Shown piece by piece: positions 1 through 64,000 of a stretch of DNA of 64,000 nucleotides. How positions within the stretch are numbered: the first letter of the stretch is position 1; each line of letters opens with the position of its first letter. The notes under the pieces were generated by a model that saw nothing but the letters and a program-made list of their open reading frames with translations, searched no databases and had not been told where the DNA came from. The translations under genes and the position numbers were made by a program. Origin of the DNA: an uncultured Alphaproteobacteria bacterium (GTDB lineage Bacteria > Pseudomonadota > Alphaproteobacteria > Rhizobiales > Methyloligellaceae); assembly GCA_963839245.1 (NCBI GenBank), contig CAWIUJ010000002.1, positions 125,795 to 189,794 of the forward strand. Reading direction: 5' to 3'.

Positions 1-464
1 GTTTGCATCCAGCTATTGGCGGACAGGATCCAAAAGGCAGAGATGGCCGTGCCGAGCGCGACCATGGCGGTGGCGAACACATGCACCGCCTTGGGCACGC
101 GCGTCGCGCCGAACAGCATGATGCCGAGGAAGCCCGCTTCGAGGAAGAAGGCGGTCAAGACCTCATAAGACATCAACGGCCCAATGACGTTGCCGCCGCG
201 GCGCGACAGCTCGCTCCAATTGGTGCCGAACTCGTAGGAGAGCACCACGCCGGACACAACGCCCATGCCGAAAGACACGGCGAAGATCTTGGTCCAGTGC
301 CGGGCGATGTCGAAATAGATGGCTTTGCTGGTCTTCAGCCACAGCACCTCGAGCACGAGCAGCCACGCAGCAAGGCCGACGGTGAAGGACGGAAAGAGGA
401 TGTGGAAGGAGATGGTGAAGGCGAACTGGATGCGCGCGAGCAGTAAGGGATCGAGCTCTGGCAT
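1..464 (-). CDS. cydA: Cytochrome bd ubiquinol oxidase subunit I, N-terminal part (runs off window)
   Basis: Not in the ORF track. Manual minus-strand translation from ATG at 464 gives MPELDPLLLARIQFAFTISFHILFPSFTVGLAAWLLVLEVLWLKT...SFGMGVVSGVVLSYEFGTNWS, the characteristic CydA N-terminus. Confidence 0.93.
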   Translation of the reverse strand, partial: MPELDPLLLARIQFAFTISFHILFPSFTVGLAAWLLVLEVLWLKTSKAIYFDIARHWTKIFAVSFGMGVVSGVVLSYEFGTNWSELSRRGGNVIGPLMSYEVLTAFFLEAGFLGIMLFGATRVPKAVHVFATAMVALGTAISAFWILSANSWMQ

Positions 465-578
465 CCTTCGGTCTCACTCTCAAAGGCGCTCGCGGGCGCC
501 GTCGAGCCTTGGCGACTCGCGACTTCGTTGGCAGCTTAAGGCTATACCCTCGTGACGCAAAGCTGCGGCAAAGCCACA

Positions 579-2015
579 CTACCCCTCGCGGATGGTTGCG
601 AAAGCGATAAGTGCGCGGGCGCGCGCGGCGCCGTGCTCGACGATCGGCGGTGGGTAGCTCTTGCTGAGTGTCACGCTGGCCGCGCCGAGGGCAAGCTCAG
701 GCGCCTGCCAGGGCGCGTGGATATTGCGAGCGGACAGCCTGGCGAGCTCAGGCATCCATCGCCGCACATAGACGCCGTCGGGATCGAACTTCTGGCCCTG
801 AAGCACGGGATTGAAGATGCGGAAATAGGGCGTGGCATCGGTACCCGAGCCCGCGACCCACTGCCAGTTGGCCTGGTTATTGGCGAGGTCGGCGTCGACC
901 AGCGTATCGAGGAACCAATCGGCGCCGGTCTGCCATGGGATCAGCAGATGCTTGACCAGGAACGAGGCCACGATCATGCGCGCCCGGTTCGGCATGAAGC
1001 CCGTGTGCCATAGCTCGCGCATGGCGGCGTCGACGATCGGATAGCCGGTCCTTCCCTTCTGCCATGCCGTGAGGGCGGGCGCATCGTCGCGCCAGGGGAA
1101 GTTGGCGAATTCGGGCCTGAGAGGGTGCGAGATCATGGCCGGGAAATGCTTCAGCAGATGATAGGAGAAGTCGCGCCAGATCAGCTCGCGCAAATATGCC
1201 TCGGCTCCGCGCTCCGCCATTGCACCTCCGCGGGGGGCCGCGCCTGTCACGGCATGCCAGATTTGAGTCGGACTGATCTCGCCGAAGTGCAGATGCGGTG
1301 AGAGGCGCGAGGTGGCGTCGATGTCGAGCCGGCTACGGTCCTCCGCATAGCGAGCCAGATGCCGCTCGGTGAAGCTTGCGAGCCGCGTGAGCGCCGCGGC
1401 TTCTCCAGGCTGCCACGTCTCGCGCAAGCCTCCGGCCCAATCCGGCCTCGCCGGCAGCAGATCTAGCGAGGCAAGAGGATTGCTCTCGGCGTCCGCGCAG
1501 CGGATGAGCCTAGGAGCCGGAAGCGGCGCGCGGGGCGCACCCGCCGCAAGGCAGGCGCGCCAGAATGGCGTGAACATTCGATAGTGCTGACCGGCAGCGG
1601 TGCGGATCGCCTCGGGTTCGAACAGGAGCCGCCCGCCATAGGTGCGGAACGCCGCACTCTGAGCTTTGCAGAGCGCGGTGACGGAGCGCTCGAGCTCAGC
1701 CTCCCAGGGCTCGTAGCCCCGTGCCGCATGGATGGCGGAGGCGCCGGTCTCGGCCAGCAGTGCCTTGAGCACTCCCGGGGCGCTGCCTTTGTGCAAGCAA
1801 AGGCGCCCGCCTCTCTGACGGAGATCGGTATCGAGCGCGGCGAGGCTGCCATGGAGCCACCAGCGCGAGGCGCCACTTGTGCGCCAGCGGCCTGGCGTCA
1901 CATCGTCAAGGATGTAGAGCGGCAGGACCGGCGCGCCGGTTTCGACCGCCGCAGTCAGCGCAGGGTGATCGGCGAGCCGCAGATCATTGCGGAACCAGAC
2001 GATGATCGGCGCCAC
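579..2015 (-). CDS. phrB: Deoxyribodipyrimidine photolyase (class I CPD photolyase)
   Basis: 478 aa; WFRNDLRLADHPAL N-terminus, TSRLSPHLHFGEISP, WQKGRTGYPIVDAAMREL, NRARMIVASFL, YFRIFNP FAD-binding motifs. Confidence 0.95.
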   Translation of the reverse strand: MAPIIVWFRNDLRLADHPALTAAVETGAPVLPLYILDDVTPGRWRTSGASRWWLHGSLAALDTDLRQRGGRLCLHKGSAPGVLKALLAETGASAIHAARGYEPWEAELERSVTALCKAQSAAFRTYGGRLLFEPEAIRTAAGQHYRMFTPFWRACLAAGAPRAPLPAPRLIRCADAESNPLASLDLLPARPDWAGGLRETWQPGEAAALTRLASFTERHLARYAEDRSRLDIDATSRLSPHLHFGEISPTQIWHAVTGAAPRGGAMAERGAEAYLRELIWRDFSYHLLKHFPAMISHPLRPEFANFPWRDDAPALTAWQKGRTGYPIVDAAMRELWHTGFMPNRARMIVASFLVKHLLIPWQTGADWFLDTLVDADLANNQANWQWVAGSGTDATPYFRIFNPVLQGQKFDPDGVYVRRWMPELARLSARNIHAPWQAPELALGAASVTLSKSYPPPIVEHGAARARALIAFATIREG

Positions 2016-2042
2016 GGAAATCGCTTCCTACCCTGCCATCCT

Positions 2043-2573
2043 TCAGCCCTCTCGCGCGGTTGCTGCGAAGGCCGCCTCGTGAAGTTTTCGGGACTCTGCA
2101 CTGAAACAGCAGAACACGACGCGCTTGATAGACGGAACGTCGCCGAGCGTGGTGCCCTCGCTGCGGACAGCGACAAGCGCGGCGCGGTCCGGCGGAAAGC
2201 CGAAGGTGCCCGTGGAGATCGCAGGGAAGGCGATGGAGGCAAGCCCGGGCCCAGCGGCAAGGACAAGACTGGTGCGGTAGCAAGACGCGAGCAGCCGGTC
2301 CTCACCCCTGTCCCCACCGTCCCAAATCGGTCCAACCGCGTGGATGACGTAGCGGGCCGGCAGATCGAAGCCCGGTGTGATCTTCGCCTCGCCCGTGCCG
2401 CAGCCGCCGAGCTTGGCGCAAGCCTTCGCGAGCTCTGGGCCTGCGGCACGGTGGATCGCCCCGCACACGCCACCGCCAGGGGCGAGCATGGTGTTTGCTG
2501 CGTTGACGATAGCATCAACGTTGAGCTTGGTGATGTCGCCTTCGACGATATCGACGCGCGTCGCTACGCTCAC
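2043..2573 (-). CDS. Macrodomain protein (O-acetyl-ADP-ribose deacetylase, YmdB-like)
   Basis: GDITKLNVDAIVNAAN, GGGVCGAIHRAAG, VIHAVGP, SIAFPAISTGTFGFP motifs; probable GTG start at 2573 with GGAG upstream. Confidence 0.92.
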   Translation of the reverse strand: MSVATRVDIVEGDITKLNVDAIVNAANTMLAPGGGVCGAIHRAAGPELAKACAKLGGCGTGEAKITPGFDLPARYVIHAVGPIWDGGDRGEDRLLASCYRTSLVLAAGPGLASIAFPAISTGTFGFPPDRAALVAVRSEGTTLGDVPSIKRVVFCCFSAESRKLHEAAFAATAREG

Positions 2574-2666
2574 CTGCTCCAAGGTCAACACCCGGCAAAG
2601 GATAGCCCAAATGCAAATGGCCGGCTTGAAGGCCGGCCATGCCACTCAGTTGAGATGCGGGCCCGC

Positions 2667-3080
2667 TTAGGCTGCGTCGGCCGCGAAGCGCCGGAAATGA
2701 GCGGTGTTAAGATCGTCCTCGACATGGTCCCGATCCTCGACCGTCTCGGCCAGCAGGTGGATATGCACCTCATTGGCGCCGAGCTTGGCGCCCTCGTGGC
2801 GAAGATGGGCAAGATTGAGGGTAACGGCGTCGTCCTTGGTCTGGCCGAACAGGAGCGGCGTCCGCGTGCCGTCGTCATGGCGGCGGACCAGGATGTAATT
2901 GGCCCGGGGCAGTGCCGGGCAGCCGATCAGCGTGTAAACACTATGCAGATAACGACGGCCCGAGGCGCCGCGCCAATAATGGAATGCCTGCGCAAAAGAG
3001 GCCTCGGCGCAAACCAGCGCAGGCTCGTCGGCAGGGCCCCAAGCGGCGTTATCGGTCGCTTCTGTCTGGCGCATCCACAT
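2667..3080 (-). CDS. Hypothetical protein, possibly a degenerate GIY-YIG-like fold
   Basis: 137 aa ORF with coding-like codon usage; ANYILV...LLFGQT spacing resembles GIY-YIG strands (inference). Confidence 0.7.
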   Translation of the reverse strand: MWMRQTEATDNAAWGPADEPALVCAEASFAQAFHYWRGASGRRYLHSVYTLIGCPALPRANYILVRRHDDGTRTPLLFGQTKDDAVTLNLAHLRHEGAKLGANEVHIHLLAETVEDRDHVEDDLNTAHFRRFAADAA

Positions 3081-3164
3081 GGCTCTAATTCCGCTTTACC
3101 GGGAAATTACCCGTCAAATGGGTTGACTGATGACGTTTTCAAGTCAGGCTTCAGGCGAATCATG

Positions 3165-3179
3165 GAACAAAGCTAGAAC
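3165..3179 (-). promoter_or_regulatory. Alphaproteobacterial LexA (SOS) box GTTC-N7-GTTC
   Basis: Plus strand GAACAAAGCTAGAAC = minus strand GTTCTAGCTTTGTTC, exact consensus, about 85 bp upstream of the ORF starting at 3080. Confidence 0.75.
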
Positions 3180-3200
3180 ATCACCTTTGTCCGGGAGAAG

Positions 3201-3216
3201 TTAACAAAAGGTTAAC
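3201..3216. promoter_or_regulatory. CtrA-type box TTAA-N7-TTAAC
   Basis: TTAACAAAAGGTTAAC, exact match to the alphaproteobacterial CtrA consensus; overlaps the plsC stop codon, 22 bp from the LexA box. Confidence 0.6.
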
Positions 3217-3956
3217 GCCCCCTTCGGTGGATGGCCCGCCTCTGCAAGGAGGCGGTTCGAGGCGTCTTCGATCGCGCTCTCCAGGCGGTGCAGGAACTCG
3301 GCTTTGTCGAGACCGGGCGGAATGGGATCGAGGAATTCCACCACGATAGTGCCGGGGCGGCGAATGACGCTGCGCCTTGGCCAAAACAGGCCCGAATTGA
3401 GCGCCACCGGAACGCACGGGACGCCGAGGGCCGCATAGAGCAGCACCACGCCCGTCTTGTAGTCGGGCGGGGCGCCGGGCGCCCGCCTTGTGCCCTCGGG
3501 AAAGACGATGATCTCGCGTGCGTCCGCGATGCGCTTCTTCGCCTCGCGGAGCATGCGGCGGAGCGCGGTCGGCCCCTTGTCGCGGTCGACCGGGATCATC
3601 TCGAATTTGCGCGAGAACCAGCCGTGGAACGGGATCCAGAACAGCTCGCGCTTCATCAGCAGCGCCGGGTCCCGGAAGAGCGGTATCAGGGCAAAGGTCT
3701 CCCAAGCCGATTGATGCTTCGAGGCGACCAGGTAGGCACCGTCTGGCAGCTTGTCGAGCCCCCGGACCTCAAGCTTGGTGCCGACAATGACCCGCAACAG
3801 CCAGAGCTCGAATCGCGCATGCACGGCGAGTGCCGCCATGGCCCAGCGCCGCGGCGCGAACAGCAACGGGCTGCCGAGCACCACGAACAGCGTGGTGGTC
3901 ACATAGAAGAGAAGGTTGAAGAGAAGGGAGCGCGCCATATCTACGCCCGCCGTCAC
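3201..3956 (-). CDS. plsC: 1-acyl-sn-glycerol-3-phosphate acyltransferase
   Basis: KHQSAWET (HX4D-like) and VFPEGTR acyltransferase motifs; follows YdcF/ftsX as usual in Alphaproteobacteria. Confidence 0.9.
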   Translation of the reverse strand: MTAGVDMARSLLFNLLFYVTTTLFVVLGSPLLFAPRRWAMAALAVHARFELWLLRVIVGTKLEVRGLDKLPDGAYLVASKHQSAWETFALIPLFRDPALLMKRELFWIPFHGWFSRKFEMIPVDRDKGPTALRRMLREAKKRIADAREIIVFPEGTRRAPGAPPDYKTGVVLLYAALGVPCVPVALNSGLFWPRRSVIRRPGTIVVEFLDPIPPGLDKAEFLHRLESAIEDASNRLLAEAGHPPKGALTFC

Positions 3957-4651
3957 GGCTCGGAGGCATCCTCAACCGCAATCGTGGTTTTTCCAGACAG
4001 AATCATGCTCACGATTCGCGTGGTCCCGAGCCGACCCAGCGCCGGCAGATATTTCAGATATTCGGTCATCAACAGCTTAGTGGTGCCGGGATATACCCAC
4101 CACCGCTCAAGATGCACGTTATTGTCGATCACCGAATAGGGGATCAAGTCGACGCCCGGCATGACGCGGCCAAGCTCGGCGAGCGCGCGGGGCATGTGAT
4201 AGTTCGAGGTCACCACGATGATCGACTGATAGTGATGCTGCGCCACCCACTGGCTGGTCTCGGTGGCGTTGTCGATGGTGTTGCGCGCTTCCTTGTCGAT
4301 ATCGACGCAGCAGGCGAAGAGCTGGTCGCCTTGGCTCGCAAGTTCCTTCAGCGCCTCCGTCGAGGTGGTACGATTGACCCCGGTGATCAACAGCCGCTTC
4401 GCCTTCTGATGGGTGAGCAGCTTCATGGCCTCGTCGATGCGGGCCGGGCCGCCGGTCAAGACGGTAATACCGTCGGCCGTGTGCTCAGGCTCCGGCTGCT
4501 CGCGCGCGATGAAGCTGGTAAAGATCAGGAAGCCGATGGCGAGGAGAGCGAACAGCAGCAGCAGCGAATCGAAGATGAGCTGTAGCCCGCCCACGAAGAC
4601 GCGAAATCGGCTCGGCGATTTCGGCTCTTCCTCGCTCACGTCTCGCTCCAA
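3953..4651 (-). CDS. YdcF/DUF218 family protein
   Basis: ADGITVLTGG, RLLITGV, ARNTIDNA, IVVTSNYHMPRA motifs; N-terminal TM segment. Confidence 0.88.
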   Translation of the reverse strand: MERDVSEEEPKSPSRFRVFVGGLQLIFDSLLLLFALLAIGFLIFTSFIAREQPEPEHTADGITVLTGGPARIDEAMKLLTHQKAKRLLITGVNRTTSTEALKELASQGDQLFACCVDIDKEARNTIDNATETSQWVAQHHYQSIIVVTSNYHMPRALAELGRVMPGVDLIPYSVIDNNVHLERWWVYPGTTKLLMTEYLKYLPALGRLGTTRIVSMILSGKTTIAVEDASEP

Positions 4652-4736
4652 CGCTGCCCGACGGGCGCCAGAATAGGCGCAATGAACGCAATAGGAAATT
4701 GGCTTCGGCGGGGCAAAAGCGTCTGCATTTCGCGGG

Positions 4737-5720
4737 TCAGGCGTAGGATTTGAGCACGCGGATGACGCCGAGCCGGGAGGTGAGCATGCAGAGTGAGGCG
4801 ACGACGAAGACCACCAGCACGCAAAGCAGATAGCCCGGAAAATCGAGCTCGCCGGAGCCGACCAGCCGGCTCATTTCGGTGGCGGTGAGGCTGCCGCCCC
4901 CCAGCGTGTGCGTCACCACCGGCAAAAGAAGGAACGTGATGGCCGCAGCGATTGCGCCGACCAGGCCGGCGCGGACGCCAAGCCCAAGGAAATGGCGCTC
5001 GAATTCGCGGCTGATGAAGCGCTCATTGGCGCCCACGTAATGCAGCACCTCGATGATCTCGCGGTTTGAGGCCATGGCGCTGCGGGTGGCGGAGACGATA
5101 ACGGCGATGGTCGCCGCCGCAACGAGCGCCAGCACGGCAAGGCCGCCAAGCGCGGCGGACCGGGTCAATGTGCGGATCTCGGCCTGCCAGCGGCGGTGAT
5201 CGTCGAGTGTGACGCCCTCGAAGTTCTGCGTCAGCGCCTCGCTGATGGTTTTGATGTCGGGCGGGTTGGAGCGGTCGATCTCCACGGCGATAAGGCGGGG
5301 GATGGGCAAGGCCGAGAGCGCGTCGCTTTTGCCGAGCCAGGGCTCGAGCAGCTTGGCGGAATCCTCGGCGGTCAGCGGCTTCACCCGGGTGATGCCGGCC
5401 TGCTTGGCCAGGAACAGGGACACGAGCGTCATCTTCTTCTCGATATCGGCGGTGTTGACCGGATCGAGCTCGACGGTGATCTCGCTCGCAATGTCGTTGA
5501 CCCAGGCATTGGCCGACTGATTGACCATATACACCGCGCCGGCGGTGAGGCAGGCGAGGAAGGACATGATGGCGATCACCACGGTCAAGGCATTGCCGGC
5601 GATGGAGGCCGAGGGAACGATTTGCGCGGTCTGGGCTTGAAAGCGAGCGGGCAACAGCCCGGCGAGAAGACTGCGCCAAGGGTAGTCACGAATGCCGGCG
5701 ATGAAGCGCGGGGGGTTCAT
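4737..5720 (-). CDS. ftsX: Cell division ABC transporter permease
   Basis: VIAIMSFLACL TM, LLEPWLG, LPIPRLIAVE, LDDHRRW, IIEVLHYVGANERFI; overlaps ftsE stop. Confidence 0.9.
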   Translation of the reverse strand: MNPPRFIAGIRDYPWRSLLAGLLPARFQAQTAQIVPSASIAGNALTVVIAIMSFLACLTAGAVYMVNQSANAWVNDIASEITVELDPVNTADIEKKMTLVSLFLAKQAGITRVKPLTAEDSAKLLEPWLGKSDALSALPIPRLIAVEIDRSNPPDIKTISEALTQNFEGVTLDDHRRWQAEIRTLTRSAALGGLAVLALVAAATIAVIVSATRSAMASNREIIEVLHYVGANERFISREFERHFLGLGVRAGLVGAIAAAITFLLLPVVTHTLGGGSLTATEMSRLVGSGELDFPGYLLCVLVVFVVASLCMLTSRLGVIRVLKSYA

Positions 5721-6373
5721 CGGACCTCCAAATGGCCTTCGTGGAGGACGAGGCGCGGTGCGTCGAGGCGGTCCATAAGAGCATAGTCATGGGTGGCGAT
5801 GATGACCGATGTGCCGAGGCGATTGAGCTCGACGAAGAGCCGCAACAAGCGGTCGGCGATCACTGGATCGACGTTGCCAGTGGGCTCGTCCGCGAGCAGG
5901 AGCTCGGGCCGGCCGATAACGGCGCGGGCGATGGCGGCGCGCTGCTTCTCGCCGCCGGACAGCACCTCAGGATAGGCGTCGACGCGGTCTCCTAACCCCA
6001 CCCAGCGCAGGAGGTCGGTCACATCGTCGCGGTAGTCGGCCTCCGCCTTGCCCATTACGCGCAAGGGAAGGGCCACGTTCTCCCAGGTGGTGAGGTGGTC
6101 GAGCAGCCGGAAGTCCTGGAACACGATGCCGATTCGCCGCCTCAGCTCGGCGCGGCCGGCGGCGTTGATCTCGGCGGCGTTCTCGCCGAACACGAAGATT
6201 AGGCCCCTGGTCGGCCGGATCGACATGAACAGCAGGCGCAACAGCGTGGTCTTGCCGGCGCCCGAGGGCCCAGTCAGAAAGTGAAACGACCCCGGAAGCA
6301 CATGGAAATTGACGTCGCGCAGAATCTCGGGGCCGCTGCCATAGCGGAGCCCGACATTTTCAAATCGGATCAC
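5717..6373 (-). CDS. ftsE: Cell division ATP-binding protein
   Basis: Walker A GPSGAGKTT, LSGGEKQRAAIARA, LLLADEPTGNVD; MIRFENVGLRY start. Confidence 0.93.
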   Translation of the reverse strand: MIRFENVGLRYGSGPEILRDVNFHVLPGSFHFLTGPSGAGKTTLLRLLFMSIRPTRGLIFVFGENAAEINAAGRAELRRRIGIVFQDFRLLDHLTTWENVALPLRVMGKAEADYRDDVTDLLRWVGLGDRVDAYPEVLSGGEKQRAAIARAVIGRPELLLADEPTGNVDPVIADRLLRLFVELNRLGTSVIIATHDYALMDRLDAPRLVLHEGHLEVR

Positions 6374-6511
6374 GCGTCGTCCTCGATCCTCTTAACATTC
6401 GACCCAACTTGCGTCTTTATGCTGAACTCGCTGTCCGGTATCAATGGATTTGGGCAAAGGCATGTGCCGCTGCGCGAAATGTAGACCAACCCGACCACGG
6501 TGGTTCTAGTT

Positions 6512-7468
6512 ATGTCGACACTCATTATCTGCCCTGCATGCGGCACCCGCTACGAGATCGCAGCGGTGATTCCGCCCGAGGGGCGCAAGGTTCGCTGCAG
6601 CAAATGCAGTCACGTCTGGCAGGCGACCGCGGTTACCGAGACCGCCAATGCGCCTGTTGCCGCTGCTCCGCGCGCCCCCGCCCCGGCGCCGGCACCGGGC
6701 GTTCAGCCGATACCGCGGCGCCCCGCTCCGGCCGCGCCGCGTCCGGCGCCGCCCGCGGCCAATGTGGCGATGGGCGGATTCGCCGGAATGGCGCAGAGGC
6801 AGCCGAACGGAGCTGGCCCGCTCGCCACTCCACCCCGAGGCCCGGCGACCAGCCCCTCATTCGACGCCCAGGACGATTTCCAAGCCGATGTACCGGGCGC
6901 CGGCGCGCCCGCCTGGTCCGAGACCCAAGCCCCCGCTCAGACCAACGAGCCCGCTCAGGACTTCGGCAGCTATAACGCCGGAACGCTGGTCAACCCGGAG
7001 CTCGCCCAAGCGAACATCCCCATCAGCCGTGAGCGCAAGAAGCCGAAGGTCCGCCCGGTCGTCGCCATCGGTTGGGGCGCCCTTGCGCTCCTGCTTGTCA
7101 TTCTTGCCGCCATGCTCGCGCTCGCACCGAAGACCGTCGTGTCGGTCTTGCCGGGCGCCACCCGCCTCTACGCCATGTTGGGCAAGCCCGTTGGCGGTCT
7201 TGCCATCCAGGATGTCCACGTCGCGTGGAACAATGCCGGTGCGGCCCCAGTGCTGGCCGTCGAAGGCACGATCGTCAATCTCAGCTCCGGCACGCTGGAC
7301 GCCCCGCCCTTGGTCATCACTCTGCAAGACGCAACCGGCAAGCAGATCGCCGAGTTTACGTCCAAGGTGGCGCCGCTTGCCGCCGGCGCCCGCGCGCCTT
7401 TCGCAGCGCAGGTTCCCTCCCCGCCGACGGTCAGCAGTCTCAAGGTTCATTTCGCCAAGGCAAGCTGA
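6512..7468 (+). CDS. Zinc-ribbon (MJ0042-type) membrane protein with Pro/Ala linker and C-terminal DUF3426-like domain
   Basis: ICPACGTRYEI...GRKVRCSKCSHVW zinc finger, low-complexity linker, one TM; divergent from ftsE. Confidence 0.85.
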   Translation: MSTLIICPACGTRYEIAAVIPPEGRKVRCSKCSHVWQATAVTETANAPVAAAPRAPAPAPAPGVQPIPRRPAPAAPRPAPPAANVAMGGFAGMAQRQPNGAGPLATPPRGPATSPSFDAQDDFQADVPGAGAPAWSETQAPAQTNEPAQDFGSYNAGTLVNPELAQANIPISRERKKPKVRPVVAIGWGALALLLVILAAMLALAPKTVVSVLPGATRLYAMLGKPVGGLAIQDVHVAWNNAGAAPVLAVEGTIVNLSSGTLDAPPLVITLQDATGKQIAEFTSKVAPLAAGARAPFAAQVPSPPTVSSLKVHFAKAS

Positions 7469-7473
7469 CGGTC

Positions 7474-8013
7474 ATGGCTACGCCACCGGACGGCGCCGTC
7501 AAGCCGCTGTTCAGCGCCGAGGCGATCGCGCTCCGGGTCGATCAACTCGCCCGGGACATCACCCAAGCCGGGCTCGACGATCCGATTATCGTCGCCGTGC
7601 TCAAGGGGAGCTTCATCTTCGCCGCCGATCTCGTCAGGGCGCTGCATCGCGCGGGGCTCAGGCCCGAGATCAATTTCATCTCGCTGGCGAGCTATGACGG
7701 AGCCCCCAGCTCGAAGGGCGAGGTCAGGGTGCTGCGCGACGTGGAGAGCGATCTTTCCGCCCGCGACGTCGTGATCGTCGACGACATCCTCGATTCGGGC
7801 CGGACGCTCGCCTTTGCCAAAGCTCTCTTGCTGGCGCGCGGGTCAAGGCGCGTGCTCACCTGCGTCCTGGTCGACAAGCAAGTGCCGCGGGCGGCGCCGA
7901 TCACACCCGACTTCAGCGGCTTCGCCTGCCCGCCGGTGTTCGTCGTTGGCTACGGCATGGATTTGGACAACCGCTATCGCGAGCTGCCCTTCATCGGCGA
8001 GCTGCAGGTCTAA
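7474..8013 (+). CDS. hpt: Hypoxanthine phosphoribosyltransferase
   Basis: VLKGSFIFAADLVRAL, VVIVDDILDSGRTL PRPP motif, FVVGYGMD...YRELPFIG; ATG at 7474. Confidence 0.92.
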   Translation: MATPPDGAVKPLFSAEAIALRVDQLARDITQAGLDDPIIVAVLKGSFIFAADLVRALHRAGLRPEINFISLASYDGAPSSKGEVRVLRDVESDLSARDVVIVDDILDSGRTLAFAKALLLARGSRRVLTCVLVDKQVPRAAPITPDFSGFACPPVFVVGYGMDLDNRYRELPFIGELQV

Positions 8014-8056
8014 GCATGATCCCGAAAAGTTGCAGACTTTTCGGATAAGATTATGC
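8014..8056. repeat. Imperfect palindromic intergenic element (Rhizobiales-type REP-like)
   Basis: GCATGATCCCGAAAAGT-TGCAG-ACTTTTCGGATAAGATTATGC inverted arms between convergent genes. Confidence 0.6.
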
Positions 8057-8109
8057 GTCAAGAAAATGACTTAGGGCGAACTCGCGATCCCACGGGAATC
8101 GGTCGCACC

Positions 8110-10836
8110 TTAATAGGGCTGGATGAGACGTTCCAGATAGTCGAGCTCGATGGTCGGGCGCTGCGGATCGCCGAGGCGGCGGCGCAGTTCGTCAAGCACC
8201 TCGCGCGCGCGCTGAATGTCGATCTCATCGGGAACCTTCACGCTGAGACCGAGATCCGGCCGGTTGGCGCGATCGGTGCGTCCGAGCGGGTCGCGTCCGT
8301 TATTGCTCTCGCCTTTGCCCTTGCCGGGGTTTTCGCCGTCTTCATTTGCCTGCATCTGCTCGGCCAGGGACTGCGCGCCCTTGCGCAGCTGATCGAGTGC
8401 CTGCCCCTGCTGCTGGGTTGCGCGGTCTAGCTTGTCCGCGCCGATCGCATCTTTCGCATCGTTCATCGCCTTGCCGGCATTCTCGAACTCGTCGGGCGTC
8501 TTGGCGCCTTCGATGCGCAAGCGGTCGACCAGGCTCTGCAGCTGGTCGCGCAGCTCGCCTTGGCGGCTGGCGAGCCCGCCGGACTGGCCAGGTCGCGGGC
8601 GCTGGCCATTTTGGCCGCTCTGTTGGCTGTTGCGGCCGGACTTTCCCTGCTGGCTCTGGTCGCCTTCACCACTACTGTCTTGTCCGGCTCGGCTGTCTTC
8701 CGCGTCGCCTTGCTGCTCGGGCATGCCGAACGGCGCCATGGAGATGCCTTGCCCGAATTCCATGGGCTGGCCGGGCGGGCTCACCGCGAACCCTGAATCG
8801 TCCTTCTTCTTACGTTTGGCGTCGAACGTATCGTCGAGCAGCTTTTGCTGCTTGCTGACGACGTCGTTCAGATCCTTCATCATCTTGGCCGAGCGCTGCT
8901 GCTTGGCATCATCCGAGAATGTTCCCGTTTGCAGCCGCTCGAGAACGTCCTTCAGCTCGCTCAACATTTGCTCGGCGAGATCCTTCGATCCCGCCTTGGC
9001 CAGCTTCTCGATGTTGTTGAGCATCTTGTCGAGATCCTGCCGGGAGATGAGCTGATCGCCATTCTGTTTTTCCTGCGGCGGGAGATTGCCCTTCTGCTGG
9101 GCCTGCTCGGCCATGGCCTGCAGATAGCGCGACAGGGCGTTGCGCAGCTCATCGACGAGGCGCTTGATCTCCTCGGGCGATGCGTTCTCCTTGAGCGCTT
9201 TTGCCAGCTCGTCCTGCGCCTGCTTGACGTCGCGCTCGGCCTCCGGCAGGTCGCCATCCTCGATGCGCAGCGCCACGTTCCACAATTGATCGACGACACT
9301 GCCGATGGCCTGCGGCGACCGGTCGGTCTCGAGCCGCCAATAGGCATCGCGCAAGGCGGTATAGACGGCGCTGTCCTCGATCACCCGCTCGCCGCCGAGC
9401 GTCAGCGCATCCAAAGCCCGCGCGACTAGGTCGGCGCTGTCCCGTTCGCGCACGAGCTTCTTCCGCTGCTCGACTACCGCCTTGGCGAGGGGCTTGGTGA
9501 ATTTGCGCTCGGGCAGGATGAATTCGTAAGGCTGGCTTGTGCCCGTCTGCCCCGCCTGATCGCGAGCAGCAAGCGTCATGCGCACCTTAAGGCCCGCCCA
9601 AGGGTGAGCGGTGAGGTCCTGCGAGGCCTTGCCATCGATTTGCCTGGCATTGGCGCGCGGCAGCTGTAGCGGCATGACCGGCGGCTCGCGCAACGGATCG
9701 GCCTGCACCTTGCCGTCGGCCGTTGCCGGAGCCTGCAGCCCCGCGTCTTTCGCGCCGGCCAGCGCAAACCTCGCCTCGGCGCTCGCCACGCCGTGATCGT
9801 CGTTGGCGCGGAAGCTCAAGCGCAAGGCGCCACGCGCGGTCGCGGTCGGATCGCCCATGAGGCTGATCTGCGGCGCTTCATCCTTGATCAGCTCGAAGCG
9901 CCATTTGGCAACGGTGTGGCCACCGACCTGCACGTCGGCAGCGCCGGGAGAGGTCAACGGCATGCTGAATTCGACCAGGCCTTGGCTGCCGGTCGTCTTC
10001 GGCGCGACGGTTTTCGGCTCCGAGCCGTCGTCGGCGCTGGCGACCAGGCCGACGCTTTCGCCTTGCGGCGAATAAGCCCTGACGATCAGCTCGCTCCGTT
10101 CGGGGACGGACAGCGCGCGAAACGTCTCCGACCCCGCGCCCACCGGCTCGCTACCGTCGGCGAGCACGATTGGGGCGATCCCGGTATAGACCGGCGGGGT
10201 CACCCAGGCATCGAGGCGAAGCGGTGCCGCGGCGGCGCTGGGCGCAGGGGTGAAGGCAGCGGTGAGGCGATCCCACCGATTGGGGCCGGCCGCGAGCGCC
10301 GTCACGATCAGGACGAGCAGAAGCGCGGCGCGGAGCGCGTAAGGGTCGTTGCGGTCGGTCCGCGGGTTCGGCCAGGTCGGCTTGAGCTTCGCAACCAGCT
10401 TGGCGAGCCGCGCGCGGTGAGCGGCCCACAGCAGGGCGGTGTCGCCACGGGGCGGGCTGGCGAGCCGGTCTTCATAGGAGGAGGCCGGCCGGTGCTTGAT
10501 GTCGGCGTGCAGCTCCAGCCGGCGGAGCGCCTCGGCCCGGGTCGGCACGCTCAAGCGAATAAGCGGCAGGAAGGAAACGAGCAAGGCTAGGCCGAAACCC
10601 CCGAGCAGGATGCGGTGGGCAAGCGGTGGCAAAAGGCCCCAGAGCTCGAGCAGCGAAAAGATGAGAAAGGCCGAAAGCACGACGAACGGCCAGAGCAGCG
10701 CCTCCCAGGCGCGCTCGCCAAAGAGCGCGAGCCTGCTCAGGCGCACGCGCCATTCGAATTGCCGAGCGAGCGTCTTGTCCTCCGGAGTTTCCGGCGGGGT
10801 TCGTTTCTGACCGAGTACAGGTCGCATCATCACCAC
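8110..10836 (-). CDS. TIGR02302/DUF4175-type membrane-anchored coiled-coil protein
   Basis: 908 aa; ERAWEALLWP, DPYALRA, LDAWVTPPVYTG, LPERKFTKPLAKAVVEQR, GRDPLGR, RAREVLDELRRR, LDYLERL; adjacent to lysA. Confidence 0.88.
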   Translation of the reverse strand: MVMMRPVLGQKRTPPETPEDKTLARQFEWRVRLSRLALFGERAWEALLWPFVVLSAFLIFSLLELWGLLPPLAHRILLGGFGLALLVSFLPLIRLSVPTRAEALRRLELHADIKHRPASSYEDRLASPPRGDTALLWAAHRARLAKLVAKLKPTWPNPRTDRNDPYALRAALLLVLIVTALAAGPNRWDRLTAAFTPAPSAAAAPLRLDAWVTPPVYTGIAPIVLADGSEPVGAGSETFRALSVPERSELIVRAYSPQGESVGLVASADDGSEPKTVAPKTTGSQGLVEFSMPLTSPGAADVQVGGHTVAKWRFELIKDEAPQISLMGDPTATARGALRLSFRANDDHGVASAEARFALAGAKDAGLQAPATADGKVQADPLREPPVMPLQLPRANARQIDGKASQDLTAHPWAGLKVRMTLAARDQAGQTGTSQPYEFILPERKFTKPLAKAVVEQRKKLVRERDSADLVARALDALTLGGERVIEDSAVYTALRDAYWRLETDRSPQAIGSVVDQLWNVALRIEDGDLPEAERDVKQAQDELAKALKENASPEEIKRLVDELRNALSRYLQAMAEQAQQKGNLPPQEKQNGDQLISRQDLDKMLNNIEKLAKAGSKDLAEQMLSELKDVLERLQTGTFSDDAKQQRSAKMMKDLNDVVSKQQKLLDDTFDAKRKKKDDSGFAVSPPGQPMEFGQGISMAPFGMPEQQGDAEDSRAGQDSSGEGDQSQQGKSGRNSQQSGQNGQRPRPGQSGGLASRQGELRDQLQSLVDRLRIEGAKTPDEFENAGKAMNDAKDAIGADKLDRATQQQGQALDQLRKGAQSLAEQMQANEDGENPGKGKGESNNGRDPLGRTDRANRPDLGLSVKVPDEIDIQRAREVLDELRRRLGDPQRPTIELDYLERLIQPY

Positions 10837-10941
10837 AGGCCTAGCACAAAGCGTGGGTCACGCGGGTAACTTGGGGATCGAAGCGGGCGAATGGGAGGCC
10901 CCGGTACACGCGATCTTTCCGGCCAACCGGGTCCTACCGGC

Positions 10942-12246
10942 TCAAGCCCGGAGCGCGCGCCTTCGTTCCGGCCAATCGGGCAGCCGTTCCGCCGCCAGCA
11001 TGTCCTCATAGCCCGGCCTTGGCCGCGTCACCGCAAAGCGGTTGCCCGACACCAGGATCTCAGGCACCAATAGCCGACTATTATATTGCGAGGCGAGCAC
11101 GGCGCCATAGGCTCCGGCCGTCATCACGGCAATGAGATCACCGGCGCGAAGCTCCGGCAGCGGCCGCGCCAGCGCCAGATAATCGCCTGTCTCGCACACC
11201 GGACCCACCACATCGGTGGCGATGGCCGCCGCGTCGGGCGCTGGCTCCGTCACGGGCCAAATCTCGTGATAGGCCTCGTAAAGCGTCGGGCGGATCAGGT
11301 CGTTCATCGCCGCGTCGACGATGGTGAAGGTCTTCGGCTCGCCGTGCTTCACATAGAGAACGCGGGAGACGAGGATGCCGGCGTTGGCGGCGATCATGCG
11401 CCCGGGCTCGAATAGGAGCTTGCAGCCAAGATCGCCGACCGCGTCCTTGACGAGCTTGCCGTATTCCTCGGGGAGGGGCGGCGCCGGCGCGTCGCTCCGA
11501 TAGGGCACGCCGAGGCCGCCGCCGAGATTGACGAAGTCGATGGCGAAGCCATCGGCCCTGAGCTCGCCTACAAGGTCCTTCAATAGCGCGAAGGCATTGC
11601 GGAAGGGATCGAGGTCGGTGATCTGGCTGCCGATATGCATATGCACGCCGCGAGGCTCGATGCCGGGCAGCTCGCGTGCCAGGCGATAGAGCGGCAGGGC
11701 TTCTGCGAAGGGGACGCCGAACTTGTTCTCGGCTTTGCCGGTCGCGATCTTGTGATGGGTCTTGGCGTCGACATCGGGATTGACGCGGAGCGCAATGCGC
11801 GCGTGCTTGCCGAGCGCTTCGGCAACCTCGCTCAACAGGCGAAGCTCTGGCTCGGACTCGACGTTGAAGGCGAAGATGCCTTGCTCTAGCGCGTAGGTCA
11901 TCTCGGCCCTGGTCTTGCCGACGCCGGAGAAGGCGATCTTCTCGGGGGCCACGCCAACGGCGAGCACGCGTCGCAGCTCGCCTTCCGACACTACATCCAT
12001 GCCGGCGCCGAGACGGGCGAGGGTGGCGAGAACGGCGAGGTTGGAATTGGCTTTGACGGAGAAGCAGACCTTGGCATCCGTGCCGTCAAATGCCTCGGCG
12101 AAGACGCGGTAGTGGCGCTCGAGCGTCGCCGTCGAATAGCAATAGAAGGGCGTGCCGACGGCCTGGGCGAGGTCGGAAAGGCTGACCTCCTCGGCGTGGA
12201 GGACGCTCGCGCCGCCAGCGGCTCGCCGATAGACAAAGTGATGCAT
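10942..12246 (-). CDS. lysA: Diaminopimelate decarboxylase
   Basis: FSVKANSN PLP lysine, HMHIGSQI, EPGR, VGPVCETGD, GAYG motifs. Confidence 0.96.
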   Translation of the reverse strand: MHHFVYRRAAGGASVLHAEEVSLSDLAQAVGTPFYCYSTATLERHYRVFAEAFDGTDAKVCFSVKANSNLAVLATLARLGAGMDVVSEGELRRVLAVGVAPEKIAFSGVGKTRAEMTYALEQGIFAFNVESEPELRLLSEVAEALGKHARIALRVNPDVDAKTHHKIATGKAENKFGVPFAEALPLYRLARELPGIEPRGVHMHIGSQITDLDPFRNAFALLKDLVGELRADGFAIDFVNLGGGLGVPYRSDAPAPPLPEEYGKLVKDAVGDLGCKLLFEPGRMIAANAGILVSRVLYVKHGEPKTFTIVDAAMNDLIRPTLYEAYHEIWPVTEPAPDAAAIATDVVGPVCETGDYLALARPLPELRAGDLIAVMTAGAYGAVLASQYNSRLLVPEILVSGNRFAVTRPRPGYEDMLAAERLPDWPERRRALRA

Positions 12247-12263
12247 GGGAGGCTTATGAAGCC

Positions 12264-12449
12264 TTATTGGATCAGGCGGTCAATCCATAGGCGCCGGTTG
12301 GGCGTCTGCGACATCTTGGTGGATGGATCGGCCTTGGTCTCGGGATAACCGGGCCTCGGCCGCTCGAGCGAGCCGCGGCGCCCGCAGGCACTTAGTCCCA
12401 CGCCCAAGACCAGCGCAATGATAAGGAGGGCGCGTAAAGCGCTTCCCAT
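12264..12449 (-). CDS. Small lipoprotein (LptM/YifL-like)
   Basis: Lipobox LSAC followed by GRRGSLERP; between argH and lysA. Confidence 0.8.
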   Translation of the reverse strand: MGSALRALLIIALVLGVGLSACGRRGSLERPRPGYPETKADPSTKMSQTPNRRLWIDRLIQ

Positions 12450-12495
12450 GGTCCGTGCCCCTTTGACCTAGACCTTAACGGTCCTTTCACTCCTT

Positions 12496-13893
12496 TTATC
12501 GCGCTTCGCCATCCTTCTTCAAACGCTTTATCCATTTTCTGGCCTCCCGCCGCACATTTGCAGGGGCTGTGCCCCCATAAGAGGTGCGGCTCTTGACCGA
12601 TTTCGTGACATCGAGCACGGCAAACACGCCGTCAGTGAGTCGCGGATCGACCGATTGGAGGTCGGCAAGGGTGAGCTTGCCGAGATCGCAGGCCTTGGTA
12701 TCGGCGAGGGCCACGATGCGGCCGGTGACGTGGTGAGCCTCCCGGAACGGGAGACCCGCCTCGCGCACTAGCCAGTCGGCGAGGTCGGTGGCGGTGGCGT
12801 GACCTCTGCCGGCCGCCTTCTTCATGGCGCGCGGGTCCGGTTCGAGATCGCCCACCATGCCGGTCATGGCGGCGAGCCCAAGCTTCAGCGCGATCAGCGC
12901 GTCGAAGGTGGGCTCCTTGTCCTCCTGCATGTCCTTGGCGTAGGCGAGCGGCAGCCCCTTCATCACGATGAGCAGCGTGATGAACGCTCCGCCGATGCGG
13001 CCGGTCTTGGCGCGAACGAGCTCGGCCGCGTCGGGGTTGCGCTTCTGCGGCATGATCGATGAGCCGGTCGAGTACCGGTCGGAGAGGCGGGCAAAGCCGA
13101 ATTGCGGCGAGGTCCACAGCACCATCTCTTCCGCCAGCCGCGACAAATGCATGGCGGCAATCGAGGCGGCGGCCAGGGTCTCCAGCGCGAAATCGCGGTC
13201 GGACACCGCGTCGAGCGAATTGGCTGTCGGTCTCGCAAAGGACAGCGCCTTCGCCGTCATCTCGCGATCGATGGCGAAGCTCGTGCCGGCGAGCGCGGCG
13301 GCGCCCAAAGGGCATTCGTTGAGGCGTTTGCTCGCATCGGCGAACCGTCCCCGGTCGCGGGCCAGCATCTCGACATAAGCGAGGTAGTGATGGCCGAAGG
13401 TCACGGGCTGCGCGGTTTGCAGATGGGTGAAGCCGGGCATTACCGTGGCCGCATGGGCCAAGGCCTGCTCCGCGAGCGCCCGCTGAAGCTCGGCCAGCAG
13501 ACCGTCGATCGCGGCAATCTCGTCCCGGACATAAAGGCGGAAGTCGGTCGCCACCTGATCGTTGCGCGAGCGCGCCGTATGCAGCTTGCCGGCGAGGGGT
13601 CCGATCAGCTCGGCCAAGCGGCTCTCGACGTTCAGATGGATGTCCTCAAGGGCGCGGATGAAGTCGAAGGTGCCGCCCTCGATCTCGGCCGCGATCATGT
13701 CGAGGCCGCGCGCGACCTCATTCGCCTCGCCGGGCGTGATGATGCCGGTCGCGCCAAGCATGGCGGCATGGGCCTTGGACGCAAGAATATCGTGCCGCCA
13801 GAGGCGCTTGTCGAAGTCGATGGAGGCGTTTATCTCCTCCATGATCGCGGCCGGGCTCGATGCGAAACGGCCGCCCCACATGGTGTTGGTCAC
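12496..13893 (-). CDS. argH: Argininosuccinate lyase
   Basis: [40 protein letters not shown] signature. Confidence 0.97.
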
Positions 13894-13919
13894 AACGATC
13901 GTGCCTTGTTCAGGGCGAG

Positions 13920-14636
13920 GTGAGCGAGGAAGACGTGGACAGAAGCGAAAAACGTGACCGCGACGCGTCGCCGGCCACCATTGTCATCGCTGCGGTACTT
14001 GCGGCGATCGCCGGGTTCGGCACGGTATATGTGAGTTTTGCCCCTTCTGACAATGGCCGCATCGCCGTTTCGTCCCTCAAGCAAGGCGAAGGGTCTCCGC
14101 CAGAGCCGTCCGCCGTCGGGAGCGCGGGCGCTGCCAGTCAGAGCCCGCTGGCCGGTCTGAACACGGGCGCGATGGCGGCATTCGTGGCGCGGCCGAAGCC
14201 GCTCGACCTCCCGCCGGTCGCTTTCGTAAACGCGGAGGGCGCGACGAAGTCCTTAAGCGGCTGGCACGGCAAGATCGTGCTCCTCAATATCTGGGCCACC
14301 TGGTGCGTGCCCTGCCGGGAGGAGATGCCGACGCTCGACAGGCTGCAAGCGGAGCTCGGCGGCAAGGATTTCGACGCGGTCGCGGTCAATATCGACCGGG
14401 GCGGGGGCGACAAGCCCAAGAGCTTCCTGGCCGAGACGGGCGCCACGCATTTGCAGCTCTACACCGATCCCCCGGGCAAACTGTTCGGCACGCTGAAGGC
14501 GGTTGGCATGCCGACGACGCTGCTGCTTGACCGGGAGGGCCGCGAGATCGGCCGCCTGGTCGGACCCGCGGACTGGGATTCGCCCGAGGCGCTCGCTCTG
14601 ATCAAGGCCGCGATCGCCGCGCCGGGAAGCGCATGA
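13920..14636 (+). CDS. tlpA: TlpA family membrane-anchored thiol:disulfide reductase
   Basis: N-terminal [20 protein letters not shown] (CxxC), GMPTTLL; divergent from argH. Confidence 0.9.
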
Positions 14637-14663
14637 GCTTTTCTTGCGAAAGGAGTCGTAGCG

Positions 14664-15212
14664 ATGGGCTCCGTGGGCATCGATGAGATTATCCGCTTCT
14701 GGTTCGAGGAGCTCACGCCTAAGGACTGGTTCCGCAAGGACGAGGCGGTTGACGCCACCATCGCCTCCCGCTTCGGCGCGACCTATCGCGAACTTTGCTC
14801 AAGCGTGCCCGCATCCTGGCTCGATACGCCGGAGGGCATCCTAGCGGCGATTCTCGTGTTCGATCAGTTTCCCCGCAACATGTTCCGACGCGATGCGCGT
14901 GCTTTCGCCACCGACGAGCCCGCGCTTGCCCTCGCCAAGCGGGCAATCGCCGAGGGCGTCGACGCCAAGCTCACCCCCGAACAGCGCGCCTTCATCTACG
15001 TGCCGTTCCAGCACTCGGAAGATAATGCTGACCAGGCGCGCTCAGTGGCCCTGTTCACCGCGCTCGGGCAGCCGCTCGGGCTCGATTTCGCGCTTCGGCA
15101 TCAGGCGATCATCGATCGCTTCGGTCGCTTTCCACACCGCAACGCAATTCTCGGCCGGACATCGACGCAAGAGGAGCTGACGTTCCTGGCCGAACCGGGC
15201 TCGTCCTTCTGA
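14664..15212 (+). CDS. DUF924 family protein
   Basis: IIRFWF, DQFPRNMFR, FIYVPFQHSE, IIDRFGRFPHRNAILGR. Confidence 0.9.
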   Translation: MGSVGIDEIIRFWFEELTPKDWFRKDEAVDATIASRFGATYRELCSSVPASWLDTPEGILAAILVFDQFPRNMFRRDARAFATDEPALALAKRAIAEGVDAKLTPEQRAFIYVPFQHSEDNADQARSVALFTALGQPLGLDFALRHQAIIDRFGRFPHRNAILGRTSTQEELTFLAEPGSSF

Positions 15213-15219
15213 ACGCTCG

Positions 15220-15698
15220 CTAGGGCGCGGGCACGATGGCGGTCTTGTCGAGGCGGAACGTGAAATTGCAGGTCTGGCTACTCGGCCTGTCGCAAGCCGT
15301 GCTCGGCCTGCAACACGCGCTTGCCCCTGCTCTTGCCGAATTTGTAACTGTGCACAGGCTCCTCGAACGCCAAGTTCCAGGCGGTGCCGCCGTCCCCACA
15401 GAAAGATCTGCAGCGTGCAGCCGTTGGCGCCGCACATTTGGTTGATGCCGCCTTCGCATTTCAGCTTTGCGTAGTCGACGATCCAGTCCTCGCCGACGTC
15501 GCCGTTCAGATCATCGAGGCTGAGCACGGCGTCGGCATTGGGTGTGCCCTCGAGATCCTTGCAGGATTGGACCGCCTCGGCGACTTCTGCCTGGACATTG
15601 TCGGGCGGTTCGGCGGCGCGCGCGGACAGGATGCCGCCAAACACGAGCAGCGCGGCAAGAGCCCTTCGGGCGGTAGGCGTCGCGATGCTGGCGGGCAA
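15220..15698 (-). pseudogene. Exported Cys-containing hypothetical protein with two frameshifts
   Basis: Signal peptide ...SARAA-EPP, then CKDLEG, CEGG, CGANGCTLQIFLW. Removing one base in the 15394-15397 run restores DGGTAWNLAFEEPVHSYKFGKSRGKRVLQAE; a second shift near 15300 gives ACDRPSSQTCNFTFRLDKTAIVPAP-stop. Confidence 0.65.
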
Positions 15699-15802
15699 GA
15701 CAGTCTCCGGGCGGGCTTGGCTGAGCTCGGCCGCACGCTAGCGCCGCGGGCGGCACGGGCATAGAGCTTCGCTCGTTGAATTCGGAGAAAGCTTAACTGG
15801 GC

Positions 15803-16807
15803 TTACTCGGCTCCGGCCCTGTCCACCGGCGGGGCGGCGGCGGGGGCGCTTGCGGCGGTATTGAGGCCCTTCAGCCCGCCCTTGGCTTTGTTGCGGGCCG
15901 TGCGCACCCGCTTGGCCCTGCCGGCGCCGCAGATGTTGTCGTGCAAATGCACAGGCTCGTCGCTCAACGAGGCTTGCATCGCGAGGCCGTCGATGGTGGT
16001 GCCGAACACCGATTTCCAGAAATAGCGCTTGAAGCCGTTCTCGAGCAGATTGGCGGCACGGTCGCGCCGCGAGGCGATCGAGGGCTCGCCGAGCACCACG
16101 GCGACGAGCCGTCTGCCGTCCCGGGTGGCGCTCGCCACGATGTTGAAACCGGAATCGCAAATGAAGCCGGTCTTCATGCCGTCGGCGCCGGGAAAGTCCC
16201 GCAAGAGACCGTTATGCGACCGGATCAGCTGTTTGCCGACCTGGACCTGCGGCATCGCGAAGAGATCGGCATATTCGGGAAAATCGACGATGATCGCCCG
16301 CGTCAGCTTGGCGAGGTCGCGGGCCGTGGTGACCTGACCTTCTTGGGGAAGGCCGTTGACGTTGACGAAATGGGTCCGCGTCATCGAGAGTCGCTGAGCG
16401 GTCTCGTTCATCTGCGCGACGAACGCGTCGGTGCTCCCAGCTACCGCTTCGGCCATCATGACGGCGACGTCATTGGCGGATTTGACGACGAGGACCTTCA
16501 GTCCGATGTCGACGGTAATTTGGCCGCCTACCGCCAGGCCGAGCTTGCTTGGCGCTTGCGCTGCAGCCGCCTTCGAGCAGGTCAGCTTGGTATCCGGGGT
16601 GATCTTGCCTTCCTTCAGGGCCTGGAAGGCGACATAGGCCGTCATCAGCTTAGTCAGCGATGCCGGGAACCAGGCGACGTCAGGATCTTCCGAATAGAAC
16701 ACCGTTCCGTTGGAGGGCTCGAATACGAGAGCCGGCCCGGCAGGCGCAGCCGAAGGAGCGAACAGCAACGCTCCAACGAGAAGGCCGAGGTCGGTGCGTC
16801 TCAGCAT
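15803..16807 (-). CDS. D-alanyl-D-alanine carboxypeptidase (peptidase S11)
   Basis: Signal peptide, PASLTKLMT (SxxK), KSANDVA (SxN), DGMKTGFICDSGFN (KTG). Confidence 0.92.
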   Translation of the reverse strand: MLRRTDLGLLVGALLFAPSAAPAGPALVFEPSNGTVFYSEDPDVAWFPASLTKLMTAYVAFQALKEGKITPDTKLTCSKAAAAQAPSKLGLAVGGQITVDIGLKVLVVKSANDVAVMMAEAVAGSTDAFVAQMNETAQRLSMTRTHFVNVNGLPQEGQVTTARDLAKLTRAIIVDFPEYADLFAMPQVQVGKQLIRSHNGLLRDFPGADGMKTGFICDSGFNIVASATRDGRRLVAVVLGEPSIASRRDRAANLLENGFKRYFWKSVFGTTIDGLAMQASLSDEPVHLHDNICGAGRAKRVRTARNKAKGGLKGLNTAASAPAAAPPVDRAGAE

Positions 16808-17114
16808 AAATCTTGCTCCCCCTCATTTGGGTGTCCGCCGCGTCGAGCCTGCCCCCGGCTCGTATCCCTGACAGCGCTTGAGGCCTCCAGTCGACTCCCA
16901 CCGCCTCATAGTCAATGGAAATTCGACTGTTCCGTGGCAATTGGGTGCCGCTATCCCCTCACAATTGCCGGTGGCGTTAGCACTTGCGAGAGTAACGCGC
17001 CGGTCTCAATTCGCAACTGCGAAATTGGCGCTGTCAGCACCGATCGGAAGGGACAACCGTCCTTGCCCCGCGCTATGCAGAGGACCAAATTTTCCAGGAT
17101 CGAGCTCCGGGAGG

Positions 17115-17680
17115 ATGCAAATCCGCATGGACGCAGAGACGAGGCGCCGGCAGCTGGTCGCCGCGCTCATCCGCGTCGCTGCGGGTGACCGCGCGGCGTT
17201 GCGCGTCGTCTATGCGGAGACCTCGGCGAAGCTTTTCGGCATCTGCCTCCGTATCTTGGGTGACAGAAGCAAGGCCGAAGATGTGTTGCAGGATGTCTAT
17301 CTCGCCGTGTGGCGGAAAGCCGCGAGCTTCGATGAGAGCGTGGCGAGCCCGATCACCTGGCTCGCGGTGATCGCGCGCAACCGCTCCATCGACCGTTTGC
17401 GCGCCGGCCGCGTGGTCCGCACCAGCCTGCCGATCGAGGCTGCCGACGACGTTGCCGATGCGAGCTTAAGCGCGCTGGAGCGGCTGGAGATAAGCGACGA
17501 ACAGGCAAGGCTGAGCGACTGCCTCCGGGAGCTCGAGACGCGCCAGGCGGCAGCGATCAGAGCGGCCTTCCTCGATGGGCTGACCTATGACGAGCTTGCC
17601 AGGCGCGGGTGCCGCTCGGCACCATGAAGAGCTGGATCAGACGCGGGCTCATGAAATTGAAAGTTTGTCTGGAGCGATGA
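17115..17680 (+). pseudogene. ECF sigma factor (SigK-like), frameshifted near 17605
   Basis: AEDVLQDVYLAVW, WLAVIARNRSID; after LTYDELARR the frame shifts and VPLGTMKSWIRRGLMKLKVCLER-stop continues, ending in an ATGA overlap with the anti-sigma gene. Confidence 0.85.
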
Positions 17681-18030
17681 GCGACGACGACATCATAGAT
17701 CCGGGCGATCGCCGCGATCAGGCCGCAGCCGAATATGTCCTCGGCGTGCTTGGGCCTGAGGAGCGGCGCGCGGCGGAGCTGCGTCTGGAGCGCGAGCCGA
17801 AATTCGCAGCCGAAGTGGCCTTCTGGGAGGCGCGGCTCGGCGGCCTCGCCGAGAGCGTGGCGCCGGTGCCGCCGCCCGCCAAGGTCTGGCAGCGGATCGA
17901 TGCGGCCATCTCCGCCGGCGCCAAGCCGACGCCTCAGCGCGCTGGCCTAGGGCAGAGCCTCGCCTTCTGGCGGAGCTTCGCCATCGCCTCGGCGGGACTT
18001 GCGGCGGCAAGCATCGCCGGCCTGATCTAG
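17677..18030 (+). pseudogene. Anti-sigma factor (RskA-like), truncated within or after the TM helix
   Basis: AAEYVLGVL...EVAFWEARL...PVPPPAKVWQRI...FWR; stops at 117 aa with no extracytoplasmic domain. Confidence 0.8.
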
Positions 18031-18306
18031 GGTGAAGATCACCGTCTCGTCCTCGCCGAAATTCTTGAACTGCGCCTTCACCACTGCTTGCTTTGCATCG
18101 CCGGACGTCTGCTCGACCTTGAGGTCGGATAGGGCGAAATCGTTGCCTGCACGAACATGTCGAAATCCAGCTGTAGCGGGGGTCATCCGGCGGATAGAAT
18201 GATCGGATGTAGGCGGCAGCGCTTTGGTCCTGGGCGAACGCCGGCACCATCGCCAAAGCCAACAGTCCGAATCCTGCCGCCGCAAGGCGCTGAACCCGTC
18301 GCTCAT
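18020..18306 (-). pseudogene. Remnant of an exported DUF3828/YbjP-like protein
   Basis: Fragments in three frames: GFGLLALAMVPAFAQDQSAAAYIRSFY, LDFDMFVQ, NDFALSDLKVEQ...AVVKAQFKNFGEDETVIFTL; internal deletion and missing C-terminus. Family name is tentative. Confidence 0.55.
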
Positions 18307-18312
18307 CAGCGG

Positions 18313-19200
18313 CTATTTAATGAAATAGAACGGGTTCGGCACCTTGAAATTCTTCTCGGAGAAGCCGCCGTTGAGATCACTCCACTGGTCTCCGACATTG
18401 GCGATGATCTCGTAGTCCTTCTCGATCTTGGCGCGCTCCGGGGCCTTGAAGTCGACGACGGTGTCGAGCCTGATCGCGCAGCTCTCCTTAGAGCGCAGGA
18501 TCAACTGATCGTCCTTCAAGTCGACATAGCCGGCGGCATTCAGATTGGCCATGGTCGCCTCGCGCATGTGGGGGATATCGCAGCGGCCGGTGATGAAGAA
18601 GACTTTGATGTGCTTCTCCTTGGCGACATTGAAGAGCTTGAGCGTCGGCGCAATGACCGTGTCTTGCGCGTGGATCTGCCAGGCCTCGAAGCCGCACGCG
18701 CCTTCGATCGCCAGGTCGCAGGGGCCTTTCCGGATGAAGCCATAGTCATCAGTGAGGATCGCCGGCCAGTTTGATAGGGCCGTCTCGTCGATATCGAGCA
18801 CTAGGGCGAGGCCCTTTTTTTCTGCCTCGGTCTCTTTCGGCGCGGTGTCATAATGCTCCACATAGTCGATCGCCTGATCGAGCACGGTGGCGACATCCTT
18901 GTCGTAGTCGCCGGTGCATTTGTAGTCGGAGAGCTCGCCCTTGCTCTCGGCGATGTTCTTTCGCTCCGTGATGGACACGAGATCCGGCGGCCGCGGCGCG
19001 TCGAATGACGGGCGTTTGTCATCGCAGGTCTTGGCGGCGTAATCGACCGGGCAGGTCTTCCCCAAATCCGCCGGACACGCGTTTTCGGCAAGGGCCGGAG
19101 CAAGCGTGGCTGCGAACAGCCAGAGAGCGGCAAGAGCGATGACCGCGCCGGGCGCGTTTGTCCGCAACCAAGAACGCGCGGCGCTTTTTGTCCGTGCCAT
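18313..19200 (-). CDS. Exported HAD subfamily IIIB acid phosphatase
   Basis: Signal peptide, VLDIDETALSN (DxD), FFITGR, IIANVGDQWSDLNGG, FKVPNPFYFI. Confidence 0.9.
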   Translation of the reverse strand: MARTKSAARSWLRTNAPGAVIALAALWLFAATLAPALAENACPADLGKTCPVDYAAKTCDDKRPSFDAPRPPDLVSITERKNIAESKGELSDYKCTGDYDKDVATVLDQAIDYVEHYDTAPKETEAEKKGLALVLDIDETALSNWPAILTDDYGFIRKGPCDLAIEGACGFEAWQIHAQDTVIAPTLKLFNVAKEKHIKVFFITGRCDIPHMREATMANLNAAGYVDLKDDQLILRSKESCAIRLDTVVDFKAPERAKIEKDYEIIANVGDQWSDLNGGFSEKNFKVPNPFYFIK

Positions 19201-19305
19201 TCAACTCTCCATTGGCAAGATGGTCGTTTTGGCAGAGAGCTGAATCTTACGCACGCAACATGACAATTGTGCCGAGGCCCTTTGCTCCGCCCCGATCTGC
19301 CCGCC

Positions 19306-20565
19306 TTAGCGCTTCTCGATCAGCACGGCGCGGAAATCGTTGACGTTAGTCAGGGTCGGGCCGGTGACGAGGAGATCGCCGACGCTTTTGAAGAACGTCC
19401 AAGGGTCGTTGTCGGCGAGCATGGCCTTGGCGTTCAGCCCCGCGGCCTCGGCGCGAGCGAGCGTGTCGGGCGTGATCATGGCGCCCGCATTGTCTTCCGA
19501 GCCGTCCACGCCGTCGGTGTCGCCGGCGAGCGCATAGATGCCGGGCATGCCGTTCAGCGCGATAGCGAGCGCCAGCAGAAATTCGGTATTGCGTCCGCCT
19601 TTGCCCTTGCCCTTCAGCGTGATGGTCGTTTCGCCGCCTGAGATCAGCACGCAAGGGGGCACCTCGGGCTGGCCGCGCAGCGCGCATTGCCGCGCGATGC
19701 CCGCATGCACCAGCGCCACGTCGCGGGATTCGCCTTCGATCGAGTCGCCGAGGATGACGGGCTTCACCCCCGCTTTGTGAGCGACCGCGGCTGCGGCTTC
19801 GAGCGAGGCCTGAGGTGTCGCGATCATGATGTTCTCGACGCCCGCCAGCCGGGGATCGCCCGGCTTCGGCGTCTCGTCTGCCGTTTTGAGCCTCCGCAGC
19901 ACGCTCTCCGGTACGTCGATCTGGTGTTTCTCGATGATGCCGAGCGCGTCCTGGTTGGTGGAGGGATCGGGCACGGTTGGACCCGAGGCGATGATCGAGG
20001 GGTCGTCGCCGGGCACGTCGGAGATCATCAGCGCCACGACCTTGGCCGGCCAAGCCGCGGCAGCGAGCCTGCCGCCCTTGATGGAAGAGAGGTGCTTCCG
20101 CACCGTATTCATCTCGGAGATGGTGGCGCCGCTCTTCAGCAGCGCCTTGTTCACGGCTTGCTTATCCTCGAGGCTCATCCCTTCGGCGGGTGCCGCAAGC
20201 AGGGCCGAGCCGCCGCCCGAAATCAAGCAGAGCACGAGATCGTCCCGCGTCAGCCCCTGCACCATCTTGAAAATCCGCAAGGCGGCCTCCCGGCCTGCCG
20301 CGTCAGGCACCGGATGCGCGGCCTCGACAACCTCCAGGCGCTCGGTCGGGACGCGATAGCCGTAGCGGGTCACGACCAGACCCTCGATTGGTCCATCCCA
20401 GGCATCCTCGAGCGCCTTGGCCATGGCGCCGCTCGCTTTGCCTGCGCCGATGACAATGGTCCGGCCTTTGGGCCGCGCCGGCAGATGCGCCGGAACGCAG
20501 AGAGAGGGCAGGGCCGCGTCCACGGCGGCCTGGAACATGGCCTTTAGCAGGTCGGCTGGCGTCAT
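19306..20565 (-). CDS. gck: Glycerate 2-kinase (MOFRL/TtuD family), serine-cycle gck
   Basis: IGAGKAS, LISGGGSALL, ISDVPGDD, GGETT, GGRNTEF, DTDGVDG, TGPTLTNVNDFR; AGGAGG RBS before ATG 20565. Confidence 0.92.
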   Translation of the reverse strand: MTPADLLKAMFQAAVDAALPSLCVPAHLPARPKGRTIVIGAGKASGAMAKALEDAWDGPIEGLVVTRYGYRVPTERLEVVEAAHPVPDAAGREAALRIFKMVQGLTRDDLVLCLISGGGSALLAAPAEGMSLEDKQAVNKALLKSGATISEMNTVRKHLSSIKGGRLAAAAWPAKVVALMISDVPGDDPSIIASGPTVPDPSTNQDALGIIEKHQIDVPESVLRRLKTADETPKPGDPRLAGVENIMIATPQASLEAAAAVAHKAGVKPVILGDSIEGESRDVALVHAGIARQCALRGQPEVPPCVLISGGETTITLKGKGKGGRNTEFLLALAIALNGMPGIYALAGDTDGVDGSEDNAGAMITPDTLARAEAAGLNAKAMLADNDPWTFFKSVGDLLVTGPTLTNVNDFRAVLIEKR

Positions 20566-20598
20566 CGGGATCCTCCTCAAGGGCGCTGAAGCTGCACA

Positions 20599-20655
20599 GA
20601 CGATTGCAAGAAGGCAAGCGAATGAATTACCCTGCCTATTCCAGTTGCAATCGTC
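20599..20655. promoter_or_regulatory. Perfect 11-bp inverted repeat in the gck/ftfL divergent promoter
   Basis: GACGATTGCAA (20599-20609) and TTGCAATCGTC (20645-20655), with inner AGGCA/TGCCT arms. Confidence 0.5.
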
Positions 20656-20683
20656 GCCGTAAAGCCCGGGGGCAATACCCTAT

Positions 20684-22423
20684 ATGTCTGTCCAGCCGCG
20701 TGAGAGTGCCGAGAAACCGGGCAGACGCCCAGACGATCAGCATAAAAAGCCGAAATCCGACATCGAGATCAGTCAGGCCGCGGTCATGCGGCCGATCATC
20801 GACGTGGCCGCCGACAAGCTCGGCATCCCGGCCGAATACGTGCTGCCTTATGGCCATTACAAGGCAAAAATCTCGCTCGACTATATCGCTTCCTTGGCCG
20901 GCCGGCCGGATGGCAAGCTGATCCTCGTCACGGCGATCACCCCAACCCCGGCGGGCGAGGGCAAGACCACCACCACAGTCGGACTAGGCGATGCGCTGAA
21001 CGATATCGGCGAGAAGGCGCTCATCTGCGTGCGCGAGCCGAGCCTCGGGCCCTGCTTCGGCGTCAAGGGCGGCGCCGCCGGAGGCGGCTACGCGCAGGTT
21101 GTGCCGATGGAGGACATCAACCTCCATTTCACCGGCGATTTCCACGCCATCGGCGCCGCCAACAACCTGCTCGCGGCGCTGATCGACAACCACGTTTATT
21201 GGGGCAACAAGCTCGATATCGACACCCGCCGCGTCACCTGGCGCCGCGCCGTCGACATGAACGACCGGGCGCTCCGCGAGATCGTGACCTCGCTCGGCGG
21301 CGCGGCCAACGGCTATCCGCGAGAAGCAGGCTTCGACATCACCGTGGCGAGCGAAGTGATGGCCATTTTCTGCCTCGCCACCGACCTCGCCGATTTACAG
21401 CGCCGGCTCGGTCAGATCCAGATCGGCCAGACGCGCGACAAGAAGGCGGTCACGGCGAGCGATCTATCGGCCTCGGGCTCCATGGCGGCGCTGCTCAAGG
21501 ATGCACTCGCCCCCAATCTGGTGCAGACGCTCGAGAACAACCCCGCCTTCATCCATGGCGGTCCCTTCGCCAACATCGCGCACGGCTGCAACTCGGTGAT
21601 CGCCACCAAGGCGGCGCTCAAGCTCGCCGATTACGTTGTCACCGAGGCTGGCTTCGGCGCGGATCTCGGCGCCGAGAAATTCTTCGACATCAAATGCCGC
21701 AAAGCGGGGCTCAAGCCCGACTGCGCCGTCATCGTCGCGACCATCCGAGCGTTGAAGATGCATGGCGGCGTCGCCAAGGACGACCTGAAAAAGGAGAATC
21801 TGCAGGCGCTGGAGAAGGGCTTCGCCAATCTCGAGCGGCATGTCCAGAATCTGTTGCGCTACGACGTGCCGGTCATCGTATCCATCAATCGCTTCAGCAC
21901 CGACACCGAAGCCGAGGTCGCTCTGCTCAGGCGTCTTTGCGCCGCGCTCAGCGTCGAATGCGTGCTCGCCGATCATTGGGCGCAAGGCGGCGTAGGCGCC
22001 GCCGACCTTGCTCGTGCGGTGGTGCGCACGATCAAGACCAAGCCCAGCGATTTCCACCCGCTTTATCCCGACGACATGTCGCTGTGGGAGAAAACGCGCA
22101 CCATCGCAAGAGAGATCTATGGCGCCGCCGACATATCCGCCGACAAGAGCGTGCGCGACCGGTTTGCCGAGCTGGAGAAGGAGGGCTTCGGCAAGTTCCC
22201 GATCTGCGTGGCCAAGACCCAATACAGCTTTTCGACCAATCCGGACGCCAAAGGCGCGCCTAGCGGCCACACCATTCCGATCCGTGAAGTGAGGCTGTCG
22301 GCGGGCGCCGAGTTCGTCGTCGTCATCTGCGGCGACGTCATGACCATGCCCGGCCTGCCGAAAGTCCCCGCCGCCAACAATATCGAGCTTGCCCCTGACG
22401 GGCGCATTACCGGCTTATTCTAG
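20684..22423 (+). CDS. ftfL: Formate-tetrahydrofolate ligase
   Basis: [70 protein letters not shown]. Confidence 0.97.
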
Positions 22424-22535
22424 CCAAGCAAAGGGGTTGCCAGCCGCTCACGTGGGCGTTACCACCTCTTTTTTCCGCCAAGCCTGAGGGCCGGGTCAGG
22501 CGAAGCCAATAATCTTTGAAAGTGGAGGAGACGGA

Positions 22536-23747
22536 ATGTCGGGAGCAAGAAGGCCGGGACGCAACCATTTGTTCGTGCCCGGGCCGACCAATGTGCCGGA
22601 CCGCGTGTTGCGGGCGATGCATGTCCCCATGGAGGACCATCGGTCCTCCGATTTCCCCAAGCTCACTCTGCCGCTCTATGAGCGCATGAGGAAAATCTTC
22701 AAGACCAAGGACGGCCAGGTCATCATCTTCCCGTCGAGCGGGACCGGCGCCTGGGAGGCTGCCCTCACCAACACGCGGGCGCCCGGCGACAAGGTCCTGA
22801 TCTCCCGGTTCGGCCAGTTCAGCCATTTGTGGGGCGAGCTTGCCAAGCGGCACGGTCTCGACGTCATCGTGCAGGAGGAGGAGTGGGGCACCGGCGCCAA
22901 TCCTGATCGCATCGAGGAAGCGCTCCGCGCCGACAAGACTCACGAGATCAAGGGCGTGTTGGTGGTGCATAACGAGACCGCCACCGGCGTCACGAGCGAT
23001 GTCGCGGCGGTGCGCCGCGCGCTCGACGCCGCCAAGCACCCCGCACTTCTTTATGTCGACGGCGTGAGCTCGATTGGCAGTATTGATTTCCGTTTCGACG
23101 AATGGGGCGTCGATCTCGCCATCACCGGCTCGCAGAAGGGCCTCATGCTGCCGGCCGGCCTCGGCATCGTCTGCGTCAGCAAAAAGGCGATTGCGGCGAT
23201 CAAGGACGGCAATTGCCGGCGGGCTTATTTCGATTTGAACGACCAGATCAAGGCCAATGCCACCGGCTACTTCCCTTACACACCAGCGCTGCCGATGCTG
23301 TATGGCTTGCGCGAAGCGCTCGACATTTTGGATGAGGAGGGGCTCGAGAACGTCTTCGCCCGTCATCATCATCTCGCCGGCGGCGCCCGCGCCGCGGTTG
23401 GCGCTTGGGGTCTCAAGCTCTGCGCCAAGGCGCCGAAATGGAATTCCAATACCGTCAGCGCCATCCTGGTTCCGGCTGGCTTCAATGGCGCCGACGTGAT
23501 CGACGTCGCCTATAGACGCTACAATCTGGCGCTCGGCGCCGGGCTGTCGCAGGTTGCTGGAAAGCTGTTCCGCATCGGTCATTTGGGCGATTTGAACGAG
23601 CTGATGCTGCTCGGCGCGATCGCCGGCGCAGAAATGGCCATGCGCGACACCGGTATCGAGGTCGAGCTCGGTAGTGGGGTTGGTGCCGCCCAGGCGCATT
23701 TCCGCGGCGGCATGCAGGCGAAGGTCAAGCAGGTCGCTGCCGAATAG
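22536..23747 (+). CDS. sga: Serine-glyoxylate aminotransferase
   Basis: GRNHLFVPGPTNVP, VHNETATG, DGVSS, TGSQKGLMLPAG PLP lysine; position in cluster. Confidence 0.94.
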   Translation: MSGARRPGRNHLFVPGPTNVPDRVLRAMHVPMEDHRSSDFPKLTLPLYERMRKIFKTKDGQVIIFPSSGTGAWEAALTNTRAPGDKVLISRFGQFSHLWGELAKRHGLDVIVQEEEWGTGANPDRIEEALRADKTHEIKGVLVVHNETATGVTSDVAAVRRALDAAKHPALLYVDGVSSIGSIDFRFDEWGVDLAITGSQKGLMLPAGLGIVCVSKKAIAAIKDGNCRRAYFDLNDQIKANATGYFPYTPALPMLYGLREALDILDEEGLENVFARHHHLAGGARAAVGAWGLKLCAKAPKWNSNTVSAILVPAGFNGADVIDVAYRRYNLALGAGLSQVAGKLFRIGHLGDLNELMLLGAIAGAEMAMRDTGIEVELGSGVGAAQAHFRGGMQAKVKQVAAE

Positions 23748-23917
23748 GGTGCTCGCGCCCCCGCAGGTCGGCGGCGGGCGGAGACCAGTTTCGCCGACAA
23801 GCTTTGCCGGTCCCAGCCGCCGTCGGCCCTCGGAGGCATGCCGGCGGAGTGTGAGGCGTTGTATGTTTTAGCAAGGCAATTCGAAAAATTGCCGCTTAAG
23901 TCCTAGGGAGTTGTTCG

Positions 23918-24859
23918 GTGCAGCACGACATCGTGTTCCTTGATCGAGAATCGGTCGACGCCAAAGTGCGCCGGCCGAACTTTCCGCACAGCTACAAGGA
24001 GTACGAGTCGACCTGGACTCCGGCGGAGATCGTCGAGCGCCTCAAGGACGCGACGGTCGCCATCATCAACAAGGTGCCGATGCGGGCCGACACCCTGAAG
24101 CAGCTGCCGAAGCTGAAGCTGATCGCGGTGGCGGCTACGGGCACGGACGTCGTCGACAAGGCCTATTGCAAGGAGAACGGCATCACCGTCGTCAACATCC
24201 GCAACTACGCCTTCAACACCGTGCCCGAGCATGTCATCGCGCTTATCTTCGCGCTCAGGCGCAACCTCATGGCCTATGTGAAGGACGTGCATGACGGGGT
24301 ATGGAACAAATCGAGCCAGTTCTGCTTCCTGACCCATCCCATCCGCGATATCGCCGGCTCGACGCTCGGCATCGTCGGCTATGGCGCGCTCGGCAAGTCC
24401 ATCGGCAAACGCGCCGAGGCGCTCGGCATGCGCATCCTGCCCTTCGACATCTTCCCGCAGCCGGGCCTGGTCGATTTCGAGACCATCCTCAAAGAGAGCG
24501 ACATCATCACCTTGCATGTGCCGCTGACGCCCGAGACCAAGAACATGATCGGGGCGAAAGAGCTCAAGAAGATGAAGCCCACGGCGCTTCTCATCAACAC
24601 CGCCCGTGGCGGCCTGGTCGACGAGGAGGCGCTGGCCAAGGCGTTAAAGGACGGCACCATCGCGGGCGCCGGCTTCGACGTGTTGACCAAGGAGCCGCCC
24701 AAGGAGGGCAACGTGCTGCTCGATCCGACGCTGCCCAATTTCATCCTGACCCCGCATGTCGCTTGGGCCAGTCAGGAGGCCATGCAGATCCTGGCCGACC
24801 AACTCATCGACAATATCGAGGCGTTCGTGGCCGGCAAGCCACAGAACGTCGTGGAGTAA
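23918..24859 (+). CDS. hprA: Hydroxypyruvate reductase
   Basis: D-2-hydroxyacid dehydrogenase motifs GIVGYGALG, LINTARGGLVDE, LTPHVAWAS; follows sga. Confidence 0.9.
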   Translation: MQHDIVFLDRESVDAKVRRPNFPHSYKEYESTWTPAEIVERLKDATVAIINKVPMRADTLKQLPKLKLIAVAATGTDVVDKAYCKENGITVVNIRNYAFNTVPEHVIALIFALRRNLMAYVKDVHDGVWNKSSQFCFLTHPIRDIAGSTLGIVGYGALGKSIGKRAEALGMRILPFDIFPQPGLVDFETILKESDIITLHVPLTPETKNMIGAKELKKMKPTALLINTARGGLVDEEALAKALKDGTIAGAGFDVLTKEPPKEGNVLLDPTLPNFILTPHVAWASQEAMQILADQLIDNIEAFVAGKPQNVVE

Positions 24860-24881
24860 AGCCCCAAGGAGGGCGCGCGAG

Positions 24882-25739
24882 ATGAAGAAACTGTTGTTCC
24901 TGTTCGACACCGACCCTTACGCCAGTGTGTTCGATACCGTGGTCGCCTATGACGGCGGCGCCGACCGGGTCACCGGCTACGCCAATGTCACGACGGACAA
25001 TGTCGGGGCGCTGGTCGACGGCACGATCTTCACGCGCGGCGGCAAGGAGAAGCAGAACACCGCCATCTTCGTCGGCGGCGGCGACATGGCCAAGGGCGAG
25101 GCGCTGCTCAAGGCGGTGAAGAAGAAATTCTTCGGCCCGTTCCGCGTCTCGGTGATGCTCGATCCGAACGGCTCCAACACCACGGCGGCGGCAGGTGTGG
25201 CGCTGCTCGCCAAGGCCAAGAAGCTGAAGGGCAAGAAGACGGTGGTGTTGGCCGGCACCGGCCCGGTCGGCATGCGCGCGGCCGCGCTGCTCGGCAAGGA
25301 GGGCGCCGACGTCACCATCACCTCCCGCACCAAGCAAAAGGGCGACGAAGCCGCGAAGGCCATCGAGGCGCGGTTCGGCGTCACGGTGAAGTCGATTGAG
25401 GCCGCCGACGATGCGACCCGCGCCGCCGCGGTGAAGGACGCCAATATCGTCTTTGCCGCCGGCGCCATCGGCCTGCAGCTCTTGCCCGCATCGGCATGGC
25501 AGGACAACAAGAACGTCGAGATGGTCGCCGACGTGAACGCGCAGCCGCCGCTCGGCATCGAAGGTATCGAGGCGACCGACAAGGGCAAGGAGCGGTCGGG
25601 CAAGCTCGCCTTCGGCGCGCTCGGCATTGGCGGCCTCAAATTGAAGCTGCACCGAGCCTGTATCGGCCAGCTGTTCGAAAGCTCCGATCAGGTGCTCGAC
25701 GCCGAGGAGATCTACGCTTTGGCGAAGGAAATGGCGTAA
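24882..25739 (+). CDS. mtdA: NADP-dependent methylene-H4F/H4MPT dehydrogenase
   Basis: MKKLLFLFDTD..SVFDTVVAYDGGAD, TIFTRGG, MLDPNGSNTTAAA, GTGPVGMRAA, DVNAQPPLGIEG. Confidence 0.93.
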   Translation: MKKLLFLFDTDPYASVFDTVVAYDGGADRVTGYANVTTDNVGALVDGTIFTRGGKEKQNTAIFVGGGDMAKGEALLKAVKKKFFGPFRVSVMLDPNGSNTTAAAGVALLAKAKKLKGKKTVVLAGTGPVGMRAAALLGKEGADVTITSRTKQKGDEAAKAIEARFGVTVKSIEAADDATRAAAVKDANIVFAAGAIGLQLLPASAWQDNKNVEMVADVNAQPPLGIEGIEATDKGKERSGKLAFGALGIGGLKLKLHRACIGQLFESSDQVLDAEEIYALAKEMA

Positions 25740-25744
25740 CGGTC

Positions 25745-26371
25745 ATGATCAAGCAGAGCGCCGTCGAGACCTTCCTTGATGAGCTGGCGAGCCAGAGTGC
25801 CACGCCGGGCGGCGGGAGCGCCGCCGCGATCATCGGCGCCATGGGCGCGGCGCTTGTCGCCATGGTGTGCAATCTCACCATCGGCAAAAAGAAATATGCC
25901 GAGGTCGAGGACGAGATGCGCGCGCTGCTCGCGAAGGCCGAGGCGCTCCGTCACCGTCTGACCGGCATGATTGAGGACGACGTGAAGGCCTTCGATGCGG
26001 TGATGGGCGCTTATGGCATGGCCAAGGAGACCGACGCCGAGAAGGCCGCCCGCGGCGCCGCCATCCAAGAGGCGCTCAAGCTCGCGACCGAGGTCCCGTT
26101 GCGCTGCTGCCAAGCCGCCCGTGAGGTCATCGACCTTGCCGCGGCGGTGTCGGCCATCGGCAATCTCAACGTGATTAGCGACGCGGGCGTAGGGGTGCTG
26201 GCGGCTTATGCTGCACTGCGAAGCGCGGCGCTGAATGTTTACACGAACGCGAAAATGATCACTGACAAAACCTTCGCTGAGGCTAAGGTGAAGGAATTGG
26301 AGAGGCTTCTTTCCGGCGCGGAAGAAGTGACCGAAAAGGCTTATGAGCTGGTGAAGGGCAAGCTGAGCTGA
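25745..26371 (+). CDS. fch: Methenyl-H4F cyclohydrolase
   Basis: [50 protein letters not shown]; follows mtdA. Confidence 0.92.
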
Positions 26372-26417
26372 CGCTCGCGCGCCCGGGCCGGTCAAGAAGA
26401 CAAAAAGGGAGGTAAAG

Positions 26418-27608
26418 GTGGACGTCCACGAATATCAAGCGAAGGATTTGCTCTCGCAATTCGGCGTACCGGTCCCGAAGGGCGCCGTCGCCTTCAGCCC
26501 CGACCAAGCGGTCTATGCCGCGACCGAGCTCGGCGGCTGGCATTGGGCGGTCAAGGCCCAGATCCATGCCGGCGCGCGTGGCAAGGCCGGCGGCATCAAG
26601 CTCTGCCGGACCTATCACGAGGTTCGCGAGGCAGCGCAGGAGATGCTCGGTCGGCGCCTGGTCACCATCCAGACCGGACCGGAAGGCAAGCCCGTGCAGC
26701 GGGTCTATATCGAGGTCGCCGAGCCGTTTGAGCGCGAGCTCTATCTCGGCTATGTGCTCGACCGTAAGACCGAGCGCATTCGCGTGATCGCCTCGACCCG
26801 CGGCGGGATGGAGATCGAGGAGATCGCCAGGAACGAGCCCGAGGCCATTCTTCAGGTCCTCGTCGAGCCCGCGGTTGGCCTCCAGGCGTTTCAGGCGCGC
26901 CAACTCGCCTTTCAGCTTGGCCTCAACATCAAGCAGGTGCAGCGGGCGGTGACCACGATCATGAACGCCTATCGCGCGTTTCGCGACCGCGACGCCATCA
27001 TGCTCGAGATCAATCCGCTGGTCGTGACCAAGGACGACCGAGTGCTCGCCCTCGACGCCAAGATGTCGTTCGACGACAACGCCCTGTTCCGCCGTCACAG
27101 CGTCGCCGACATGCACGATCCCTCGCAACAGGATCCACGCGAGGCGCAGGCCGCCGAGCACAATCTCAACTATATCGGCCTCGACGGCGAGATCGGCTGC
27201 ATCGTCAACGGTGCTGGTCTCGCCATGGCCACCATGGACATGATCAAGCATGCCGGCGGCAGCCCCGCCAATTTCCTCGATGTCGGCGGCGGTGCCTCGC
27301 CGGAGCGCATCGCCACCGCGCTCAAGCTAGTTCTGTCGGACGTCAAGGTGCGGGCGGTGCTTGTCAACATCTTCGCCGGCATCAATCGCTGCGACTGGGT
27401 CGCCAAGGGCGTGGTCCAGGCCTGCCAGACGGTCGATGTGAAGGTGCCGCTGGTGGTGCGCCTCGCTGGCACCAATGTCGAGGAAGGCCGCAAGATTCTG
27501 GCCGAGAGCGGGCTTAAGCTGATCACCGCGGATACTCTGGCGGAAGCTGCGCAGAAGGCCGTGGAAGCCTGCAACGCGACGCCGGAACTGGCACGAGCGA
27601 CGGCCTAA
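26418..27608 (+). CDS. mtkA: Malate thiokinase large (beta) subunit
   Basis: [51 protein letters not shown]; SucC-like in serine-cycle context. Confidence 0.92.
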
Positions 27609-27629
27609 GCGCCGCCCGGGAGAACATTA

Positions 27630-28514
27630 ATGAGCATCCTTATTGACGAAACCACACCGATCATCGTCCAGGGCATGACCGGCGACAAGGGCTCCTTCCA
27701 TACCAAGGAGATGGTCGACTATGGCTCCAATGTCGTCGGCGGCGTGACGCCCGGCAAAGGCGGCACCAAGCATCAAGGCCTGCCCGTGTTCAACACGGTG
27801 AAAGATGCCGTGGAGGCGACGGGCGCCACCACGAGCATCACCTTCGTGGCGCCGGCCTTCTGCGCCGACGCGATCATGGAGGCCGCCGACGCCGGCATCA
27901 GGCTGATCTGCTCGATCACCGACGGCATTCCGGCCCAGGACATGATGCGCGTGAAGCGCTATCTCCGCCGCTATCCGAAAGAGCGGCGGCCGATGCTGGT
28001 CGGGCCGAACTGCGCTGGCATCATTAGTCCCGGCAAGGCCATGCTCGGCATCATGCCTGGCCACATCTATCTCCAGGGCAAGGTCGGCGTCATCTCGCGC
28101 TCCGGCACGCTCGGCTACGAGGCCGCCTCGCAGATGAAGGCGGTCGGCATCGGCATCACCACATCCGTCGGCATCGGCGGCGACCCGATCAACGGCTCAT
28201 CCTTCCTCGATCATTTGCAATTGTTCGAGGACGATCCGGAGACCGAGGCGGTGCTGCTGATTGGCGAGATCGGCGGACCGCAGGAAGCCGAAGCCTCGGA
28301 ATGGATCAAGGAGCATATGTCGAAGCCGGTGGTCGGGTTCGTGGCCGGTCTCACGGCGCCCAAGGGACGCCGCATGGGTCACGCTGGGGCCATCATCTCG
28401 GCGGCCGGAGACAGCGCCGCGGAGAAGGCGGAGATCATGCGGTCTTGCGGCCTGACCGTGGCGCCCAATCCGAGCGAGTTCGGCTCCACCGTGGCGCGGG
28501 TGCTGTCCGCGTGA
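27630..28514 (+). CDS. mtkB: Malate thiokinase small (alpha) subunit
   Basis: VGGVTPGKGG, GPNCAGIISPG, SRSGTLGYE, GRRMGHAGAII phospho-His motif. Confidence 0.92.
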   Translation: MSILIDETTPIIVQGMTGDKGSFHTKEMVDYGSNVVGGVTPGKGGTKHQGLPVFNTVKDAVEATGATTSITFVAPAFCADAIMEAADAGIRLICSITDGIPAQDMMRVKRYLRRYPKERRPMLVGPNCAGIISPGKAMLGIMPGHIYLQGKVGVISRSGTLGYEAASQMKAVGIGITTSVGIGGDPINGSSFLDHLQLFEDDPETEAVLLIGEIGGPQEAEASEWIKEHMSKPVVGFVAGLTAPKGRRMGHAGAIISAAGDSAAEKAEIMRSCGLTVAPNPSEFGSTVARVLSA

Positions 28515-28645
28515 GGCGCGGCGCCGGTTCGGTCGCAAGCTCCACGTCTGCCTCGCCGCGCCCGCGCTGCCGGGCGCCGAGGATTTGCGCCATGACGGTC
28601 ATGCTCCGGAGCTGATGGTCGGCGCGAGGAGTCCCCGGGCCTGTC

Positions 28646-31414
28646 ATGAAGGACGATGTCGAGCAGCTTAAGAGCGCGGGCGATCCTCCCGCCGCATCGC
28701 CTCCAGTCGCGGCCGAGCCCCCCGCGGAGGCCGCGGATCTGCTGTTCAGCCTGCTGCTTGACGTGGCCCGGCGGCATCAACCCGAAATCGAAGCGGCGCT
28801 CAAAGGCAAAGCCAATGTCTCCGACTTCACGCCTGAGCTCATGGCGCGCGCCTTGCAGGCGCAAGGCATCTGGTTCCAGCTCCTGTCGATCGCCGAGCAG
28901 AATGCCGCCATGCGGCGGCGGCGCAAGGTCGAGCGCGAGAGAGGCCGCGAGCAGGTGCGCGGCACCTTCGCCAATGTGCTGGGCGAGGCGTCCCGCAACG
29001 GCATCGGCCCCGACGAGATCCAGAAGCTGCTCGCGAACTTGCGCATCAGGCCGGTGCTCACCGCCCACCCGACCGAGTCGAAGCGCGTCACCGTGCTCGA
29101 GAAGTACCGCAGGATCTACCGCTTGCTCGCCGAGCTCGAGAACCCGCGCTGGACGGAGCGGGAGCGGGGCGAGCTGATCGATCATTTGCGCGACCAGATC
29201 GAGCTCGTGTGGATGACGGGCGAGCTGCATCTGGAAAAGCCGTCGGTGGAGCAGGAGGTGCTGAGGGGCCTCCACTTCTTCGACGAGACCTTGTTCGACA
29301 TGGCGCCCAAGATGATCAGCGGTCTCGACGGCGCGCTTAAGGAACATTATCCGGGGCGGCGCTTCGACGTGCCGCCCTTCTTCCAGTTCGGCTCCTGGAT
29401 CGGCGGCGACCGCGACGGCAATCCTTTCGTCACCACCGCCGTCACGCGGACGACCTTGCGGCAGAACGCGCTTGCCGCGTTGCGCCACTACAAGGCGAAA
29501 GTGACCGAGCTTGCGCGCTTCCTGTCGATCACCGAGCGCGCGAGCCCGGTGCCAGATAGCTTCCGCGCGGCGCTCGCGCGTGAGCTTGAGGCGAGCGGCG
29601 AAGCGGAGCTCATCCGCGCGCGCAATCCGGGCGAGGCCTACCGGCAATATATCACTTGCGTCTTGCGCAAGCTCGACGCGACGATGCTCCGCACCGAGGC
29701 CGCAAACGCGCCGCAGGGGCGGCCATCTTACGCCAGTGCCGATGAGCTGATCGACGATCTCCGCGTGCTCGAGCGCGCGCTCGATGAGGCCGATTTAGGG
29801 TCGATCGCCGCCGATCTCGTGCGCCCGGTCCGCTTCGCCGCCCAGATTTTCCGTTTCTCCACCGTGCGGCTCGATCTCCGCGAGAACACCACCCGCACCA
29901 CCGCCGCGCTGCAATCTTTGTGGCGCGCAATCGCGGGTGAAGGGAAGGGCGAGCCGCCAGACCCGCGATCCGACGCTTGGAAGGCTTGGCTGCTCGCCGA
30001 GCTCGCGCGCCCGCGCGACGGCGTGCGGTTGCTGACCGGTTTGCCGGCGGAGGCCGAGGAAACCCTGGCCGTGCTCAAGCTCGTCGCCGAGATGCGCGGT
30101 CGCCTCGACCGGGAAGCGTTCGGCAGCTTCATCCTCTCGATGACGCGCTCGGTCGCCGACGTGCTCGGCATCTATCTGCTTGCCAAGGAGAGCGGCGTAT
30201 TTCTCGATGCCACCGGCACCGAGATTTGCCCGCTGCCGATCGTGCCCTTGTTCGAGACCATCGACGATTTGCGCGCGGCGCCTTCGATCGTGCGCGAGCT
30301 GCTGAGCGTGCCGCTGATCAGGCGGAGCACCGGCTGGCAGGGCGGCGTGCAGGAAGTGATGATCGGCTATTCCGATTCGAACAAGGATGGCGGGTTCCTC
30401 GCGTCCAATTGGGAGCTCGCCAAGGCGCAAGTGAGGCTCACCAAGCTCAGCGACGAGACGGGCGTGCGCATCGCCTTCTTCCACGGGCGCGGCGGCTCGG
30501 TGAGCCGGGGCGGGGCGCCCACGGGCCGGGCGATCGCGGCGCAGCCGGCGGGCTCGATCCGCGGCCGCTTCCGCGTCACCGAGCAGGGTGAGGTGATCTC
30601 CTCCAAATACGCCAATCGCGGCACCGCGGCCTATCAGATGGAGCTGTTGGCGGCGAGCGTGTTCGAGCATGCGCTGAAATCCGAGCGCGAGGACGCGCTC
30701 AAGCCGCGGGCCGAGATCGACGACGCCATGGAGGCGCTGTCCGGCGCGTCGCGCGCGGCCTATACGCGGCTGGTCGGCAATCCCGAACTCGTCACCTATT
30801 TCCAGGCGGCGAGCCCGCTCGAGGAGATCTCGCTGCTCAATATCGGCTCGCGGCCGGCGCGGCGCTTCGGCGCCAAGAGCTTGAGCGATCTCCGCGCCAT
30901 TCCCTGGGTGTTCGCCTGGGCGCAGAACCGGCACATCATCACCGGCTGGTATGGCGTCGGCAGCGCGCTGAAAAACTTCCGCGAGGTGCGCGGCGAGGCG
31001 GGCGAGGCGATGCTTGCCCGCATGTTCGAAGATTCGCGGCTGTTCCGCCTGATCATCGACGAGGTGGAAAAGACGCTGCTCCTGGTCGATCTCGATATCG
31101 CCTGGGATTATTCGGGGCTTGTCGCCGAGGCGCAAACGCGGCAGACGATCTTCGCCATGATCGAGAGCGAGCTGAAGCTGACGACGGAGATGGTGCGGAC
31201 GCTAAGCGGCGGCGCGGAAATCGGCGCCCGCTTCCCGCGCTATCGGGACGTGCTCAAGGACCGCCTGCCGACCATCAACGCGGTCAATCGCGAGCAGGTC
31301 GAGCTGTTGCGCCGCTTCAGGGGCGCGGGCAGCGAAGCCGAGCGGGAGCGCTACAAAATGGCGCTTCTGCTCTCCATCAACACTATTGCCGCCGGTCTCG
31401 GCGCCACGGGTTAA
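28646..31414 (+). CDS. ppc: Phosphoenolpyruvate carboxylase
   Basis: VLTAHPTE, SWIGGDRDGNPFV, QEVMIGYSDSNKDGG, FHGRGGSVSRGG, LRAIPWVFAW, SINTIAAGLGATG. Confidence 0.96.
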   Translation: MKDDVEQLKSAGDPPAASPPVAAEPPAEAADLLFSLLLDVARRHQPEIEAALKGKANVSDFTPELMARALQAQGIWFQLLSIAEQNAAMRRRRKVERERGREQVRGTFANVLGEASRNGIGPDEIQKLLANLRIRPVLTAHPTESKRVTVLEKYRRIYRLLAELENPRWTERERGELIDHLRDQIELVWMTGELHLEKPSVEQEVLRGLHFFDETLFDMAPKMISGLDGALKEHYPGRRFDVPPFFQFGSWIGGDRDGNPFVTTAVTRTTLRQNALAALRHYKAKVTELARFLSITERASPVPDSFRAALARELEASGEAELIRARNPGEAYRQYITCVLRKLDATMLRTEAANAPQGRPSYASADELIDDLRVLERALDEADLGSIAADLVRPVRFAAQIFRFSTVRLDLRENTTRTTAALQSLWRAIAGEGKGEPPDPRSDAWKAWLLAELARPRDGVRLLTGLPAEAEETLAVLKLVAEMRGRLDREAFGSFILSMTRSVADVLGIYLLAKESGVFLDATGTEICPLPIVPLFETIDDLRAAPSIVRELLSVPLIRRSTGWQGGVQEVMIGYSDSNKDGGFLASNWELAKAQVRLTKLSDETGVRIAFFHGRGGSVSRGGAPTGRAIAAQPAGSIRGRFRVTEQGEVISSKYANRGTAAYQMELLAASVFEHALKSEREDALKPRAEIDDAMEALSGASRAAYTRLVGNPELVTYFQAASPLEEISLLNIGSRPARRFGAKSLSDLRAIPWVFAWAQNRHIITGWYGVGSALKNFREVRGEAGEAMLARMFEDSRLFRLIIDEVEKTLLLVDLDIAWDYSGLVAEAQTRQTIFAMIESELKLTTEMVRTLSGGAEIGARFPRYRDVLKDRLPTINAVNREQVELLRRFRGAGSEAERERYKMALLLSINTIAAGLGATG

Positions 31415-31444
31415 CTTTACAACGAGCGAAAGGAAATCGACGCT

Positions 31445-32416
31445 ATGAGCTTCACGCTGATCCAACAGGCCACCCCGCGTTTGCACCGCTCCGAGCTTGC
31501 CGTGCCGGGGTCCAACCCGTCGCTGTTCGAGAAGGCGGCCAAGGGCGCCGCCGACATCATCTTCCTCGACCTCGAGGACGCGGTAGCCCCCGACGACAAG
31601 GAGCAGGCCCGCAAGAACATCATTCAGGCCCTCAACGACATGGATTGGGGCAAGAAGACCATGATGATCCGCATCAACGGTCTCGACACCCATTACGCCT
31701 ATCGCGACGTGGTCGACGTCGTCGAGAACTGCCCGCGCCTCGACATGATCCTCATCCCCAAGACCGGCGTGCCGCAGGACGTCTATGCCATCGACATGCT
31801 GGTCACGCAGATCGAGCAATATAAGAAGCGCGAGAAGCGCATCGGCTTCGAGCTCTTGATCGAGACCGCTCTCGGCATGGCCAATGTCGAGGCCATCGCG
31901 CAATCCTCGAAGCGCGTCGAGGCGATGAGCTTCGGCGTCGCCGACTACGCCGCCTCGACCCGCGCCCGCACCATGGGCATCGGCGCGCCGCATCCCGATT
32001 ACGGCATCCTCTCCGACAAGGACGAGGCCGGCAACCGCTCCTATTATTGGAACGACCCCTGGCACTATGCGCTGTCGCGCATGATGGTTGCCTGCCGCGC
32101 CTATGGCCTCCGACCGATCGACGGGCCGTTCGGCGATTTCTCCGATCCCGACGGCTATCTCGCGGCCGCCAAGCGCGCCGCCGTGCTCGGCTTCGAGGGC
32201 AAATGGGCGATCCATCCCTCGCAAGTGGAACTGGCCAATAGAGTGTTCACGCCGTCCGAGGCCGAGGTGACCAAGGCCAAGCGCATTGTCGAGGCGATGA
32301 AGCAGGCGGCGAAGGAAGGCAAGGGCGCCGTGTCGCTCGACGGCAGGCTGATCGACATTGCGAGCATTCGCCAGGCCGAGGCCCTGTTGAACAAGGCGGC
32401 CGCCATGGGGATGTGA
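31445..32416 (+). CDS. mcl: Malyl-CoA lyase
   Basis: RLHRSELAVPGSNP, FLDLEDAVAP, LIETALGMANV, DGPFGDFSD, GKWAIHPSQ. Confidence 0.94.
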   Translation: MSFTLIQQATPRLHRSELAVPGSNPSLFEKAAKGAADIIFLDLEDAVAPDDKEQARKNIIQALNDMDWGKKTMMIRINGLDTHYAYRDVVDVVENCPRLDMILIPKTGVPQDVYAIDMLVTQIEQYKKREKRIGFELLIETALGMANVEAIAQSSKRVEAMSFGVADYAASTRARTMGIGAPHPDYGILSDKDEAGNRSYYWNDPWHYALSRMMVACRAYGLRPIDGPFGDFSDPDGYLAAAKRAAVLGFEGKWAIHPSQVELANRVFTPSEAEVTKAKRIVEAMKQAAKEGKGAVSLDGRLIDIASIRQAEALLNKAAAMGM

Positions 32417-32918
32417 TGAGCAAGACGTTCAGCGCCTCAAGCTGCCTCGCCGCGCTACTCGCTAGCGCCGTCTGGCGCCGGCGCGGCGAGCGCGGGCCAC
32501 TGCGGCGGCCTGGTCGGCACCTACCTCACCAAGAACAGCGTCGCGGGCGGTAGCCAGCGTCTGACCAGCCGGAGCTTGATGTCCTTCACCAGCAGCGGAC
32601 AGATTTTCTTCACCGATTCCGGAGAGGGCGGTGAGGCGGGCTATGCGCCCTTCACCGACGGACGCGGGGCTTGGCGTTGTCTCGGCGGCGGCAAGGCGAG
32701 GTCGACGACCTTGGATTTCACCTTGCCGGCGGCAGGCGATTCCAAGCCGCGGATCGGCCGCCTTGACATGAATTTCAGCTACGACGCGAAAACCAAGACC
32801 ATCACTGGCACCGGCGTGCTCTATTTCGTGCCGTTGACGGCGGACCCGATGCAACCAAGCGAGCTGAAAGACGGCCGCGATTTTCGAACTGACCGGCGAG
32901 CGCGTGGAAGCGCATTAG
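32416..32918 (+). pseudogene. Exported beta-rich hypothetical protein coupled to mcl, two frameshifts
   Basis: TGATG overlap with the mcl stop; MSKTFSASSCLAALLASAV then a shift near 32472 to GAGAASAGHCGGLVGTYLTKN...FTDGRGAWRC; the TTTT run at 32881 shifts the end FELTGERVEAH-stop. Confidence 0.6.
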
Positions 32919-32952
32919 GGGAGGGGGCAACGCCTCACCTCGCCACCGGGCA

Positions 32953-32967
32953 TGGCACGAAGCATGC
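32953..32967 (+). promoter_or_regulatory. Possible sigma54 -24/-12 promoter
   Basis: TGGCACG-AAGC-ATGC, one mismatch to TGGCACG-N4-TTGC, about 150 bp upstream of the phasin-like gene. Confidence 0.35.
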
Positions 32968-33118
32968 CGCGTATGACACTCGGCAATGACGGGCCGCCGC
33001 AAAATGGCCGCGAGCCCCACCAATAGTTCGATCAGCCGGCGTCTTCGTGCCTAAACCGTGGGCATCGTGCGCACGCAAGGCTCGGTTCCTGACCATGCCG
33101 GCCGCAAGGGGATCACCC

Positions 33119-33874
33119 ATGAAGAATCACCCCAAATCGTCACGCGACAAATCGCGAAGGGCACAAGACAAGAAGCAGGCAAGGGAGATCGTGGCTTCCG
33201 AGCAAGAGAGCGCCGGAAAGCCCGAGACCGTCGCCGCTAAGGAACCCGCTGCTAAGCGCGAGCCTGTCGCGCCCAAGCGCGAGGCCGTTGCGCCTAAGCG
33301 CGAGGACCTGCCCGCCAAGCCAAAGCAGGTCGTGCCCGAGGCCAAACCGGCCGCGGCCAAGCCTAAGGAGGCCGCTGTTCTCAAGTCTAAGGAAACCGCG
33401 GCCAAGCCCAAGCAGGCCGCGCCCGAGCGTAAGGGGGCTATCCCTCAGCATGAGGACGTCGCTCACAAGCGCAAGGACGTCGCTGCCAAACTGTCGGCGG
33501 CTACCCAGGTCGCCGTGCTCGAAATCCGATCCGCGCCGAGCGCGCCCGGCGCGACAAGTCCGCAACCGTCGCGCGACGAGGGCGTCCCGGCCATCGAGTG
33601 GCCGTTCGAAGCCGCGGGGCAGAGCGCGCTCGCCATGAACCGCAAGCTCATCGAGATCGCGCAGGCGAACGTCACCTCGAGCTTCGATTTTGCACGGAAT
33701 CTCGCCGGCGCCAAAAGCCCGGTGGAGATGATGCAATTGCAGATGTGCTATTGGCAGGAGCGCATCAGCGCGCTCGCGAGCCAGGCGGAAGAATTGCGGG
33801 CGCTATCGGCCGAGCTTGTCGCCAGTGCGTCCGCGCCGATCAAGGCGCATATGCGATGGACCCTCGCCGCGTAA
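33119..33874 (+). CDS. Phasin-domain protein with long Lys/Ala/Pro/Glu-rich N-terminal region
   Basis: C-terminal NRKLIEIAQANVTSSFDFARNLAGAKSPVEMMQLQ phasin motif; N-terminal KREPVAP/KREAVAP/KREDLPA and AKPK repeats. Confidence 0.8.
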   Translation: MKNHPKSSRDKSRRAQDKKQAREIVASEQESAGKPETVAAKEPAAKREPVAPKREAVAPKREDLPAKPKQVVPEAKPAAAKPKEAAVLKSKETAAKPKQAAPERKGAIPQHEDVAHKRKDVAAKLSAATQVAVLEIRSAPSAPGATSPQPSRDEGVPAIEWPFEAAGQSALAMNRKLIEIAQANVTSSFDFARNLAGAKSPVEMMQLQMCYWQERISALASQAEELRALSAELVASASAPIKAHMRWTLAA

Positions 33875-33913
33875 GCCGGGCCATGGGGCCGCAGCCACGC
33901 TTTGACGAAGATG

Positions 33914-34066
33914 CCTCATGGTTCGAGACGCGCCCTTGGGGGCACTCCTCACCATGAGGATCTACCGCAGCGCTATGAGGCGCTAAATCCTCATCCTGAG
34001 CAGGCGCGGAACGCGCCGTCTCGAAGGATCGGTGAGGAGCGGACGAAGTCCGCGTCTCGAACCATG
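33914..34066. repeat. Cluster of three Rhizobiales-type REP-like elements
   Basis: CCTCATGGTTCGAGACGCG...CTCCTCACCATGAGG, then CCTCATCCTGAGCAGGCGCGGAACGCGCCGTCTCGAAGGA and GTGAGGAGCGGACGAAGTCCGCGTCTCGAACCA; same family as 63576-63620. Confidence 0.75.
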
Positions 34067-34096
34067 TGCCCCTCAGACTCGGCGGCGGCGACTCCG

Positions 34097-34134
34097 AAAA
34101 AGACTTGGGCACAAGCTGCGACGCTTGTGCCCAA
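34097..34134 (-). terminator. Rho-independent terminator of the small peptide gene
   Basis: 12-bp perfect stem TTGGGCACAAGC / GCTTGTGCCCAA with 6-nt loop, followed on the minus strand by GTCTTTTT. Confidence 0.75.
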
Positions 34135-34172
34135 ATAGGAAAGGGGAAGAGGTTGGTCGTGACGACCATCAA

Positions 34173-34277
34173 TTATGGCTGAGTGCCGATGTGGAAGTAG
34201 GCGTTCGGGAAGTTCTGGGCCATGGCGGGCGCGGCGAAGGTGACGACCAAGGCGACGGCGAGGATGAGCTTCTTCAT
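34173..34277 (-). CDS. 34-aa secreted micropeptide precursor MKKLILAVALVVTFAAPAMA-QNFPNAYFHIGTQP
   Basis: Below the ORF-track cutoff. Strong RBS AAGGAGATACACC-ATG, host-like GC3 codons, Sec-type signal peptide ending AMA, own terminator. Confidence 0.8.
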   Translation of the reverse strand: MKKLILAVALVVTFAAPAMAQNFPNAYFHIGTQP

Positions 34278-34595
34278 GGTGTATCTCCTTTAAGGGTGCA
34301 GGCTGGTTGATCCGAGTTTCGACCGGTTGGCCATTGCGCCGATCGACATCAGTTAGGTGGTCGTGGGGTCCGCTTTTGCCCAATAGCGCGCGGCTATGAG
34401 TTCGGTGCTTTTGGCGTTCGGCGGAGGAGCTTAGATAGGAGGAAGCGAATGACTATCACCGGCGGGTCACCAAATCTTCACTCGCCATTCGTCCCGGAAG
34501 GGCGCACGCTTAATCTCATCACCGGCCAGCAGCCACAGGCGCCGGTGGCTGAGAGAGTTGCCTCGCGCTCCCGCCTGCAAATAGCGGAGGGAGCT

Positions 34596-34832
34596 ATGGG
34601 CTCTTCCAGATCAATTTCCAGTCATTGTGACTCTAAAACTCTCGCGGCAATCAACCTTGCATTCGAAGGGGCTTGGAATGTTCTCGAGACGCGCGACCTC
34701 CTTGCGCGCTTCGCGAACAATTGTGAACTGCAAGCAGAGCTCGGTCAGCGGCTGGTGGTTCTTGCTTCGGACGGCACGACCGATGCGGAGGAGTTGCGGC
34801 GTCAAGTTCTGGCGAGCTTCCCGCTGGCGTAA
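34596..34832 (+). CDS. Small hypothetical protein (paralog of 36002-36244)
   Basis: GGAGGGAG RBS; AFEGAWNVL...ELGQRLVVLASDGTTDAEELRRQVL. Confidence 0.65.
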   Translation: MGSSRSISSHCDSKTLAAINLAFEGAWNVLETRDLLARFANNCELQAELGQRLVVLASDGTTDAEELRRQVLASFPLA

Positions 34833-35083
34833 ATGAAACGCCGGCATCGAAATCAACGTCCTCAACTCTTGATAGTGACAATCATTAATTCGCGTTTGGC
34901 TTGTAATACCGTTAGTCAACGCCCATATGTCTATTACTGGCACGCCGGACCCTAGGCCCTGACGGTGAGACTACCGTGCCAACTCCGTGCGCGGCCCCTT
35001 CCCCAAATCAGTAAGCCAAGCGCCGCTCAACGGGTGCGTGGTTCGGCGGCTGCCAGCCTGCGATCTCCCAAAGAGGCGCTACC

Positions 35084-35548
35084 ATGAACGCTACCTCCAA
35101 TCCGCAAGCTGCCGCCGACCAAATGCGCAAGAATTATCGCGAGATGACGAGCCCAGACGGCTCTGTGCCCGAGGCCGTGCGGTCCATGAATGAGAAGACT
35201 GTGGCCCAGACGCGCGAAGTCTATGACCGCTCCAAGGACGCTTTCGACGCGTCGGTCTCGACCTTTGAGAGGACCTTCGACGCTGCTGGCCAAGGCGTTG
35301 CAGCGTTCAACCGGAAGATCGTCGACATCGCCCAGCGAAATGTAAACGCCGCCTTCGATTTGGCCAAGAACTTGGCGGGCGCTAAGAACCTCGCCGAGAT
35401 CATGCAGTTGCAAGGGGCCTATTGGCAGAAACTATACGGCAACCTTACCTCTCAAGGTGAGGAAGTCCGCGCGCTTTCGACCAAAGTGGCGGCTGACGCG
35501 GGCGAGCATGTGAAACGGGGCATTGATGAACTTAGCAAGGCGAAGTGA
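35084..35548 (+). CDS. Phasin (PHA granule-associated protein)
   Basis: EKTVAQTREVYDRSK, FNRKIVDIAQRNVNAAFDLAKNLAGAKNLAEIMQLQ. Confidence 0.88.
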   Translation: MNATSNPQAAADQMRKNYREMTSPDGSVPEAVRSMNEKTVAQTREVYDRSKDAFDASVSTFERTFDAAGQGVAAFNRKIVDIAQRNVNAAFDLAKNLAGAKNLAEIMQLQGAYWQKLYGNLTSQGEEVRALSTKVAADAGEHVKRGIDELSKAK

Positions 35549-35620
35549 CCGCCAAGGCCGTCTAGGCCGAGCGTAACGTGTTGCGCGGATCGCAGCGAAC
35601 GTCGAACAGAGCGAGGAAAC

Positions 35621-35911
35621 ATGAGAAGCGCCCAATCAGCCGAAGCACTCACTGCGTCAGAGCCAATCTCTACCGCGCTCGAGGATGGCTCCATCGTTGA
35701 AGGCACTCTGGGATTCCATCCCTCGAGAAAGGGTCGCTTTAAAGTTTCTTACGCCGGCAAGTCGAAAATGGAGACGCGCTCGTATATGGGCGTGGAGCAT
35801 ATGCGTTCGGGCGCCATGGTCCTCTTGCGCGAAATGGCCGATGCTCAGAGAGTGAAAGACACCCCTGCCAAGGCTAAGCGCAAAAGCAGCGCAAAGAAAA
35901 AATGCGGCTGA
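35621..35911 (+). CDS. Small basic hypothetical protein
   Basis: GAGGAAAC-ATG RBS, 96 aa, Lys-rich C-terminal tail. Confidence 0.55.
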   Translation: MRSAQSAEALTASEPISTALEDGSIVEGTLGFHPSRKGRFKVSYAGKSKMETRSYMGVEHMRSGAMVLLREMADAQRVKDTPAKAKRKSSAKKKCG

Positions 35912-36001
35912 GCCGGAACGCGACTGCTTGACGTGCAATCGCTGTGAGACGCTCGTCAGGAGCCACCAGTGCTCCCGCCTAACCAAGGAGCGCGCTAATC
36001 A

Positions 36002-36244
36002 ATGGCCTCTCAGCATCCTGTCGGTGACCATGGCGATCCAACGCTGTTCACCTTGGAACAAGCGTTTTACGACGTTTGGACCGTCCTAGCGGCACACGAA
36101 CCCAATCGGGATCTCACCGAAGACCATGAACGTAAAGTGGAGCTTGGTCGGACACTCATGGTGCTGGCTGCGAACGGGGTGAGGGATCTCGCCGAGTTGC
36201 GTAGATTGGGCCTTAAGAGCTTGTCTCTCCCCCCGTGTCATTGA
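36002..36244 (+). CDS. Small hypothetical protein (paralog of 34596-34832)
   Basis: AAGGAG upstream; AFYDVWTVL...ELGRTLMVLAANGVRDLAELRRLGL. Confidence 0.65.
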   Translation: MASQHPVGDHGDPTLFTLEQAFYDVWTVLAAHEPNRDLTEDHERKVELGRTLMVLAANGVRDLAELRRLGLKSLSLPPCH

Positions 36245-36689
36245 GCTTTCCACGCCTTTTCTCCCTCCAATCCCTCTAACCATTTTTTTCAGATCTTCCG
36301 AAAGGCTCAAATTCCATGCGCGCTATTTTGCATGCCAACTTTGCCGATGACGTCGCGAGGCCTTCCGGCCCCGCCGACAGCTCCACACCAGATCCGCAAC
36401 TCCGAGATTTCTCCGTGGATGGATTTGAAGCCGCGCTGACCAGCGCGCCGGATGCTTGGCGAGCCAGAGGATCAAGCTCTTCGCGCTCGGCCCGAACCAC
36501 CACGTACAGTGCCCGCGTCGTGCGGCATCGGTAGAAGCTCCGCGTCCGCTCGCGATGCTTCCTCTCCTGCAAAAAGACCCCGCGATAAATCAACACGCGC
36601 CGGATATCGCCCACTTCACCTCGACCGGAGCGGTAGCCTCTTGGGAAAACGAGGGCGGGCAGCTTCGAAGACATAAGGGAGCTTTTCAG

Positions 36690-36953
36690 ATGCCTCAGAA
36701 ACCGACGAAAACGCACGCGGAACTCGAAATCCTACTCATGGCCGAGCTGCGCAAATATCCCGAGTGCAGCAACGTTGATGCTGTTGCCATCACGAGGCCG
36801 GTTGGCAGACTCTGGGGTGTCGCCGTGATGCCTGATGGTCCGCTTGTTCGACCCGAGTGCCGAAAAAAGATCTGGGAAGTCACTGAGCGGCTTTGCAACA
36901 AATACGATTTGGCTCAAGAACCACTGGCGGGCACAGAAAGCACGATCGGCTAA
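36690..36953 (+). CDS. Small hypothetical protein
   Basis: AAGGGAG RBS; MPQKPTKTHAELEILLMAELRKYPEC...LCNKYDLA. Confidence 0.55.
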   Translation: MPQKPTKTHAELEILLMAELRKYPECSNVDAVAITRPVGRLWGVAVMPDGPLVRPECRKKIWEVTERLCNKYDLAQEPLAGTESTIG

Positions 36954-37085
36954 CGGGATGAGCGCCAATGAGCATGGCGTGCAAGTTGGGCTACGACGTC
37001 GCACGCGCGTTGAAATCGCCGGCTCGTAGAAACATATCGAATCCTGCGCAGTTGTTTTTTCGGCTGCGTTTCGCAAGGAGGAAGC

Positions 37086-37346
37086 GTGATGAGACTTTTC
37101 GTCGTGGCGTTCGCTGTGGCGGTCGCAGTATCGACCCAGGCCATGGCGCTTGAACCGCTTCACCAGCGGGACGCTAGGATGACCAGAAAAGCGGACGTGG
37201 ATGGAGGATGTGGGGCCGATCGTCACCGCGGGGTGGGGGGCGCGTGCGTCCTCAACCCGACAAAGGGGCCGTACAGGCCCGATCCGTACTGGACGCCGTG
37301 CGACTACTCGCTCGGCCCGCAAAATCCCGAGGGCTGCGCCGAATAG
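37086..37346 (+). CDS. Small exported Cys-containing protein, GCG_CRPN-like motif
   Basis: AAGGAGGAAG RBS, signal peptide ending AMA, GGCGADRHRGVGGACVLNP. Confidence 0.7.
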   Translation: MMRLFVVAFAVAVAVSTQAMALEPLHQRDARMTRKADVDGGCGADRHRGVGGACVLNPTKGPYRPDPYWTPCDYSLGPQNPEGCAE

Positions 37347-37692
37347 CAGCGGTAGTCAGCGGCCGACAGGCTTGTCGAGGTGTAGTTTCGCCGAAGTTCT
37401 GGCGTGAGCACGAGGGCTGGAGCCAACGGACCGCCGCTACGAGACAGATCGCGATGGTGCCGAACTGGGCGCTTATGGACCCGGGCACTCGCAAGCCGAG
37501 CGGCAGCCCCCGCCGCCCGTCCGTCCGCCTAAGGCTTGAGGCTGACGGCGCGGTGTGTTGCCCGGCGGCTGCAGGGAAACAAGCGGCGAAGGAATGCGTC
37601 TGTGCTGAGACCATCCCCCCACTCCCCAAGCCACCCCTACACTCCCAGCCCGCCCCTCCTCCGTTGAAGGGCGCTGTCGCGACGCGCGCGGG

Positions 37693-37884
37693 ATGCTGGG
37701 ATGGGGTGCGGTGCCCTGGGACTTTGCCCGCCAGCCAAGCCGCTGGGGCGGCGCCGAGACCAAGGGTCTCAAGAACTGCATGCACAAGCACGGCGACAAC
37801 CTGACCCACGCTTGCATCGCCGCGTTGGTCAAGGCGGGCGAAGTCTCGCAATCCGAAGTCGATCGCCGCAAAGCGGGCAAATAG
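37693..37884 (+). pseudogene. Damaged paralog of the Cys-rich exported protein at 38133
   Basis: C-terminal GLKNCMHKHGDNLTHACIAALVKAGEVSQSEVDRRK is intact; the N-terminus is unreadable; 23-bp identity 37829-37851 vs 38350-38372. Confidence 0.65.
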
Positions 37885-38132
37885 GGTCCGCCTGGAGGCG
37901 GAGCGGAATCAAGATCTGAGCCCCGCCTCCTAACCCTTTGCAGCACGCGCGGCATCGGTCTTTTCCGGTCCGCTCCCCCTTCACGCGGCGGTTGAATGCG
38001 ACCCGCCCGCGCTGTGGCGCATCTGCCAGCCTGCAATTTCTTTTGCGGCTTCCTATCCTCGTCCAGATGGAATCGCTTTAAGCTTTGCGCTTGCTGGTTC
38101 AAGGACTTGGCCGGGTGGAGGGGGATCCGTCG

Positions 38133-38408
38133 ATGTCGTCTTTTCGCGCGAAGGCGCTCTTAGGCTGTGTTGCAATCTTGGGCTTTGTCGGCATGGCGCA
38201 GGCGGCGCCGATCACCCCGCTGGTGCAGCGGGAATGCCGCGAGGATTATCGTGCCTATTGCAAGGACTATGGGCTTGACACTCAAGCTCTCAGAAATTGC
38301 ATGGATCGGGCCGGCCGGAATCTGTCCCAGGGCTGCGTGAGCGCGCTGATCAAGGCGGGCGAAGTCTCGCAAGCCGAAGTGGACAGCCGAAAGCAATCGG
38401 GCCGATAA
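38133..38408 (+). CDS. Small exported four-Cys helical protein (cysteine-rich repeat type)
   Basis: Signal peptide ending AQA; CREDYRAYC...LRNCM...LSQGCVSALIKAGEVSQAEVD. Confidence 0.78.
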   Translation: MSSFRAKALLGCVAILGFVGMAQAAPITPLVQRECREDYRAYCKDYGLDTQALRNCMDRAGRNLSQGCVSALIKAGEVSQAEVDSRKQSGR

Positions 38409-38422
38409 GTTAGGCTACGCCG

Positions 38423-38881
38423 CTATTCCGACGGGCGCCACCGGCCGAAGGTCGCTGCCTGGCCGCGTAGCACGCCGTCCCGATCGACGAGCTGCCAGAC
38501 GACGCCATCCTCGATCCAGAACCGCTGTCCGGACTTGGCGATGCGCAAGCCTCGATAGCCGGTGGCGAAGCCGTTCCGGGCGACGGCGTCGAGCAGCTTT
38601 TGACGCTCCTCGCGGTCCGGGGCTTCGGCCGACAGGCGCGACGGGAGCGCGGTGAATTCGTCCCAATCATAGCCAAAGCAGGCTTGCGCCGACCGGTTCG
38701 CGTAGATGAAGCGCGGATCGGCGTCGGTGTTGTGGGCGACGACGCAATGGCGCGCGTCGCGGTAGAGCCAGAGCGCCGAATGGGGCTCACCCGCTTCGAG
38801 AAAAGGAGGCGGCGCGCCGACGCTGCGGCGATAACTCCCAACCAGCAGGTCAAAGAAGTCTGGATCGGATGCCAGGATCAT
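38423..38881 (-). CDS. Stand-alone MEKHLA (PAS-like) domain protein
   Basis: VVAHNTDADPRFIYANRSAQACFGYDWDEFTALPSRLSAE...GYRGLRIAKSGQRFWIEDGVVW. Confidence 0.9.
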   Translation of the reverse strand: MILASDPDFFDLLVGSYRRSVGAPPPFLEAGEPHSALWLYRDARHCVVAHNTDADPRFIYANRSAQACFGYDWDEFTALPSRLSAEAPDREERQKLLDAVARNGFATGYRGLRIAKSGQRFWIEDGVVWQLVDRDGVLRGQAATFGRWRPSE

Positions 38882-38901
38882 ACTCTATCCTTCGTCGCGC
38901 C

Positions 38902-38976
38902 CGCGCTTGTCCGGGCATCCACGGATTTCTTACTGTGAAGCAGGACGTGGATGGCCGGGACAAGCCCGGCCATGAC
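38902..38976. repeat. Inverted pair of Rhizobiales-type REP elements
   Basis: GCTTGTCCGGGCATCCACG ... CGTGGATGGCCGGGACAAGCCCGGCCATGAC. Confidence 0.75.
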
Positions 38977-39028
38977 AATAATGGGGGCCTTCGTGAACGG
39001 GGCGCATCTGTCAAAGAGAAGGAATGAC

Positions 39029-40300
39029 ATGATCGGGGAAGAGCTGATTTTTGTCGGGACGTGTGACATCGCAGGCCATGTGCGCGGCAAGGGGTTTCCG
39101 GCGAGCGAGCTCCCGGCGCGGCGGAAGAAGGGCATCGGCTGGACCCATTCCAATCTCATGCAGACGGCCTTCGGCCCGATCCTCGATACGCCTTTCGGCA
39201 CGGGCGGCGATCTGATGGTCGTGCCCGATGCGGATGCCGAGTGCCGCGTTGATTTCGCCGATGGCTCGGTCCCAGAGCATTTCTTCCTGGGCGACATCCG
39301 CAACACCGACGGAGGCCCTTGGGAGTGCTGTCCGCGCGAGTTTTTGCGCCGCGCCGTCGCGGCCCTGAAAGAAGCGACCGGCCTCAATCTGATCGCCGCC
39401 TTAGAGCAGGAGTTTGTTTATACCGGCCTCGAGGATCGTCCCGCACACGCCTATAGCCTAGGCGCTTGGCGCCGTCAGGGTGGGTTCGGCGGAAGCTTCA
39501 TCGCCGCGCTTCGCGCCGCTTGTGTCAAGCCGGACTCCTTCCTGCCCGAATACGGCTCGCGCCAATTCGAGGTCACGGTGGCGCCGCAACCGGCGCTGAA
39601 GGCTGCGGACTGGACAGTCATCGCCCGCGAGATGGCACGCGCGGTCGCCTTTCGCCTTGGCCATCGCGCCATCTTCTCGCCTATGCCCGTGGCGGACGGC
39701 GTCGGCAATGGCGTGCATATCCATTTCAGCCTGCACGATGCCAAAGGCCCCGCGACTCATGACCCGCAGGGGCCGCTCGGTTTGAGCGAGGCTGCCGCGC
39801 AGTTCTGCGCCGGGGTGCTGCACCATCTGCCGGCGATCTCGGCCATCACCGCGCCGTCGCCCGTGTCGTATCTCCGGCTTACGCCGAACCGCTGGGCGCC
39901 GACCTTGATCGACATCGTGAAGCAGGATCGCGGCGCCGCGCTTCGCGTTTGCCCGGTGTTCGCCGCCAAGGCGAAGAAGAAGATCGCGGAGCAGTTCAAT
40001 CTCGAGTTCCGCGTCTGCGACGGCGCGGCGAGCCCCTATATGGCGCTTGGTGCCCTGATCTTCGCCGGCGCCGACGGCATTGCCGGGAAGCTGGCGCTGC
40101 CGGAGGCGGGTTCCAATCCGCCGCCGCTGCCCCACTCGCTCGGCGAGGCACTCGACAAGATGGAGGTGAGCGCTGCGGTCAAGGAGTGGTTCGGACCGAC
40201 CTTTCTCGAGGCCTATCTCCGCCACAAGCGCTCGGAGCTTGGCTATGTCGCGGGCCTCGATCCAGCGGAGCTCTGCGCTCGCTATGCCGAGGTCTATTGA
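39029..40300 (+). CDS. Glutamine synthetase-like gamma-glutamyl ligase
   Basis: GHVRGKGFP, ALEQEF, FLPEYGSRQFEVT, GVGNGVHIHFS, SYLRLTP, NLEFRVCDGAASPY; AAGGAA RBS before ATG 39029. Confidence 0.88.
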   Translation: MIGEELIFVGTCDIAGHVRGKGFPASELPARRKKGIGWTHSNLMQTAFGPILDTPFGTGGDLMVVPDADAECRVDFADGSVPEHFFLGDIRNTDGGPWECCPREFLRRAVAALKEATGLNLIAALEQEFVYTGLEDRPAHAYSLGAWRRQGGFGGSFIAALRAACVKPDSFLPEYGSRQFEVTVAPQPALKAADWTVIAREMARAVAFRLGHRAIFSPMPVADGVGNGVHIHFSLHDAKGPATHDPQGPLGLSEAAAQFCAGVLHHLPAISAITAPSPVSYLRLTPNRWAPTLIDIVKQDRGAALRVCPVFAAKAKKKIAEQFNLEFRVCDGAASPYMALGALIFAGADGIAGKLALPEAGSNPPPLPHSLGEALDKMEVSAAVKEWFGPTFLEAYLRHKRSELGYVAGLDPAELCARYAEVY

Positions 40301-40920
40301 GGGATGAGATCCAGGACCTCTTGGGTCGAGAGCATGCGGCAATAGCCCTTGAAGCATTGCAGCGCCGCCCCGTGCCGCGCCGAGGTCTCGGCGGCGCAGG
40401 CGTCGTGAACGCAGCTCATGTAGTAGCCACGATCGGCGCCGTCCTTCACCGCGTGGTCGATGCATTGGTCGGTGAGGAAGCCCGCCACGAACACGTCCTC
40501 GATGCCGATATTGCGCAGCAGATAATCGAGGTTGGTGGAGTTGAACACCGAGGAGGAGGTCTTGGGCAGCATGAGCTCGTCGCCTTGCGGCGCCACCTCG
40601 GCAAGAACTTGCGCCTCCCACGAGCCCTTGGCGATCGAGTAGCCGGAGAGCTTGTAGTCGAGGCTGCGGTCGCGCCCGTCCGCGGTCAGATTCTCCATGA
40701 CCGTGTAGATCACTTCCAGCCCCGCGCGCCGGAAGGCTTCGAGCAGCCGGCGGAGATTGGGGATGACGCGGCTCTTCGCTGCGGCGTGGAATTCGGGCTG
40801 CGATCTCTCCTGCGCCGGACCGAAGGTCGCGTTCTGCACATCGATCACGAGCAGGGCGGCGCGGCCCTTCACGATCTGCCGGTCACGGGTCAGGTGCGGC
40901 GGCACGCCTTCAGCCTCCAT
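40294..40920 (-). CDS. Isochorismatase-family cysteine hydrolase
   Basis: AALLVIDVQN, LPKTSSSVFNST, AGFLTDQCIDHAVKDGADRGY. Confidence 0.9.
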   Translation of the reverse strand: MEAEGVPPHLTRDRQIVKGRAALLVIDVQNATFGPAQERSQPEFHAAAKSRVIPNLRRLLEAFRRAGLEVIYTVMENLTADGRDRSLDYKLSGYSIAKGSWEAQVLAEVAPQGDELMLPKTSSSVFNSTNLDYLLRNIGIEDVFVAGFLTDQCIDHAVKDGADRGYYMSCVHDACAAETSARHGAALQCFKGYCRMLSTQEVLDLIPQ

Positions 40921-41665
40921 AGCGCTCGGTGCGAATGATATTGGCGGCGATGCCCGAAGCGATGGCGCCTTGGCTCGCTGTCTCCACGAAGGGATTGGCG
41001 CCGCAGATATAGACCCGGTTCGGGGTTTGCGTCAGCAGCTCGGTGAGTATAGCCGTATCGACGCGGCGCCCATAGTCGCGCTCCCGGCGCGCGGGCTCGC
41101 GCGTCAACGCGAAGACCAGCTCGAAGCCGTCTCGCCGGTTGTGCAGAGCGATGAGCTCGTCACGGAAGATGATCTCGTCCCAGCTCCGCGCCGAATAAAG
41201 CAGCAGCGCCTGCACGCCCGAGCCTTGTGCGGCGCGATGGCGAATCATCGACATCAGAGGTACCACGCCGGAGCCACCGCCAATCAGGAGCAGCGGTCCG
41301 CCATCTTCAATGTCCCAGACGAAATGGCCGCCGATCGGTCCGCGCAATTCGATCTCGTCGCCGACCGCAGCCACCTCATGGAAGAAGGGTGAGACCTCGC
41401 CGTCATCGAGCTCTTCGATGGCAAGCTCGATCAGCTCCGCGGTCTCCGGCGCCGAGGCAATGGAATAGCTGCGCTCGGCGCGGTACCCGTCAGGTGCGGT
41501 CAGCCGAACGTCGACATGCTGTCCGGCGCGGAAGGAGAAAGGGTACGGCGGCGCAAAGAAGAAGCTCTTCACGCGCGGCGTTTGCGGAACGATGGCGGCG
41601 ATCGCCGCTTGCTGCCAGTGCAACGCGGCCCGGCCATTCAGGCTGGCGGCGTCGGCCTCAGTCAC
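40910..41665 (-). CDS. FAD/NAD(P)H-binding ferredoxin reductase-like oxidoreductase
   Basis: RSYSIAS, GEVSPFF, LIGGGSGVVP, YICGANPFV; GTG start overlaps the upstream stop. Confidence 0.88.
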   Translation of the reverse strand: MTEADAASLNGRAALHWQQAAIAAIVPQTPRVKSFFFAPPYPFSFRAGQHVDVRLTAPDGYRAERSYSIASAPETAELIELAIEELDDGEVSPFFHEVAAVGDEIELRGPIGGHFVWDIEDGGPLLLIGGGSGVVPLMSMIRHRAAQGSGVQALLLYSARSWDEIIFRDELIALHNRRDGFELVFALTREPARRERDYGRRVDTAILTELLTQTPNRVYICGANPFVETASQGAIASGIAANIIRTERYGG

Positions 41666-42263
41666 CGGTGAAGCGCTGCTCGCGCCAAGGGTCGCCATAG
41701 ATGTGATAGCCGCGCAGCTCCCAGAATCCAGCAACGTCGGTCTCGGTGAATTGGAGTCCATTCACCCATTTCGCCGACTTCCAGAAATAGAGATGCGGCA
41801 CCAGAAGCCGCGCCGGTCCACCATGATCTGGCGGCAGCGGCGCGCCGGCATAGTGAAGCGCGATCATGGCCTTGCCGCCGACGAGATCCGCGGCCGGCAC
41901 GTTGGTCGAATAGCCGTCATAGGAATGAGCGAGCGTGTAGGGCGTGGGCGGCGCATCGAGGCCGGCCGCAGCCAGGACGTCGTCGATCAGCACGCCCTGC
42001 CAGGCCGTGTCGAGCTTCGACCATTTTGTTACGCAATGGATATCGCGCGTCTGGTTGGTTTGGGGCAGCGCCTTGAACTCCGCCCAATTCCACCGCGCGA
42101 TCGGTCTCGGCCCATTTTTCAGCGTGAAGGACCAGTCCTCGGTGCGAATGTGTGGCGTGGGGCTGGCGGAGAGGACCGGGAAATCCTCCGCCAGCGACTG
42201 CCCCGGGGGCAGCCGTTTGGCGTCCGGCGGACGCTGCCGTCCCGTGAAGCCCCGCGTTACCAT
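41658..42263 (-). CDS. Sulfite-oxidase-family molybdopterin oxidoreductase, no export signal
   Basis: LPPGQ, DIHCVTKWSK (Mo-ligand Cys), HGGPARLLVPHLYFWKSAKWV, GFWELRGYH. Confidence 0.88.
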   Translation of the reverse strand: MVTRGFTGRQRPPDAKRLPPGQSLAEDFPVLSASPTPHIRTEDWSFTLKNGPRPIARWNWAEFKALPQTNQTRDIHCVTKWSKLDTAWQGVLIDDVLAAAGLDAPPTPYTLAHSYDGYSTNVPAADLVGGKAMIALHYAGAPLPPDHGGPARLLVPHLYFWKSAKWVNGLQFTETDVAGFWELRGYHIYGDPWREQRFTGD

Positions 42264-42434
42264 TGCTTCCACCCTGTTGGTCGCAGCCGACGATAGCAGA
42301 CCATGGTTGGTTTTGCTTACGACCAGTGACCGCCATCGGTCCAAGCTGGATGCGTGCCCTTTTTGTCACCTTCGGCGCCGCTATCGCCGCAACGTTGGCC
42401 ACGTTATGGTGTCGGCATAAAGTAGGAGGCGCCA

Positions 42435-42911
42435 ATGGCCTTCACCATCAAAGTCAACGGCGTCGACCGAAGCGTCGATGTCGACGGCGATACACCGCTA
42501 CTCTGGGTCTTGCGCGATGTGATCGGGCTGACCGGCACGAAGTTCGGTTGCGGCATCGCGCTCTGTGGCGCCTGCACGGTGCATTTGAATGGAACTCCCA
42601 TCCGCTCCTGCATGATGCCCGTCGAGAGCGTGGGCGATGGGGCAATCACCACCATCGAGGCGATCAGCGACACTCCCGCGGGCAAGGAGATCCAAGACGC
42701 GTGGCTTGACGTTGAAGTCGTCCAGTGCGGCTATTGCCAGTCAGGCCAGATCATGTCGGCGTCCGCCCTGCTTGCGAGCAATCCCAATCCGAGCGACGCC
42801 GATATCGACGCGGCGATGTCCGGCAACATTTGCCGCTGCGGCACCTATCTTCGTATTCGTGACGCGATCAAGCAGGCGGCGAAAGCCAGTGCCCCCGGAC
42901 AGGCGGGCTAG
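42435..42911 (+). CDS. Xanthine-dehydrogenase-family 2x[2Fe-2S] subunit (IorA-like)
   Basis: [16 protein letters not shown]...[18 protein letters not shown]. Confidence 0.92.
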
Positions 42912-42913
42912 TC

Positions 42914-45109
42914 ATGCGCTTCGACAATCCTAAAGCCGATGATGTGGCCGGTGCGGTGCGCTCGAAAGGTCTCTCCCGCCGGGGTTTCTTGCAAGCCGGC
43001 GCCGCTGTCGGCGGCGGTCTGCTGCTGAGCTTCAAGGTTCCGTTGGGACTTCGCGGCGTGCTCGCGGCACCTGCGGAGACCTTCGCGCCGAACGCCTTCA
43101 TCCGTATCGACGGGGACGGCAGGGTGATGCTGATCATGCCGCAAGTCGAGATGGGCCAAGGCACCTATACGTCGATGCCGATGATCATCGCCGAGGAGTT
43201 GGAGGTTCAGCTCAGCCAGGTGCAGCTCGAAGCGGCGCCACCCAACCGGAAGCTTTATATCAATCCCTTGGTCGGCGACCAGGCGACCGGCGGCTCGACT
43301 TCAGTGCGCGCTTTCTTCGATCCGCTCCGCCGCGCCGGCGCTACCGCGCGGACCATGCTGGTGGATGCTGCCGCCGCGACGTGGAACGTCGATGCGTTCT
43401 CATGCCGTGCCGAGAAGGGCACGGTGGTTCACGACTCGACCGGTCGGACGCTGACCTACGGAGCCTTGGCCAGAAAGGCGGCTACCATGCCGGTGCCGGA
43501 CCAAGTCACGCTCAAGGACCCGAAGGACTTCAAGCTGATCGGCACGCCCGCCAAGCGGCTCGATGCGGCCGGCAAGGTCAACGGCGCGACGGTGTACGGC
43601 ATCGATGTCAGGCTGCCGGGCATGAAGGTGGCGACGCTCTCGCAGTGCCCGGTGTTTGGCGGCACGCTCGCCAGCGTCGACGACAGCAAGGCGCTTGCCG
43701 TCAAGGGCGTTCACCAGGTGGTCCGCCTGCCCGACGCGGTGGCGGTGGTCGCCGACCACATGGGAGCCGCCAAGAAGGGGCTCGCTGCGCTCGACATCAA
43801 ATGGGACGATGGCCAGAACGCGGCGCTGACCACGGCCGACATCGTCAGCCAATTGGAAAACGCCTTACAGCAGCCAGGCGCGCTCGCCCGCAACACTGGC
43901 GACGTCGACGCGGCCATGGAGGGGGCCGCCACCAAGGTCGAGGCGAGCTATCAGGTCCCGTTTCTCGCCCACGCGGCCATGGAGCCGATGAATTGCACGG
44001 TGGATGTGCGGAAAGACGGCTGCGACGTCTGGGTCGGCACGCAGGTGGTCGCCCGCGCTCAAGACGCCGCCGCCAAGATCACCGGGCTGCCTTTGGACAA
44101 GGTTCAGGTCCACAATCATCTGATCGGCGGTGGCTTCGGCAGGCGGCTCGATATCGATGGCGTTATCCGCGCCGTACAGATCGCCAAGCAGGTCGACGGC
44201 CCGGTGAAAGTCATCTGGACCCGCGAGGAAGACATCCAGCACGACTTGTATCGTCCCTATTTCTACGATCGCGTTTCGGCGGGACTTGATGCGGACGGCA
44301 ATCCCGTGGCCTGGAGCCATCGTTTCGCCGGCTCCTCGATCATCGCCCGCTGGGCGCCGCCGGCCTTTAAGGATGGTCTCGATCCCGACACTATTGATGG
44401 CGCCGTCGAGCCGCCTTATGCGCTCCTGAATATCAGGGTCGACTATGTCCAGCAGGAGCCGCCGGGCATCCCCACCGCGTTCTGGCGAAGCGTCGGTCCG
44501 TCGCACAATATCTTCGTCGTCGAGAGTTTCGTCGACGAGCTTGCGGCCGCGGCGAAGAAGGATCCGGTCGAGTTTCGCCGCGCTCTGCTCGACACCAATC
44601 CACGGGCGAAGACGGTCCTCGATCTTGCGGCGGAAAAGGCCGGGTGGGGCCAACCGCTGGCGCCACGCGTAGGCCGCGGCGTGTCGCTCCAGTCCGTGTT
44701 CGGCAGCTATATGGCCGAGGTCGCCGAAGTTGCGGTCTCCAAGGACGGCGAGGTCCATGTCCAGCGCGTCGTCTGCGCCGTGGACTGCGGCATCCCCATC
44801 AATCCCGATACCATCAGGGCGCAGGTCCAAGGCGCAATCATCTTCGGCCTCAGCGCGGCCCTCTATGGCCAAATCACCCTGAAAGGCGGTCGTGTCGAGC
44901 AGAACAATTTCAACGACTATCAGGTCTTGCGCATGAGTGAGGCGCCGGTCATCGAGGTTCACCTCATCAAGAACACCGAAAGCCCTGGAGGCATGGGCGA
45001 ACCCGGAACCTCCGCGCTGCCGCCGGCGGTCACCAACGCCATTTTTGCTGCGACGGGCGTGCGGTTGCGCAAGTTGCCGATCGATCCGGCGCTGCTCAAA
45101 TCCACCTAA
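42914..45109 (+). CDS. Molybdopterin-binding subunit (IorB-like) with Tat signal
   Basis: SRRGFLQ Tat motif, [33 protein letters not shown]. Confidence 0.92.
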
Positions 45110-45241
45110 CCCCCCGTGCGGCAAATGGTGGCGGGCGGCGCCCTGAGGCGTGATGCCGCCCCTCGCGGTTTCAAACTTTAATCGTCATGGCGGACTATTA
45201 AGTCTGGCGAAGTCGCACGTGAAGCCGCGAGGAGTGAACGC

Positions 45242-46147
45242 ATGACCGAGACGATGCAAAAAGGCAGCACGCCAAAGCTGGATGCCCGGAAATCAGGCAC
45301 GTTCAAGATCGGCGACGATACCGAAATCCATCGCCTCGGCTTCGGCGCGATGCGCATCACGGGTCCCGGCATCTGGGGTCCACCTAAAGATCGAGCGGAG
45401 GCGTTTCGGACGCTGAAGCGCGTGCCCGAGCTCGGCATCGATTTCATCGACACCGCGGATTCCTATGGGCCGGACGTCTCCGAGCGGCTCGTCCGCGAAG
45501 CGCTCTACCCTTATGACGGCATCCTGATTGCCACCAAGGCTGGGTTCAGGCGGCCTGGCCCGAGCGCCTGGGAGATGGACGGGCGACCTGATTGTCTGCG
45601 CAACCAGGCGATCAAGAGCCGCGAGCAGCTCGGGGTCGAGCGGATCGGGCTGTGGCAATTGCACCGCATCGACCCGAAGGTACCGCGCGACGAGCAGTTC
45701 GCCGCGATCAAGTCGCTGCTCGATGATGGGATCATCCAGCATGCGGGCTTGAGCGAGGTTTCGGTCGCCGACATCGAGGCCGCTTCGAAAGTCTTCAAGG
45801 TGGCGACGGTGCAGAACCGGTACAATCTCGTCGATCGCGGCAGCGAAGCCGTACTCGCCTATTGCGAGAAGCACGGCATCGGCTTCATCCCGTGGTTTCC
45901 GCTCGCCGCCGGCGACCTCGCCAAGCCCGGCTCGATCCTCGATTCAATCGCCAAGGCCAAAGGCGCCAGCTCAAGCCAGATCGCGCTTGCCTGGGTGTTG
46001 AAGCGCAGCCCCGTCCTGCTACCGATTCCCGGCACGTCGAAGGTCGCGCATCTCGAGGAGAACGTCGCCGCCGTGAATATCACGCTGTCGGATGAGGATT
46101 TTGCACGCCTCGACCGCGCGGCCCGCGCCGAATCCAAGGCGTCATAG
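45242..46147 (+). CDS. Aldo/keto reductase
   Basis: [41 protein letters not shown]. Confidence 0.92.
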
Positions 46148-46214
46148 CGCGACGTTAAGATATCTGACGTTGGTACGTCCCTCATTCCTGGCGTGCTCCA
46201 TGCTACCGTCGGGC

Positions 46215-46547
46215 ATGATCAAAGCGGGGAACATAAAAGGCGGTCCGTCGCGGCCGCTTGACGATGAGGTCGCGGACATCCTCGTCGAGGGGCGGGACCT
46301 ATGCATCGAGCGCATCGTCTCCACCGGCCAGGCGACGCCGGAAGGCCAATGGTACGATCAGGAGACCGATGAGTTTGTGCTGGTCGTGGCGGGTGCGGCG
46401 CGTTTGAGGATCGAGGGCGAGGATCGGGACCGCGAGCTTGCTCAAGGCGATTGGCTGCTGGTCCCCGCGCATTGCCGCCATCGTGTCGCCTGGACGCTAA
46501 GCGATCCCCCGACCATCTGGCTCGCGGTGCATTTCTCGAGCGATTGA
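46215..46547 (+). CDS. Cupin-domain protein
   Basis: IERIVSTGQATPEGQWYDQETDEFVLV...GDWLLVPAHCRHRVAWT. Confidence 0.85.
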   Translation: MIKAGNIKGGPSRPLDDEVADILVEGRDLCIERIVSTGQATPEGQWYDQETDEFVLVVAGAARLRIEGEDRDRELAQGDWLLVPAHCRHRVAWTLSDPPTIWLAVHFSSD

Positions 46548-46549
46548 TC

Positions 46550-47350
46550 CTTGAGCCGAAGGGTCACCCTCAAGGGGCGGCTCGCGGCCCTTGGAGTCGC
46601 CGACGAAATGCCGGTAGAGCGCCTCAGCCCGGTTGGCGTAGGAGGCCTCGCCGATGCCGAGAAGCGAGGGCATGCTCTCGCCGGCCCAGGCCAAGCCATA
46701 ATAGCCCCAGACATCCGGCCCCTGGCGCGCGAGGTAAGGCACGGCTTGCAGATCGCCGGGTCCGAACAGTTTGATGAGAAATCTGCTAACCGGGCTCGCA
46801 TTCTCGATCGCCACGGAAAACCCGCTCGGGCCTATTTCCCGAACGCGCATGCGGTAGACGACGTCCCCGGACGAGCGGTTGTCGGTTTGCGCGAAATAGA
46901 GATCATGACCGCTTCTCATCTCGGCCAAGGTGAAGTCGGCTCTAGGGTGTGTAACATCTGGTCCATCCAATGCCGTGGCATGGGTGATCAGGGTGCGCCA
47001 GCCGCCTTCGGTGACGGACCAATATTGGATGCCTGCCGACGCCGAAATGGCGCCGAAGCGCGCGAGCAGCCCGTCGGCGCCGCCGCGATAGGAAAAGCGC
47101 CCGGCAAGCGCCACGAGAACCCCGCCGCTGGAGGAACCCAGGGCGTGCTCAGCTCATGACTATTCCAGACGCGGAGATTGGGCGCTCCGCCCGGGCTCGC
47201 ATAGTCGGGGAAGGACGGGGTGGCGGCACAGGGTGGCACGGGAAGCTCGGCGGCGGCTGCCGTTCCAACCGAACCCAGCACCACGGCAATGGCGAGGAGC
47301 GTCCTCGCAGCAAAGAGGCCGAGGCGATCGATCTGCAACTGGCCGGCCAC
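46550..47350 (-). pseudogene. Exported hypothetical protein (DUF6675-like, tentative) with internal deletion/frameshift near 47120
   Basis: Signal peptide plus LPVPPCA...NLRVW...WVPPA in one frame; VALAGRF...GIQYWSVT...DNRSSG...SYANRAEALYRH in another. The 3' end is uncertain. Confidence 0.55.
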
Positions 47351-47355
47351 GCGCC

Positions 47356-48042
47356 CTATTTTTCGCCCTCGATCTCAAGCGTGACCAGCCTCGCCAGCAA
47401 TGTTGCCGGATAGAGTTGGCCAATCATGGCCTCGACGTTGCAAAGGCTGCGGGCGATAGGGTGCACCGGCGCAATATCGCCGGAGCCCGCCGTCGTCAGC
47501 GTGCCGAAGCTGAAATAGATGATCTCGCTCGCGAGCGTTGGTGTGTCCGTGACCGTCATGCCGGAATAGGCATCCGGGATCAGCAAACCCACGAAGGTAT
47601 AGAGCGCGACGAAGGTCATGCCGATGGCGAGGTAGAGCAGGATCGCGCCCATGATGCGATGGTAGGTGATGCGTCCCGGAGCGAAAACCGCGCGCGCAAC
47701 CACCCAGCTCAGAGCGAGTCCAATGAGGATCCACGCGCTGGCGTCGAGGTAGAGATCGAGGCGCGAGGGTTGCTGGAGGCGAAGCACCGTGGCCCAAGTC
47801 GAGAGGCCGAGGCCCATCAGCATCACAATATAGGCGGTGGAGAGTCCGGACTGGAACAAGACGGCGACCAGCACCAAGAGCGCACTGGCGTATCCGACTG
47901 CGCTCCGGATGACCCCCTCCGCGTGAAGCGGGGCAATCACGAACAGGATGAGAGCGAGCAGGATGGTGAGCACGGTGAGGAGCGGATCGCGCAGACGCTC
48001 CTGCAAACTCTTGAAGCGCTTCTTGATGACGGGGTCGATCAC
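47356..48042 (-). CDS. Two-TM potassium-channel-like (Ion_trans_2) membrane protein
   Basis: Multiple TMs; IYFSFGTLTTAGSGDIAPVHPIAR pore-like segment (filter deviates from GYG); probable GTG start 48042. Confidence 0.82.
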   Translation of the reverse strand: MIDPVIKKRFKSLQERLRDPLLTVLTILLALILFVIAPLHAEGVIRSAVGYASALLVLVAVLFQSGLSTAYIVMLMGLGLSTWATVLRLQQPSRLDLYLDASAWILIGLALSWVVARAVFAPGRITYHRIMGAILLYLAIGMTFVALYTFVGLLIPDAYSGMTVTDTPTLASEIIYFSFGTLTTAGSGDIAPVHPIARSLCNVEAMIGQLYPATLLARLVTLEIEGEK

Positions 48043-48152
48043 GCTTCCAAGTCCCTGCCCGAGCTGACCGGCATGAGAATTGGCCCGAGGACACGCCTCT
48101 TGGCAATCGCTTTTGATGGCGACGAGGTCCTGGTAACAGGCAGCGCCTAAGG

Positions 48153-49385
48153 CTACTCGGCGGCGAGCCTCACATATTGGCCGTTGGCCACGGGGCAGCG
48201 GGTCCACAGCTCCTCGAGGGCCTGGATCAGATAGGCCATCTGTGCGTCGCTATGCACCGGCGACGGCGTGAGCCGCATGCGCTCGGTGCCGCGCGGTACG
48301 GTCGGGTAATTGATCGGCTGCACATAGATGCCATAGCCCTCGAGCAGCATGTCGGTGACCGCCTTGCAGTGCACGGGGTCGCCGACCATCACCGGTATGA
48401 TGTGGCTCGGATTGCCCATCACCGGCAGCTTCGCTTCGGTGAGCAGACGCTTCAACGTCGCCACGCACTCGTGAAGGCGATCGCGCTCCACGTCGCTCGA
48501 CTTGAGGTGGCGGATGCTGGCGAGCGCGCCGGCGGCGACAGCAGGGGCCAGCGAGGTGGTGAAGATGAAGCCCGGCGCGTAGGAGCGGATGGCGTCGCAA
48601 CAGGCTTTGCTCGCGGCGATGTAGCCGCCCATGACGCCGAAGCCCTTGGCGAGCGTGCCGTTGATGATGTCGATGCGGTCCATCACGCCTTCACGCTCGG
48701 CGATGCCGCCGCCGCGCGGGCCGTACAGGCCGACCGCATGGACCTCGTCGAGATAAGTGAGCGCGTTGTATTTCTCCGCAAGATCGGCGAACGCCGCGAT
48801 CGGGGCAATATGCCCATCCATCGAGTAGACGCTCTCGAAGACGACGATTTTCGGTGTACCGCGCGGGAATTTCTTGAGCTTGTCCTCGAGGTCTTCGACG
48901 TCGTTGTGGCGGAAGATGTGCTTCTCGCCGCCGCCATGGCGGATGCCCTGGATCATCGAGGCGTGGTTCTTCTCATCGGAGAAGATCACAAGGCCGGGGA
49001 TTAGTCTTTGAAGCGTGGAGAGCGTCGCGTCGTTGGCGATATAGGCGGAGGTGAACAGGAGGGCCGCTTCCTTGCCATGGAGATCGGCAAGCTCGGCCTC
49101 TAGCTCGACATGGTAATGCGTGGTGCCGGAGATATTGCGCGTGCCGCCCGAGCCGGCGCCGACTGCTTCGATCGCCTCATGCATCGCGGCGCGCACAGCC
49201 GGGTGCTGGCTCATGCCGAGATAGTCGTTGGAGCACCACACCGTCACATCGCGAACGCCGCCTGCGGTGAACTGCTCGGCGGCCGGATAGGCCCCGGACC
49301 GGCGCTTCAGCTCGGCGAAGACCCGGTAACGGCCCTCGCGGTGCAGTGCGTCCAGATGCTCACGGAAGTAAGTCTCATAATCCAT
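48153..49385 (-). CDS. hemA: 5-aminolevulinate synthase
   Basis: [46 protein letters not shown] lysine. Confidence 0.96.
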
Positions 49386-49715
49386 GTTTCTCAACCCAAA
49401 CTGCCCGGCGACCTGGGCTCTTTTGAAGCATAACGTTCAACGGAAATATAGGGGATTCGGTCTTCCTCTTTGCCTGTCAAAGCGTCACGCCAGAGGGCAA
49501 AATTGCCCAAAACCCCAATAAATTGACCGAACCTCGCCGTCGAGCCCGGAAAGAGCGACCACCAGGTCCCCTCTTAGCGGGGGCTTTCTTGAACGTAACC
49601 AAAACGGAGATCCAAGCCCCAGCCCCGTTTGCGTGGTTCAGCTTTCTAAATGCGGAGGAGTCGCCGCACCTTGACCTATCTCAAATAGGCCTGCGGCGCA
49701 GCCTTAAGTCAGTCA

Positions 49716-52250
49716 TTGACGGCGATGTGCCGGGGCATGAGAACTTCCGTCCTGACCCCGTTGAACAAGAAGACATTGGCCCGCAACCCACACTCATCTT
49801 CGTCTAAGAAACGGAACCGCAAGGGACCGCCGCCGCCGCAAGCCCGGGCGCCACTGGAGCCTGCGGCGAAGCGACCGGGCGGCCTCGCATCTCACCTCAC
49901 AGTTTGGATCGCGGTTGTCGTTGCGGCGGCGCTCGTCATCGCCGTCGGTCTGCTCTTCGGACTTTATAACTCGGGCGACGAGCCGCCTGCCGGCGTTGCC
50001 GACATGTCAGCCGAGAAGCTCAGCTTCGTCGGCAGCGAGACTTGCGCTGGGTGCCACCAGGCCGAGGCTACGGCGTGGCACGGCTCGCAGCATGCGCACG
50101 CCATGGCCCATGCCACCGAGCAAACCGTGCTCGGCGATTTCAACGACGCGAGCTTCGACTATTACGGCGTGCATTCGCGCTTCTTCCGTAAAGACGGCAA
50201 GTTCTTCGTCGAGACTGACGGCGCGGACGGCAAGCTCGCGAGCTTCGAGGTGAAATACACATTCGGCCTCGATCCGCTCCAGCAATATCTCATCGAATTT
50301 TCGGACGGCCGCATCCAGGCCCTGCCGCTTGCCTGGGACAGCCGTCCCAAGGAGAAGGGCGGCCAACGCTGGTTCCATCTCTATCCGAATGAGGACATCA
50401 CCCACGACGATGTCCTGCATTGGACGAAGCTGAACCAGAATTGGAACTTCATGTGCGCGGAGTGCCACTCGACCGGAGTGCGCAAGAATTACGACGCCGC
50501 GACCGATTGCTTCGCCACCACCTGGACAGAGATCAGCGTCGGCTGCGAGGCCTGCCATGGCCAGGGCTCTGCCCATGTCGCCTGGGCCAAGGCCAAGCAT
50601 AGCTGGTGGCCGTTCGGCGACAGCCAATCGAGCATGGGGCTGTTGGCGCGGTTTGATGAGCGCGCCGGCACGGTGTGGAGCCACGATCCCAAGACCGGCA
50701 ACCCGCAGCGGAGCGCTGCTCCGGCCAATCTACGCAAGGAGGTCGAGACTTGCGGGCGGTGCCACGCACGGCGAGGCCAAATCTCTGAGGACTGGATCCC
50801 CGGGCGCCCGCTTTCCGACACGCATATCGTAGCAATGCTGGCCGACGGCCTCTATCAGGCCGACGGTCAGATGCTCGACGAGGTCTACAATTACGGCTCG
50901 TTCAAGCAGAGCCGCATGTATGCCGCGGGCGTGACGTGCAGCGATTGCCACGACCCGCACAGGGCCAAGCTCAAGCTCGCAGGCGACAATGTCTGTCTGC
51001 AATGCCACTCCGCCGACACTTACGCGACGGCGGCGCATAACCACCACGAGGGCGCAAACCCGGCCGTCGGCTGCGTGTCCTGCCATATGCCGGCGCGGAG
51101 CTACATGGTGGTCGATCGCCGCCACGACCATAGCTTCCGCGTGCCGCGACCCGATCTCTCGGCCAAGCTCGGCACCAACAATGCCTGCAACGATTGCCAC
51201 ACCGACAAATCGTCGGATTGGGCGGCAGCGGCGATCGAGGGCTGGTTCGGTCCGAACCGGGAGGGCTTGCAGACCTATGGGCCTGCGTTCCACGCCGCTT
51301 GGCATGACGAGCCGGGCGCTGCGACGCTGCTCGCCGCCGTTGCCGCGGATACGAAAGCTCCGGCTTTTGCCAGGGCAAGTGCGCTCGCCGACCTCGCCGG
51401 ATCGCTAACGCCTGCCAATCTTGGCTTGGCGCAAAAGGGCGCTGCCAATCCCGATCCTATGTTGCGGATGGCCGCGCTCGACATGCTCGACGGCGTGCCG
51501 CCCGAGCAACTGTGGCCGGTCCTCTCGCCGCTCCTGTCCGATCCAATCCGCGGCGTGCGCCTGCGTGCCGCGTCCTTGCTCGCCGCCATGCCGGGCGACA
51601 AGCTGTCGGAGAGCGACCGTAAGCGGCTCGACCAAGCCTTCCAGGAGTTCCTCGCCGCGCAGCGGCTGAATGCGGACAGGCCCGAGGCGCGAGCGATGCT
51701 CGGCAGCGTCTATGCCCGGCGCGGGCAAACGACAGAGGCCGAAGCTGAGTTCAAGGCGGCGCTCAAGCTTAGCCCGGCCTATGGACCGGCGTCGGCCAAC
51801 CTCGCCGATCTCTATCGGCAGCTGGGGCGCGAGGCCGACGCGGAAAGTGTGTTGCGCAAGGCCATCGAGCCCTCGCCGAAGGATGCCGGGCTGCATCACG
51901 CGCTTGGCTTGGCGCTGGTGCGCCTCAAACGCGAGGACGAGGCCATTGCCGAGTTACGCCGCGCCGCCGAGCTCGAGCCGGACCGCGCGCGCTACGCCTA
52001 TGTCTACGCCGTCGGGCTCGAGGCAAGCGGGCATCGCAGCGACGCGATCGAGGTGCTCAAGGACAATTTGGCGCGCCACCCGGAGGACCGCGACACCCTG
52101 TCCGCGTTGATCGGCTTCAATCGCGACGCTGGAGATGCCGCCGCAGCGCTCCAATACGCTGAGCAGCTTGCCCGGCTCGAGCCGACTAATGCCGAGCTCA
52201 AAGCGCTGATCGAGACGCTGCGGTCCTCAGGTTCGGCCCCGGCGCGATGA
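49716..52250 (+). CDS. Membrane-anchored octaheme c-type cytochrome with HEAT/TPR C-terminus
   Basis: Eight CxxCH motifs (CAGCH, CAECH, CEACH, CGRCH, CSDCH, CLQCH, CVSCH, CNDCH), N-terminal TM, C-terminal TPR-like helices; exact start uncertain. Confidence 0.88.
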   Translation: MTAMCRGMRTSVLTPLNKKTLARNPHSSSSKKRNRKGPPPPQARAPLEPAAKRPGGLASHLTVWIAVVVAAALVIAVGLLFGLYNSGDEPPAGVADMSAEKLSFVGSETCAGCHQAEATAWHGSQHAHAMAHATEQTVLGDFNDASFDYYGVHSRFFRKDGKFFVETDGADGKLASFEVKYTFGLDPLQQYLIEFSDGRIQALPLAWDSRPKEKGGQRWFHLYPNEDITHDDVLHWTKLNQNWNFMCAECHSTGVRKNYDAATDCFATTWTEISVGCEACHGQGSAHVAWAKAKHSWWPFGDSQSSMGLLARFDERAGTVWSHDPKTGNPQRSAAPANLRKEVETCGRCHARRGQISEDWIPGRPLSDTHIVAMLADGLYQADGQMLDEVYNYGSFKQSRMYAAGVTCSDCHDPHRAKLKLAGDNVCLQCHSADTYATAAHNHHEGANPAVGCVSCHMPARSYMVVDRRHDHSFRVPRPDLSAKLGTNNACNDCHTDKSSDWAAAAIEGWFGPNREGLQTYGPAFHAAWHDEPGAATLLAAVAADTKAPAFARASALADLAGSLTPANLGLAQKGAANPDPMLRMAALDMLDGVPPEQLWPVLSPLLSDPIRGVRLRAASLLAAMPGDKLSESDRKRLDQAFQEFLAAQRLNADRPEARAMLGSVYARRGQTTEAEAEFKAALKLSPAYGPASANLADLYRQLGREADAESVLRKAIEPSPKDAGLHHALGLALVRLKREDEAIAELRRAAELEPDRARYAYVYAVGLEASGHRSDAIEVLKDNLARHPEDRDTLSALIGFNRDAGDAAAALQYAEQLARLEPTNAELKALIETLRSSGSAPAR

Positions 52251-52446
52251 AGCGCTCAAGCGTATTGAAGGTGTCTTTACGGGGTTCGTTTATCGCCTTC
52301 GGCACCGGTGGCGAATTTGCCGCTGTCGCCGCGAGACTTTGCTGCCACATGGCGCGTTCTGCAGATATATCTATGCGAGGAGTCTGGCGGTTGCAGGACC
52401 GTCACCGGCGGCAAAGTAGCGCGGAACTATACACAGGAGGAGCGTA

Positions 52447-52932
52447 ATGGCTGAGCAGGCGATTTCCCGTGAGGAATTGGCGAGACTGTTGAACGAGGTC
52501 CTGTCGCGCGAATATCAGGCGATCATCGCCTATGTCGTCTATTCGCAGGTGCTGAAGGGTGCGGAATATATGAATATCGCCGATCAGCTCGAGCAGCACG
52601 CCCGTCAGGAGCTTCAGCACGCGCTTACGATATCCCGCCAGATCGACTATCTCGGCGAGATGCCCACGGTCACCGCGAAGCCGGTGCGCTACTCGGACAA
52701 GCCGCGGGAAATGCTCAATTTCGACCTCGATAAAGAGAACGAGACCATCCGCAACTATCGTGAGCGGGTGCGGCAATGCGAGGCTCTCGGCGAGTTTGCC
52801 ATGGCCGAGCAGATCCGCGAGATTCTCGTGCAAGAGCAGGATCATCAGATCGATCTGGCCACGGCTCTCGGCGAGGACGTGCCGGATCTCGGCAGACTGA
52901 AGGGCTGGAAGGCGCCCAAGCGAAGCCGCTGA
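52447..52932 (+). CDS. Ferritin-like (bacterioferritin-related) diiron protein
   Basis: REYQAII, QELQHA, KENETI, QEQDH carboxylate/His pattern; GGAGGAG RBS. Confidence 0.85.
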   Translation: MAEQAISREELARLLNEVLSREYQAIIAYVVYSQVLKGAEYMNIADQLEQHARQELQHALTISRQIDYLGEMPTVTAKPVRYSDKPREMLNFDLDKENETIRNYRERVRQCEALGEFAMAEQIREILVQEQDHQIDLATALGEDVPDLGRLKGWKAPKRSR

Positions 52933-53002
52933 TCGCTTTAGCATCGGGGGGGAAATCGAGAGGTCTCTTCAACAGGCTTCAGCAAACCTAGGAGGAAATG
53001 TC

Positions 53003-53275
53003 ATGCAAGCCACCTGGCAACCCCACACCGAGCATGGTGACCTGACCACCAGAAGCAATTTGCCGGAAAGCGTGTTCGCCTTTCCACGCCAGCGGAAAGA
53101 GCCGTTGACGGACGCGAACCACGTCAGAGACGCGCTGGCGCGCTTCGACCAAGTCGAGGGCGTCTCCGACACCGACCGCGAGCTCGCTTTCGCCAACATC
53201 AAGAAGGCGGCAGCGCATTATGGCGTCGCCATGAAAGAAAGTAGCTGGCGCGAGCTCGGCAAGAAGTCCCGGTAG
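53003..53275 (+). CDS. Small conserved protein (DUF6582-like)
   Basis: LPESVFAFPRQRKEPLTDANHVRDALARFDQV; AGGAGG RBS. Confidence 0.78.
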   Translation: MQATWQPHTEHGDLTTRSNLPESVFAFPRQRKEPLTDANHVRDALARFDQVEGVSDTDRELAFANIKKAAAHYGVAMKESSWRELGKKSR

Positions 53276-53493
53276 CGAGTGCGACTTCAAGCTCCGCAAA
53301 TCCTCTGCCGAGGGGGCGGGGCTTGACTGACCCCTCGGCAACCCGTTTCATGCCTCGCTATCGTGGCTGACCCGGCAGGCACCTCTTTCGGGTCAGGAGT
53401 TCTTGGGCTCCATAAATCGTTGAGTTTACAAGCCTTCTGCTCGGCCACCGCCGGGGAGCATCGAGCGAAGCCTGGGGTGACGTTGAGGGGTCT

Positions 53494-55062
53494 ATGAGCG
53501 CTACTGAGGTACCTGCCACCGACCGGAAGGCCATCTTCGGTCGCGATCTGTTGGCGTCCATCGTCGTTTTCCTGGTGGCTCTGCCACTGTGCATGGGCAT
53601 CTCGATCGCCTCCGGCATGCCGCCCACCACCGGTATCATCACCGGCATCATCGGCGGCATCGTCGTCGGCTTCTTGGCCGGCTCGCCGCTCCAGGTGAGC
53701 GGGCCAGCGGCGGGCTTGAGCGTGCTCGTGCTGCAATTCGTGCAGGAGCAGGGCGCCGAGATGCTGGGCGTCGTCGTGCTGTTTGCCGGCCTGTTGCAGA
53801 TCGCCGCCGGTCTGTCCAAGCTTGGGCAATGGTTCCGCGCCGTGTCGCCCGCGGTGGTCTATGGCATGCTCGCGGGTATCGGCGTGTTGATCCTCGCCTC
53901 CCAGTTTCACGTCATGCTGGACTACAAGCCGGTTGGCACGGGCATCCAGAACTTCCTCGGTATTCCCGCTGCATTGATGTCGGCGATCAACGCCGGCGAC
54001 TCCCATCTGTCGGCGGCCGAGATTGGGCTCCTGACCATCGTCACGATTGTGCTGTGGGGCTCGGTGACGCCGAGGAGCTGGCGCATCGTGCCGGCGCCCC
54101 TGGTCGGCGTGCTGGTCGGAATGCTTGCCGCAGCGGTCTTTAAGCTCGATGCAATTCATTACATCCAAGTCCCCAACAACATCTGGTCGGTGACGGTATT
54201 CCCGACCACCGAGAAGCTCATGCGCCTCACGGAGCCCTCGATCCTGATCAGCGCCATCTCGATCGCCTTCATCGCCAGCGCCGAGACGCTGTTATGCGCG
54301 ACGGCCGTGGATCAGATGCATCGCGGCCCGCGCACCAACTACAACCGCGAGCTTGCCGCGCAAGGTGTGGGCAATGCGATTTGCGGCTTTCTCGGCGTGT
54401 TGCCGATGACCGGGGTCATCGTGCGTTCCAGCGCCAATGTGCATGCCGGCGCGGTGACGCGCACTTCGGCGATCCTGCACGGCGTGTGGCTCTTGCTGTT
54501 CGCGAGCGCTCTGCCGTTCACCTTGCTCTACGTGCCGGTCTCGGTCTTGGCCGCGGTGCTGGTCTACACTGGCTACAAGCTCGCTTATCCGAAGATCGTT
54601 CCAAGCTTGCTCAAATTCGGCAAGAGCGAGGTGTTCATCTACGCCGTGACCGTGGTGACCATCGTAGCGACCAATCTGTTGACCGGCGTGCTGGTCGGTC
54701 TCGGCCTGTCGCTTCTGAAGTTGCTCTATGTCTTCTCCCACCTCGTGGTGCGCAAGGAGGAGACGCCTGAGAACAACCGGGTCGATCTCTATCTGAGCGG
54801 CGCGGCGACGCTGGTCCGGCTGCCATTGCTTGCCGCTGAGCTCGAAATGCTGAAACCAAGCTCGCATGTGCATGTGCATATCAACGAGCTCGATTATATG
54901 GATCACGCCTGCATAGACCTCCTGACCAATTGGGACCGTCAGCACGCCACCACCGGCGGCTCGCTCACCATCGAATGGGATGAGTTGTCGCGCAAATATC
55001 ATCAGCGCCGCGGTCCCAAGGCGAGAGCCGCCCATGCCGCCAGTCGTGTGAGCGCCGGCTGA
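53494..55062 (+). CDS. SulP/SLC26 anion transporter (possibly bicarbonate)
   Basis: DLLASIVVFLVALPLCMGISIASG, QVSGPAAG, ELAAQGVGN, GVIVRSSAN, C-terminal STAS-like segment. Confidence 0.92.
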   Translation: MSATEVPATDRKAIFGRDLLASIVVFLVALPLCMGISIASGMPPTTGIITGIIGGIVVGFLAGSPLQVSGPAAGLSVLVLQFVQEQGAEMLGVVVLFAGLLQIAAGLSKLGQWFRAVSPAVVYGMLAGIGVLILASQFHVMLDYKPVGTGIQNFLGIPAALMSAINAGDSHLSAAEIGLLTIVTIVLWGSVTPRSWRIVPAPLVGVLVGMLAAAVFKLDAIHYIQVPNNIWSVTVFPTTEKLMRLTEPSILISAISIAFIASAETLLCATAVDQMHRGPRTNYNRELAAQGVGNAICGFLGVLPMTGVIVRSSANVHAGAVTRTSAILHGVWLLLFASALPFTLLYVPVSVLAAVLVYTGYKLAYPKIVPSLLKFGKSEVFIYAVTVVTIVATNLLTGVLVGLGLSLLKLLYVFSHLVVRKEETPENNRVDLYLSGAATLVRLPLLAAELEMLKPSSHVHVHINELDYMDHACIDLLTNWDRQHATTGGSLTIEWDELSRKYHQRRGPKARAAHAASRVSAG

Positions 55063-55178
55063 CGGCGGGCGGGCGCGCATCTCAATCGAGCTTCTATACG
55101 GCTCGAACTCGTCCTGAATGACGGTCGCCGTCGACCGGAGGCAGTCCATCACCATCGTCATAGTCCTCGCCAAGTAGG

Positions 55179-55192
55179 ATTGGTGCCCCAGG
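55179..55192. repeat. att-like 14-bp direct repeat of the tRNA-Leu 3' end
   Basis: ATTGGTGCCCCAGG at 55179-55192 is identical to 61175-61188, which overlaps the tRNA CCA end. Confidence 0.85.
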
Positions 55193-55483
55193 GGCGAGCC
55201 TCAATCATCAAAACTCAATTTTTTTGTCGCAGTTGCTCTGACAACACAGATGCTTCGGCGAGTGATTTTTTCATGTTTCTCTAGCGAATACAGACTCCTG
55301 GAGGAGTGGATTGCTTCTCAGCTTGTGGCGCGAGTCCGGCGTTCTTCGGCTATCCGCGAATTCACGAAGAAAGGCGCTTACCTTCGGACCAAAAGAATGC
55401 ATAGTTTAAAGCGGGAGGGAGAACCAAAGGGGTTACGCTTCCTAAAAGGATTACGCCGAACGTCCTAAACGCGGAGGGACGCC

Positions 55484-56560
55484 ATGACGCGTTTGGTCGC
55501 CTCTCTTGTGCGCGTTTTATCTCTCATACTACGCATCATGTTTCCTTGCTCGCTCATGTTGCTTGCGAGCTGCACCAAACCGACGGTATTTCCACGATAT
55601 TTGACCGTCGCCGATGTCATCAACAATGTCAAATGCGAGCTCTACCTAGCAATCCTGGAAACCCCGGGTTCGACTTGGCTCGGCGCCTGGGCCGCAAAAT
55701 TTTCGGTTGTTCTTCAGGTGAACTCGGGAGACTGGCGGTACCGGAGACCTGACGTTGGTAGTGCCGTATACGCATCCAGGCATCGGCCTATTTACCATTG
55801 TGGCGGGCGGGGCTGTGACGAAGAATGGCCAGAGCCGGATGACTTTCAACTTTGACGCCGAGCCGAACCTAAACCTCTTCATGTCGAAGGATCAGTGCGG
55901 CTATCTGCGGCAGCTCAATGGTCGCAACAATCTAGCGGGGGAGACAGGGCTGCGTCTTTGGTTCGGAAACTTGATTGAAGGGATCAACCAAGCGCGCATC
56001 GTGAAACAATCGACGGGGTTCATCTACTCTATCGAGTTTATAACGACGTTGGAAGGACACATTAGGCCGTCCTTCCAAACGACCTATCCGTCCCGGAAAA
56101 TATTTTCAGGGGCTTTCGCTGCAAATCATAGTCGCAAGGACGACAACACGTTGACGGTGACTTTCGCCCCGTATGCGAAGCCCGTGCCCTTTGCTGCTAC
56201 GGACCTTGGGAAGGCCTTAGCTAAAATAGATGCAGACCTGGCCAAGGCGCAGGAGAAAAGGAAGGGCGCCAAAACTGAGTTAACAGCAAAAAATAGCGCC
56301 CTTGAGACTGCGGCAAAGGCTCCTCCTGGCGCGGCTTTTCCTCAGCCGCTTTCAGATCTTAAAGCTAGCGCGGAAGCTGCGCAGGCTCAGTTCAATAAGG
56401 CTGACGAAGAGGTGAGAAGCCTGGAAAGTGAACGAGAAGCCTTAAGCGCTTCTGCTAAGGCGGCTTCTAAGGCCGCCCGCGAAGCCGCGGCTGCTTCCAC
56501 CGACAATCAGCTAAACAACCTGATTTGCTCGATGCCATCCGTAATATTCCGCGCCTGTAG
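55484..56560 (+). pseudogene. Putative lipoprotein of unknown function with beta-rich core and coiled-coil tail; two frameshifts
   Basis: Lipobox-like LLASC; VADVINNVKCEL...WAAKFSVVLQVN; shift near 55725 to ETGGTGDLTLVVPY...; one extra T at about 56524 gives the ending QLNNLILLDAIRNIPRL-stop. Confidence 0.6.
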
Positions 56561-56666
56561 CCATCAGTTCCCCTTTTTAGGTATTCTCGACGCGTCCGAT
56601 GCCCAGCGCACCTTCAGCTGGACGGTTTGGTTGCGCAGGAAGGTTGCTACATCCATATAGTCTCCG

Positions 56667-57047
56667 ATGGGACACGTTTTTTTCAGCTTAGGTTTGGCTG
56701 GGGCCATTTGCGGATGGGGGTGGTCCAGCCTCGCCCACGCGCAGGCTGTGACCGCCGGTCTGCAAGACTCTGGGGACCCGCCTCACGTGCTCGTCGCCCA
56801 TAATGGGGCTTGTAAGGAAAGAGCGCTGGCGGCCGGACTGAGAGCGCGCAACGCGGAGGAACGCGCCATCCTTGCCGACCAAGGGGCTGACGCGGTCGAG
56901 CCTTCGGTCATAGCAGTAAAAGTCAAGAGAAGGGGGACGAGACGGTCTTCCGACCCGACTTCGGGACATCGGGTCAACGAAGAAACGAGGCGGCAGCTTG
57001 ATGAGTTGCTATTGCTGGATGCCTTGCGGCGTGCTGGCCAACGGTAG
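56667..57047 (+). CDS. Small exported hypothetical protein
   Basis: Hydrophobic N-terminus ending AHA; C-terminus RRQLDELLLLDALRRAGQR. Confidence 0.5.
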   Translation: MGHVFFSLGLAGAICGWGWSSLAHAQAVTAGLQDSGDPPHVLVAHNGACKERALAAGLRARNAEERAILADQGADAVEPSVIAVKVKRRGTRRSSDPTSGHRVNEETRRQLDELLLLDALRRAGQR

Positions 57048-57243
57048 GGCGCGCTTGCAACAGGGCCTAACTGGCGTCCAGTTACTGGCGAGCGTTGGCC
57101 GTTTGCAAACTGCCTTCGTGTCCTTCGCACAGCAAGTGTCCCCCATGCAACGCTTGCAAGCGGGGGCAGCGACGGCAATTGGGACGAAACTAGGGCTATT
57201 GATAAGCATGCGCGCTTCATTGATTTACTCCCTGAGTGCGCGC

Positions 57244-58759
57244 TCATTGCTCCGGGGCGATGCCCGGATGCCCAATCTCCAATGTCACTTTATCATCAAT
57301 GGCCGCGTTATCCGTGTCGGACACCGACAAGGTAATGCTCGAAGATGCGTACCCCGCCGCGCTCAACGCTTCGACGACAGCTGCCTGTCGCATTAATAAC
57401 CGCAGCGGGTCTCCAGGCCGGTCTCGATGTCCCTGATAGCGATGGCCGATGACCTTGAACTTTGCCGTAAGGGGCTCCCTCTTAAGGCCTGCGATCTCGC
57501 CTTTACTTTCGTTATCCAAGCGTTCGACACCAGGCTGCAGATCCGGCATGAAACCAAGGTCGACCTCCCGCGATGTCCACGTATTTTTCTTAAGCTTTGC
57601 TTTCCGATTAACCCAATCTCCGCGTTTCTCGATTGACGGTTTGGTTTTGATCTTATCCGAAGTCGATGGTGGCAATTGTATCTCTTGTATCTCTTCCATC
57701 GTATTATCAGAAGTCAATGCTGGCAATTGTATCGGTTCCACCGGCCAATGCTCTATCTGTTCTGTTGCTGCCTGGTAGAAATATCCTCCCCCATATGCCA
57801 ATTTCAGTTTTCGTAATAAGTCTATCCCTTGTTCGGGGTTTTTAGCTTTAGCGGACATTGCATTCTGGAATATTCTTTCCTCAACATTGAACTCCCTTTG
57901 GGTAGGAACGAAGATGAACTCATGTCCAGGCATGCTGGTTATAGTTGGTGCTTGGCCATCCGGTAAGCTGGCTTGGATGCTCTGCATCTTCACGGTGATT
58001 TCCGCGAAGAAATCGCTCTGTCGTATGTCCGGGGCGATGCTCGAGACGAAGGCCCCAGCAAATGGTCCTACGTCTTGTCCATTGATGGTATCGCCGGCCT
58101 TTTTACCGTTGAGAGTTGCGAAGGCGAGAATTACCCTGCTGTCGTCCAGAGGAGGAAACGCTGGAACTTCCCCTAACTTTTCAAGCGGCTTTGGCCAGGC
58201 ATCATCGCGGCAAGCATCAACGATGATAAAGTTGAGAGGGTTATTCGCATAGGAAAATGCGTCATAAAGCAATCGAAGGGGGATCAGTTCTTCTTCGAAG
58301 TCCCTTTCGTATCGAATTAGGTTGTCGTGCGGAACAAGGTACATTTGACGGTTGTGCTGAAGGCCGTGCCCTGAAAAATACACGAGTCCAACGCCACCTA
58401 CTTTGCGGAGTGTTTCGGCAAGATCGTAGATGGCTTTCTTTATGCTCTGACGATCGGTCATCCACCGCTCGCCCTTTTTGAAGTCGGGGGCTCTGGATCG
58501 ACCAGCTCGTTCACAATAAAGCTAGCGTCCTCCAACGACTTGCTGACAGAATCCGCGTCGTGTGTTGGACTGGTCAAAGACAAGAAGCCATTCCCTTCTT
58601 CGAGGTTCTAAACCCCGATCACCAAGGCGTTCCTCGGCGCTAAAGATATCCAGGGGATCCACGATAAATCTCGACTTTCGGAAGCTGTGGGTTTTCGGCG
58701 GCCGCCGATCTCACCAGAAGTAAACTCAAACCCAGCAGCAACGTGCCCAACGGCCTCAT
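57244..58759 (-). pseudogene. Exported caspase-like (peptidase C14) protease with long C-terminal extension; 5' part disrupted
   Basis: YFSGHG (His) and IIVDACR (Cys) dyad in ORF 57244-58461. Upstream fragments MRPLGTLLLGLSLLLVRSAAA, RNALVIGV, LTSPTHDADSVSKSL are joined across a shift at about 58640, a TAG at 58608-58610 and a G-run shift at 58486-58490. Confidence 0.8.
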
Positions 58760-58856
58760 AGCATAGCGCCTCGAAAATGACGTTCCCACTGCACTTAGTT
58801 TGTGCCATTATGTCCAATTATTTGGTGGTGCGGCAATTATTTTTGCAATCGGAGGG

Positions 58857-59807
58857 ATGCCAATGTCCGTAAAAGGCCTTATGGCACTGGCAGGGTTCGC
58901 GGTGGGACTGACGTTCTCCGAACTTACCGCTGCGCATGATCTCATGGGTCTCGTAGTTGAGGCAAGGGACAGTGCATCGCCCGAATTGGCAGCTGCATTG
59001 GCAAATGTCCCAGCGGCCGATGTGAATACCAAGTCGGTGCTGGACAATTTGCGGCTTTGGCCTGTTCCGCGAAAGCTGACGATATGTTTTCACGGCGGTT
59101 CCGCGGCGCTGCGCAAGCGCGTTACAGAAGCCATGCAAAAGCTCTGGCCAATCAGTGATCTTTCGCAAGGTCGCTTAGGTTACGACGGATCAAGTTTCAG
59201 CAATCCGCCGGATTGCAACACGCCGGCTACAGCGGACATACGGCTAGCCTTCGATGGGCAAGGCGGCTACTGGTCCTATGTCGGGGTGGAAAGTCGACTT
59301 CACGACCCGAGCATGAACCTTCAGCTTACCGAAAATTCGCCTGACACTGACTTCAACGAGAAAGTTGGTCATGAAATGGGGCATGCTCTGGGGCTACAAC
59401 ACGAGCATCAGAGCCCTCTCGCTAAGTGCAATTGGGATTTTGACTGGATCTGGAGCAATTATAAGTGGGAAAGCAAAGAAGATATGCACTTCAATCTGGA
59501 TAGGCTACAGGATTCTATTGTTAATGGCCAGCACGCTTACACTTTCTCCTCCTATGATAAAAGCTCATTGATGCACTATTCATTCCCGGAGCAGGCATTC
59601 CAAGACAAATCGAACGATGCCTGCTTTATCCCTCAAAACCTTGTTCCCTCGGGCCAGGACAAGAATGCGATCCAACTTGCCTACGGCCCCGATATTTTGG
59701 CCAGACAAAGCCAAACCAAAAGCCTTTCTCCGGAGCTTTCCAAGCCAACGCGGGCGCGACAAAACGCAGGCGCTCATCCAACAAAAGATCAAATGCTTGG
59801 TGAGTAG
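58857..59807 (+). CDS. Exported astacin-like metzincin metalloprotease
   Basis: HEMGHALGLQHEH zinc motif, SLMHY Met-turn, GYWSYVG, N-terminal signal-like segment; GGAGGG RBS. Confidence 0.88.
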   Translation: MPMSVKGLMALAGFAVGLTFSELTAAHDLMGLVVEARDSASPELAAALANVPAADVNTKSVLDNLRLWPVPRKLTICFHGGSAALRKRVTEAMQKLWPISDLSQGRLGYDGSSFSNPPDCNTPATADIRLAFDGQGGYWSYVGVESRLHDPSMNLQLTENSPDTDFNEKVGHEMGHALGLQHEHQSPLAKCNWDFDWIWSNYKWESKEDMHFNLDRLQDSIVNGQHAYTFSSYDKSSLMHYSFPEQAFQDKSNDACFIPQNLVPSGQDKNAIQLAYGPDILARQSQTKSLSPELSKPTRARQNAGAHPTKDQMLGE

Positions 59808-60156
59808 CTGCGGATGTAGTCCTTCTAACCGTCTGCTTAAGAACGTTGTGACGGACTGGACCCCCGGCCGGCGCCGAGATTAGACGCCAATCATTCCAGC
59901 GATCGAGGCTCCTGATGCTCGCGAACCGGACTCGTCGTGCTCGCTCGGAGGGTCGCCCCGGCTGCTACCGTCTTGCCCCAGGGCGTCGACCGCTGGAATC
60001 CTGCATCCACGCGGTCTTCGACCTGTCCCCGATCGCATGTGCCAGAGCCATTTCGGAATCATCGCGTGGGTAATCGGTCAGCTCGCTGGCCCAATCGCGG
60101 AGGTCGAGCGAATTGGCTGCGCTGGTTGAAATACAGTCTCGAAGATTGACGGCAGC

Positions 60157-60399
60157 CTACTTCGTAGGCGCCTCGACTTTCGCGGCTGGCGCGGCAGCCT
60201 GCGCCTCTCCCTGGTCGCTCTTCTGGCTTGCGGCCGGCGCGGCCTTAACGCTAGCCATGACGCTATCACGGACTGCAGGGTCGGCTGCTGATGGGATTGC
60301 CATCCCCCGATCGTTAGTAGTTGGCGCAGTCTGCGCGATAGCGACCGTGGCGGCGGCCGATAGAGCAGCAGCGACCACACACACCGTTAGCTTCGTCAT
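60157..60399 (-). CDS. Small exported Ala-rich protein
   Basis: GGAGAG RBS; MTKLTVCVVAAALSAAATVAIA-QTAP signal peptide. Confidence 0.65.
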   Translation of the reverse strand: MTKLTVCVVAAALSAAATVAIAQTAPTTNDRGMAIPSAADPAVRDSVMASVKAAPAASQKSDQGEAQAAAPAAKVEAPTK

Positions 60400-60555
60400 C
60401 TTTCTCTCCATCGATAAGTTACCACGAGGCATCCAGTCTCATTGGCGCGCCGATAAACAGGTCCAAGGTCGCAACAACGCGATCTACGCCTGTCTAGCAA
60501 GCGCACGTTCATAGGTGGGCGTAGGCGGGTCCACCCGACAAGCGCTTTCCACATT

Positions 60556-60891
60556 TCAGCACTGGCCGGGGAGGCGCCAGACGCCGCCACCGCAGTATTG
60601 GTACCCGTTCGGCACACAATGATAATCAGCGGTTCCATAAGTCCCGTTGGGGCAGCAGAAAACGTAGCCGCTGGACCAGCAATTATTTCCCGCCGTGCAA
60701 TAGTGGCCATCGATGCAGCATTGCTCACCGGGCTGAATACACCCCCCACCACACATCAAAAACGCAGGGCATTGCTGGGCGCGTGTCGTGCTGGCCAAGC
60801 CTATGCTTAACGTCGCCAATGTCGCGAAAACGCAGAGGCTACTCAGCGCAAGTCGGAATGGCAGGAATTTTTTGAGTTCACGCTCAACCAT
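60556..60891 (-). CDS. Small exported Cys-rich protein
   Basis: Signal peptide ending TRA; mature part with about a dozen Cys including CC pairs (CIQPGEQCC, CWSSGYVFCCP). Confidence 0.65.
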   Translation of the reverse strand: MVERELKKFLPFRLALSSLCVFATLATLSIGLASTTRAQQCPAFLMCGGGCIQPGEQCCIDGHYCTAGNNCWSSGYVFCCPNGTYGTADYHCVPNGYQYCGGGVWRLPGQC

Positions 60892-61176
60892 GGAAGCCTC
60901 CCATCGTGGCCAAGGCAAGGCCCGGTCAGCGGGAACCAATGATTGAAAAAGACGAGCGCCAGGCTCCGCCACTACATCTAACATATTCCTGCACGGCGAT
61001 CCATTAGTCCTCTTTCTTCACCTAGCTGAGATCGAGACCCGCACAACCTCGGGCGGCCCTTTGCGCCTTCCAGGCTTCCGGTCGCGGATAGCGGAGCGGT
61101 GCTTCCATGGTGCTTCCGTGACAGGAGACAAGCCTATTTAGGAGAAGCGTATCATGCTCTAAACATCTGATTCCAT

Positions 61177-61262
61177 TGGTGCCCCAGGCCGGACTCGAAC
61201 CAGCACGTCCTTGCGAACAACAGATTTTGAGTCTGCCGCGTCTACCATTCCGCCACTGGGGC
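61177..61262 (-). tRNA. tRNA-Leu (anticodon CAA)
   Basis: GCCCCAG acceptor stem, GGCGGAATGGTAGACGC D-arm, GCAGA-CTCAAAA-TCTGT anticodon arm, long variable arm, GGTTCGAGTCC T-loop, encoded CCA. Confidence 0.96.
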
Positions 61263-61309
61263 ACGGGGCGGAAGATGGGATAAGCGAAAGGCGCGGTCAA
61301 CCTGTTGCC

Positions 61310-62260
61310 TCAGCCCTCCTCGTGCAAGCGCGCCGCGAGCCAATCGCCAACTCGTCGGCGTGCCCGGCCATGCGCTTTCCGCAGCACGCGCCCCATATTC
61401 ATGAAGCCATGGATGGTGCCTTCCGAGCAGTCGTACTCGACCGGCACGCCGGCCGCCGCTAGCATCTCGGCATATTCCGCTCCCTCGTCGCGTAAGGGAT
61501 CGTGTCCGGCGGTGATGATCAGTGCCGGCGGCAGCCCCGAATAGTCCTTGTAGAGCGAGGGGATCGCGCGCGGGTCGGCGATCGGCCAGGCGAGGCCGAA
61601 ATAATGCCAGAAAAACCAATGGATCATGTCGTGCGGGATGGGAAAATGGTGGGCCAGTTCCTTGCGCGATGGCAGCCGGCCGCGCAGGTCGAGTGCCGGG
61701 TAGATCATAGCCTGAGCGCGCGCCGGTGCGGCGAGCCGGCCCTTGGTCTCATGCAGCGCGACGGCGGCCAATCCGCCGCCCGCGCTGTCGCCGACGACGG
61801 CGATCTTCTGCGGATCGAGGCCGAGGCTCGCGGTCTCGTGCGACAGCCACATCAGCGCCGCGACGGTGTCCTCGACCGCTGCGGGGAACGGATGCTCCGG
61901 CGCGAGCCGATAGTCGAGCGAGAACACGGTCGCCCGCGTGTCGTGGCATAGCGTCCGGCACAACACATCGTGGGTCTCGAGGTCGCCGAGAACGCAACCG
62001 CCGCCATGGACGAATAGGATGGAAGCTTCGGCCGCGCGACCTCGATCGACGGGAACGTATTTCCGCAGCCGCATCGGCCCGGCGGGGCCCGGCACGGCGA
62101 GGTCGCTCGCCTCGCCGATGTCAGGCGGCGCGATCTCGGCCTTGGCCAGAGTGCGGCGATATTCCTCGCGCGCGGCGTCGGGCGAGAGAGTCCAGAGCGG
62201 TGTCGCCGTCGCTGACGATGCCCAATACAGCAGCGCTTCTGTTTCGCGGTCGAGCTTCAA
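61310..62260 (-). CDS. Hormone-sensitive-lipase-family alpha/beta hydrolase (Aes-like esterase)
   Basis: HGGG oxyanion motif, DYRLAPEHPFPAA, GDSAGG nucleophile, HDPLRDEG, IHGF. Confidence 0.93.
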   Translation of the reverse strand: MKLDRETEALLYWASSATATPLWTLSPDAAREEYRRTLAKAEIAPPDIGEASDLAVPGPAGPMRLRKYVPVDRGRAAEASILFVHGGGCVLGDLETHDVLCRTLCHDTRATVFSLDYRLAPEHPFPAAVEDTVAALMWLSHETASLGLDPQKIAVVGDSAGGGLAAVALHETKGRLAAPARAQAMIYPALDLRGRLPSRKELAHHFPIPHDMIHWFFWHYFGLAWPIADPRAIPSLYKDYSGLPPALIITAGHDPLRDEGAEYAEMLAAAGVPVEYDCSEGTIHGFMNMGRVLRKAHGRARRRVGDWLAARLHEEG

Positions 62261-62419
62261 ACTTCAGTGCTCCCGGCACCTGACCATTGCAACGGCGCCC
62301 GATCAATTCCGAGGTGAAACCCCGGTCAGGCCCCCGGGTAACGAAAGAGGGGGAGCCTATGCCAAAGCACCGGCTTCGACGCAATGGACAAGGCAAGCCC
62401 TCCCCGTTAAGCAAGCTGG

Positions 62420-63001
62420 ATGCTGAAAGGGCTCTACGACCGGGTGATCGAGCTGTCCAAGGGGCGCCATGCGCTTACAGTGCTGGCCGCAGTGGCTTTT
62501 GCCGAGAGCTCCTTCTTTCCCGTCCCGCCCGACATCGTGCTCGTGCCTATGGCGCTCGCCAATCCAAGCAAGGCGAGGCTCTACGCGCTCGTCTGCAGCA
62601 TCGCCTCGGTGCTCGGCGGCCTTCTCGGCTACGCCATTGGCGCGCTGCTCTATGACACGGTCGGCCATTGGCTGATCTCGGCCTATGGCTATGGCGAAGG
62701 CGTCGAGGCGTTCCGCGAGGCCTATGCTAAATGGGGCGCCTGGATCATCCTGATCAAAGGCATGACGCCGATCCCCTACAAGATCGTGACCATCGCCTCG
62801 GGCTTCGCCGGCTACAATCTGCTCTATTTCTTCGTGCTGTCCTGCATCACCCGCGGCGCGCGCTTCTTCCTGGAGGCCGAGCTGTTGCGTATCTATGGCG
62901 AGCCGATCCGCGAGTTCATCGAGCGCCGCCTCACCCTCGTCACCACCGGCTTCCTGGCGGCGATCGTGGGCGGCTTCCTCATCGCCAAATATGCGTTCTG
63001 A
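62420..63001 (+). CDS. YqaA/DedA (VTT) family membrane protein
   Basis: AFAESSFFPVPPD, SVLGGLLGY, TPIPYKIVTIASG, RGARFF. Confidence 0.9.
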   Translation: MLKGLYDRVIELSKGRHALTVLAAVAFAESSFFPVPPDIVLVPMALANPSKARLYALVCSIASVLGGLLGYAIGALLYDTVGHWLISAYGYGEGVEAFREAYAKWGAWIILIKGMTPIPYKIVTIASGFAGYNLLYFFVLSCITRGARFFLEAELLRIYGEPIREFIERRLTLVTTGFLAAIVGGFLIAKYAF

Positions 63002-63002
63002 C

Positions 63003-63518
63003 ATGACGGCCGTATCCGCGAGACTTATGGACCAGCTGGCCGGCAAGCTCATGCTCGTCGCCGCGGTCCTCTTTTCGGTCGCCTTCGCGACGATCCTCAC
63101 GGCGCATGTCTTCGAGCGCTATGGCGGCTATCTGCCCTGCCATCTCTGCCTGCAGGAGCGCTATGCCTATTATTTCGCGGTGCCGGCAAGCGTGATTGCC
63201 TTTTTCACCGCCCGCGCCGAGTCCTTCAGCCTCACCCGCATCCTGCTGGCGGCAATCGCACTCGCCTTGGTCTTGAATGCCGGGCTCGGCATCTATCACT
63301 CCGGCGTCGAATGGAAATGGTGGGCCGGACCGACCGAATGTTCCGGCGGCTCGGTCCTGAGTTTCGGCCCGGAAGGCGTCGACATCGAGAATGCCAAGGT
63401 CGTCGCCTGCGATCGGGCCGCGTGGCGCTTCCTCGGACTGTCCTTTGCCGGATGGAACGCGGTGGTGTCGGGTCTTCTCGCGGCGATCGCGGCCTACGGC
63501 GCGGCGCTCCGCCGCTGA
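63003..63518 (+). CDS. dsbB: Disulfide bond formation protein B family
   Basis: YLPCHLCLQER CxxC, YHSGVEWKWWAGPTEC, VVACD...FLGLSFAGWN. Confidence 0.88.
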   Translation: MTAVSARLMDQLAGKLMLVAAVLFSVAFATILTAHVFERYGGYLPCHLCLQERYAYYFAVPASVIAFFTARAESFSLTRILLAAIALALVLNAGLGIYHSGVEWKWWAGPTECSGGSVLSFGPEGVDIENAKVVACDRAAWRFLGLSFAGWNAVVSGLLAAIAAYGAALRR

Positions 63519-63575
63519 ACCCCCTCTACCCGCCGAGGAGAGCGAGACGCGTCCTCCTCAGGGTGAGACGAACCT

Positions 63576-63620
63576 CCTCATCCTGAGGAGCGGTCGAAGA
63601 CCGCGTCTCGAAGGATGAGG
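63576..63620. repeat. Rhizobiales-type REP-like element
   Basis: CCTCATCCTGAGGAGCGGTCGAAGACCGCGTCTCGAAGGATGAGG between convergent genes; same family as 33914-34066. Confidence 0.75.
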
Positions 63621-63633
63621 CCACGCGCCAAGC

Positions 63634-64000
63634 TCACGGCTCGAGCTCGGTATCCCAGTAGAGATAATCGAGCCAGCTCTCGTGCAGATAATTCGGCGGG
63701 AACAGCCGGCCGTTGCGGTGAAGCTCGAACACCGTCGGGCGATAGGGCTTCTGCGCCGGGAACATCTTGGCCTCGGCCGGCAGCTTGCCGCCTTTAGTCA
63801 GATTGCAGGGCGCGCAGGCCGCGACCACATTGTCCCAGCGCGTCAGGCCGCCGCGCGAGCGCGGCACGAGATGATCGAAGGTGAGGTCCTCGCCGTCGCC
63901 GCAATATTGGCAGGAGAAGCGGTCGCGCAAGAATACGTTGAACCGGGTGAAGGCGGGATAGAGCGCGGGGCGGATATAGGTCTTGAGCGAGACCACGCTC
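63634..64000 (-). CDS. HNH endonuclease (5' end outside window)
   Basis: FTRFNVFLRDRFSCQYCG...LTFDHLVPRSRGG...NVVAACAPCN. Confidence 0.92.
   Translation of the reverse strand, partial: SVVSLKTYIRPALYPAFTRFNVFLRDRFSCQYCGDGEDLTFDHLVPRSRGGLTRWDNVVAACAPCNLTKGGKLPAEAKMFPAQKPYRPTVFELHRNGRLFPPNYLHESWLDYLYWDTELEP

Follow-up and report, generated by a model that had tools for sequence, protein, structure and literature searches.

Cho of E. coli, a homolog of UvrC, is a LexA-regulated GIY-YIG nuclease whose canonical GIY-YIG domain is detected by Pfam and which has about twice the length of the 137-aa protein considered here. The gene of this protein resembles cho in its predicted SOS control and in a product that is perhaps of GIY-YIG-type fold, but it differs in that its family is missed by the Pfam model, carries an additional hairpin at the N-terminus and conserves other residues. 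For Caulobacter the LexA motif has been published as GTTCN7GTTC (da Rocha et al. 2008, via PMC12700426), and BapE has been described there as an SOS-induced endonuclease (Bos et al. 2012, cited in PMC12700426). Compared by description, our gene is like bapE small, lineage-restricted and probably under LexA-type control in an alphaproteobacterium, and since its family is essentially absent outside Hyphomicrobiales, orthology to BapE is unlikely. The operator of our gene is the direct repeat known from the SOS promoters of Caulobacter and other Alphaproteobacteria and, as there, overlaps the core promoter. Unlike the Caulobacter promoters, however, this promoter precedes a gene of no described SOS family and is combined with an RpoH1-type promoter and a CtrA-type box. 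Whether alternative sigma factors read SOS genes is a question that has been posed for Caulobacter (PMC12700426), and tandem promoters of LexA type and RpoH type would offer a testable case of it.

We analysed a stretch of 64,000 nucleotides (the window) from a Methyloceanibacter genome, in which the gene of a small unnamed protein stands behind a LexA-type box. A preliminary description had noted a LexA and a CtrA motif next to each other upstream of three co-oriented genes on the minus strand, and we confirmed each of the two motifs and of the three genes at the positions given there. Not contained in that description were the RpoH1-type promoter, the link to nrdJ and the overlap of the CtrA-like box with the end of plsC. 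The features of the locus are as follows.

579–2015, minus strand: gene of a class I-type CPD photolyase (PF00875 and PF03441)
2043–2573, minus strand: gene of a YmdB-type macrodomain protein (O-acetyl-ADP-ribose deacetylase model; Pfam and NCBIfam profiles)
2617–2640, minus strand: terminator-like hairpin, a 9-bp stem with 7 G-C pairs, followed by TTGCATTTGG
2667–3080, minus strand: open reading frame of the 137-aa protein
3116–3143, minus strand: putative promoter P2 of RpoH1/sigma-32 type, CTTGAA (3143–3138), N15, CCCATTT (3122–3116)
3157–3161, no strand assigned: GANTC site (CcrM methylation type) between the LexA-type box and P2
3165–3179, minus strand: LexA-type (SOS) operator GTTCTAGCTTTGTTC, an exact GTTC-N7-GTTC direct repeat
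3201–3216, readable on both strands: CtrA-type box TTAACAAAAGGTTAAC, TTAA-N7-TTAAC
3201–3956, minus strand: gene of a PlsC-like acyltransferase, the upstream neighbour, conserved in Methyloligellaceae (context only)

The cultured Methyloceanibacter strains M. methanicus R-67174 and M. superfactus R-67175 have the locus in the same layout. The LexA-type box is located 85 nt upstream of the ATG of the 137-aa protein gene, the ATG-TGG start of which is conserved in the aligned orthologs. It holds the likely -10 element of a promoter P1 (TAGCTT, 3175–3170), whose -35 element, CTTGAC in the majority of relatives, is a degenerate CTTCTC in this genome (3200–3195). As this -10 lies within the operator, LexA should shut P1 until it is cleaved in a RecA-driven manner after damage. 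The exact box was found in 19/19 orthologs of the genus, in all 41 named loci from Methyloligellaceae (Methyloceanibacter/Methyloligella) and in 19 of 20 distant homologs that belong to other families of Hyphomicrobiales, with the 20th being one base off. In this genome GAAC-N7-GAAC also precedes lexA (by 33 nt) and recA (by 141 nt), and the LexA motif occurs in front of dnaE and of a PA0069-type radical SAM gene as well. Because practically all relatives that we examined have retained the site, the gene appears to be a real and so far undescribed member of the DNA-damage response, and the retention of LexA-type control by the family through at least three genomic arrangements points to a real role in DNA-damage survival. 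The undescribed SOS factor of the preliminary description is thus supported by a box that is conserved far above chance across genera and families: judged by its sequence, the 137-aa protein gene is very probably LexA-controlled, and for the control of 2667–3080 by LexA in particular our confidence is high.

P2 is positioned 21 nt downstream of the LexA-type box, with the start codon about 36 nt further downstream. Its motif is found in 39/41 of the relatives' loci, with CTTGAA and CC(C/T)AT.T being invariant or nearly so in the alignment of 24 orthologs, and in several relatives it reads CTTGAA-N15-CCTAT(T/C)T. It matches the RpoH1 consensus of S. meliloti, CTTGAA-N15-16-CCTATAT (Barnett et al. 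2012, quoted in PMC4843759), but unlike the S. meliloti promoters it stands in tandem with a putatively LexA-repressed one, its dependence on RpoH being a prediction. A strict scan of the genome with the P2 pattern gave no match besides the 137-aa protein gene, so that the assignment is based on the consensus from the literature together with the related CTTG-N-CCTAT elements carried by dnaK, groES and ftsH of this genome. With the LexA-type box at about -64 relative to P2, LexA is probably not controlling this promoter.

Turning to the protein, neither the single sequence nor a profile gave a match in Pfam, NCBIfam, PHROG, PADLOC or the PDB sequences, and as no Pfam or NCBIfam model exists, genome annotation cannot name the family. 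It comprises 645 clusters at 50% identity and is almost confined to Hyphomicrobiales, where it occurs in 171/301 genomes compared to 3/301 across the class; related loci were found with a degenerate DNA pattern for NEVH(V/I)HLLA. Conserved residues are W36, G38, S40, G41, Y44, H46, C54, P55 and G71 as well as N89, R94, G101, A102, E104, H106, H108 and D123. The AF2 model (pLDDT 86) predicts a beta4-alpha-beta-alpha fold including strands 61–67, 73–80 and 104–108 and helices 86–100 and 114–136, and the same order was reproduced in the AF2 model of a distant homolog. The top PDB match in Foldseek was 2lwf (probability 0.96, TM 0.46/0.52, rmsd 3.1 over 89 columns), at an E-value of 0.36 and 11% identity; 2LWF is the GIY-YIG endonuclease domain at the N-terminus of Arabidopsis AtGRXS16 (Liu et al. 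2013). The model of the distant member returned noise alone from the PDB and did not recover 2lwf, and the viral structure library gave nothing significant.

At the sequence level PF01541 matched neither the window protein nor 61 members at E<=1, and a whole-genome scan with this model misses the gene at 2667–3080. In member P0265 the Pfam GIY-YIG model aligned to the YIG-Arg segment (E 0.008, 16.8 bits with a cut-off of 22.6), while a search with P0265 itself retrieved family members alone and no bona fide canonical GIY-YIG protein. P0265 belongs together with P0254 and P0270 to a three-member subclade, to which the catalytic-type Asn is confined among 81 members: all three carry YIGQ(T/S)-x5-R-x(2-4)-H and an Asn 12 residues past the conserved Glu (E-x11-N). 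A profile of these three aligned collinearly with GIY-YIG (P 5e-4, probability 31%), compared to a probability of 1.3% for the whole family in hhalign. Y62, G79, R94 and E121 are present in the window protein. Among the 81 members the GIY tyrosine at position 62 is found in 55, with Phe instead in 15, R94 in 69 and E121, the position of the canonical catalytic Glu, in 35. The GIY-YIG catalytic set (Tyr, Arg, Glu, Asn) is therefore not conserved across the family, and the best-conserved residues W36, H46, C54, E104, H106 and D123 differ from it. The earlier suggestion of GIY-YIG-like strands thus gains three weak but concordant signals (the 2lwf fold, P0265 and the subclade profile), and it failed the formal thresholds. 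We slightly favour a GIY-YIG-derived fold for the 137-aa protein and regard the predicted nuclease activity as doubtful. Other readings of the protein, drawn from motif shape, were dropped as they found no fold or profile support: E-V-H-V-H-L-L as a HIT-like motif, an OB or His-Me finger fold and a Ser-His-Asp triad (S40/H106/D123), whose S40 is Gly in one homolog.

The explanation proposed here, a single SOS gene at 2667–3080 with a compound promoter and a diverged GIY-YIG-fold product, has to be weighed against several others. That the LexA-type box is a chance match without function is suggested by the bare motif being as frequent as composition predicts: one site was observed in the window with 1.69 expected, which is chance level, and 63 were counted genome-wide with about 85 expected, so that its significance comes from position and conservation. 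However, in 24/24 aligned orthologs of the genus, which are non-independent observations, the eight specified bases and a TTT of the box are invariant with spacer and flanks diverged, and the Methyloligellaceae loci and the distant homologs are independent sets that carry it in differing genomic contexts, the chance of a box being about 0.01 per upstream region. A fortuitous match is hence extremely improbable. The element next to it is more difficult to judge. CtrA-activated promoters in Caulobacter have a CtrA box that abuts or overlaps the -35 element, and the box of the window abuts the -35 position of P1, with abutment or overlap also found in the nearest relatives. It also overlaps the final codons and the stop codon (3201–3203) of the upstream PlsC-like gene, and GTTAAC/TTAA-N7-TTAAC could instead be recognised by some other factor or be left over from the end of plsC, with no cell-cycle gating. 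This is consistent with the general enrichment of A-T-rich motifs in intergenic DNA and with the full box, present in 12/19 and 16/41 relatives, being missing in 25/41, where one GTTAACC half-site remains. Against it, few such motifs occur (0.04 expected in the window; 13 TTAA-N7-TTAA sites in the 3.57 Mb genome, 10 of them outside called genes and the sites including those upstream of popZ-like and rpoD genes), and the GTTAA half-site is kept in 38/41 despite a plsC stop codon that shifts relative to the motif between species, which shows that its conservation goes beyond that of a stop codon. For us the two origins of this element are evenly balanced.

The preliminary description had combined the 137-aa protein gene, the macrodomain gene and the photolyase gene into one SOS- and CtrA-controlled repair transcript, with the macrodomain perhaps reversing ADP-ribosylation that arises during DNA damage. 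The three genes are indeed co-oriented and closely spaced. The macrodomain ORF spans 2043–2645 with a likely start at the GTG at 2573, behind a GGAG ribosome-binding site, or upstream up to 2591; it has no evident promoter of its own here, and its product matches PF01661 (E 1.7e-43) and with 204.7 bits passes the curated threshold of NF001664 (cut-off 200). The photolyase gene, with its N-terminal PF00875 domain (E 2.4e-49) and its FAD-binding PF03441 domain (E 3.1e-86) but missing the NCBIfam equivalog cut-offs (353.9 bits vs 506), follows 27 nt past the macrodomain gene and the two are probably co-transcribed. In L002, the closest relative of the same layout, the macrodomain frame overlaps the 3' end of the 137-aa protein gene without a hairpin. 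By contrast, the hairpin of this genome lies 27 nt beyond the stop codon of the 137-aa protein gene and separates it from the macrodomain gene; its T-tract is interrupted, so that termination may be partial, and it is not kept in relatives, where the downstream regions differ. Furthermore, the LexA-type box stays with the 137-aa protein gene in 41/41 loci while a macrodomain follows in 6/41 and a photolyase in 2/41, and in the relatives L003, L005 and L008 a promoter-like element, TTGATC-N17-TCCAAT-N6-ATG, travels with the macrodomain gene. The macrodomain is of YmdB type, PADLOC gave no defence or DarG-type match, and no connection with damage-related ADP-ribosylation emerged for the macrodomain. 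A common repair transcript is thus unlikely; as downstream neighbours the macrodomain gene and the photolyase gene are specific to certain lineages and occasional passengers, which may receive read-through transcription in this genome.

A different function for the product is suggested by its neighbourhood. In 21 of 51 loci sampled from several families, as well as in 32 of the 79 named loci, the upstream neighbour has the same orientation and encodes NrdJ (class II ribonucleotide reductase; Ribonuc_red_lgC and TSCPD). In Hyphomicrobiaceae the family gene sits just after nrdJ and has its own LexA-type box in 2/32 loci, and GAAC-N7-GAAC is found 55–155 nt upstream of nrdJ in 11/17 loci, the same motif being used by lexA of those genomes. 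Together with an approximately ten-fold enrichment of DnaA-box-like sequences upstream of family genes (14 vs 1.4 expected) and with a poorly conserved canonical GIY-YIG Glu as opposed to an invariant His/Glu/Asp cluster, this would fit a non-nuclease factor of dNTP supply or replication, for example a partner or modulator of NrdJ that is damage-induced as dNTP demand rises. However, synteny alone does not prove a functional link, profile searches revealed no similarity to any RNR accessory protein, and in Methyloligellaceae including this genome the gene adjoins plsC and not nrdJ, with the nrdJ-like region of this genome matching piecewise and in different frames. We therefore consider such a factor rather improbable. 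Equally speculative, and in our opinion not probable, is an order-wide SOS effector derived from GIY-YIG that no longer has the nuclease site but has acquired a new metal centre of His/Cys/Glu/Asp, and which with inputs from LexA, RpoH and CtrA/DnaA and together with class II RNR would couple damage to precursor supply or replication restart.

The single SOS gene with its compound promoter and diverged GIY-YIG-fold product is, taken as a whole, the explanation we hold to be reasonably probable. The feature would then be one gene, 2667–3080, and a long-standing member of the LexA regulon in Hyphomicrobiales instead of a three-gene unit. P1 would be abutted at its -35 by the GTTAAC/CtrA-type element, and the LexA-independent P2 should express the gene under heat or protein-folding stress. 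Its product would most likely be related to the GIY-YIG nuclease fold but diverged, with the beta-beta-alpha-beta-alpha core kept, a beta-hairpin added at the N-terminus and a reshaped cluster of H46, C54, E104, H106, H108 and D123 that probably binds metal, and it may act on DNA or nucleotides after damage. The positions and conservation of the motifs, the gene content, the spread of the family and the predicted fold are results of the analysis, whereas binding of LexA, RpoH and CtrA, the induction by damage and the biochemical activity are inferred. SOS regulons beyond E. coli, Bacillus and Caulobacter still hold conserved genes of unknown function, and this family is present in over half of the sampled genomes of an order to which methylotrophs, nitrifier associates and plant symbionts belong. 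The LexA-type box in front of nrdJ in Hyphomicrobiaceae also suggests an SOS response there that includes dNTP synthesis.

Some further elements were observed at these loci. The TTGATC-N17-TCCAAT-N6-ATG element accompanies the macrodomain gene also where a further gene separates the latter from the family gene. DnaA-box-like sequences occur as TGTGGATAA/TGTGGAAAA pairs in L037, L039 and L047, and the GANTC site is present in about 17/24 aligned orthologs as counted by eye.

We found the window on contig C2 of a Methyloceanibacter-like genome (G000); homologs with 79% identity carry the name Methyloceanibacter. Five consecutive genes lie on the minus strand, and the LexA-type and CtrA-type motifs that the preliminary description had seen next to three of them were confirmed exactly, as were the genes:

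579-2015, minus strand: photolyase with both photolyase Pfam domains
2043-2645, minus strand: ORF of a YmdB-type macrodomain protein, likely start GTG 2573
2667-3080, minus strand: 137-aa ORF, the family gene
3165-3179, minus strand: LexA-type box, GTTCTAGCTTTGTTC
3201-3216: CtrA-type box, TTAACAAAAGGTTAAC
3201-3956, minus strand: PlsC-like acyltransferase
3953-4651, minus strand: DUF218 protein

Considered alone, the LexA-type box is not above chance, with one bare motif in the window versus 1.69 expected and 63 sites across the genome versus about 85 expected from composition. It goes beyond chance because of its use by the organism itself, its phylogenetic footprint and its recurrence in independent samples. 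In G000 recA and lexA have exact boxes at 141 nt and 33 nt upstream, respectively; further exact boxes precede a PA0069-type radical SAM gene and a dnaE-type polymerase gene. The motif at recA and lexA agrees with GTTCN7GTTC as published for Caulobacter (PMC12700426). GTTC....TTTGTTC is invariant in 24/24 aligned genus orthologs, and variation is seen in the first four bases of the spacer and in the flanks, which in this alignment is the pattern of a phylogenetic footprint. A separate count found the box in 19/19 genus orthologs, and it is present in all 41 named Methyloceanibacter and Methyloligella loci. Among distant homologs (33-46% identity, other families of the order) 19 of 20 show the exact box and the remaining one is off by one base, the chance of an exact box within ~340 nt being ~0.01. 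With this conservation and the same motif at recA and lexA, the earlier claim of an undescribed SOS gene is very probably right.

The alignment of the 24 genus orthologs, read in gene direction, gives the order GTTAAC element(s), -35 hexamer, spacer of 17-18 nt and a -10 (TAGCTT) inside the LexA box. The -35 of this putative promoter P1 is CTTGAC in most relatives and degenerate in the window strain (CTTCTC), and the position of its -10 would be typical of promoters repressed by occlusion. An invariant CTTGAA follows 21 nt downstream of the LexA box, with a 15 nt spacer and CC(C/T)AT(T/C)T (3143-3116), and this element is found in 39/41 relatives. The element fits the S. meliloti RpoH1 consensus quoted in PMC4843759 (CTTGAA-N15-16-CCTATAT) and resembles elements upstream of dnaK, groES and ftsH in G000, and we read it as P2, a putative heat-shock-type promoter beyond the reach of LexA. 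Between the LexA box and P2 there is a GANTC (CcrM-type) site (3157-3161), seen in ~17/24 aligned orthologs when counted by eye.

The CtrA-type box is rare, as only 0.04 would be expected in the window by chance, and TTAA-N7-TTAA occurs at 13 sites genome-wide, 10 of them outside called genes, among these sites ahead of popZ-like and rpoD genes. The window box overlaps the 3' end of plsC; as the plsC stop codon shifts relative to the motif between species, a role as stop codon does not explain why the motif is kept. The complete box is retained in only 12/19 and 16/41 relatives, a single GTTAA half-site in 38/41, and the proposed CtrA control is thus possible, if somewhat less likely than not. 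Beyond the window, in the dnaG-rpoD region of G000, rpoD is preceded at 134 nt by a TTAA-N7-TTAA box (C12:144266) and dnaG at 72 nt by an exact LexA-type box (C12:146667).

The proposed repair unit of the 137-aa gene, macrodomain and photolyase is not a conserved design. The order DUF218-plsC-family gene is conserved throughout the genus, whereas the region 3' of the family gene varies between species: only 6/41 loci have the macrodomain there, and 2/41 the photolyase. Past the stop codon of the family gene the window has a hairpin with a 9-bp stem and a T-rich tail (2640-2617). Three related loci (L003, L005, L008) have TTGATC-N17-TCCAAT-N6-ATG just upstream of the macrodomain start, which stays with this gene even where a cytochrome-like gene intervenes and suggests an own putative promoter, possibly with a leaderless mRNA. 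A GGAG ribosome-binding site precedes the window macrodomain gene and no promoter is evident there, and in L002 the macrodomain frame and the 3' end of the family gene overlap; thus partial read-through is considered possible in this sub-lineage, if slightly the less probable outcome. About 20 nt past the family gene's stop, loci L007 and L012 from two different species carry an identical hairpin, TCATTCCCGCGAAAGCGGGAATCC, which resembles a repetitive extragenic (REP-like) element.

The 137-aa protein gave no match in Pfam, NCBIfam, PHROGs, PADLOC or PDB sequences, neither as single sequence nor as profile. Its family comprises 645 clusters at 50% identity. Within the order, 171/301 genomes (70/124 genera) encode a member, usually as a single copy, but in a sample from the whole class only 3/301 genomes do. 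The confident AF2 model (pLDDT 86, pTM 0.75) predicts a disordered N-terminus followed by β 33-37, β 43-50, β 61-67, β 73-80, α 86-100, β 104-108 and α 114-136, and the model of a distant member has the identical element order. Many distant family members (e.g. P0144, P0155, P0177; loci L028, L033, L034, L038) carry the conserved N-terminal motif M-x-A-x-I-I-x-L-A-E-(Y/F/A)-(R/K)-A-x-R before the folded domain; the window protein lacks this motif, which may serve as a signal for docking or degradation.

The suggested resemblance to GIY-YIG proteins stood in part. The best PDB fold match of the AF2 model is 2lwf, the GIY-YIG domain of AtGRXS16 (prob 0.96, TM 0.46/0.52, E 0.36), and member P0265 shows a sub-threshold Pfam GIY-YIG match exactly on the YIG-Arg segment. 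P0254, P0265 and P0270 all have YIGQ(T/S)-x5-R-x(2-4)-H and an Asn 12 residues past the conserved Glu (E-x11-N), and their joint profile is collinear with the GIY-YIG profile (P 5e-4, probability 31%), whereas the whole-family profile reaches 1.3% probability. A PDB fold search with the distant-member model gave noise only and a sequence search with P0265 found no canonical GIY-YIG relative. Of 81 members, only 35 retain the catalytic Glu position and 15 have Phe in place of the GIY tyrosine, and the nearly invariant W36, G38, S40, G41, Y44, H46, C54, P55, E104, H106 and D123 lie outside the GIY-YIG signature. We lean slightly towards a GIY-YIG-derived fold whose conserved site has been remodelled and may bind metal; the evidence to date does not warrant classing the family as a GIY-YIG member.

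Most likely, LexA would repress P1, DNA damage would lift this repression, RpoH would drive P2 independently, and the product would be a small GIY-YIG-like, probably metal-binding protein, for which we infer a biochemical action on DNA or nucleotides.

The same-strand upstream neighbour is a class II ribonucleotide reductase gene (nrdJ) in 21/51 sampled and 32/79 named loci, the latter mostly from Hyphomicrobium, Filomicrobium and other Hyphomicrobiaceae. Only 2 of these 32 have an own LexA box at the family gene, which is not explained by a different LexA, as lexA in these genomes bears the identical box. Instead, an exact GAAC-N7-GAAC lies 55-155 nt upstream of the Hyphomicrobiaceae nrdJ start in 11 of the 17 loci whose nrdJ 5' end is covered (L127, L135, L139, L147, L148, L157, L162, L172, L174, L178, L184). 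The family gene is thus tied to LexA in three arrangements, with its own box beside plsC, with its own box after nrdJ or other genes, or downstream of a LexA-boxed nrdJ, and the boxed nrdJ suggests that in Hyphomicrobiaceae dNTP synthesis is under SOS control. Upstream of family genes, DnaA-box-like sequences (≤1 mismatch) occur about ten times as often as expected (14 versus 1.4); loci L037, L039 and L047 have pairs of them (TGTGGATAA / TGTGGAAAA), 23-24 nt apart, between nrdJ and the family gene and about 90-180 nt upstream of its W-x-G codons. In G000 an nrdJ-like region outside the window (C15:422690-424432), with no long ORF called, matches full-length NrdJ in pieces only (frames 2, 1, 3, 2) and may be a pseudogene or reflect assembly frameshifts. 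A second RNR-like gene of this genome is located at C11:161873-164161, also outside the window.

Follow-up and report, generated by a model that had tools for sequence, protein, structure and literature searches.

The micropeptide gene in the window

The window, a stretch of 64,000 nucleotides from an uncultured alphaproteobacterium, carries on its minus strand an open reading frame of 34 codons with a Shine-Dalgarno sequence and a terminator of its own (Table 1). An earlier note on this DNA had described a complete miniature unit, composed of the reading frame, an AAGGAG ribosome binding site, a stop codon and a terminator with a 12-bp stem, and all of these parts were found as described. The terminator stem consists of 12 perfect pairs (34105-34116 with 34123-34134), or 14 pairs by scan, followed by CTTTTT. 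The gene was also said to be missed by the ORF track, which does not hold for public gene callers: an exact look-up retrieved the window peptide and nine of its relatives from public protein sets (NCBI, JGI, ENA), where they are listed as 'hypothetical protein'.

Table 1. Features of the micropeptide unit in the window, and the gene for its 70-aa secreted relative
Feature	Position	Strand	Remarks
Operator-like palindrome ATAGC-N5-GCTAT	34383-34397	minus	Conserved in the alignment; adjoins -35-like TTGGGC (34378-34383)
C(T)ACCTAAC block, candidate -10 region	34352-34360	minus	Conserved in 28 upstream regions
5'UTR hairpin P1, GGCC in loop	34315-34350	minus	Covariance model R1
Shine-Dalgarno sequence AAGGAG	34285-34290	minus	Read directly; 7 nt 5' of ATG
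Open reading frame, 34 codons	34277-34173	minus	ATG at 34277, TAA at 34175-34173; product MKKLILAVALVVTFAAPAMAQNFPNAYFHIGTQP
Codons 1-20, Sec-type signal peptide MKKLILAVALVVTFAAPAMA	34218-34277	minus	Export and cleavage predicted
Codons 21-34, predicted mature peptide QNFPNAYFHIGTQP	34176-34217	minus	14 aa
Stop codon TAA	34173-34175	minus
3'UTR hairpin H1 (UGGUCG-UCA-CGACCA)	34154-34168	minus	Helix 1 of model R2
C/U-rich linker CCUCUUCCCCUUUCCU, anti-Shine-Dalgarno-like	34137-34152	minus	Putative function
Intrinsic terminator, 14-bp stem, 6-nt loop, CUUUUU	34097-34136	minus	Helix 2 of model R2
p70 gene (70-aa secreted relative)	L021 2737-2949 (G000 C6) and relatives		3' of the main micropeptide array

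The neighbours of the unit are two phasin genes and genes for proteins without a Pfam match, and a phasin gene is transcribed towards the unit. Near the window copy, neither a maturase nor a receptor domain was found, in agreement with the earlier statement that no receptor or modifying enzyme is adjacent. A palindromic element of approximately 150 bp (33917-34066) separates the phasin gene from the terminator of the micropeptide unit. Inverted repeats of 21 nt form its ends (CATGGTTCGAGACGCGCCCTT / AAGTCCGCGTCTCGAACCATG), and a further inverted pair of 24 nt lies inside them. The element appears REP- or MITE-like, since the genome has 8 copies of its 16-mer CATGGTTCGAGACGCG, spread over 7 contigs. 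The window also encodes, on the plus strand, a pair of small paralogues of 127 aa (34449-34832) and 80 aa (36002-36244), neither of which has a Pfam match. They share 36% identity over 77 residues (E 3e-12), and the gene of one of them is divergent from the micropeptide gene.

A peptide family of the genus Methyloceanibacter

The gene had been presented as stand-alone, but it is one of 3 cassette copies in its own genome and a member of a genus-wide multigene family. Short homologues, which the earlier note had proposed to look for, were found across the genus: a six-frame search of 41 related genomes matched the first 27-31 residues at 55-79% identity, at several places in the own genome and in the majority of genomes of the genus, where two or three frequently lie in tandem. 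Read out, the matched places are intact reading frames of 30-36 codons, each with an AGGAG-type Shine-Dalgarno sequence, which in all family members lies 6-9 nt 5' of the ATG. A back-translated DNA pattern identified 18 further loci in species-representative genomes. The named records among these belong to Methyloceanibacter or to unclassified Alphaproteobacteria or Hyphomicrobiales MAGs, and a contig of the cultured strain M. superfactus R-67175 was found to have a family member by the same pattern. The family comprises at least 52 distinct peptides of 27-36 aa and is confined to Methyloceanibacter. Among 301 genomes of the order, the family HMM yielded full-length matches within the genus only, with matches at the level of the signal peptide alone elsewhere; the window peptide itself scores 67 bits (E 4.9e-18).

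A profile search of 1.84 billion representative proteins yielded 139 matches, nearly all of them of 29-60 aa or longer calls with the match at the C-terminus, which suggests that in the longer calls the start had been placed too far upstream. A few longer matches resemble frameshifted reads, and two very long 'homologues' (P0198 and P0296) were discarded as chance matches to a repeat. Much longer homologues had been named as a sign of a premature stop; the homologues are 27-36 aa long, and the search revealed no truly longer ones except for a family of 70-aa secreted paralogues, here called p70. The 90% cluster of the window peptide holds ten variants, all of 34 aa and most of them ending in GTRP. 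Searches of Pfam and NCBIfam with the window peptide, two paralogues and the 70-aa relative returned only sub-threshold matches to signal peptides. Literature searches retrieved no paper on small proteins of Methyloceanibacter, and among the papers listed on small proteins in general no title or abstract dealt with the genus or the family; by these searches, the family of predicted exported micropeptides restricted to Methyloceanibacter is previously undescribed.

The first 20 residues of the 52 peptides follow the pattern MK[KQ]-hydrophobic-AAP-A-x-A, with M1, K2, L10, A16, P17, A18 and A20 invariant. The mature part starts with x-[N/G/Q/D/T]-F-x-[N/Q/S]-x-[Y/F], in which F23 is invariant, and continues into one of three types of tail. 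The commonest (33 aa in total) ends in ..T-T-[M/L]-G-R, a second (35 aa) in ..C-x-x-C-[R/K], and a third is short, such as SQH, NQN, TSR or, in the window copy, GTQP. The predicted mature peptides of the family include QNFPNAYFHIGT[QR]P and ENFSNPYATTMSR.

Three intact micropeptide units are present in the own genome, and other genomes often have tandem arrays. The gene order at the main locus is conserved through the genus: an MFS transporter gene and a gene for a secreted cupin, one to three divergent micropeptide genes, the p70 gene and, beyond it, genes for a membrane protein of 129 aa and a secreted protein of 163 aa. Within the genus, the cupin and MFS genes are always divergent to the main array. 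No such peptide gene adjoins any of the cupin homologues that are widespread outside the genus, and cupin and micropeptide may thus be associated for historical and not for functional reasons. The window copy belongs to a second type of locus, which is syntenic in at least 4 other genomes (L048, L029, L049, L005/L026), and the third unit is located on contig 12. No conserved partner was found at the other micropeptide loci, and no partner gene conserved beyond the genus.

A degenerate fourth copy (G000 C2:191007-191171, plus strand; L023) lies 1.2 kb past the window end; it has the same signal peptide and a frame of 54 codons (ANFTKAIAG...) that runs through the terminator hairpin, its match to the 5' hairpin is weak (E 0.79), and it is probably a decaying paralogue. 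The sole PF05114 MNIO gene of the genome (C12:281169-281948) is located 156 kb from the nearest micropeptide unit, in a canonical bufferin-type operon (C12:280.6-282.7 kb; L131) that encodes a Cys-rich signal-peptide precursor, the MNIO protein (PF05114, E 9e-117) and a DUF2063-like partner. A second family of micro-genes was observed approximately 1.4-2.8 kb 3' of cupin paralogues (L063, L065-L080, L109, L115). It encodes lipoprotein-like prepeptides of 37-40 aa with the pattern MRTIVALAVIAASLALGG-C-FHH.QQ.Y..ELPP...K, a lipobox and a mature part of approximately 20 residues.

The p70 proteins are secreted, rich in Met, His and Cys, 67-70 aa long and restricted to Methyloceanibacter (alignment A3), with no Pfam or NCBIfam match. 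They have a signal peptide and an E-Q-F.. start, as well as a main-locus position and a genus restriction, in common with the micropeptides, but are twice as long. Their sequence reads E-Q-F-Y-V-A-F-D-P-A-S-H-K-C..M-M-H..M-K-S-M-G..K-A-M..M-K-E-C, and its body (..HKC..MMH..MKSMG..EAEA.KAM..MKEC), with two conserved Cys and several Met and His, is absent from the micropeptides. The first 34 residues are homologous to the micropeptides (hhalign probability 97.8%, E 1.2e-12), and the two therefore have a common origin. The composition of p70 hints at a periplasmic metal or redox role.

The coding sequence of the micropeptides is under purifying selection. For codons 1-26 of 39 distinct coding sequences, the entropy by codon position was 14.8/6.0/21.7 and dN/dS was 0.24. 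The 35-aa syntenic ortholog at L048 (...YLHAAGTRP) departs from the window copy by four synonymous changes, a few tail replacements and 3 nt inserted in frame. Since most genomes of the genus contain the unit with its reading frame, Shine-Dalgarno sequence and stop codon intact, and given the codon-position entropy and dN/dS, the window gene is confirmed as real, far beyond chance, and it is very probably translated. Despite the shared origin with the 70-aa protein, the short form is a stable, selected state. In the 33-aa type, dN/dS was 0.17 for the signal part versus 0.40 for the mature part; a signal part more conserved than the mature part is unusual if the mature peptide alone matters.

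Judged by established rules only, the micropeptides bear the signature of a signal peptidase I substrate: two Lys precede a hydrophobic core, a helix-breaking Pro occupies -4, both -3 and -1 are Ala, and Pro never stands at +1. The window product, with MKK, a hydrophobic region of 13 residues, P-4/A-3/A-1 and a tail of 14 aa, has a textbook Sec/SPase-I-type signal and agrees with the signal peptide and 14-aa mature peptide of the earlier note. The invariant P17, A18 and A20 are consistent with the -3/-1 rule, and position +1 holds Q, E, D or G apart from single cases of V and A. The A-x-A/Pro pattern is unchanged across 52 sequences, which suggests that cleavage is likely to matter, and the peptide is probably exported and cleaved. 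The suggestion of an N-terminal Gln that could cyclise to pyroglutamate does not extend to the family, because of the variation at +1.

Conserved untranslated regions

The 5' and 3' untranslated parts of the unit are as conserved as the reading frame when the window copy is compared with L048, a point that the earlier note had not made. An alignment of 28 upstream regions revealed that a region of approximately 110 nt is common to the first gene of every unit. It holds a palindrome, in the family form ATAGC-N5-G[C/G]TAT, which adjoins TTGGGCAA, and the C(T)ACCTAAC block, which we infer to be the -10 region; a promoter scan of the window unit returned no canonical sigma-70 match. The palindrome would be the binding site of a transcription factor. 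LysR-type genes are located 6-11 kb from the main locus, and no factor could be linked to the site. The palindrome followed by TGG occurs 4 times in the 3.57-Mb genome, with 2 of the occurrences at micropeptide units. The others (G000 C6:123168 and C12:431329) are located 5' of a gene for an AhpC/TSA-like thiol peroxidase, which adjoins a LysR regulator and a pirin, and 5' of a cytochrome b and molybdopterin oxidoreductase pair. Judging by the motif, both could share a regulator with the micropeptide units.

The 5' hairpin P1 was defined by hand and then tested by the covariance model R1; RNAalifold on a plain MAFFT alignment of the 5'UTRs had found only a GGCC:GGCC pairing, without covariation. 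R1 has 3 strong matches in the 3.57-Mb genome, exactly at the three units, and a weak match at the degenerate fourth copy. In the 33 loci of relatives that were searched, it yielded 28 matches, each beside a family reading frame, and the three matches with a peptide not yet listed were read and found to be intact. In the P1 alignment, 82.9% of the cells are paired, as compared to 16-49% with a slid partner, and pair 5:35 is CG in 18 and UA in 9 sequences. The covariation score was reached by 0/500 shuffles. For R1 as well as for R2 below, such figures support the helices and do not prove them, since the sequences share descent and also served in part to define the structures.

The GGCC in the P1 loop is followed approximately 30 nt downstream by a second invariant GGCC. 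This was found to be changed in the window (34301-34310; CCAGCC versus CCGGCC), and is kept in L048 and in all other aligned units but two divergent ones. The single-base change might weaken the regulation of the window copy, which could be drifting, given this loss and its GTQP end, as compared to GTRP in its relatives.

At the 3' end, the units of the family carry a hairpin (GUGGYC...GRCCAC), a C/U-rich run (CCUCCCUCCC-like) and a GGGCAC...GUGCCC terminator. The pyrimidine-rich run between the hairpin and the terminator is of the CCUCC type and is kept in nearly all units while the flanking sequence diverges. A regular-expression scan of the genome for a pyrimidine run and a hairpin was too permissive, with 588 matches, and was replaced by the covariance model R2, which matches the genome exactly 3 times, all at micropeptide units. 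Over both helices of R2, 91.4% of the cells pair and 28 cells change on both sides, and the score was reached by 0/500 shuffles. Helix 1 is 84.8% paired, with one pair changed from UA to CG in 5 sequences, and helix 2 is 95.7% paired, with 4 pairs that change on both sides. No Rfam match was obtained in 4 kb around the window unit or for the untranslated regions at 8 loci.

The window unit thus combines the MKK..AAPAxA signal and the x-N-F-x-N-x-Y start that define the family with a flanking 5' hairpin (R1, 39 bits) and 3' module (R2, 60.6 bits). If the C(T)ACCTAAC block is the -10 region, a hairpin near the 5' end and two 3' hairpins would make a stable small mRNA. For the 251-nt window transcript, the linker pairs with the Shine-Dalgarno sequence of the gene itself in the MFE fold, a pairing that is absent in the centroid fold, and the whole-transcript z-score is -1.5.

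Interpretation and comparison with known systems

The analysis establishes a real gene that is subject to purifying selection, its membership in a family restricted to one genus, the conservation of its cassette and covariation in its RNA helices. We assign a probability of roughly 60% to the reading that the unit works as a gene cassette within a multigene family specific to Methyloceanibacter, from which an exported micropeptide is produced by a structured mini-transcript. From the sequences we infer transcription, export, the cleavage site, the periplasmic location, a binding partner and a physiological role, in the following way. A promoter regulated through the operator-like ATAGC-N5-GCTAT site would give a transcript of approximately 250 nt, starting near the conserved 5' hairpin and ending with a hairpin, the C/U-rich linker and the intrinsic terminator, a layout that would suit a stable and well-translated small mRNA. 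The strong Shine-Dalgarno sequence would direct translation of the 34-aa prepeptide, and its MKK, 13-residue hydrophobic core and AAP-A-M-A would take it to the Sec translocon. Signal peptidase I would then cut after Ala20 and release the 14-residue QNFPNAYFHIGTQP into the periplasm, where x-N-F-x-N-x-Y is the likely partner-binding part; the tail differs among the paralogues (..GR, C-x-x-C-R/K, short here). The family would have derived from the N-terminus of the 70-aa secreted protein of the main locus or to share ancestry with it. An unmodified periplasmic peptide of 1.5 kDa would be expected to turn over quickly. A signalling role is possible. The earlier suggestion of an antimicrobial is unlikely from the composition: the mature peptides are short, polar and near-neutral, and therefore do not suggest a membrane-active agent. 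For the C-x-x-C paralogues and the relative rich in Met, His and Cys, one could conceive of a metal or redox role, but not for the Cys-free window copy.

The conservation of the RNA leads to the main alternative or complement, somewhat unlikely in our estimation, in which the transcript is dual-function or mainly a regulatory RNA. The 3' module would act as a riboregulator, in trans on the Shine-Dalgarno regions of other mRNAs, like the CcsR/cuckoo RNAs, or in cis on its own. The reading frame would then play a lesser part, such as drawing the RNA to the membrane or setting how stable it is. [quoted passage not shown] However, the reading frame is under purifying selection at the amino-acid level, with variation at third positions, which argues that the peptide matters; the motif lies in a linker and not in hairpin loops, the Rfam ar14/CcsR models did not match, the pairing is missing from the centroid fold at a transcript z-score of only -1.5, and no targets were identified. 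Many bacterial proteins of less than 50 aa are single-pass membrane modulators, and the product could accordingly stay uncleaved in the inner membrane as an N-in/C-out modulator of 34 aa, like MgrB, AcrZ or CydX. The N-terminal hydrophobic part, with its lower dN/dS, is the most conserved part of the peptide and would agree with this. Such a protein is nevertheless unlikely: the hydrophobic core before the invariant Pro, at 13 residues, is too short to hold a peptide stably in the membrane, the A-x-A, the Pro at -4 and the non-Pro at +1 required by signal peptidase I would serve no purpose in an anchor, and in the related 70-aa family this segment is evidently a signal peptide.

A precursor of a RiPP metallophore (bufferin-like) or of another modified peptide, with maturation enzymes encoded elsewhere, such as the divergent secreted cupin, is very unlikely, even though a conserved leader precedes a variable core, tandem arrays of the genes occur, some paralogues end in C-x-x-C-R/K, the cupin and MFS genes keep their divergent position and bufferin precursors can have Sec signals (PMC11626156). 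The window peptide has no Cys and no adjacent maturase, the sole MNIO gene is accompanied by a Cys-rich precursor and a DUF2063 partner of its own at a distance from the units, and the cupin homologues outside the genus lack an adjoining peptide gene. Least probable is a functionless sequence, either a truncated remnant of a 70-aa gene in decay or a spurious reading frame. The homology to the first 34 residues of the 70-aa family, the fourth copy that reads through its terminator and the GGCC lost in the window copy would be in line with decay, but a form of 27-36 aa is kept in dozens of genomes with its own motif, Shine-Dalgarno sequence, stop codon and UTR modules and a dN/dS below 1.

The exported micropeptide encoded by a structured transcript, which we prefer, may be extended in two speculative directions, both of them quite doubtful: a bifunctional small mRNA of a previously undescribed kind, which would be drawn to the membrane during translation of its exported peptide and carry a 3' anti-Shine-Dalgarno riboregulator, or a repertoire for peptide signalling in the periplasm of a Gram-negative methylotroph. 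If the mRNA is bifunctional, secretion of the peptide would be tied to the post-transcriptional regulation of further genes, perhaps those of the envelope. If the peptides are signals, the x-N-F-x-N-x-Y head would be a receptor epitope and the tails of the paralogues specificity codes.

Exported peptides of 10-16 residues are well-known signals of Gram-positive bacteria, and to our knowledge gene-encoded, Sec-exported peptides of this size are hardly documented in Gram-negative bacteria. The micropeptides resemble the Rap-Phr systems (RRNPP, Bacillota) in the tiny gene, the Sec signal with a very short C-terminal peptide and the multiple diverged paralogues per genome. The likeness to Phr-type pheromones that had been drawn from the window is weakened by the absence of the defining adjacent receptor, here a TPR receptor or phosphatase gene. 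In Rap-Phr systems, the peptide is taken up again through Opp and binds a receptor inside the cell. There is also no sequence similarity, the alphaproteobacterial host is Gram-negative, so that the peptide would reach the periplasm, and the conserved structured untranslated regions of the micropeptide units have no counterpart in Rap-Phr. Type I toxin peptides (Hok/Ldr/Ibs-like) are uncleaved hydrophobic transmembrane peptides with tightly repressed translation and an antisense RNA; its strong, exposed Shine-Dalgarno sequence, invariant A-x-A site and short hydrophobic region make the micropeptide less likely to be one of them. PqqA has E-x-x-x-Y, a pqq operon and no signal peptide; the micropeptide has E/Q-x5-Y, a signal peptide and no pqq neighbours.

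Bufferin precursors (BufA), which give rise to MNIO-modified RiPP metallophores in Proteobacteria, are short and have a genuine Sec signal peptide (PMC11626156). The short precursor with a Sec signal is thus a shared trait, as is, for some micropeptide paralogues, the C-x-x-C tail. In contrast, the window peptide has neither a Cys core of the DUF2282 or EGKCG type nor a Pfam match, no MNIO (PF05114) or DUF2063 genes are adjacent to its unit, and the bufferin operon of the genome has its own precursor.

The ccaF1-CcsR locus of Rhodobacter sphaeroides produces sRNAs with CCUCCUCCC anti-Shine-Dalgarno loops, which are processed out of the 3'UTR of an mRNA for a small protein (PMC8034643). There as here, an alphaproteobacterial small-protein gene is followed in the same transcript by a C/U-rich anti-Shine-Dalgarno motif with hairpins, and the loci are duplicated. 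The micropeptide units differ from the CcsR/cuckoo (ar14) RNAs in having one copy of the motif in a linker, rather than CCUCCUCCC in two hairpin loops, and a predicted exported micropeptide without a DUF1127 match, rather than a cytoplasmic DUF1127 RNA-binding protein (CIN1 context); no Rfam ar14/CcsR match was obtained for them at E<=1 or E<=5. The resemblance thus lies in the logic alone. What distinguishes the units is that a strongly conserved family of one genus, with several types of paralogues, is set in a conserved RNA frame of operator, 5' hairpin and anti-Shine-Dalgarno-like 3' module. If the RNA ends are not regulatory, the micropeptides are one of many lineage-specific families of small proteins; if they are, the units would provide a second, sequence-unrelated example of the logic seen at CcaF1-CcsR, where one transcript carries both a small protein and a riboregulator in its 3'UTR.

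Follow-up and report, generated by a model that had tools for sequence, protein, structure and literature searches.

A 6-kb foreign insert (positions 55179-61188) was found beside a tRNA-Leu(CAA) gene of the window, the term used here for the whole 64-kb stretch of DNA that was analyzed. At its center lie two divergent genes encoding an exported caspase-like protease of family C14 and an exported pro-astacin of family M12A and, on comparison of sequences from other bacteria, this C14/M12A pair is a conserved, co-inherited two-gene module that moves among Proteobacteria on integrative and variable islands. The best joint explanation of the data, held with moderate confidence and on the favorable side of even, is an immobilized mosaic islet containing a conserved C14/astacin unit in which the C14 protease would act as the pro-astacin convertase. 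The features of the islet are collected in Table 1.

Table 1. Features of the tRNA-Leu(CAA) islet, with positions in the window.
Feature	Position	Strand	Evidence or remark
Distal 14-bp direct repeat (att remnant)	55179..55192	.	Identical to 61175-61188
Lipoprotein gene	55484..56560	+	Lipobox LLASC; about 359 aa with the frameshifts joined
Small exported partner protein, 126 aa	56667..57047	+	C-terminal LLDA[IL]R motif
Gene for a small cationic, Cys-rich secreted peptide of about 70 aa	57009..57220	-	Paralogue and L017 copy
Exported caspase-like C14 protease	57244..58762	-	Pfam PF00656, E 3.5e-9 (ORF 57244-58461)
Divergent spacer between protease genes, about 100 bp	58763..58862	.	GGAGG 7 nt before astacin ATG at 58863
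Exported pro-astacin (M12A), 314 aa	58863..59807	+	Pfam PF01400 (ORF 58800-59807)
Tyrosine-integrase C-terminal remnant	60007-60102	-	tblastn
Ala-rich secreted peptide ORF, 91 aa, orphan	60157..60432	-	No family match
Cys-rich secreted protein, 111 aa from Met preceded by GGGAGG, orphan	60556..60892	-	No family match
tRNA-Leu(CAA)	61177-61262	-	3' end including CCA carries proximal direct repeat 61175-61188

The window holds exactly two copies of ATTGGTGCCCCAGG, at 55179 and 61175, and at least two matches with no more than one mismatch were obtained in 0 of 100 shuffles. The distal copy is located 117 bp downstream of a gene for a SulP-family transporter. The GC content was 0.46-0.55 across 55250-59750 and 0.56-0.62 in the right-hand 1.4 kb of the island, against about 0.62-0.70 in the flanks. 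In 40 relatives searched at the DNA level, counterparts were found for both flanks and for the tRNA but none for 55193-61174. The arrangement is that of a tRNA island, in which atypical DNA missing from relatives sits between direct repeats and one of the repeats coincides with the tRNA 3' end. The first-pass annotation had described 14-bp repeats bounding an AT-richer segment of ~6 kb at tRNA-Leu, and this description is confirmed by the unique repeats, the drop in GC and the absence from relatives.

The island had also been called integrase-less. A working integrase is indeed absent, but about 32 codons of a tyrosine-integrase C terminus survive, matching residues 334-365 of a 400-aa integrase (tblastn E 6e-9 in the window and 3e-11 in L017, an independent contig carrying the same locus). 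Trp occupies the position of the catalytic Tyr, the remainder of the gene is missing, Pfam did not detect the fragment, and no other integrase similarity was found in the 64-kb window. The remnant matched 88 plasmid records and, among the matches listed, the features were annotated as site-specific or tyrosine integrases. Insertion at a tRNA 3' end, short direct repeats, atypical GC and strain-specific cargo are all shared with the tRNA-targeting islands of P4-type integrases, as is an integrase gene oriented like the tRNA. The differences are that the insert here is just 6 kb and that so little of the integrase is left; because of this reduction the island is unable to excise by itself. The element would have entered at the tRNA-Leu(CAA) 3' end through a tyrosine integrase that was later cut to its present stub, and 55179-61188 may be regarded as an old, immobilized genomic islet.

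In the C14 protein, a signal peptide is followed by a p20-like domain and a helical middle part, and the last 100 aa or so form a C-terminal domain. The catalytic dyad is formed by the His of an SGHG motif and the Cys of a DACRD motif, both invariant in the family alignment. PF00656 scored the window fragment at 37.1 bits and an intact protein, P0099, at 61.5 bits (cut-off 21.4), and the intact relatives are P0098 (98%) and P0099 (84%). The top fold match of the structural model was the MALT1 paracaspase (E 9e-12). The C-terminal domain is present in all caspases of the family, and many also contain an SH3_3 domain. The His-Cys dyad, the Asp two residues before the catalytic Cys and the p20-like fold are features in common with orthocaspases, metacaspases and MALT1. 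The Asp stands in place of the caspase Gln, a replacement associated with cleavage after Arg or Lys; from this residue and the rank of MALT1 among the modeled fold matches, we infer Arg/Lys specificity at P1 for this C14 branch. Characterized prokaryotic C14 proteases of the orthocaspase/metacaspase type are, to our knowledge, all cytoplasmic. The protein described here differs from orthocaspases, metacaspases and MALT1 in bearing a Sec signal peptide and the family-specific C-terminal domain. Orthocaspases are described as cleaving after basic residues (PMC6426788). An OmpA-like peptidoglycan-binding domain was considered for the C14 tail and rejected, as PF00691 found three other genes in the genome and missed C14, and alignment of the tail with the genome's own OmpA domains (hhalign) returned a probability of 0.3%. 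The tail had no match among PDB sequences, and its likeness to an OmpA-like domain lies solely in the predicted beta-alpha-beta-alpha-beta-beta order.

Pfam identified Peptidase_C14 and Astacin on the two sides of the spacer, as expected from the divergent C14 and astacin-like genes recognized at first reading. The ribosome-binding region of the astacin gene is common to the window and L016/L018, and no conserved operator was detected in the spacer. The PF01400 score of the astacin was only just above the cut-off (24.6 versus 22.5 bits). The protein consists of a signal peptide, a pro-segment of about 33 aa that opens with an invariant HD..G, the zinc site and the Met-turn. The zinc site, HEMGHALGLQHE, fits HExxHxxGxxHE, with H170, E171, H174, H180 and E181 invariant in 20 family members, and the Met-turn SLMHY fits SxMHY, with S235, M237, H238 and Y239 invariant in the family alignment. 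In the structural model, the structured domain begins at about residue 66 and the pro-region before it is of low confidence; the Foldseek matches were myroilysin (E 2e-11, 26-29% identity), BMP1 (6e-5) and the meprins (4e-4). Maturation is predicted at T-K↓S-V, and the residue at the predicted P1 is basic in 19 of the 20 family members and in distant members.

The FXGD aspartate switch was not found in the pro-segment, the conserved start of which is AHD..G, and the XXRXDRD motif is absent after the astacin family Glu, where HEH is followed by QSPLAKCNWDFDW. Both are animal-astacin features, and myroilysin likewise is without the Asp switch (PMC9848320); since this is so, their absence is read as a mark of the bacterial branch and not as exclusion from the astacins. 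Myroilysin (Myroides M12A; PDB 5CZW, 5GWD, 5ZJK) and flavastacin are secreted bacterial astacin-family zymogens that share HExxHxxGxxHE and the SxMHY Met-turn with the window astacin, and the latency of myroilysin is due to a cysteine switch (PMC9848320). By comparison with myroilysin, the astacin here has the invariant HD..G pro-segment, no Cys switch and an adjoining clan-CD protease. Myroilysin is not known to have a partner protease dedicated to it.

The first-pass annotation had allowed for random accretion of these genes. The C14 and M12 genes proved to be adjacent in all 12 of the independent loci examined (window/L017, L016, L018/19, L020/21, L022/23/26, L024/25, L027, L028, L055, L056, L057 and one 3249-bp JGI contig, which is taken to carry P0010 and P0102 from the matching JGI source and size). 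The gaps between the two genes are as short as 18 bp, and signal peptides are present on both proteins in all loci. The pairwise distances of C14 and astacin are correlated (Mantel r 0.935, p 2e-4), the coefficient being inflated by two near-duplicate locus pairs. The loci belong to MAGs labeled Hyphomicrobiales, beta- and 'delta'-proteobacteria and to metagenome contigs, often within integrase or defense islands. Of 301 genomes sampled from the order, only the genome of the window gave a strong match to the astacin subfamily, and none did among 8 other sampled genomes of the genus; at least about 97 sequence clusters of the subfamily were found, mostly in environmental metagenomes and MAGs. 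In Candidatus Cybelea, the neighbor of the astacin is not C14 but a lipoprotein that contains a clostripain domain (C11), likewise a clan-CD protease. Clostripain is Arg-specific. In loci where the genes are co-directional, the astacin is usually preceded by a lipoprotein or exported protein. A literature search found no paper describing a C14/M12A pair, in keeping with the earlier remark that this is not a recognized named system.

Taken with the structural models, these comparisons suggest that the C14 protease and the astacin probably form a zymogen-activation cascade. Both proteins would be exported by Sec, the astacin remaining latent while its pro-segment blocks the cleft. The C14 protease, which shares Asp-x-Cys and a fold of the paracaspase type with Arg/Lys-specific relatives, would then cut pro-astacin after the conserved Lys/Arg located 8 residues before an LW motif. 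The N terminus so released would insert and form a pair with the family-specific Glu in the manner of other astacins, for which maturation with a buried N terminus has been described (PMC9848320). The mature astacin would act on envelope or extracellular proteins; in many loci, the gene just upstream specifies a variable lipoprotein or exported protein that is a candidate substrate. Note that animal astacins cut by trypsin or furin commonly have a basic P1 at this site as well, and so the residue is not specific evidence for a C14 partner. The missing FXGD motif and the low confidence of the modeled pro-segment likewise weigh against the proposed activation.

The frame lesions alluded to at first reading proved to be more numerous than had been implied. 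The window copy has at least eight, with two in the lipoprotein gene, three each in the caspase and astacin genes and one in the small peptide gene at 57009..57220. The lipoprotein frameshifts lie near 55728 (also in L017) and 56526 (private to the window). In the caspase gene, the frame shifts by 1 bp near 58487 and again near 58644, and the codon at 58608-58610, Ser in L017, is a nonsense TAG by substitution. Three 1-bp differences at 59750-59782 scramble the C-terminal helix of the astacin, for which the L017 version restores the family consensus, and in the small peptide gene a 1-bp difference from L017 upsets the start region. As the caspase, the lipoprotein, the astacin C terminus and the small peptide are all affected, the module is possibly idle in this strain.

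One interpretation of these data, given slightly less than an even chance, is that the window copy is a silent relic, its lesions being real and the result of decay since the loss of the integrase, with the module functional in other bacteria. The density of lesions, confined to 6 kb next to long intact ORFs in 58 kb of flanking core genes, is consistent with decay, as are the stub of an integrase with its Tyr replaced, the caspase stop that is a substitution and no indel, a pN/pS of about 0.5-0.6 between the window and L017 copies, and the frameshift near 55728, which the two share in a region only about 87% identical. However, apart from this frameshift and the diverged left end, the lesion sets of the window and L017 are private and almost all 1-bp indels, with an indel-to-substitution ratio of about 1:2.4 in DNA that is otherwise about 99% identical. 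Each assembly 'restores' the breaks of the other, and the restored versions fit the family consensus. Long-read-style contigs of the same ENA series are equally noisy (L022 versus L023, 117 mismatches and 38 gaps in 21 kb), whereas short-read contigs of the same element are free of indels (L020 versus L021, 35 mismatches and 0 gaps). Most of the lesions resemble errors of long-read assembly, with the shared frameshift and the nonsense substitution standing apart, and the C14/astacin copy in this genome may be partly inactivated. A word of caution follows for similar loci, as islands in long-read MAGs can mimic pseudogene clusters.

It could be that the pair is functional with the order reversed, the astacin maturing C14, for instance through loss of the C14 C-terminal domain or a cut in the p20-p10 linker, or that the two proteases act in parallel on a common substrate, for example extracellular protein used as food. 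Adjacency and co-evolution show joint work and are silent on order, and the C-terminal domain of all family caspases, many with an added SH3_3, could be regulatory. Myroilysin-type bacterial astacins are abundant secreted digestive enzymes (PMC6331793). This reading is nevertheless unlikely, given that a convertase of basic specificity agrees with the basic residue found where the astacin is predicted to mature and that the C11 swap in Cybelea retains a clan-CD protease, presumably Arg-specific like clostripain, beside the astacin.

All six ORFs of the first-pass annotation stand, and their signal or lipobox peptides are visible by eye, but a seventh gene, for the small Cys-rich peptide, had been missed. 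This gene lies 24-35 nt downstream of the caspase stop. Its paralogue on the genome's own contig C6 has 63% aa identity, the alignment having gaps of 9 and 3 nt downstream of the frame break in the window peptide, and the L017 copy has an intact signal peptide. The lipoprotein is composed of a beta-rich N-domain and an Ala/Glu/Lys-rich helical tail and had no match in Pfam or NCBIfam searches; its intact homologues (P0127, P0130 and P0131) are 354-367 aa. The LLDA[IL]R C-terminal motif of the partner is also present in the lipoprotein, and a partner homologue lies directly downstream of a lipoprotein homologue in L050, L064, L067 and L068. The 111-aa Cys-rich protein has 12 Cys in its mature part.

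The six genes had been proposed to be one system. A reading in which all six or seven form a single extracytoplasmic system, the cascade processing its own lipoprotein and peptides for envelope defense or antagonism, is improbable. It would account for the exported look of all the products, for the gene order in L057 (remote lipoprotein homologue, small ORF, caspase on the minus strand, astacin on the plus strand) and for the lipoprotein or exported protein that usually precedes the astacin in co-directional loci, and there is the precedent of Listeria Mtz-Tim, in which a mobile-element metzincin cleaves a neighboring lipoprotein (PMC8235301). However, when the suggested co-occurrence of the lipoprotein family with C14 and M12 proteases was checked, the cassette was found mostly protease-free (L047-49, L050, L063-68 and one JGI contig), adjoining the protease pair in just two places, the window and L057, the latter with a remote homologue. 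By BLAST and hhalign, the upstream lipoproteins at other loci bear no relation to that of the window or, where compared, to one another. The Ala-rich and Cys-rich genes occur only in the window and L017 among the loci compared, beyond the integrase stub and in a segment of different GC. By these distributions, the lipoprotein and its small partner form a two-gene cassette of their own, distinct from the protease pair, and the cargo is at least three independent cassettes. The mosaic would consist of (A) the lipoprotein and partner, (B) the C14/pro-astacin pair followed by the small Cys-rich peptide gene and (C) the two orphan secreted peptides.

The exported pair might be a mobile, self-contained conflict cascade outside the cytoplasm, in which a trigger would lead the Arg/Lys-specific convertase to unleash the astacin and the astacin would cleave the adjacent envelope lipoprotein, which is variable and lineage-specific, so that the cell wall is remodeled or breached; this is considered quite doubtful. 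In Listeria monocytogenes, Mtz-Tim is a secreted metzincin and a TIMP-like lipoprotein encoded on a phage remnant, and Mtz cleaves Tim with effects on the cell wall (PMC8235301). The mobile metzincin beside a lipoprotein is comparable to the lipoprotein-astacin order in L020-25, L056 and L057, the likeness being one of gene arrangement. Mtz-Tim differs in having no caspase partner and a Gram-positive host. If true, the conflict role would make the pair an envelope-side counterpart of cytoplasmic caspase-effector defense modules and would explain why it rides in defense and integrase islands.

Those antiviral modules combine a caspase-like protease with a latent effector of the gasdermin, EACC1, MBL or hydrolase type (PMC12642450). 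The neighboring zymogen is cleaved site-specifically and the modules are frequent in variable islands, as is the pair; they are intracellular and sensor-linked, whereas the present pair has two exported partners, a protease as its effector and no recognized sensor. That the pair is itself an anti-phage or abortive-infection module of this kind acting from the envelope is highly improbable: the release of adjacent zymogen effectors by caspase-like proteases is an established defense theme (PMC12642450) and elsewhere the pair lies in variable islands near PARIS-like AriAB, Lamassu LmuB-like ATPases, restriction-modification genes and integrases, but such co-location is weak evidence, export of both proteins and the absence of a sensor domain argue against it, and the L024 context is ordinary chromosome among RlpA and PBP5 genes. 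The envelope defense put forward at first reading has no direct support, as PADLOC-DB v2 gave no match for the astacin, for which it has no model, or for the lipoprotein, partner and peptides, and only a weak, generic 27.9-bit match for the caspase.

In a 2023 review, astacins are placed in only selected bacterial taxa, pathogens or colonizers of animals, and an animal origin is suggested (PMC9848320). The subfamily described here comes mostly from environmental metagenomes and MAGs and is paired with a dedicated clan-CD cysteine protease. As a putative convertase and its zymogen, the pair may offer a simple two-component model for how zymogens are activated beyond the bacterial cytoplasm, and possibly a first physiological role for many exported 'caspase family proteins' of Proteobacteria. 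The islet itself illustrates how a small tRNA insertion may be understood as independent two-gene cassettes stacked together, not one system.

The relationship between the exported C14 caspase-like protease and the exported pro-astacin (M12A) was studied across metagenome contigs and MAGs. The first lead was that the closest relatives of the two proteins seemingly lay on common contigs, which were then fetched. Single-protein scans of genome contigs with the caspase and with the astacin gave no match, and genome-contig matches needed an alignment as query. On the fetched loci, a C14 gene adjoins an astacin gene divergently, as in the window, in L016 and L018/19 (55% and 65% identity), L027 and L057, and co-directionally, with gaps of 18-120 bp, in L020/21, L022/23 (the same as L026), L024/25, L055 and L056. 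The two genes also adjoin in L028 and in the more distant loci L031, L040 and L042. The first-pass annotation had named co-occurrence of the lipoprotein family with C14 and M12 proteases as a check on its 'dual-protease module'. The protease pair was found, its genes adjacent, on every close-subfamily contig of sufficient length. Astacin and caspase distances correlate over 12 loci (Mantel r 0.935, p 2e-4, values inflated by two near-duplicate locus pairs). The C14 and astacin genes are linked, and the dual-protease module is a real, conserved two-gene unit that is apparently undescribed.

In a Candidatus Cybelea MAG (L029:533-3157), the astacin gene is preceded by one for a lipoprotein that carries a C11 clostripain domain (E 7e-48), not a C14 caspase. 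C11 clostripain is another clan-CD cysteine protease, and it looks as if one such protease had been swapped for another. Hosts, judged by MAG titles, include Hyphomicrobiales, one betaproteobacterium and one 'delta proteobacterium'. Frequent neighbours of the pair are integrases, excisionase-like HTH and primase-like genes, PARIS-like AriAB, LmuB-like ATPases and methyltransferases; in L024 the pair has an ordinary chromosomal setting, with RlpA and PBP5 genes around it. The pair's closest relatives, on the ENA contigs L018 and L019 (1-21584), lie in a large cluster of mostly exported-type enzyme genes, encoding a tyrosinase, a CHAT protease with a TPR protein, an LCAT-like lipase with a visible signal peptide, a VanY/muramidase, an S8 subtilase and an animal-haem peroxidase. 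An IS240-family transposase gene adjoins the caspase gene there.

The features of the island are listed in the table. Reading of the frames gave seven genes, not six, a Cys-rich secreted peptide having been overlooked by the first-pass annotation. An NCBIfam assignment of the astacin as 'AbsR1 beta-glucuronidase' was rejected (54.9 bits against a cut-off of 650), being shared metzincin similarity alone. A promoter and terminator scan and a spacer alignment gave no signal above chance.

Features of the island and the adjoining tRNA gene (window coordinates)
Feature	Position	Strand	Basis or remark
Lipoprotein	55484-56560	+	No Pfam/NCBIfam/PADLOC match
126-aa exported protein (partner)	56667-57047	+	No Pfam/NCBIfam/PADLOC match
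Cys-rich secreted peptide, ~70 aa	57009-57220	-	No Pfam/NCBIfam/PADLOC match
C14 caspase-like protease	57244-58762	-	Pfam Peptidase_C14
Astacin	58863-59807	+	Pfam Astacin
Ala-rich peptide	60157-60432	-	No Pfam/NCBIfam/PADLOC match
Cys-rich protein	60556-60892	-	No Pfam/NCBIfam/PADLOC match
tRNA-Leu(CAA)	61177-61262	-	ARAGORN and Rfam

The borders of the island were explored next to its composition. With one mismatch permitted, the 14-mer ATTGGTGCCCCAGG has two copies only in the 64-kb window, at 55179 and 61175, while two copies were obtained in 0 of 100 shuffles. Because of the position of the tRNA gene, the right repeat comprises the final 12 tRNA bases, including CCA, and two more; an Rfam scan of the island returned the tRNA and nothing else. 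The GC content is 0.62-0.70 in both flanks, 0.46-0.55 over 55250-59750 and 0.56-0.62 in the 1.4 kb nearest the tRNA. In 40 relatives, of which 24 belong to the same genus, a DNA search matched both flanks and the tRNA and gave zero matches to 55193-61174. The astacin-family profile matched strongly in the window's genome alone among 301 genomes sampled from the order, and had no strong match in 8 other sampled genomes of the genus. The unique repeats, the tRNA 3' end, the GC drop and the absence from relatives bear out the tRNA-Leu island proposed earlier, and the island is real and lineage-specific.

No clean empty site was found among the relatives; in the related genome G001 the interval between SulP and the tRNA holds 2.2 kb of different genes of normal GC, for a GlcG-like protein and two small lipoproteins. 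The locus around tRNA-Leu is a hot spot of rearrangement. An esterase gene next to the tRNA (window 61310-62260; compare L051, L053 and L054) shifts position within the genus, lying between the tRNA and dedA in the window, on the tRNA's far side in G007, G006, G008 and G022, and on a different contig from the tRNA in G004, G014 and G018. An uncultured Hyphomicrobiales MAG (L027:3738-7810) carries its own divergent caspase-astacin pair between genes for an HNH endonuclease, with 77% amino acid identity to that of the window (compared with 61177-63996), and a DsbB-like protein. This pair lies on the 5' side of the same tRNA-Leu(CAA), ~0.8 kb away, and therefore the module recurs in this neighbourhood, across the tRNA from the window's copy.

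A trace of how the island arrived was found between the astacin gene and the Ala-rich ORF, where the minus strand at 60007-60102 encodes LRDWASELTDYPRDDSEMALAHAIGDRSKTAW. The counterpart of this stretch in L017, a second assembly of the near-identical island, matched 88 plasmid records by tblastn (best E 7e-9), and the features annotated beneath the matches listed were site-specific or tyrosine integrases. A 400-aa integrase from one match aligns through residues 334-365 alone (E 6e-9 for the window, 3e-11 for L017), with Trp in the stub at the position of the catalytic Tyr. Pfam did not detect the stub, and integrases from L020/L022 and from the window's own genome had no match in the window. 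The stub is co-oriented with the tRNA, as is usual for integrases of tRNA islands. The remaining ~330 codons are missing, and higher-GC DNA with the Ala-rich and Cys-rich genes fills the space. The island had been called integrase-less; the rest of the integrase is gone, but a stub survives, and therefore the island was inserted by an integrase and later immobilised. The 1 kb from stub to tRNA was also considered as a full but frameshifted integrase gene, which would make the Ala-rich and Cys-rich ORFs out-of-frame artefacts; this reading was rejected, as tblastn covers residues 334-365 only. The kilobase next to the tRNA may be a separate addition of later date.

Lesions were scored against intact relatives. 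In the window the lipoprotein gene has two frameshifts, the caspase gene two frameshifts and a TAG nonsense codon, and the small Cys-rich gene one 1-bp difference at its start; in the astacin gene three close 1-bp differences scramble the conserved C-terminal helix. The window's copy of the module may be damaged. L017, a 6075-bp ENA metagenome contig, spans window 55111-61177 and is ~99% identical outside 55250-56250. It differs from the window by 191 mismatches, of which 130 fall in 55250-56250, and by 39 gap openings, almost all 1 bp long. The stretch 55250-56250, the upstream region and N-terminal half of the lipoprotein gene, is ~87% identical between the two, which suggests that an allele was replaced by recombination or that the evolution of the lipoprotein is relaxed or diversifying.

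In L017 the caspase N terminus, astacin C terminus, lipoprotein C terminus and small-peptide start are intact, while the caspase C terminus and the middle of the astacin are broken; the intact versions match the family consensus. Different genes are thus broken in the two assemblies. Long-read-style contigs of the same ENA series are equally noisy (117 mismatches and 38 gaps over 21 kb between L022 and L023), two short-read contigs of one element are 35 mismatches and 0 gaps apart, and GenBank titles of related MAGs bear 'MFD' isolate names, which we take to denote a long-read soil survey. These observations point to assembly error as the source of the window's lesions. However, the caspase stop is a substitution, a frameshift near 55728 is common to both assemblies in the region that is just ~87% identical, pN/pS between the two copies is ~0.5, and the core genes in the window are unbroken. 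We put at about even the chance that the lipoprotein, the caspase or both have truly lost activity in this strain.

The M12A signature is complete in the astacin: HExxHxxGxxHE, including the family Glu, and SxMHY. The structural model of the astacin has a confident part that begins at about residue 66, and the closest folds are myroilysin, then BMP1 and meprins. Between signal peptide and catalytic domain lie ~33 residues with an invariant HD..G start and a T-[KR] end, the latter standing 8 residues before LW in the family; in crayfish astacin, LW follows the mature N terminus by 8 residues. A basic residue occupies the predicted maturation site in 19 of 20 aligned family members and also in distant members. 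Astacins become active when the pro-segment is cut off, and the N terminus formed by the cut is then buried against the family Glu (PMC9848320).

A His-Cys dyad is present in the C14 partner, with Asp two residues before the Cys; Asp-specific caspases have Gln there. The best fold match of its model is the MALT1 paracaspase, an Arg-specific enzyme. Cleavage by orthocaspases takes place after basic residues (PMC6426788). The C-terminal domain of the caspase was considered as OmpA-like and this was rejected, profile, hhalign and PDB-sequence comparisons finding no detectable similarity; several caspase relatives have an SH3_3 domain. In the simplest model, for which we infer the direction of cleavage, the exported C14 enzyme would be the convertase for the exported pro-astacin, probably cutting after T-[KR], 8 residues before LW, and the final substrate of such a cascade would be putative as well. 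Animal astacins, too, have a basic maturation site as an ancestral feature, and because of this such a site is permissive, not specific, evidence for a C14 convertase.

Myroilysin and flavastacin are bacterial astacins like that of the island, and we know of no partner protease for either. Orthocaspases and paracaspase are cytoplasmic, whereas the island C14 enzyme is exported. The same distinction separates the pair from caspase-plus-latent-effector defence modules, which are cytoplasmic and sensor-linked (PMC12642450). Listeria Mtz-Tim is a metzincin-lipoprotein pair without a caspase (PMC8235301), whereas the island astacin has a C14 partner. No description of an exported C14-M12A pair was found in the literature searched. 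The pair is classed with protease-activated zymogen pairs.

The remaining genes have other associations. Intact members of the lipoprotein family are 354-418 aa long. Homologues are followed directly by the small partner in L050, L064, L067 and L068 and stand alone in L047-49, and none of these contigs carries a C14 or astacin-family protease. Among the loci examined, the family meets the protease pair elsewhere in L057 only, where a 257-aa lipoprotein, related to the family at an hhalign probability of 95%, and a small ORF keep the gene order of the window. The upstream neighbour of the astacin is a lipoprotein or exported protein in L020, L024, L028 and L056 and, less clearly, a 147-aa ORF in L055. 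These five were rejected as remote homologues of the window lipoprotein (hhalign probability <=1%), and they are mutually unrelated where compared. The Ala-rich and Cys-rich ORFs are present, among the loci compared, in the window and L017 alone. The idea that six genes form one system is not supported; what the island carries is a mosaic.

One paralogue of the small Cys-rich peptide is encoded elsewhere in the genome, on contig C6 (C6:22209-22478; L052:1209-1478; 63% amino acid identity), flanked by genes for a Crp/Fnr-like regulator and a HipA-like protein. The two make up a small family of exported, cationic, Cys-rich peptides that is undescribed. The lipoprotein and its small partner (window 56490-57047) have a C-terminal motif in common, QL..L.LLDA[IL]R, which may serve as a signal for sorting or assembly. 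At two other loci (L066:1093-1485 and L047:9022-9591), ORFs located at the lipoprotein gene's end or just beyond it are weakly matched (E ~5e-5) by the C-terminal portion of the lipoprotein-family profile. In L050 (4007-4933), a Trypsin_2 serine protease gene lies ~0.8 kb downstream of the lipoprotein-plus-partner cassette, which may be another lipoprotein-protease association or chance.
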